Positions 1-11,577 of a stretch of DNA of 11,577 nucleotides are shown here, in pieces. The stretch spans positions 1-11,577 of the forward strand of contig JBGTHM010000041.1 of the NCBI GenBank assembly GCA_041746255.1, read 5' to 3'. Every line of letters begins with the position of its first letter. Position 1 is the stretch's first letter. Made by a program: the position numbers and the translations under genes. A model generated the notes under the pieces. The model was not told the origin of the DNA, did not search any database, and saw only the letters and a program-made list of their open reading frames with translations. This DNA comes from Fibrobacteria bacterium. Its GTDB lineage: Bacteria > Fibrobacterota > Fibrobacteria > UBA11236.

Positions 1-662
1 CCGAGCAGGCTGTTGGTATTCGCGGAGCCCCGCTGGTCGTCCCCATTGGGATTGGCTTCGTCGATGTAATTGGTGGAGGCCTTGCGGTCGCCCCGGACAC
101 CCTTTCCGGGGGAATTGGCCGTGGCATTGCCGGTCGATATCCACAGGTTTCCGTTTAAATCGAAAGTCATGGAACCGCCGGTATGGCAGCATCCGGTATA
201 GGACAGGGGGATTTCCAACAGGATTTTTTCGGTATTGGCCGCGAGCGAATTTCCCTTGAGGGTGAAGCGGGAAACGCGCCAGGATTTATTCGCGTTAACG
301 CTCCAGAATATATAGACCCAGGCGTTGGTTGCGAATTCGGGGTCGAGCGCGATTCCGGTTACGCCATGTTCCGCCTCGGTCAAGGCGGGTAGATTAATCA
401 GGTCGACGACATTCTTGGTAGTGGGCAACCACATGCGGACCTTGCCCTTCAGTTCCACGAAGAGGATTCGTCCGTCTTCGGTTATCACCATTTCTATCGG
501 CTCCGAAATTCCATGGGTATTTCGGGTTACCAGGGGCACCTTTACGAAGTCCTTCTCCGTGACATCGGGGCAACCGGGATAGCTCAGCTGTGCCTGCGCG
601 TCCGCAACGCTCAAGGCCAGGGCAATGCCAGCCGAAAGTCCGAATTTCATAAAGCTCCACAT
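1..662 (-). CDS. Secreted PQQ-dependent sugar dehydrogenase (glucose/sorbosone dehydrogenase, GSDH beta-propeller family), 5' part; runs off the left edge
   Basis: Not in the ORF track because it has no stop in the window. Manual translation is open from ATG 662 (AAGGAG 6 nt upstream; alternative in-frame ATG 650) to base 1: MWSFMKFGLSAGIALALSVADAQA|QLSYPGCPDV...EPIEMVITEDGRILFVELKGKVR...EHGVTGIALDPEFATNAWVYIFWS...RVSRFTL...EKILLEIP...CCHTGGSMTFDLNGNLWISTGN...SANTNSLLG. It has a signal peptide (AQA), and the GIALDPxF..N.WVY, RVSRF, HxGG..F..G.L.ISTG and N.LLG motifs typical of GSDH proteins. Confidence 0.9.
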   Translation of the reverse strand, partial: MWSFMKFGLSAGIALALSVADAQAQLSYPGCPDVTEKDFVKVPLVTRNTHGISEPIEMVITEDGRILFVELKGKVRMWLPTTKNVVDLINLPALTEAEHGVTGIALDPEFATNAWVYIFWSVNANKSWRVSRFTLKGNSLAANTEKILLEIPLSYTGCCHTGGSMTFDLNGNLWISTGNATANSPGKGVRGDRKASTNYIDEANPNGDDQRGSANTNSLL

Positions 663-772
663 CAGGTACTCCTTGGAATCGCTACCCGTAAGTTCGGATC
701 AGTAAATCATCACCCTAATGTAAGGAATAATTAGGATTACCACGCTATCTGTTCTCTATAAGAAACTTAAAC

Positions 773-794
773 ACTGTTTCCAATTGGGAACAGT
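773..794. promoter_or_regulatory. 22-bp palindrome, candidate transcription-factor operator upstream of the GSDH gene
   Basis: ACTGTTTCCAA|TTGGGAACAGT: 10 of 11 symmetric pairs and no loop, about 110 bp upstream of the start at 662. Confidence 0.45.
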
Positions 795-862
795 TTTGAG
801 GGGGAAGGTGCGGGCCATTTTGGGGGCCAATGGGAAAATAAGGGATGGTTTCCGCCAGCGGA

Positions 863-1660
863 TTATTTACTGCCGGGAATGGATTTCCACCCCTCTTGAC
901 GTCCGTTCAGGTAGAAAAGCGCCTTTTCATTGCCGACGAAAATGGCGTTTTTGCCATGGAACAAAGCCGTAGTTCCGGTAGCCGATAACCCGATGGAATG
1001 CGGATTTCGGGAAAGAGAAACCACCTCTCCCTCCTTCAAGGACAGCGGGAGCGCGTCCAATTCGGTATCCGCCGTCGCTTTGCCCGTGGCCGCGGACCAA
1101 GCGTGATCCTCATACTTGAACAATGCCAATCGATCGACGGCGTGGTTGGCCGACCGGCGTGAAATGCCGACAGTATGCTTTCCCGCGGTGAATTCCTGTC
1201 GGAAAGCCTGCGCATCAAAATCCTTGGTCGAAGTTTCCCAGGTCCATTTGTTCAGTCCCTTGGCATTCACGTAAAACTTTTCCCAGCCGTTGGTCTTGAT
1301 GGAATATCCCCCCGCAACCGGCTTTCCCGACATCTTGAGAAAGGAGTCGTTGTTTTCGGTGCTGCTACTGCCCGATGCTATACGGTTCCGGACCACCAAC
1401 TGGTATTTCCCAGGGTTGGTGATGATGATTTCGTAGTTCAGCGCATCCGCCCCGGCGTTGCCGTTGGACTTAGCGCGGTAGTACGATTCTCCGAGAAATC
1501 CGTCCAGGCTTTTCTCCACGGCCCAGCTGCCTTTGGCCGGTTCGGCTTCCACATCGATCACAACGACGCCGTCTTTTTCCATAAAGACGCCGGCCGCCAT
1601 GGCCTGCGATACACATAAAAAAATCGAGGGGATGGTAATCCAACTGATTAGGCTTTTCAT
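863..1660 (-). CDS. Secreted 265-aa protein, single beta-sandwich/carbohydrate-binding-like domain with a short basic C-terminal tail
   Basis: RBS AGGAG before ATG 1660 and signal peptide ending AMA. The FMEKDGVVVIDVE...G.LG.SYY...LNYEIIITNPGKYQLVVR...NDSF...GKHTVGISRRS...VDRLAL pattern resembles the galactose-binding-like modules found on glycoside hydrolases. C-terminal FYLNGR. The function is not determinable. Confidence 0.75.
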   Translation of the reverse strand: MKSLISWITIPSIFLCVSQAMAAGVFMEKDGVVVIDVEAEPAKGSWAVEKSLDGFLGESYYRAKSNGNAGADALNYEIIITNPGKYQLVVRNRIASGSSSTENNDSFLKMSGKPVAGGYSIKTNGWEKFYVNAKGLNKWTWETSTKDFDAQAFRQEFTAGKHTVGISRRSANHAVDRLALFKYEDHAWSAATGKATADTELDALPLSLKEGEVVSLSRNPHSIGLSATGTTALFHGKNAIFVGNEKALFYLNGRQEGWKSIPGSK

Positions 1661-1981
1661 TGAAGGTACTCCTGATAAAAGTGCATATCCATTAACATCC
1701 CCGTTCGCATGTCAGGCTTTCTGACTCCGCCGGGAATCCTACCCGGTTAATATTAAGCCCGTTTCACGCCTATAGGTGGCTACGTCGCGTTATATAAGGT
1801 GTTTACCCAATTTTCCGTATTCTTGAGAGAACTATGGTTTTGATGGGGTGGAGGGGATGGGAGATGCCGGTTGCGCTGCTCCGGCGCCTGGCCAGTAGGA
1901 ATCGATTGGCGGACCGCCCCCGGTGCCTAATTGGGGGTGAAGTGGTTATCTCTCTTTCACATCCTCGCGATTTTTCCGCTC

Positions 1982-2005
1982 GAACTTATCATTAATGTTA
2001 AGTTC
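1982..2005. repeat. 24-bp near-perfect palindrome in the 1661-2107 intergenic region
   Basis: GAACTTATCATT|AATGTTAAGTTC: 11 of 12 pairs, extendable by CGCT(1977-1980)/AGCG(2006-2009) with a 1-nt bulge. Confidence 0.5.
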
Positions 2006-2107
2006 AGCGAATGGATTGGGTAACCGATTAGGGCAGTAACCCAAAAGGCCCACCGAGCACCACCGCCAGGCCTCACTTCACATAGCCTCACCTCAAAACC
2101 AAACCCT

Positions 2108-3910
2108 TCAACCCGCAGCCCGCCGCAGAAAATCCATGTGGGCCTTGAACGCCAGATGCGCCCTGCGCTCCACCGCCGCCCGCGACAGCCCTTTGAACAG
2201 CCGCATAAACCGCACCGCCAACCGTTCCCACGCCGATAATTTCACCAGCCCCCGGGCATGCAAATGGTGGATGATATCGCCGAACACCCCGTTCCATACC
2301 ACGATGCTCATGTTCATCCCCCAGATGAAATTGCTGCGATGGCAGATGATGAGATGATGTTCCTGATTATTCAAACCCGGATGGCGGTAGCTGGCCTTCA
2401 GCCGGATAAAACCGATGCGTTCATAAAGCGGAAGCAATTCCGTTACCGCCGAGGTCAAAAGCCAATGGCGGTCGGAAAGCAAGAAGTGCTTGAGCCCATG
2501 CTCGAAAAGCCCTTGCAACAAATCGGTGCCGCGATAATCCGCGTCGATACACAAACGCGATACTTCGATCAGGTTCGACTTGGGCGGAATCGCCACGGGA
2601 TACTTCCTCCCGGGAAAACCGGCCTCACTGTCCAGCACGGTGTCTTCGGAGTTGGGAAAGCCGAAGGTAACCGATCCCACCAATCTATCGCCATGGTAGG
2701 CGCAGAGAATACGGCTGCGGGCGTCGAGCAAGTTGGCCATGTCTTCGGGAGCGGTGCCCGCCGGAACCTTGCCGGCCAGCACATAGCTGTCGCGCCGCAA
2801 GTGAAGCACCCGGGCATAATCTTCCAGCGTCTTTACGGAACGAAACCGCAAGTGGCCGCGAATCCGCCGCGAACGGAATCCGCAGGCCATCAGCCGCGCG
2901 GGGGTCCAGCATTGGGTGTAAATCAGGTAATCGCATAGGGCATTGTGAAGACGGTAGTGGATATCCAAACATTGTACGCCGAATTTGACTTCGTCGGCAT
3001 GCGCGGCTTGCACCCAGGCGACGCGGCCCACATAGACCAGGTGCCTGAACCCGGCCAGTTCGAAATGCAATTCGACTTCCATGCCTTCGAATAGCAGGGT
3101 GGAGGCGTCGCCGGATAAAAAGGCCATTCCCATTTCGCCGTTGATGTCGGAGACTTCGAGCCGGCACCAGCGGTCGAACAACAGCGGGTGCTTGAAGCGC
3201 GCGCGCAGGGTCAAACCGGGCGTAACGGCCAGGCGCGATCCGTCGCGACGGTCGTTGGAGACCACGCGGGGAAAGTTGAGATCGAGCCGCCGCAAACCCA
3301 GGCGGATACCCGATTTCATGGCGGTCATGTTTTTGACTTCGCAGACGGCCTCGAATTCCTGGCCGGGCTTGAGCGCAACCTTGAGATGCAATTCTTCTCC
3401 GACATGGAGCTGTTGGCTTATGGTTTCTTCAACGACTACGCCGAAGCCGATGGAAGAGAAATCCCATAACTTCACTTTCAACCATTGGTCACTTCCGGTT
3501 AACCGGACATGGGTGGGAAAGATTCCCAATTCACGCAAGGAAATGCGATCTAAGTGGCGTAATTCTTCACCGCGCCGGGGTTTGAATTCACCGGTGACCA
3601 GACTGTCCAAATCCACTGCAGGGGAAGCGGTCCAATCCACTTCGGGTTTGGCGACGGGTTTTTTGGGCGGGGAGTCGGAGCTGTTGGTAGGCTTTACGCT
3701 CCGTTCGAGAAATCGATCCAAATGCCGGTCCAAGGCGTTTCCGGAGCTGAGGCCATCGACGGAGAGGGATTCATGGAGCGCCTCACCGTGGGGCCCGGAA
3801 GGTTCATCCAGGGCCTCTCGCATCTCATGGGCAATGGATAGCGCCATCGGGGGATGGGCCCTGAGGTTGCGACGACGTAATTTGTTCTTCTTGGACATGA
3901 TGATTTGCAT
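2108..3910 (-). CDS. Tandem PilZ domains fused to a GNAT-fold N-acyl amino acid synthase (FeeM/LuxI-like) domain, paralog A
   Basis: 600-aa ORF. PilZ1 has RHLDR (RxxxR, aa118-122) and DFSSIG (DxSxxG, aa150-155). PilZ2 has RDGSR and a degenerate DINGEMG. The C-terminal GNAT has EDYARVLHLRRDSY, ILCAYHGDRLVGSV, LIEVSRLCIDADYRG and LYERIGF. Start uncertain (3910 or 3898); the first ~85 aa look disordered. Confidence 0.8.
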   Translation of the reverse strand: MQIIMSKKNKLRRRNLRAHPPMALSIAHEMREALDEPSGPHGEALHESLSVDGLSSGNALDRHLDRFLERSVKPTNSSDSPPKKPVAKPEVDWTASPAVDLDSLVTGEFKPRRGEELRHLDRISLRELGIFPTHVRLTGSDQWLKVKLWDFSSIGFGVVVEETISQQLHVGEELHLKVALKPGQEFEAVCEVKNMTAMKSGIRLGLRRLDLNFPRVVSNDRRDGSRLAVTPGLTLRARFKHPLLFDRWCRLEVSDINGEMGMAFLSGDASTLLFEGMEVELHFELAGFRHLVYVGRVAWVQAAHADEVKFGVQCLDIHYRLHNALCDYLIYTQCWTPARLMACGFRSRRIRGHLRFRSVKTLEDYARVLHLRRDSYVLAGKVPAGTAPEDMANLLDARSRILCAYHGDRLVGSVTFGFPNSEDTVLDSEAGFPGRKYPVAIPPKSNLIEVSRLCIDADYRGTDLLQGLFEHGLKHFLLSDRHWLLTSAVTELLPLYERIGFIRLKASYRHPGLNNQEHHLIICHRSNFIWGMNMSIVVWNGVFGDIIHHLHARGLVKLSAWERLAVRFMRLFKGLSRAAVERRAHLAFKAHMDFLRRAAG

Positions 3911-3928
3911 TCGATGGTATTCTGAAAT

Positions 3929-4696
3929 TCAATTCCAGGGTAGGGTGATGGGTTTATCGGAATCGCCGGTTTGCGTGGATTTGGGAGTGGGCGCCGCGGT
4001 TTTATCGGGACGACTCCAGGTGAAGTTCCAATCAACCCGTTGGTCCACATCGTCGAGAATTCCCTGCAACATGACTCCGTGCAGGCGGCAGGTGCCGGTA
4101 ACACCGTGCAGCACGGCCTTCAAATCGTCTTCGGAATGGATGGCGTCGCGGAAATTCTGTTCCATGAGTTTGGTATGACCGAGATCGACTTCGGCATGTT
4201 CGCCGATAAATTCCATGGCGTTGTCGGGCACGCCGATAGCCCGCAGTTTCTCGATAAGGCCGGGGCCGTTTTCCGCGGGCAGCATTTCCAGGTGATAGAC
4301 ATAGCCGAGATAGGCGAGGGGATGGCTTTGCATGATTTGGTACACGGCGAAAGCGGAGAGGGCCTCGGTGGTGGGCAGGGGGCGGCCGTCGGGAATGCCG
4401 GTGATGTCGCCGTCGAGCTTGCGCAAATCTTCGAGGGCCAACAGGTGATGTCCGTATTCGGAGGCGGCATGCCTTTGCACTCTTTGAAAGATATCCGCCT
4501 GGCGGCCTTTGAGACGCGAGGCGAATAGGGCATAGGTGTGTGGGTTGTCGCGCGTGTTGTAATAGGTTTCGCGCAATAGGGTTTTATAATGTTCGAGGGT
4601 GAGCTGGTTCGCGGCCAACTTTTGGAAGAAAGGCGTTTGCAAGAGACGGGCGCGGGCATCGTGCCATTCATTGCGGATTTGTTCGATGACGTCCAT
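3929..4696 (-). CDS. Heme-oxygenase-like diiron oxidase (HDO; iron-containing redox enzyme, TenA/PqqC/CADD superfamily)
   Basis: 255 aa with a helical pattern. The full six-ligand set is visible: E80-x2-H83 (HAASEYGHH), E137 (YVYHLE) and H167-x3-D171-x2-H174 (EHAEVDLGH). RBS AAGGAG lies within the end of the upstream gene, with 2 nt between stop and ATG. Confidence 0.88.
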   Translation of the reverse strand: MDVIEQIRNEWHDARARLLQTPFFQKLAANQLTLEHYKTLLRETYYNTRDNPHTYALFASRLKGRQADIFQRVQRHAASEYGHHLLALEDLRKLDGDITGIPDGRPLPTTEALSAFAVYQIMQSHPLAYLGYVYHLEMLPAENGPGLIEKLRAIGVPDNAMEFIGEHAEVDLGHTKLMEQNFRDAIHSEDDLKAVLHGVTGTCRLHGVMLQGILDDVDQRVDWNFTWSRPDKTAAPTPKSTQTGDSDKPITLPWN

Positions 4697-4698
4697 GG

Positions 4699-6270
4699 TT
4701 ATTTCTCCTTCTTAGGATTTGCGCGCCGATACTCGCGGGCAAGGCGGAGAGATTCGACGCCGCGGGCGAGGGGACGGAAGGCGACAAGGAAGCGCAGGTA
4801 AAGCCGTTGCGGGAGGGATGGCCGCAGCATGCCTTTTTCCATAAGTTCTTCGATCATTTCGGAGAAGAGCAGGTTCCAGCGGATGATGGACATGTTGCGT
4901 CCGAAGAGGAAGGCGTTGCGGTGGGCGAGGATGAGGTGGTGGACCTGGCCGCCGATATCGTCGCGGCGACAGGACGCCCTCATTTTGACAAATCCGATGC
5001 CTTTATAAAGTGGCCAAAGTGACTCGGTACACATGGTAATCATCCAATGTCGATCGGATAACAGGATGGTTTTGACGCATTGGATCAAAACCTTTCGTAC
5101 CAAGTCCCCACCGCGATAATGTAGATGAGTTGCCAGGGCAAAAGCTTCGATCATCCGTTTTTTGGGAGGGACTTTTACGGGGTATTTTTGTCCCGGAAAT
5201 AATTCTTCCGATCTCAGTATAATTTCTTCCCGATCCGGAAAGGTCAAGGTAGCGCAGCCTACCAAATTTTTATGATGGTAAGCGCAGATAATCTGACTTT
5301 TGGAGTCGAGTGGTGTCGCCAAGGATTCGACGGTGCAATTCGGATCCTTTTTTCCGGCATGGATGTAGGCGTTTTGCCTGAGGGCAAGTACCGCCGCATA
5401 ATCGTCCATGGTTTCGGCATAGGAAAACTCCAATTTCTCCCCGAAACGCTTCAGAAAAAAACCAAATTTGCCGAGTCGTGCCGGACTCAAGCTTTCTGAA
5501 TCAAGGATATACTCCCCGATAATATTCGAGAGTTCTGAAGAAATATCCTGACTTTCCAGGATAAAAAGCAAGTTTCCAAAGTTGTCCTTTTTAAGGACGC
5601 ATATTTTTCCGGAAAAGGCTGTGGAATGCTTGCTGGGCAAATCAAATTGAATATCAACATTCATTTCATTGAAAAGCAACAGGGAAGGATCTTCACAGCG
5701 AAACCCAAATCCCATTTTTGGGTAAAGGGATACTGTGGTTAATCTACACCTCTCATTGTATAAGAATGGATTAGTCATGGTTGCCGTAAACCGGTCATTT
5801 GTGAGGCTCAAACGGTCCGGGTGGTTTTCGGGGGAGGAAAGGTCAGGAAGGATATCGAGGCGTCTGATTCCTAGTCGAAATCCTTGCTCATAGGGTTCGG
5901 TGTAAATCACTTCCCCTAATGCGGGATATACAATGCCATCCCATGTCTGGATTAGTAAGTCAAATATCTCGCCTTTATTGGCGGAGATTAATTTTCCGCA
6001 GGCGGAAGAATAAACCAGTTCCAGTTCCAAACTGGAAAAGCCCCACAACCGTGCGGGTGTCCATTCGGGATATTTCTTCGAACGCAACCTAAAAGAGAGG
6101 AAACTGAGCTCTCTTTCATTGACCCGAACCGCCGATTTACCGCCGCGGCATTCAAAAGGTCGCCACAGATCAGGGGGTAACTTGTTTAAATCAATGAAAT
6201 TCCGGGAAACGTCCAAACCAAGATTGACATCCGGTCGGGCAATTTCGGAAATATTGCCTACTTTTTCCAT
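4699..6270 (-). CDS. Degenerate tandem PilZ domains fused to a GNAT-fold N-acyl amino acid synthase domain, paralog B
   Basis: 523 aa, colinear with 2108..3910: LWGFSS vs LWDFSS, GFRLGIRRLD vs GIRLGLRRLD, DDYAAVLALRQNAYIHAGK vs EDYARVLHLRRDSYVLAGK, FPGQKYPVKVPPK vs FPGRKYPVAIPPK, LLSDRHW in both, LYKGIGF vs LYERIGF, HHLIL vs HHLII. No clear SD. Confidence 0.8.
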   Translation of the reverse strand: MEKVGNISEIARPDVNLGLDVSRNFIDLNKLPPDLWRPFECRGGKSAVRVNERELSFLSFRLRSKKYPEWTPARLWGFSSLELELVYSSACGKLISANKGEIFDLLIQTWDGIVYPALGEVIYTEPYEQGFRLGIRRLDILPDLSSPENHPDRLSLTNDRFTATMTNPFLYNERCRLTTVSLYPKMGFGFRCEDPSLLLFNEMNVDIQFDLPSKHSTAFSGKICVLKKDNFGNLLFILESQDISSELSNIIGEYILDSESLSPARLGKFGFFLKRFGEKLEFSYAETMDDYAAVLALRQNAYIHAGKKDPNCTVESLATPLDSKSQIICAYHHKNLVGCATLTFPDREEIILRSEELFPGQKYPVKVPPKKRMIEAFALATHLHYRGGDLVRKVLIQCVKTILLSDRHWMITMCTESLWPLYKGIGFVKMRASCRRDDIGGQVHHLILAHRNAFLFGRNMSIIRWNLLFSEMIEELMEKGMLRPSLPQRLYLRFLVAFRPLARGVESLRLAREYRRANPKKEK

Positions 6271-6381
6271 GTATGATCGAAACTGAAGACGAAAACCATG
6301 TCTATTCTAGGCGGTGGAAGTCGGTTTAGTCAAAAATTAGCGTTAGAATCGGGTGGGGACAGGGAATAGTAGAGTTGGGAA

Positions 6382-6415
6382 AATTGAGCTTTGGGGGCAC
6401 CGCCAAGGGTCAATT
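6382..6415. promoter_or_regulatory. Imperfect 34-bp inverted repeat in the divergent promoter region
   Basis: AATTGAGCTTTGGGGGC|ACCGCCAAGGGTCAATT: 13 of 17 symmetric pairs with perfect outer AATTGA/TCAATT. It lies between the operon start (6270) and the kinase start (6454). Confidence 0.4.
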
Positions 6416-6453
6416 GCCGTTACCACTCAGATTAAGGACATTCGGCGGGGTTA

Positions 6454-8622
6454 ATGGAAAAAATTTACTCAAATAAAATATGGGTCTCATTTTTACGGTA
6501 CATTGAAAAAAATCACGGCAAGAACACGGTTCGTGACATTCTTAACGAATTATCGGTTGACGAAGTAGAACTAAGCGACCCGGCGGGATTTCAAACCGAC
6601 GAGTGGGCGATACGGTTTGCCGAAGTCGCCATGAAGTATACGAACGATTCTCAATTGGCTTACCACTGTGGCCTGAATTTTTCCGATAGCCTGGGAATTA
6701 TTGGAAGCATGGCGATCGGATACACATCGCCTGAAGTGGTAATGGATCAGGTCGTTAAAATTGAAACCCAGATTGCGCTGAAAACCCAGTTGAAAATGGA
6801 GAAATTGGGGAATAACCGCTATAAGGTGGCGGTTTCCTTCAAGGATGGGTTCCTGGAACACGAGATGGGCTGCCAGAATAGAGTCGGTGGGTATGAGGCC
6901 ATCCCGCGTATATTCGGTTTGCCCTATGCAAAAGTGGACCATACTAAATGCCGGTTCAAAGGTGCGGAGCAATGTGAATACTTAATTACAATGCCTGAGT
7001 CGGGTTTCATTATTTATAAAAAAATTTCCGCGATTACCTTTTTATCGGCGACTGTCTGGTTTTTGATTTCCTTCGCTACTGCTTTTAGCCAAACCAACCT
7101 TCTTGGAGCAGGCGGCTTGTTCGTGCTGGGTATAGTTCTTTATACCAAGTATAAAAGTAGGCAAGCGCAAGAGTCCTTAAAGTGGAGCATTTTTTCCACC
7201 GAAGCTTTAATAAATCAAAATTCAGAATTGATGTATTCCAACCGACAAATTTCCCACCTCCAAAAATTTACGGTAGACTTGAACAGAAGCACAAGTATAC
7301 AGCAATTATGTGATTTGACCGTGGGATTTCTGACCAAAGAATTCGACTATGGATCAAGTCAGATTTGGTTGGTGGATAATGTTGAAAAATCTGTGGTCTG
7401 CCGTAGCGCCAAAGGTTATCCGGAACAAATGGAAAAATTAATCCGGAGCACTCCCTTCGCCTTTGAAGAAAATTGGAAAAACCCAGAGGGAATTTTAGCG
7501 CAAACATTGCATGATAGAAAAACGTTAGTTGTGAATGAGGTAGAAGAAACCTCGTCGAAATTATCCAGTTCCGGAGCCGATTTTCTACGCCAACTGAATT
7601 TAAGCTCCTTTATCGTTACGCCCCTTTTTGAAATCACTCGTCCCATTGGCGTCCTGGCCGCGGAACATCATGATGGCCGGAAATTGGACAATAAGGACAA
7701 ATTATTGTTCCAATCCATATCCAATATTGTCGCAAACGCCTTGGTGAAGGCGGAGTTATTCGCTTCCATGGAAGATAAAATCCAGGAAAAAACCCGCGAC
7801 TTGGAATTTACCAGCCGGCAATTACTGGTTGCCAAGGAAATGGCCATTCAAAGCGAAAAGATGTCTTCATTGGGGCAAATGGCGGCAGGTGTGGCACATG
7901 AAATCAATAACCCTTTGAATTTTCTGGTGAATGTGATTCCTGAAATTCGTCGCGATATGGAAGGATTGAATAAAATCCGCTTGATTGCCGAAGGCTCTAT
8001 TGAAAACAAGGAGAGAATGCTTGAAATAAAGCAAATCGAGAAATCCTATGATTTGGAATCCCATTTGGAAGAGATGGAATTTGTTTTTGGCCGAATCAAA
8101 AAGGCATTGAATAAAAGCGCGCAAATCGTCAATAGTTTAAAAGTATTTTCGCGATCCTCCGATAAGGAAAAGGTTTCGGAAGAGAGCTTTCGGCAAATGA
8201 TTTCGGAGGTTTTGGAATTAATCCCTAAAACAAATATCGGTGAAACAAAAATAAATATTTCCGGTTCAGAAAACATCACTTGGAGCGTAAACAAGAATGA
8301 AATGGAACAGGCCATTCTGATTTTTATCAATAACGCGATTGACGCGATGGAGAAGCAGGGCGAACTGAAAATAGTTATCCGGGAGGAAGCGGAAGGTCCA
8401 ATGCTCCTGTTCAAGGACAGTGGCCCGGGAGTACCACCGGAAATACAACGGAAAATTTTCGACCCATTTTATACCACCAAGCCTCCCGGCAAAGGAACGG
8501 GACTGGGCCTGACCATTGCCACGGAAATTGTCAAGAAATATGGTGGAAAAATCGAGCTGATTTCCAAGCCCGGTGAGGGAGCGTCCTTTTTGCTTTATTT
8601 TGAAAATACGCGTAGGCAGTAA
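6454..8622 (+). CDS. Membrane sensor histidine kinase: H-NOX/V4R-like N-terminal sensor, 2 TM, GAF, HisKA, HATPase_c
   Basis: H-box GVAHEINNPLN, N-box EQAILIFINNAIDAM, G1 DSGPGV, F-box IFDPFYTTK, G2 GKGTGLGL. GAF: SQIWLVD...SSFIVTPL...PIGVLAAE...LLFQSISNIVANAL. Two hydrophobic helices at ~aa190-232. V4R-type C(QNR.G)...H-x2-C-x7-C (HTKCRFKGAEQCEY). Confidence 0.93.
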   Translation: MEKIYSNKIWVSFLRYIEKNHGKNTVRDILNELSVDEVELSDPAGFQTDEWAIRFAEVAMKYTNDSQLAYHCGLNFSDSLGIIGSMAIGYTSPEVVMDQVVKIETQIALKTQLKMEKLGNNRYKVAVSFKDGFLEHEMGCQNRVGGYEAIPRIFGLPYAKVDHTKCRFKGAEQCEYLITMPESGFIIYKKISAITFLSATVWFLISFATAFSQTNLLGAGGLFVLGIVLYTKYKSRQAQESLKWSIFSTEALINQNSELMYSNRQISHLQKFTVDLNRSTSIQQLCDLTVGFLTKEFDYGSSQIWLVDNVEKSVVCRSAKGYPEQMEKLIRSTPFAFEENWKNPEGILAQTLHDRKTLVVNEVEETSSKLSSSGADFLRQLNLSSFIVTPLFEITRPIGVLAAEHHDGRKLDNKDKLLFQSISNIVANALVKAELFASMEDKIQEKTRDLEFTSRQLLVAKEMAIQSEKMSSLGQMAAGVAHEINNPLNFLVNVIPEIRRDMEGLNKIRLIAEGSIENKERMLEIKQIEKSYDLESHLEEMEFVFGRIKKALNKSAQIVNSLKVFSRSSDKEKVSEESFRQMISEVLELIPKTNIGETKINISGSENITWSVNKNEMEQAILIFINNAIDAMEKQGELKIVIREEAEGPMLLFKDSGPGVPPEIQRKIFDPFYTTKPPGKGTGLGLTIATEIVKKYGGKIELISKPGEGASFLLYFENTRRQ

Positions 8623-8640
8623 TTCGGGTGGAAACCCGAG
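8623..8640. terminator. Small hairpin between convergent stop codons, possible bidirectional terminator
   Basis: TTCGGGT-GGAA-ACCCGAG fills most of the 22-bp gap between the stops at 8622 and 8645. There is no strong U-tract. Confidence 0.4.
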
Positions 8641-8644
8641 CTAA

Positions 8645-9991
8645 TCATTTCGCGGTGACTGTGGCATATTCATTAAATTCGATAGCCGCGCCAGGGATCA
8701 GTTTGAATCTTCCCCGCGCAGTTTTCTGAATAACCAGTTTCGAATTTTCACTTGTGAGTTTATCGATTAACCTGGAAAATCGTATTTCGAAATTCGAATT
8801 TTTCTGCCCCAAGGTGATTTCGAATGATCGCTTCAATTCCCTGTATTCAAATTCAGATTTACCATCATTGAGATAGGACAACAGAAGTTGTTTCAGTATT
8901 TTTGCAGGAATTCCTTTGATGAGCGTTTTTCCGTCCAGGGTAATACTCTCATCCGCTTCAAAATAGCAATACACTTCCTTGGGAGAGAGAAGCTGCAGAA
9001 CCAGTTCATGCTGCCTTCGAATATCCGGTGTAGTGCGCCTGTCTTCGTTTTCTGCATTTGCCAATAGTTTGCTAATGGGTATTTGATTGGGTCTTTCGGT
9101 CTTTTCATGCTTGATTAGAATGGAGTAAAGCGGGGACGAATAACATGCTCCTTTGTATATGACAACCCTTTTCCTTCGCGGGCAAAAATAGTCCCGTTCC
9201 GCTTTCCACACCGTCCAATTCGGCACTTTGAATTTCGATAAGTTGAGTTTATGTTCAAGTTGAAAATCGGACATGGACTTTTTTTTCGCGAGCAATTCGC
9301 CATCGTGAATGATTTCGGATGCGTATTCCTCATAGTCGCCCTCCCACAACAAGTCTTTGATGGTCCGTCGATCGGCAATCAATTGTATATGTTCAAAGGG
9401 AGACAAGCCAAAACTTAGCGGGAGCCATCTGATTTGTTCAATCGCGATCAAATCATAATTGAAAGGGATGTTGTCAAAGGTTTCCAAATCATCGATATAG
9501 ATCATATGGGAGAAAGTCGTCTTTCCTTCTACAACCTTTTTGACTCTTTGAAATGTGTGGTTCGGAAAGAGATTTTCGATAAAAAGTTTTCCGATAGGAA
9601 AGAACACTTCCCGGACGTCATTAACCCGGATAAACAGGCCGATAATAGGAAGAATCCATTGCAAAAAGGTTCCAGTACTTACAAAAGTACCGCTATTGGC
9701 CATTATCAGCATTTTCCGGTGGAATTCAACGGCATCCAGGCCTCTATCCACCATGAAGGGCTCGATTTCCTGGGTCATGGCATGATGCCAACGAACTGGC
9801 ACTTTCATATTCTTAGTCCAGAGGCATTCCACCAAAGCGGCGTCGAAACACTCCTTGTCGTCCACGGTGAAGCCGTGACCCCGCCAAAAATCGGCGACGG
9901 TTTCCGCAGGTAATTCAGCCAATTGGGCCAAATAAAAGCTACGCCAGAATTCATGGCGTGCTAAAGTCTCAGCATTTTTTTTAGGAGTCAT
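8645..9991 (-). CDS. Putative one-component transcriptional regulator: uncharacterised N-terminal sensor domain plus C-terminal winged-helix DNA-binding domain
   Basis: The ORF track starts at TTG 10081; ATG 9991 (448 aa) is preferred because similarity to the paralog begins 11 aa later. The C-terminus DESITLDGKTLIKGIPAKILKQLL...EFEYRELK...NFEIRFSRLIDKL...IQKTARGRFKL has an OmpR/ToxR-like winged-helix layout. No receiver domain is visible. Confidence 0.7.
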   Translation of the reverse strand: MTPKKNAETLARHEFWRSFYLAQLAELPAETVADFWRGHGFTVDDKECFDAALVECLWTKNMKVPVRWHHAMTQEIEPFMVDRGLDAVEFHRKMLIMANSGTFVSTGTFLQWILPIIGLFIRVNDVREVFFPIGKLFIENLFPNHTFQRVKKVVEGKTTFSHMIYIDDLETFDNIPFNYDLIAIEQIRWLPLSFGLSPFEHIQLIADRRTIKDLLWEGDYEEYASEIIHDGELLAKKKSMSDFQLEHKLNLSKFKVPNWTVWKAERDYFCPRRKRVVIYKGACYSSPLYSILIKHEKTERPNQIPISKLLANAENEDRRTTPDIRRQHELVLQLLSPKEVYCYFEADESITLDGKTLIKGIPAKILKQLLLSYLNDGKSEFEYRELKRSFEITLGQKNSNFEIRFSRLIDKLTSENSKLVIQKTARGRFKLIPGAAIEFNEYATVTAK

Positions 9992-10230
9992 TTTTGAATT
10001 TTGAAAAAATCGATGCGACCTGGACACAATTACCATGGATGCGAGGTCTAGAAAGTAGCAACCCTTTTGATCTTGCCACAACTACATTTCGATTGAAATT
10101 ACAGGAAATTTGGCTGAAATCCCAAATAGCTGGACAACCAGAGCTGCCTAACTCCCACAATCGAATTATGCTGCAAATCCGTCGACAAGTGGGCTTTCGG
10201 TGTCTCCCCGGAGGTTGAGTCAAAGTCGAC

Positions 10231-10259
10231 TTGACCTCCCCTTGTTCAGAATGTACACT
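10231..10259 (+). promoter_or_regulatory. Sigma70-type promoter of the TA operon
   Basis: TTGACC (10231-10236), 17 bp, TACACT (10254-10259), 32 bp upstream of the antitoxin ATG. Confidence 0.7.
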
Positions 10260-10283
10260 TAAGTACATAAATATGTACTTAAG
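10258..10283. promoter_or_regulatory. TA autorepression operator (perfect 12-bp inverted repeat)
   Basis: CTTAAGTACATA-AA-TATGTACTTAAG overlaps the -10 box and the likely transcription start. A third GTAC core (ATGTACAC, 10251-10258) lies in the -10 region. TGTAC(A) cores are typical of Phd/YefM operators. Confidence 0.8.
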
Positions 10284-10291
10284 GGGATATC

Positions 10292-10522
10292 ATGAAAACC
10301 GCTAACTTTACCGAGTTTCGCAAGCACGCCGCTGCGTTCCTGGATGATGTCGAAAAAGGTGAGGTCGTCCGGATTTTAAGGCATGGAAAAGCCGTCGCCG
10401 ATTTAACCCCCATACATTCGGAGGATAACCCCTCCTGGAAAAGGATGCCCCCCAGGCTTCCGTTGAGCGGCGTCTCCCTGTCCAAGGCCATCCTGCAAAA
10501 CCGGAAAGATGCTGCAAGTTGA
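10292..10522 (+). CDS. Type II antitoxin, Phd/YefM family
   Basis: MKTANFTEFRKHAAAFLDDVEKGEVVRILRHGKAVADLTP is a classic Phd/YefM N-terminal DNA-binding domain. RBS AAGGGG. The stop overlaps the toxin start (TTGA). Confidence 0.93.
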   Translation: MKTANFTEFRKHAAAFLDDVEKGEVVRILRHGKAVADLTPIHSEDNPSWKRMPPRLPLSGVSLSKAILQNRKDAAS

Positions 10523-10941
10523 AGGTCTTTTTCGACTCCTCGGCCCTGGTCAAAAGGTATGTCCCCGAAAAGGGAACGGATACAGTGCTCCTAATCTGCG
10601 AACAGGCCAGCCAGCTAGGGATATCCGTAATCTGTTATCCGGAAATCATTTCCGCTCTCTGCCGATTACGGCGAGATAAGCAGATTGATGGCTCGCACTA
10701 TGTGACCGCCAAGCAAGGTATCGCCCAGGATCTGCGGGATGCGACTTTGTGCAATATCACCGAAACCACTGTGCTTCAGGCCATCCTGCTTCTGGAGGAA
10801 AATACCTTGCGGGCAATGGACTCCTTCCACATCGCTGCTGCTTTGGAATGGGGAGCGGACCTTTTCGTATCTAGTGACCTTCACCAGAGCAAGGCCGCGA
10901 AAAAAGCCGGGCTTAACGTCCGAACGGTTCCAGGCACATGA
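10519..10941 (+). CDS. vapC: Type II toxin, VapC family PIN-domain ribonuclease
   Basis: 140 aa with a TTG start. PIN acidic residues: D6 (FFDSSALVK), E42 (YPEIISAL), D101 (LRAMDSFHIAAA) and D120 (FVSSD). Confidence 0.93.
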   Translation: MKVFFDSSALVKRYVPEKGTDTVLLICEQASQLGISVICYPEIISALCRLRRDKQIDGSHYVTAKQGIAQDLRDATLCNITETTVLQAILLLEENTLRAMDSFHIAAALEWGADLFVSSDLHQSKAAKKAGLNVRTVPGT

Positions 10942-10985
10942 CCATCGCATACAACAACCAGGGCCAACCCACGGGCGTCCAATGA
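10938..10985 (+). other. 15-codon mini-ORF (MTIAYNNQGQPTGVQ) bridging vapC and the downstream gene
   Basis: ATG 10938 overlaps the vapC stop (ATGA), and its own stop TGA 10983-10985 overlaps ATG 10982 (ATGA). Translation is unproven. Confidence 0.3.
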
Positions 10986-11494
10986 CCAGTGGAGATCCGA
11001 ACCCAATCCGAGGAATATTCGGGAACCGCTCTACGGTCCAAATCCGCCATGATTTCAAACGCTCCTGTTACCGTGCCATGCTATCCGAATTTCCGCCCGA
11101 GGATGTGAAAGAGTATTTCTCCAAGGTTCCCTTAATGATTGGGGATGTCCCGTACCGAGGGAAAGACCTTTTTCGTCTGCTTTGGAAGAAGTCGGCCAAG
11201 ATTCCGGCGTCATGGGATGCCGCCACGGATAATCTACTCGAAGCCTTCCTCCTGGAAAAGAACGCGGATCCGCAGGCCTTTATCCGCAAAATCCTTTGGT
11301 ATTGCAACGGAAGCTCCCCAACGCCGGGAAGGGTCACCTTGACCTGGATTTATCCCAAACTCGAATCATGGTTCAAATCCATCGACCCCCGGGATGCCGG
11401 AGTATCCCTCATCAATTTTTTCGTAGAGATGTGGCTCCCTGACCTTCACCCCAAAAACTGGATCAAATTCGATGCGAAAAATGGCATTTTTTAA
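10982..11494 (+). pseudogene. Paralog of the 8645..9991 regulator, interrupted by an IS at 11440
   Basis: A hand ungapped alignment from RHDFKRSCY to EMWLP against RHEFWRSFY to ENLFP gives 38/132 identities (~29%). Similarity stops exactly where the IS end begins, and the last 17 aa are IS-derived. Confidence 0.8.
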
Positions 11495-11577
11495 CTCATC
11501 GAAGGAGATCAAAAATGAAGGGCAAAAGGTATTCGGACGAGCAGATTATTTACGCCATTCGGCAAGTCGAAGCAGGC
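11440..11577 (+). mobile_element. IS3-family insertion sequence (probably IS407 group), left end; continues beyond the window
   Basis: TG-initial terminal repeat-like sequence TGACCTTCACCCCAAAAACTGGATCA at 11440-11465, followed by RBS GAAGGAG and an OrfA start. Confidence 0.85.
11515..11577 (+). CDS. IS3-family transposase OrfA, N-terminal 21 codons (partial)
   Basis: MKGKRYSDEQIIYAIRQVEAG matches the MKKxRFxEEQIIxILxxxEAG HTH start of IS3/IS407-group OrfA. Not in the ORF track. Confidence 0.88.
   Translation, partial: MKGKRYSDEQIIYAIRQVEAG

Follow-up and report, generated by a model that had tools for sequence, protein, structure and literature searches.

We begin by considering the window, by which we mean the whole stretch of DNA that was analysed (contig JBGTHM010000041.1, 11,577 nt, from assembly GCA_041746255.1 of an uncultured Fibrobacterota bacterium). 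Its features are the following.

2108-3910, minus strand: synthase B, an ORF of 600 aa
3929-4696, minus strand: HDO, a putative heme-oxygenase-like diiron (dimetal) oxidase, an ORF of 255 aa
4699-6270, minus strand: synthase A, an ORF of 523 aa
6271-6453, no strand: divergent intergenic region of 183 bp, with the predicted operon promoter inside
6454-8622, plus strand: histidine kinase, an ORF of 722 aa
8645-10081, minus strand: winged-helix neighbour, an ORF of 478 aa (the protein database starts it at M31, giving 448 aa, 8645-9991)

The preliminary description of this DNA is confirmed for the operon genes, for the 2-nt gap (4697-4698) and the 18-nt gap (3911-3928) between them, and for the divergent region of 183 bp. 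The winged-helix gene is convergent with the kinase gene, not co-directional. Within the divergent region, a sigma-70-like sequence (TTGACT-18-TAGAAT, minus strand, 6333-6304) matches the consensus at 10 of 12 positions, and comparable TTGnn-N17/18-TAnAAT arrangements were recognized by eye in 12 of 15 orthologous upstream regions. An imperfect palindrome is located at 6382-6415.

Synthase B combines a disordered N-terminus (residues 1 to about 110), tandem PilZ domains, a FeeM-type GNAT and a conserved helical C-terminal tail. Pfam places PilZ (1.1e-10, in two stretches) and FeeM (1.5e-10) each above its own cut-off, so that the earlier assignment of these domains, like that of the HDO, is borne out at the family level. 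The first PilZ domain carries RISLR (RxxxR) and DFSSIG (DxSxxG), the second has RxxxR with a variant second motif, and a conserved Glu is found within the IEVSRL motif. B is the most conserved gene of the module (60% mean pairwise identity), and many B-type orthologues have DFTSIS in place of DxSxxG. A profile of B-type proteins found no solved structure at E<=1 and did not recover the FeeM structure; the FeeM likeness of B is therefore that given by the Pfam model.

Synthase A is a full-length paralogue of B (34% identity across 499 aa, E 1e-98). It has a FeeM-type GNAT behind two PilZ-like domains, which are degenerate and in tandem. Its FeeM match (2.3e-5, 24.6 bits) is under the 27-bit cut-off and the Pfam scan of the window protein gave no PilZ match; RxxxR is retained, while the DxSxxG position reads GFSSLE, so that this c-di-GMP motif has been lost. 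The view that both synthases are PilZ-gated can thus be kept for B, where both motifs are canonical, and not for A in the window. FeeM was matched in 14 and PilZ in 4 of 15 A-type orthologues, whose mean pairwise identity is 39%, and A is the fast-evolving, allele-like member of the module. Seven GGDEF proteins are encoded in the window's genome.

The HDO gene matches Haem_oxygenas_2 (PF14518, 6.9e-18), and its product is predicted to be a dimetal oxidase with three His and three carboxylates that are invariant among 11 orthologues (E80, H83, E137, H167, D171, H174). The closest solved relatives are 3DDE (1.3e-31), MboA (4e-9), BesC (6e-5) and CADD (2e-3), in a family that also includes UndA. 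The nearest of them, 3DDE, is however uncharacterised, and the characterised enzymes have low identity to the window protein.

We turn our attention to the kinase, in which a sensor domain (1-185) is followed by a hydrophobic hairpin (about 190-231), GAF (1e-8), HisKA and HATPase_c (1.4e-22). The hairpin comprises one clear TM segment and a second hydrophobic stretch. The GAF domain was missing from the preliminary description, which had called the sensor V4R-like. This call holds as an H-NOX/V4R fold: in the AF2 model (pLDDT 87) the best Foldseek matches of the sensor are H-NOX domains (E 7e-8, TM 0.65-0.75). The domain is not a clean V4R member, for the weak Pfam matches of 19 orthologues are Arabinose_bd in 15, V4R in 4 and HNOB in 3, and the window's sensor matches Arabinose_bd only (E 0.031). 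It has the fold and the hydrophobic ligand pocket in common with H-NOX and V4R/XylR-DmpR domains and differs from them in being fused, via the membrane hairpin and GAF, to a kinase. The sensor orthologues have neither a conserved His on the heme-ligand helix nor YxSxR, which we take to be the H-NOX heme motifs. Three Cys (C140, C166, C174) are invariant and one His (H163) nearly so, a set that suggests a metal site; this cluster is found where the H-x2-C-x7-C segment aligns with a Shewanella H-NOX (4U99).

Within the window the kinase is an orphan, as described earlier. Its relatives, however, are adjoined by a conserved ACP-like-REC response regulator, and the window's genome has one on another contig (C80), which is likely the partner of the kinase. 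The N-terminal domain of this regulator weakly resembles acyl carrier protein.

Of 24 distinct Fibrobacterota loci, 19 have the kinase / A-HDO-B order, a recurrence which argues that the arrangement is not due to chance. The PilZ-GNAT, HDO and sensor kinase genes, whose joint conservation had been proposed as a check, therefore do occur together. Two of the five exceptions are cut by contig ends. One locus is without HDO (L008), one is without the kinase (L009) and one has B alone (L013). Of 201 genomes sampled from the phylum, 19 have the sensor domain and 17 the tandem-PilZ-GNAT, and in the window's family the sensor domain and the GNAT pair share a contig, about 100-250 bp apart, in 12 of the 14 genomes with the pair. 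In two other families (loci L016-L018), the sensor kinase and a second kinase stand beside a single-PilZ-FeeM synthase (FeeM 1e-36 to 1e-39), with a SAM methyltransferase next to the synthase in L016 and L018, the two loci scanned with Pfam. In Bdellovibrionota MAGs, the HDO adjoins a tandem-PilZ-GNAT in 8 of 11 loci, and in 5 of those 8 the next protein has 724-731 aa, with GAF and a class III cyclase in all four scanned with Pfam. By hhalign (97.4%, E 1e-11, 161 columns), the kinase sensor is homologous to the N-terminal domain of these five proteins.

Another line of evidence is the allelic variation between related loci. In L030 and L031 the module DNA is 91-100% identical outside one block of 65-85% identity, which runs from the sensor domain across the intergenic region to the far end of A. 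In the block dS is 1.0-2.2, whereas windows of 60 codons in the flanking module genes give 0.05-0.6 (whole-gene dS is 0.22 for HDO and 0.20 for B). The window and L001 show the same pattern. Since the breakpoints coincide with the sensor/TM and A/HDO boundaries, the block follows functional units. The sensor domain and synthase A move together as a recombined, exchangeable block of alleles, on the evidence of one clean pair (L030/L031) and one supportive pair (window/L001). Across 14 related loci, with groups named after the identity tables had been seen, sensor and A distances are correlated when B is controlled (partial Mantel r 0.56, 5000 permutations), compared with r 0.17 (p 0.10) for sensor and B when A is controlled, and the split of the A tree into two clades (SH-aLRT 100) is rejected by the B data (AU p 0.017). 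In the comQXP and agrBDC pherotype loci, divergent alleles likewise replace the signal-making gene jointly with the sensing portion of the receptor kinase, beside conserved flanks. The signals of those loci are peptides, unlike the lipid-like product proposed here, and the block at the present locus is clean in one pair and supported by a second.

Adjacency across families and phyla, together with the allele block, shows that the evolutionary link of the synthase/oxidase genes to the sensor kinase is real. A rather unlikely alternative, though the most serious one, is that the operon product is a surfactant or a lipid with a structural or surface role rather than a signal, that the kinase responds to an unrelated cue and does no more than regulate the operon, and that the block reflects linkage. 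The cues offered are a hydrophobic substrate-derived compound, or a redox or metal state read through the Cys3His site. Known NAS products do behave as surfactants (PMC4897644). The 5' ends of the kinase and A genes adjoin, so physical linkage alone could carry both, and the block is one unbroken stretch of DNA with the intergenic region at its centre. The suggested metal site fits such a cue, and two loci have the sensor kinase with no GNAT nearby, beside a B12-radical SAM, an AMP-binding enzyme and a carrier protein in L014 and beside GSDH in L015. On the other hand, the link to PilZ-FeeM synthases is kept in three Fibrobacterota families whose synthases differ in architecture, and it reaches Bdellovibrionota, where the output domain differs. 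This persistence makes an unrelated cue a hard explanation, and the breakpoints at functional units also speak against it.

It is improbable, in our estimate, that the degenerate PilZ-like domains of A dock on the sensor/membrane region of the kinase and couple c-di-GMP or enzyme state to phosphorylation, in which case the co-replaced block would keep a matched protein interface and not a ligand specificity. PilZ adaptors that bind kinases exist, such as HapZ-SagS. In the close pairs the most divergent parts are the PilZ1/PilZ2 region of A (51-58% identity, compared with 69-78% for its GNAT) and the sensor and TM parts of the kinase; with the divergence of A highest in the PilZ-like region and not in the GNAT, protein contact fits as well as a ligand. 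The sensor domain is nevertheless kept in L016-L018 and in Bdellovibrionota despite a different PilZ layout of the synthase.

The winged-helix neighbour has no Pfam match. In the AF2 model of its 448-aa form (pLDDT 88), VIA-align matches residues 11-300 to H-NOX domains (Z 7.8-9.8, about 175 aligned) and residues 338-442 to the DNA-binding domains of BaeR, SaeR and AdeR (Z 9.5-10.2). The winged-helix call is upheld as an OmpR-type fold, and the protein is modelled as a candidate one-component regulator with an H-NOX-fold domain and an OmpR/PhoB-type winged helix. With a ligand-pocket fold joined to a DNA-binding fold, a gene inside the low-GC block of the kinase and A, paralogues about 3.5 kb past the kinase in G166 and a fragment near the kinase in L003, one could propose, extending the preliminary description, that the kinase and this protein are both dedicated receptors of the product and that the latter controls the 183-bp region. 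We regard this as very doubtful. Only 3 of the 24 loci have such a winged-helix protein close to the module; its protein family is phylum-wide, mostly single-copy and away from the module, with members in 125 of 201 Fibrobacterota genomes, among them 73 of the 78 from one bacterial family in which the GNAT pair and the kinase sensor domain are found in 0 of 78; it is multi-copy in the window's genome (7 matches); and the sensor domains of neighbour and kinase have no profile similarity. Of the two proposed sensors, then, the kinase is the one that co-occurs with the synthase/oxidase genes, and the winged-helix protein, which is not a conserved partner, is a local addition outside the conserved system.

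We give hardly any credence to a chimeric MAG contig as the source of the window's gene adjacency: GC does fall within A from 59% to 44-48% near position 4950 and the assembly has 130 contigs, but the ORF of A is intact over its full length and can be aligned with its orthologues, 18 further loci have this gene order, the GC gradient is seen in the independent assemblies L001, L030 and L031, and the kinase and A are low in GC in four independent assemblies.

In the LuxM/LuxN and AinS/AinR systems of Vibrio, the gene of an acyl-homoserine-lactone synthase lies beside that of a membrane kinase receptor. This layout, in which LuxR is absent and an acyl-amide synthase adjoins the kinase that detects what it makes, is the one proposed for the window. 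Those systems have no PilZ and no HDO and use another synthase family; LuxN senses through a polytopic membrane domain and the window kinase would do so through a cytoplasmic H-NOX/V4R-fold domain, and between the window kinase and a LuxN model the kinase core alone matches. Closer to the synthases are Nas343 and Nas354, two N-acyltyrosine synthases of metagenomic origin that carry a PilZ domain (Thies et al. 2016, PMC4897644). In that report, a NAS+PilZ fusion yields N-acyltyrosine in E. coli, c-di-GMP regulation is put forward by the authors as a proposal only, and the catalytic Glu lies within an AEVSAL-like motif, as in IEVSRL of B. The domain order is reversed, with NAS N-terminal and one PilZ C-terminal, and no second synthase, HDO or kinase accompanies them there, because the authors judged the genes to be outside a pathway operon. 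The tailoring clusters of FeeM/NAS synthases (the fee eDNA cluster, NasY and the TyzACB/TrzAS pathways) have, in the portions of the reports considered, nitroreductase-type flavin oxidases and ThiF-like cyclases, with no HDO, PilZ domain or dedicated sensor kinase (PMC12479983, PMC12856293). Among the literature matches listed, no paper was found pairing an HDO with a NAS/FeeM synthase. The statement that no characterised system has this composition must be softened: as far as these sources go, the composition is not wholly without precedent, given the published PilZ-NAS fusions and the LuxM/LuxN-type pairs.

The reading that we prefer, with a probability of about 0.45, is that the window represents a conserved, uncharacterised make-and-sense module in the form it takes in Fibrobacterota. 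Its operon, in which two paralogous acyl-ACP-type N-acyl synthases flank an HDO, would be driven by a sigma-70-type promoter, and the most likely joint product of A, HDO and B would be an N-acyl amino-acid-like lipid with an O2-dependent modification. B, with its canonical c-di-GMP site, is probably switched by c-di-GMP; A in the window is without such a site. The kinase, anchored by a short membrane hairpin, would bind the product or an intermediate of the pathway in its cytoplasmic H-NOX/V4R-fold pocket, which has no heme signature and is accompanied by GAF, and would then signal to the response regulator encoded on C80. The gene set is conserved, and it probably makes and detects a modified lipid-like molecule.

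We begin by considering the gene layout of the window, which is the entire 11,577-base contig C41 of a genome of 4.59 Mb (130 contigs, 53% GC). Its genes are as follows.

2108-3910, minus strand: synthase B, a FeeM-type GNAT synthase with PilZ (Pfam: PilZ, 1.1e-10, two stretches; FeeM, 1.5e-10)
3929-4696, minus strand: HDO, a heme-oxygenase-like dimetal oxidase (Pfam: PF14518, 6.9e-18)
4699-6270, minus strand: synthase A, paralogous to B (Pfam: FeeM, 2.3e-5, below the cut-off; no PilZ)
6454-8622, plus strand: sensor histidine kinase, divergent from A (Pfam: GAF, HisKA, HATPase_c)
8645-10081, minus strand: winged-helix neighbour, convergent with the kinase (the protein database starts it at M31, which gives 448 aa and an end at 9991)

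The genes named in the preliminary description are real, and the gaps of 2 nt and 18 nt and the divergent region of 183 bp that it gave are confirmed from the ORF coordinates. It was also right that the layout contains no LuxR: no window protein has an Autoind_synth or a LuxR-type match, and with neither a LuxI-family synthase nor a LuxR-type receptor among its proteins the window falls outside LuxI/LuxR quorum sensing. NCBIfam has no name for any of the enzymes. The two synthases are paralogues over their full length (34% identity, E 1e-98). A sigma-70-like promoter is found at 6333-6304, ahead of A, and one is present 5' of A in 12 of the 15 orthologous upstream regions listed, as counted by eye; the promoter alone is conserved, and no palindrome conserved across the orthologous intergenic regions was found.

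The kinase and the A, HDO and B genes make up a conserved synthase-oxidase-sensor module. Their order, kinase and then A, HDO and B, is shared by 19 of 24 Fibrobacterota loci (tblastn, the window counted), which bears out the expectation that synthase and oxidase genes co-occur with the sensor kinase. The 23 further distinct loci come from alignment searches (B-type and HDO), from a single metagenome scan, whose 3 loci were too few to survey alleles at population level, and from one fetched genome region. A locus search from the A sequence alone found no relatives, and an alignment of both paralogues had no usable conserved stretch; the B-type alignment succeeded. As for the exceptions, L007 and L036 are truncated by contig ends, L008 (6816-11725) has three GNATs with the HDO absent, L009 has no sensor kinase within 7.7 kb upstream, and L013 has B alone. 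The locus L001, of the same genus as the window, has two additional genes, for a small GNAT and a second HDO, inserted between its kinase and A. Of the 201 genomes sampled from the phylum, 19 have the sensor domain and 17 the tandem-PilZ-GNAT; within the window's own family 14 genomes hold the GNAT pair, and in 12 of them the pair and the sensor domain are on one contig. These tallies include the unpublished genome G194, which contributed no sequence to the analysis, and each is one lower without it. An ABC-F ATPase gene comes after B in 9 of the first 13 loci, and in the window's genome it is on another contig, C129. There are variations in the neighbourhood as well: two A-HDO-B sets stand in tandem in L005 (the same as L043; 4930-14807) with a class III cyclase gene between them, additional GNAT fragments come after B in L042 (1713-7811), and a class III adenylate/guanylate cyclase gene (~500-570 aa) is found a few kb from the module in L002, L005, L010, L011 and L013.

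The preliminary description had also made the winged-helix neighbour part of the system. Its domain calls for this protein are sound at the fold level: in the predicted model (pLDDT 88), residues 11-300 align with H-NOX domains (Z 7.8-9.8, ~175 residues), and residues 338-442 with the OmpR-type DNA-binding domains of BaeR, SaeR and AdeR (Z 9.5-10.2, rmsd 2.4-2.9, ~90 residues). The partnership is not a conserved one. The family is found near the module in only 3 of the 24 loci (the window; the genome G166, with three tandem copies ~3.5 kb past the kinase; and L003, with a fragment), and it is spread through the phylum, being present in 125 of the 201 sampled genomes (one fewer without G194) and, single-copy, in 73 of the 78 genomes of one Fibrobacterota family, in which the GNAT pair and the kinase sensor domain are each found in 0 of 78. 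The winged-helix protein falls outside the conserved gene set; what stands of the earlier interpretation is the synthase-oxidase-sensor module. The idea that the kinase and the winged-helix neighbour are paralogous receptors was dropped because hhalign gives no profile similarity between their sensor domains.

Pfam has no match at E<=10 for the winged-helix neighbour or for 27 members of its family, and Pfam contains no model for this family of ~440-aa proteins, which combine an H-NOX fold with a winged helix of the OmpR type. The family has 5-7 matches in a few genomes and 7 in that of the window, where further stretches are found at 11021-11577 of the window and at C4:14425-15027, C73:40538-43092 and C80:184-1662 on other contigs; the paralogues lie at contig ends, and the copies break this genome's assembly. 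The last 141 nt of the window (11437-11577) recur unchanged at the end of contig C3 and mark a repeat boundary. At the other end, window 1-400 is 81.5% identical to C73:1362-1761, a paralogue of a GSDH-domain gene.

We turn our attention to the kinase. HATPase_c scores 80.6 bits against 26.4, and HisKA scores 23.5 bits, below 26.9, but with the H-box sequence AHEINNPLN; the HATPase_c match and the H-box sequence place the protein among the two-component histidine kinases. It has one clear transmembrane segment (190-212) and a second hydrophobic stretch, which suggests a membrane hairpin with the sensor (residues 1-185) on the cytoplasmic side. The description of this sensor as V4R-like holds at the level of fold. 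An AlphaFold model from an alignment of 19 orthologues (pLDDT 87) has H-NOX domains as its best Foldseek matches over the whole length (E 7e-8 to 1e-5, TM 0.6-0.75, ~185 columns), so that the predicted model belongs to the H-NOX fold. A V4R family match is lacking in the window copy, for which V4R (PF02830) is absent at E<=10 and Arabinose_bd is the only match (E 0.031); in a permissive Pfam search of the 19 members, Arabinose_bd is matched by 15 (best 4.8e-6), V4R by 4 (best 8.5e-5), HNOB by 3 and DUF2378 by 1. Three cysteines (C140, C166, C174) do not vary across the 19 orthologues and H163 hardly does; these residues line up with a segment of Shewanella H-NOX, H-x2-C-x7-C, which we take to be a zinc site. 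Heme binding by H-NOX (PF07700) uses a proximal His and the YxSxR residues. With positions assigned by approximate co-linearity with H-NOX, the 19 orthologues have no conserved His in the sensor helix 93-107, where E104 is nearly invariant, and no YxSxR near 131-137. Since the would-be heme-ligand helix carries no conserved His, we expect the sensor ligand to be non-heme and hydrophobic.

Does the sensor accompany such enzymes outside the window's family? In two other Fibrobacterota families, the loci L016, L017 and L018 contain the same sensor kinase and a sensor-less second kinase beside a single-PilZ-FeeM synthase (~400 aa, FeeM 1e-36 to 1e-39), followed in L016 and L018, the two loci scanned there, by a SAM methyltransferase. 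The kinase pair is found without a GNAT in L014 and L015; in the first of these (8682-11714; one genome, another family) it stands beside a B12-binding radical SAM enzyme, an AMP-binding enzyme and a carrier protein. Distant homologues from a fourth Fibrobacterota family (L020:5412-7355 and L021:3944-5680) are 23-25% identical over the PilZ and GNAT region and have no Pfam match at E<=0.001. At E<=1e-30, a whole-database profile search gives 284 cluster representatives, most of them full-length proteins of 470-520 aa; ten were looked up and three of these are named, one as 'hypothetical protein' and two as 'GNAT family N-acetyltransferase' (Bdellovibrionaceae, Oligoflexia MAGs). A locus search from one Bdellovibrionaceae homologue alone found nothing, and an alignment of homologues succeeded. 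Among the 11 Bdellovibrionota loci fetched, the HDO is adjacent in 8 (7 by tblastn, 1 by Pfam), and a protein of 724-731 aa follows in 5, with GAF and class III cyclase domains in all four that were scanned with Pfam. The N-terminal 300 residues of all five proteins are homologous to the kinase sensor (hhalign 97.4%, E 1e-11, 161 columns). Given this homology and the adjacent PilZ-GNAT and HDO genes, one sensor domain is found with PilZ-GNAT and HDO in two phyla, its output being a kinase or a cyclase. Separately, in a MAG labelled Pseudomonadota (L041:5001-6612) an HDO (39% identical) converges on the gene of a GNAT that is related to the synthase domain; GNAT and HDO are thus paired under the label of a third phylum as well.

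Within the module, the sensor domain is passed on as a unit with synthase A. The loci L030 and L031 have unrelated flanks, which places the module in different contexts in the two genomes, and their module DNA is 91-100% identical outside one block. This block, at 65-85%, covers the first ~180 kinase codons, the intergenic region and all of A, and the same division is seen in the identities of the encoded parts.

Identity (%) by segment, L030 against L031, then window against L001 (same genus)
Kinase sensor: 83; 51
Kinase GAF: 100; 73
A PilZ1 / PilZ2: 51 / 58; 54 / 56
A GNAT: 78; 72
HDO: 96; 87
B: 95-100; 76-91

The L030/L031 block has dS of 1.0-2.2 and dN of 0.08-0.37, against dS of 0.05-0.6 in 60-codon windows of the kinase C-terminal part, HDO and B (whole-gene dS 0.22 for HDO and 0.20 for B). 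This comparison of the block with what flanks it points to an old allele imported by recombination, and not to positive selection in place. Between the window and L001, blastn gives no match from 5529 to 7261, and dS is saturated in most windows of the kinase and A and 0.5-2.1 per window in HDO and B (whole-gene 0.97 and 0.84 respectively); dN/dS windows for the pairs L003/L005 and L002/L004 are saturated and uninformative. The GC content of the kinase and A is lower than that of HDO and B in the window, L001, L030 and L031, and because these four independent assemblies share the pattern an assembly chimera is ruled out. As the 14 loci compared are interrelated and their groups were named after the identity tables had been seen, the following statistics are supportive only: sensor distances follow A when B is controlled for (partial Mantel r 0.56), sensor against B with A controlled for gives r 0.17 (p 0.10), the A tree has two clades (SH-aLRT 100), and the B data reject the A-tree split (AU p 0.017). 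The low-GC block of the window extends from ~4950 to ~10300 and takes in the winged-helix gene. At its right edge (10292-10941) is a Phd/YefM-like antitoxin ORF (76 aa, by eye) that shares 4 nt with a PIN-domain (VapC-like) gene (Pfam 2.5e-8).

We next consider the chemistry that the enzymes could perform. The earlier domain calls are good at the fold or family level (Pfam, Foldseek and model alignments). Of the two synthases described as PilZ-gated, B is the one that the term suits. The PilZ motif is defined by RxxxR and (D/N)xSxxG. Synthase B is a member of the family (PF07238, 42.2 bits against a gathering score of 22.5, 2 stretches), its PilZ1 containing both motifs (RISLR and DFSSIG) and its PilZ2 RxxxR only. 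The window's A has no Pfam PilZ match at E<=0.1; its PilZ1 keeps RVNER with GFSSLE in the second position, which departs from the definition, as does its PilZ2. The G-x-S-x-x-E form is found in the window's A and its closest relative, while PilZ1 keeps both motifs in most A-position orthologues, 4 of 15 A-type orthologues have a PilZ match at E<=0.01, and many B-type orthologues have D-F-T-S-I-S. The genome encodes 7 GGDEF proteins. A PilZ protein on contig C123 was considered as a FeeM fusion and ruled out; it is a pilus-locus PilZ beside PilM/PilN. FeeM membership is clear for B (PF21926, 41.5 bits against a gathering score of 27); the window's A, at 24.6 bits, is under the 27-bit cut-off, and a FeeM match at E<=0.01 is present in 14 of 15 A-type orthologues (best 5.8e-11). 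No solved structure matches the B-type protein profile at E<=1.

The HDO belongs to PF14518 (65.5 bits against a cut-off of 28.9). Six residues, three of them His and three carboxylates (E80, H83, E137, H167, D171 and H174), are the same in all 11 sequences aligned, and from the HxxxDxxH pattern we take them to be the ligands. The protein is nearest to 3DDE (1.3e-31), whose function is uncharacterised, and then to MboA, BesC and CADD. The synthases have an invariant Glu in the motif IEVSRL / IEAFAL (9 and 15 sequences, with no direct alignment to FeeM obtained), and this motif resembles AEVSAL, the mutated catalytic site of Nas354 as read from a primer (PMC4897644). The catalytic residue is Glu95 in FeeM and Glu103 in Nas354. 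The simplest reading is that the product is an O2-modified N-acyl amino acid; we infer its identity, and likewise its gating by c-di-GMP and its detection by the kinase. In the literature consulted, in excerpts, on PilZ/GNAT/N-acyl, on HDO with NAS or FeeM and on Fibrobacter c-di-GMP, the only precedent found is Nas343/Nas354, an N-acyltyrosine-making NAS whose PilZ is C-terminal and for which c-di-GMP control is at the level of a proposal, as it is here (PMC4897644). The N-acyl-dehydrotyrosine pathways of the stieleriacines and tyrazolones were ruled out as a match for the HDO step: their tailoring enzymes, in the portions consulted, are nitroreductase-type and ThiF-like and not HDO (PMC12479983, PMC12856293).

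A further protein of 220-233 aa, a response regulator with a C-terminal receiver domain in which the usual acidic pocket, T and K residues are present, is encoded beside the kinase in 9 of the 24 loci, and also in L014 and L015. Its N-terminal ~95 residues weakly resemble acyl carrier proteins (NodF, E 0.0087, full length; PP-binding in 2 of 9 members, best 0.079), with the usual acyl-carrier Ser replaced. The window's genome has one copy, at C80 21096-21797 (L023), and L010:3571-4242 is another example. Some 7-10 kb from the C80 copy there is a second set (C80:11064-13364, L022) of an HDO, 55% identical to that of the window, a small PilZ-less GNAT (243 aa) and a small histidine kinase; in its orthologue from a close relative (L033:4407-7198) the response regulator directly precedes the HDO.

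Combining all of this, one joint reading is that Fibrobacterota (and Bdellovibrionota, with a cyclase output) use a new class of self-made lipid-amide signals, which would be made by a c-di-GMP-gated pair of N-acyl synthases with a dimetal oxidase and read by a cytoplasmic domain of the H-NOX/V4R fold. The cassette of synthase A and sensor domain would be swapped between strains like pherotype alleles, giving private channels, and the serine-less acyl-carrier-protein mimic of the response regulator would feed back directly on the acyl-ACP-dependent synthases. Taken whole, this reading is unlikely, and we give it a probability of about 0.18.

Fibrobacterota are best known for their fibre-degrading bacteria, and we know of no self-made signal or c-di-GMP-controlled lipid pathway in them. 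Two phyla have the same repeated combination of acyl-amide synthase, heme-oxygenase-like oxidase and a single sensor-domain family with kinase or cyclase output, a pattern that speaks for a make-and-sense chemistry that is widespread and so far unstudied. With sensor and synthase exchanged in the manner of alleles, whether cognate and non-cognate pairs respond differently becomes a concrete question. If borne out, such a chemistry would provide a substrate class for an HDO clade whose sole close solved relative is 3DDE, and a non-heme ligand role for an H-NOX-fold domain.
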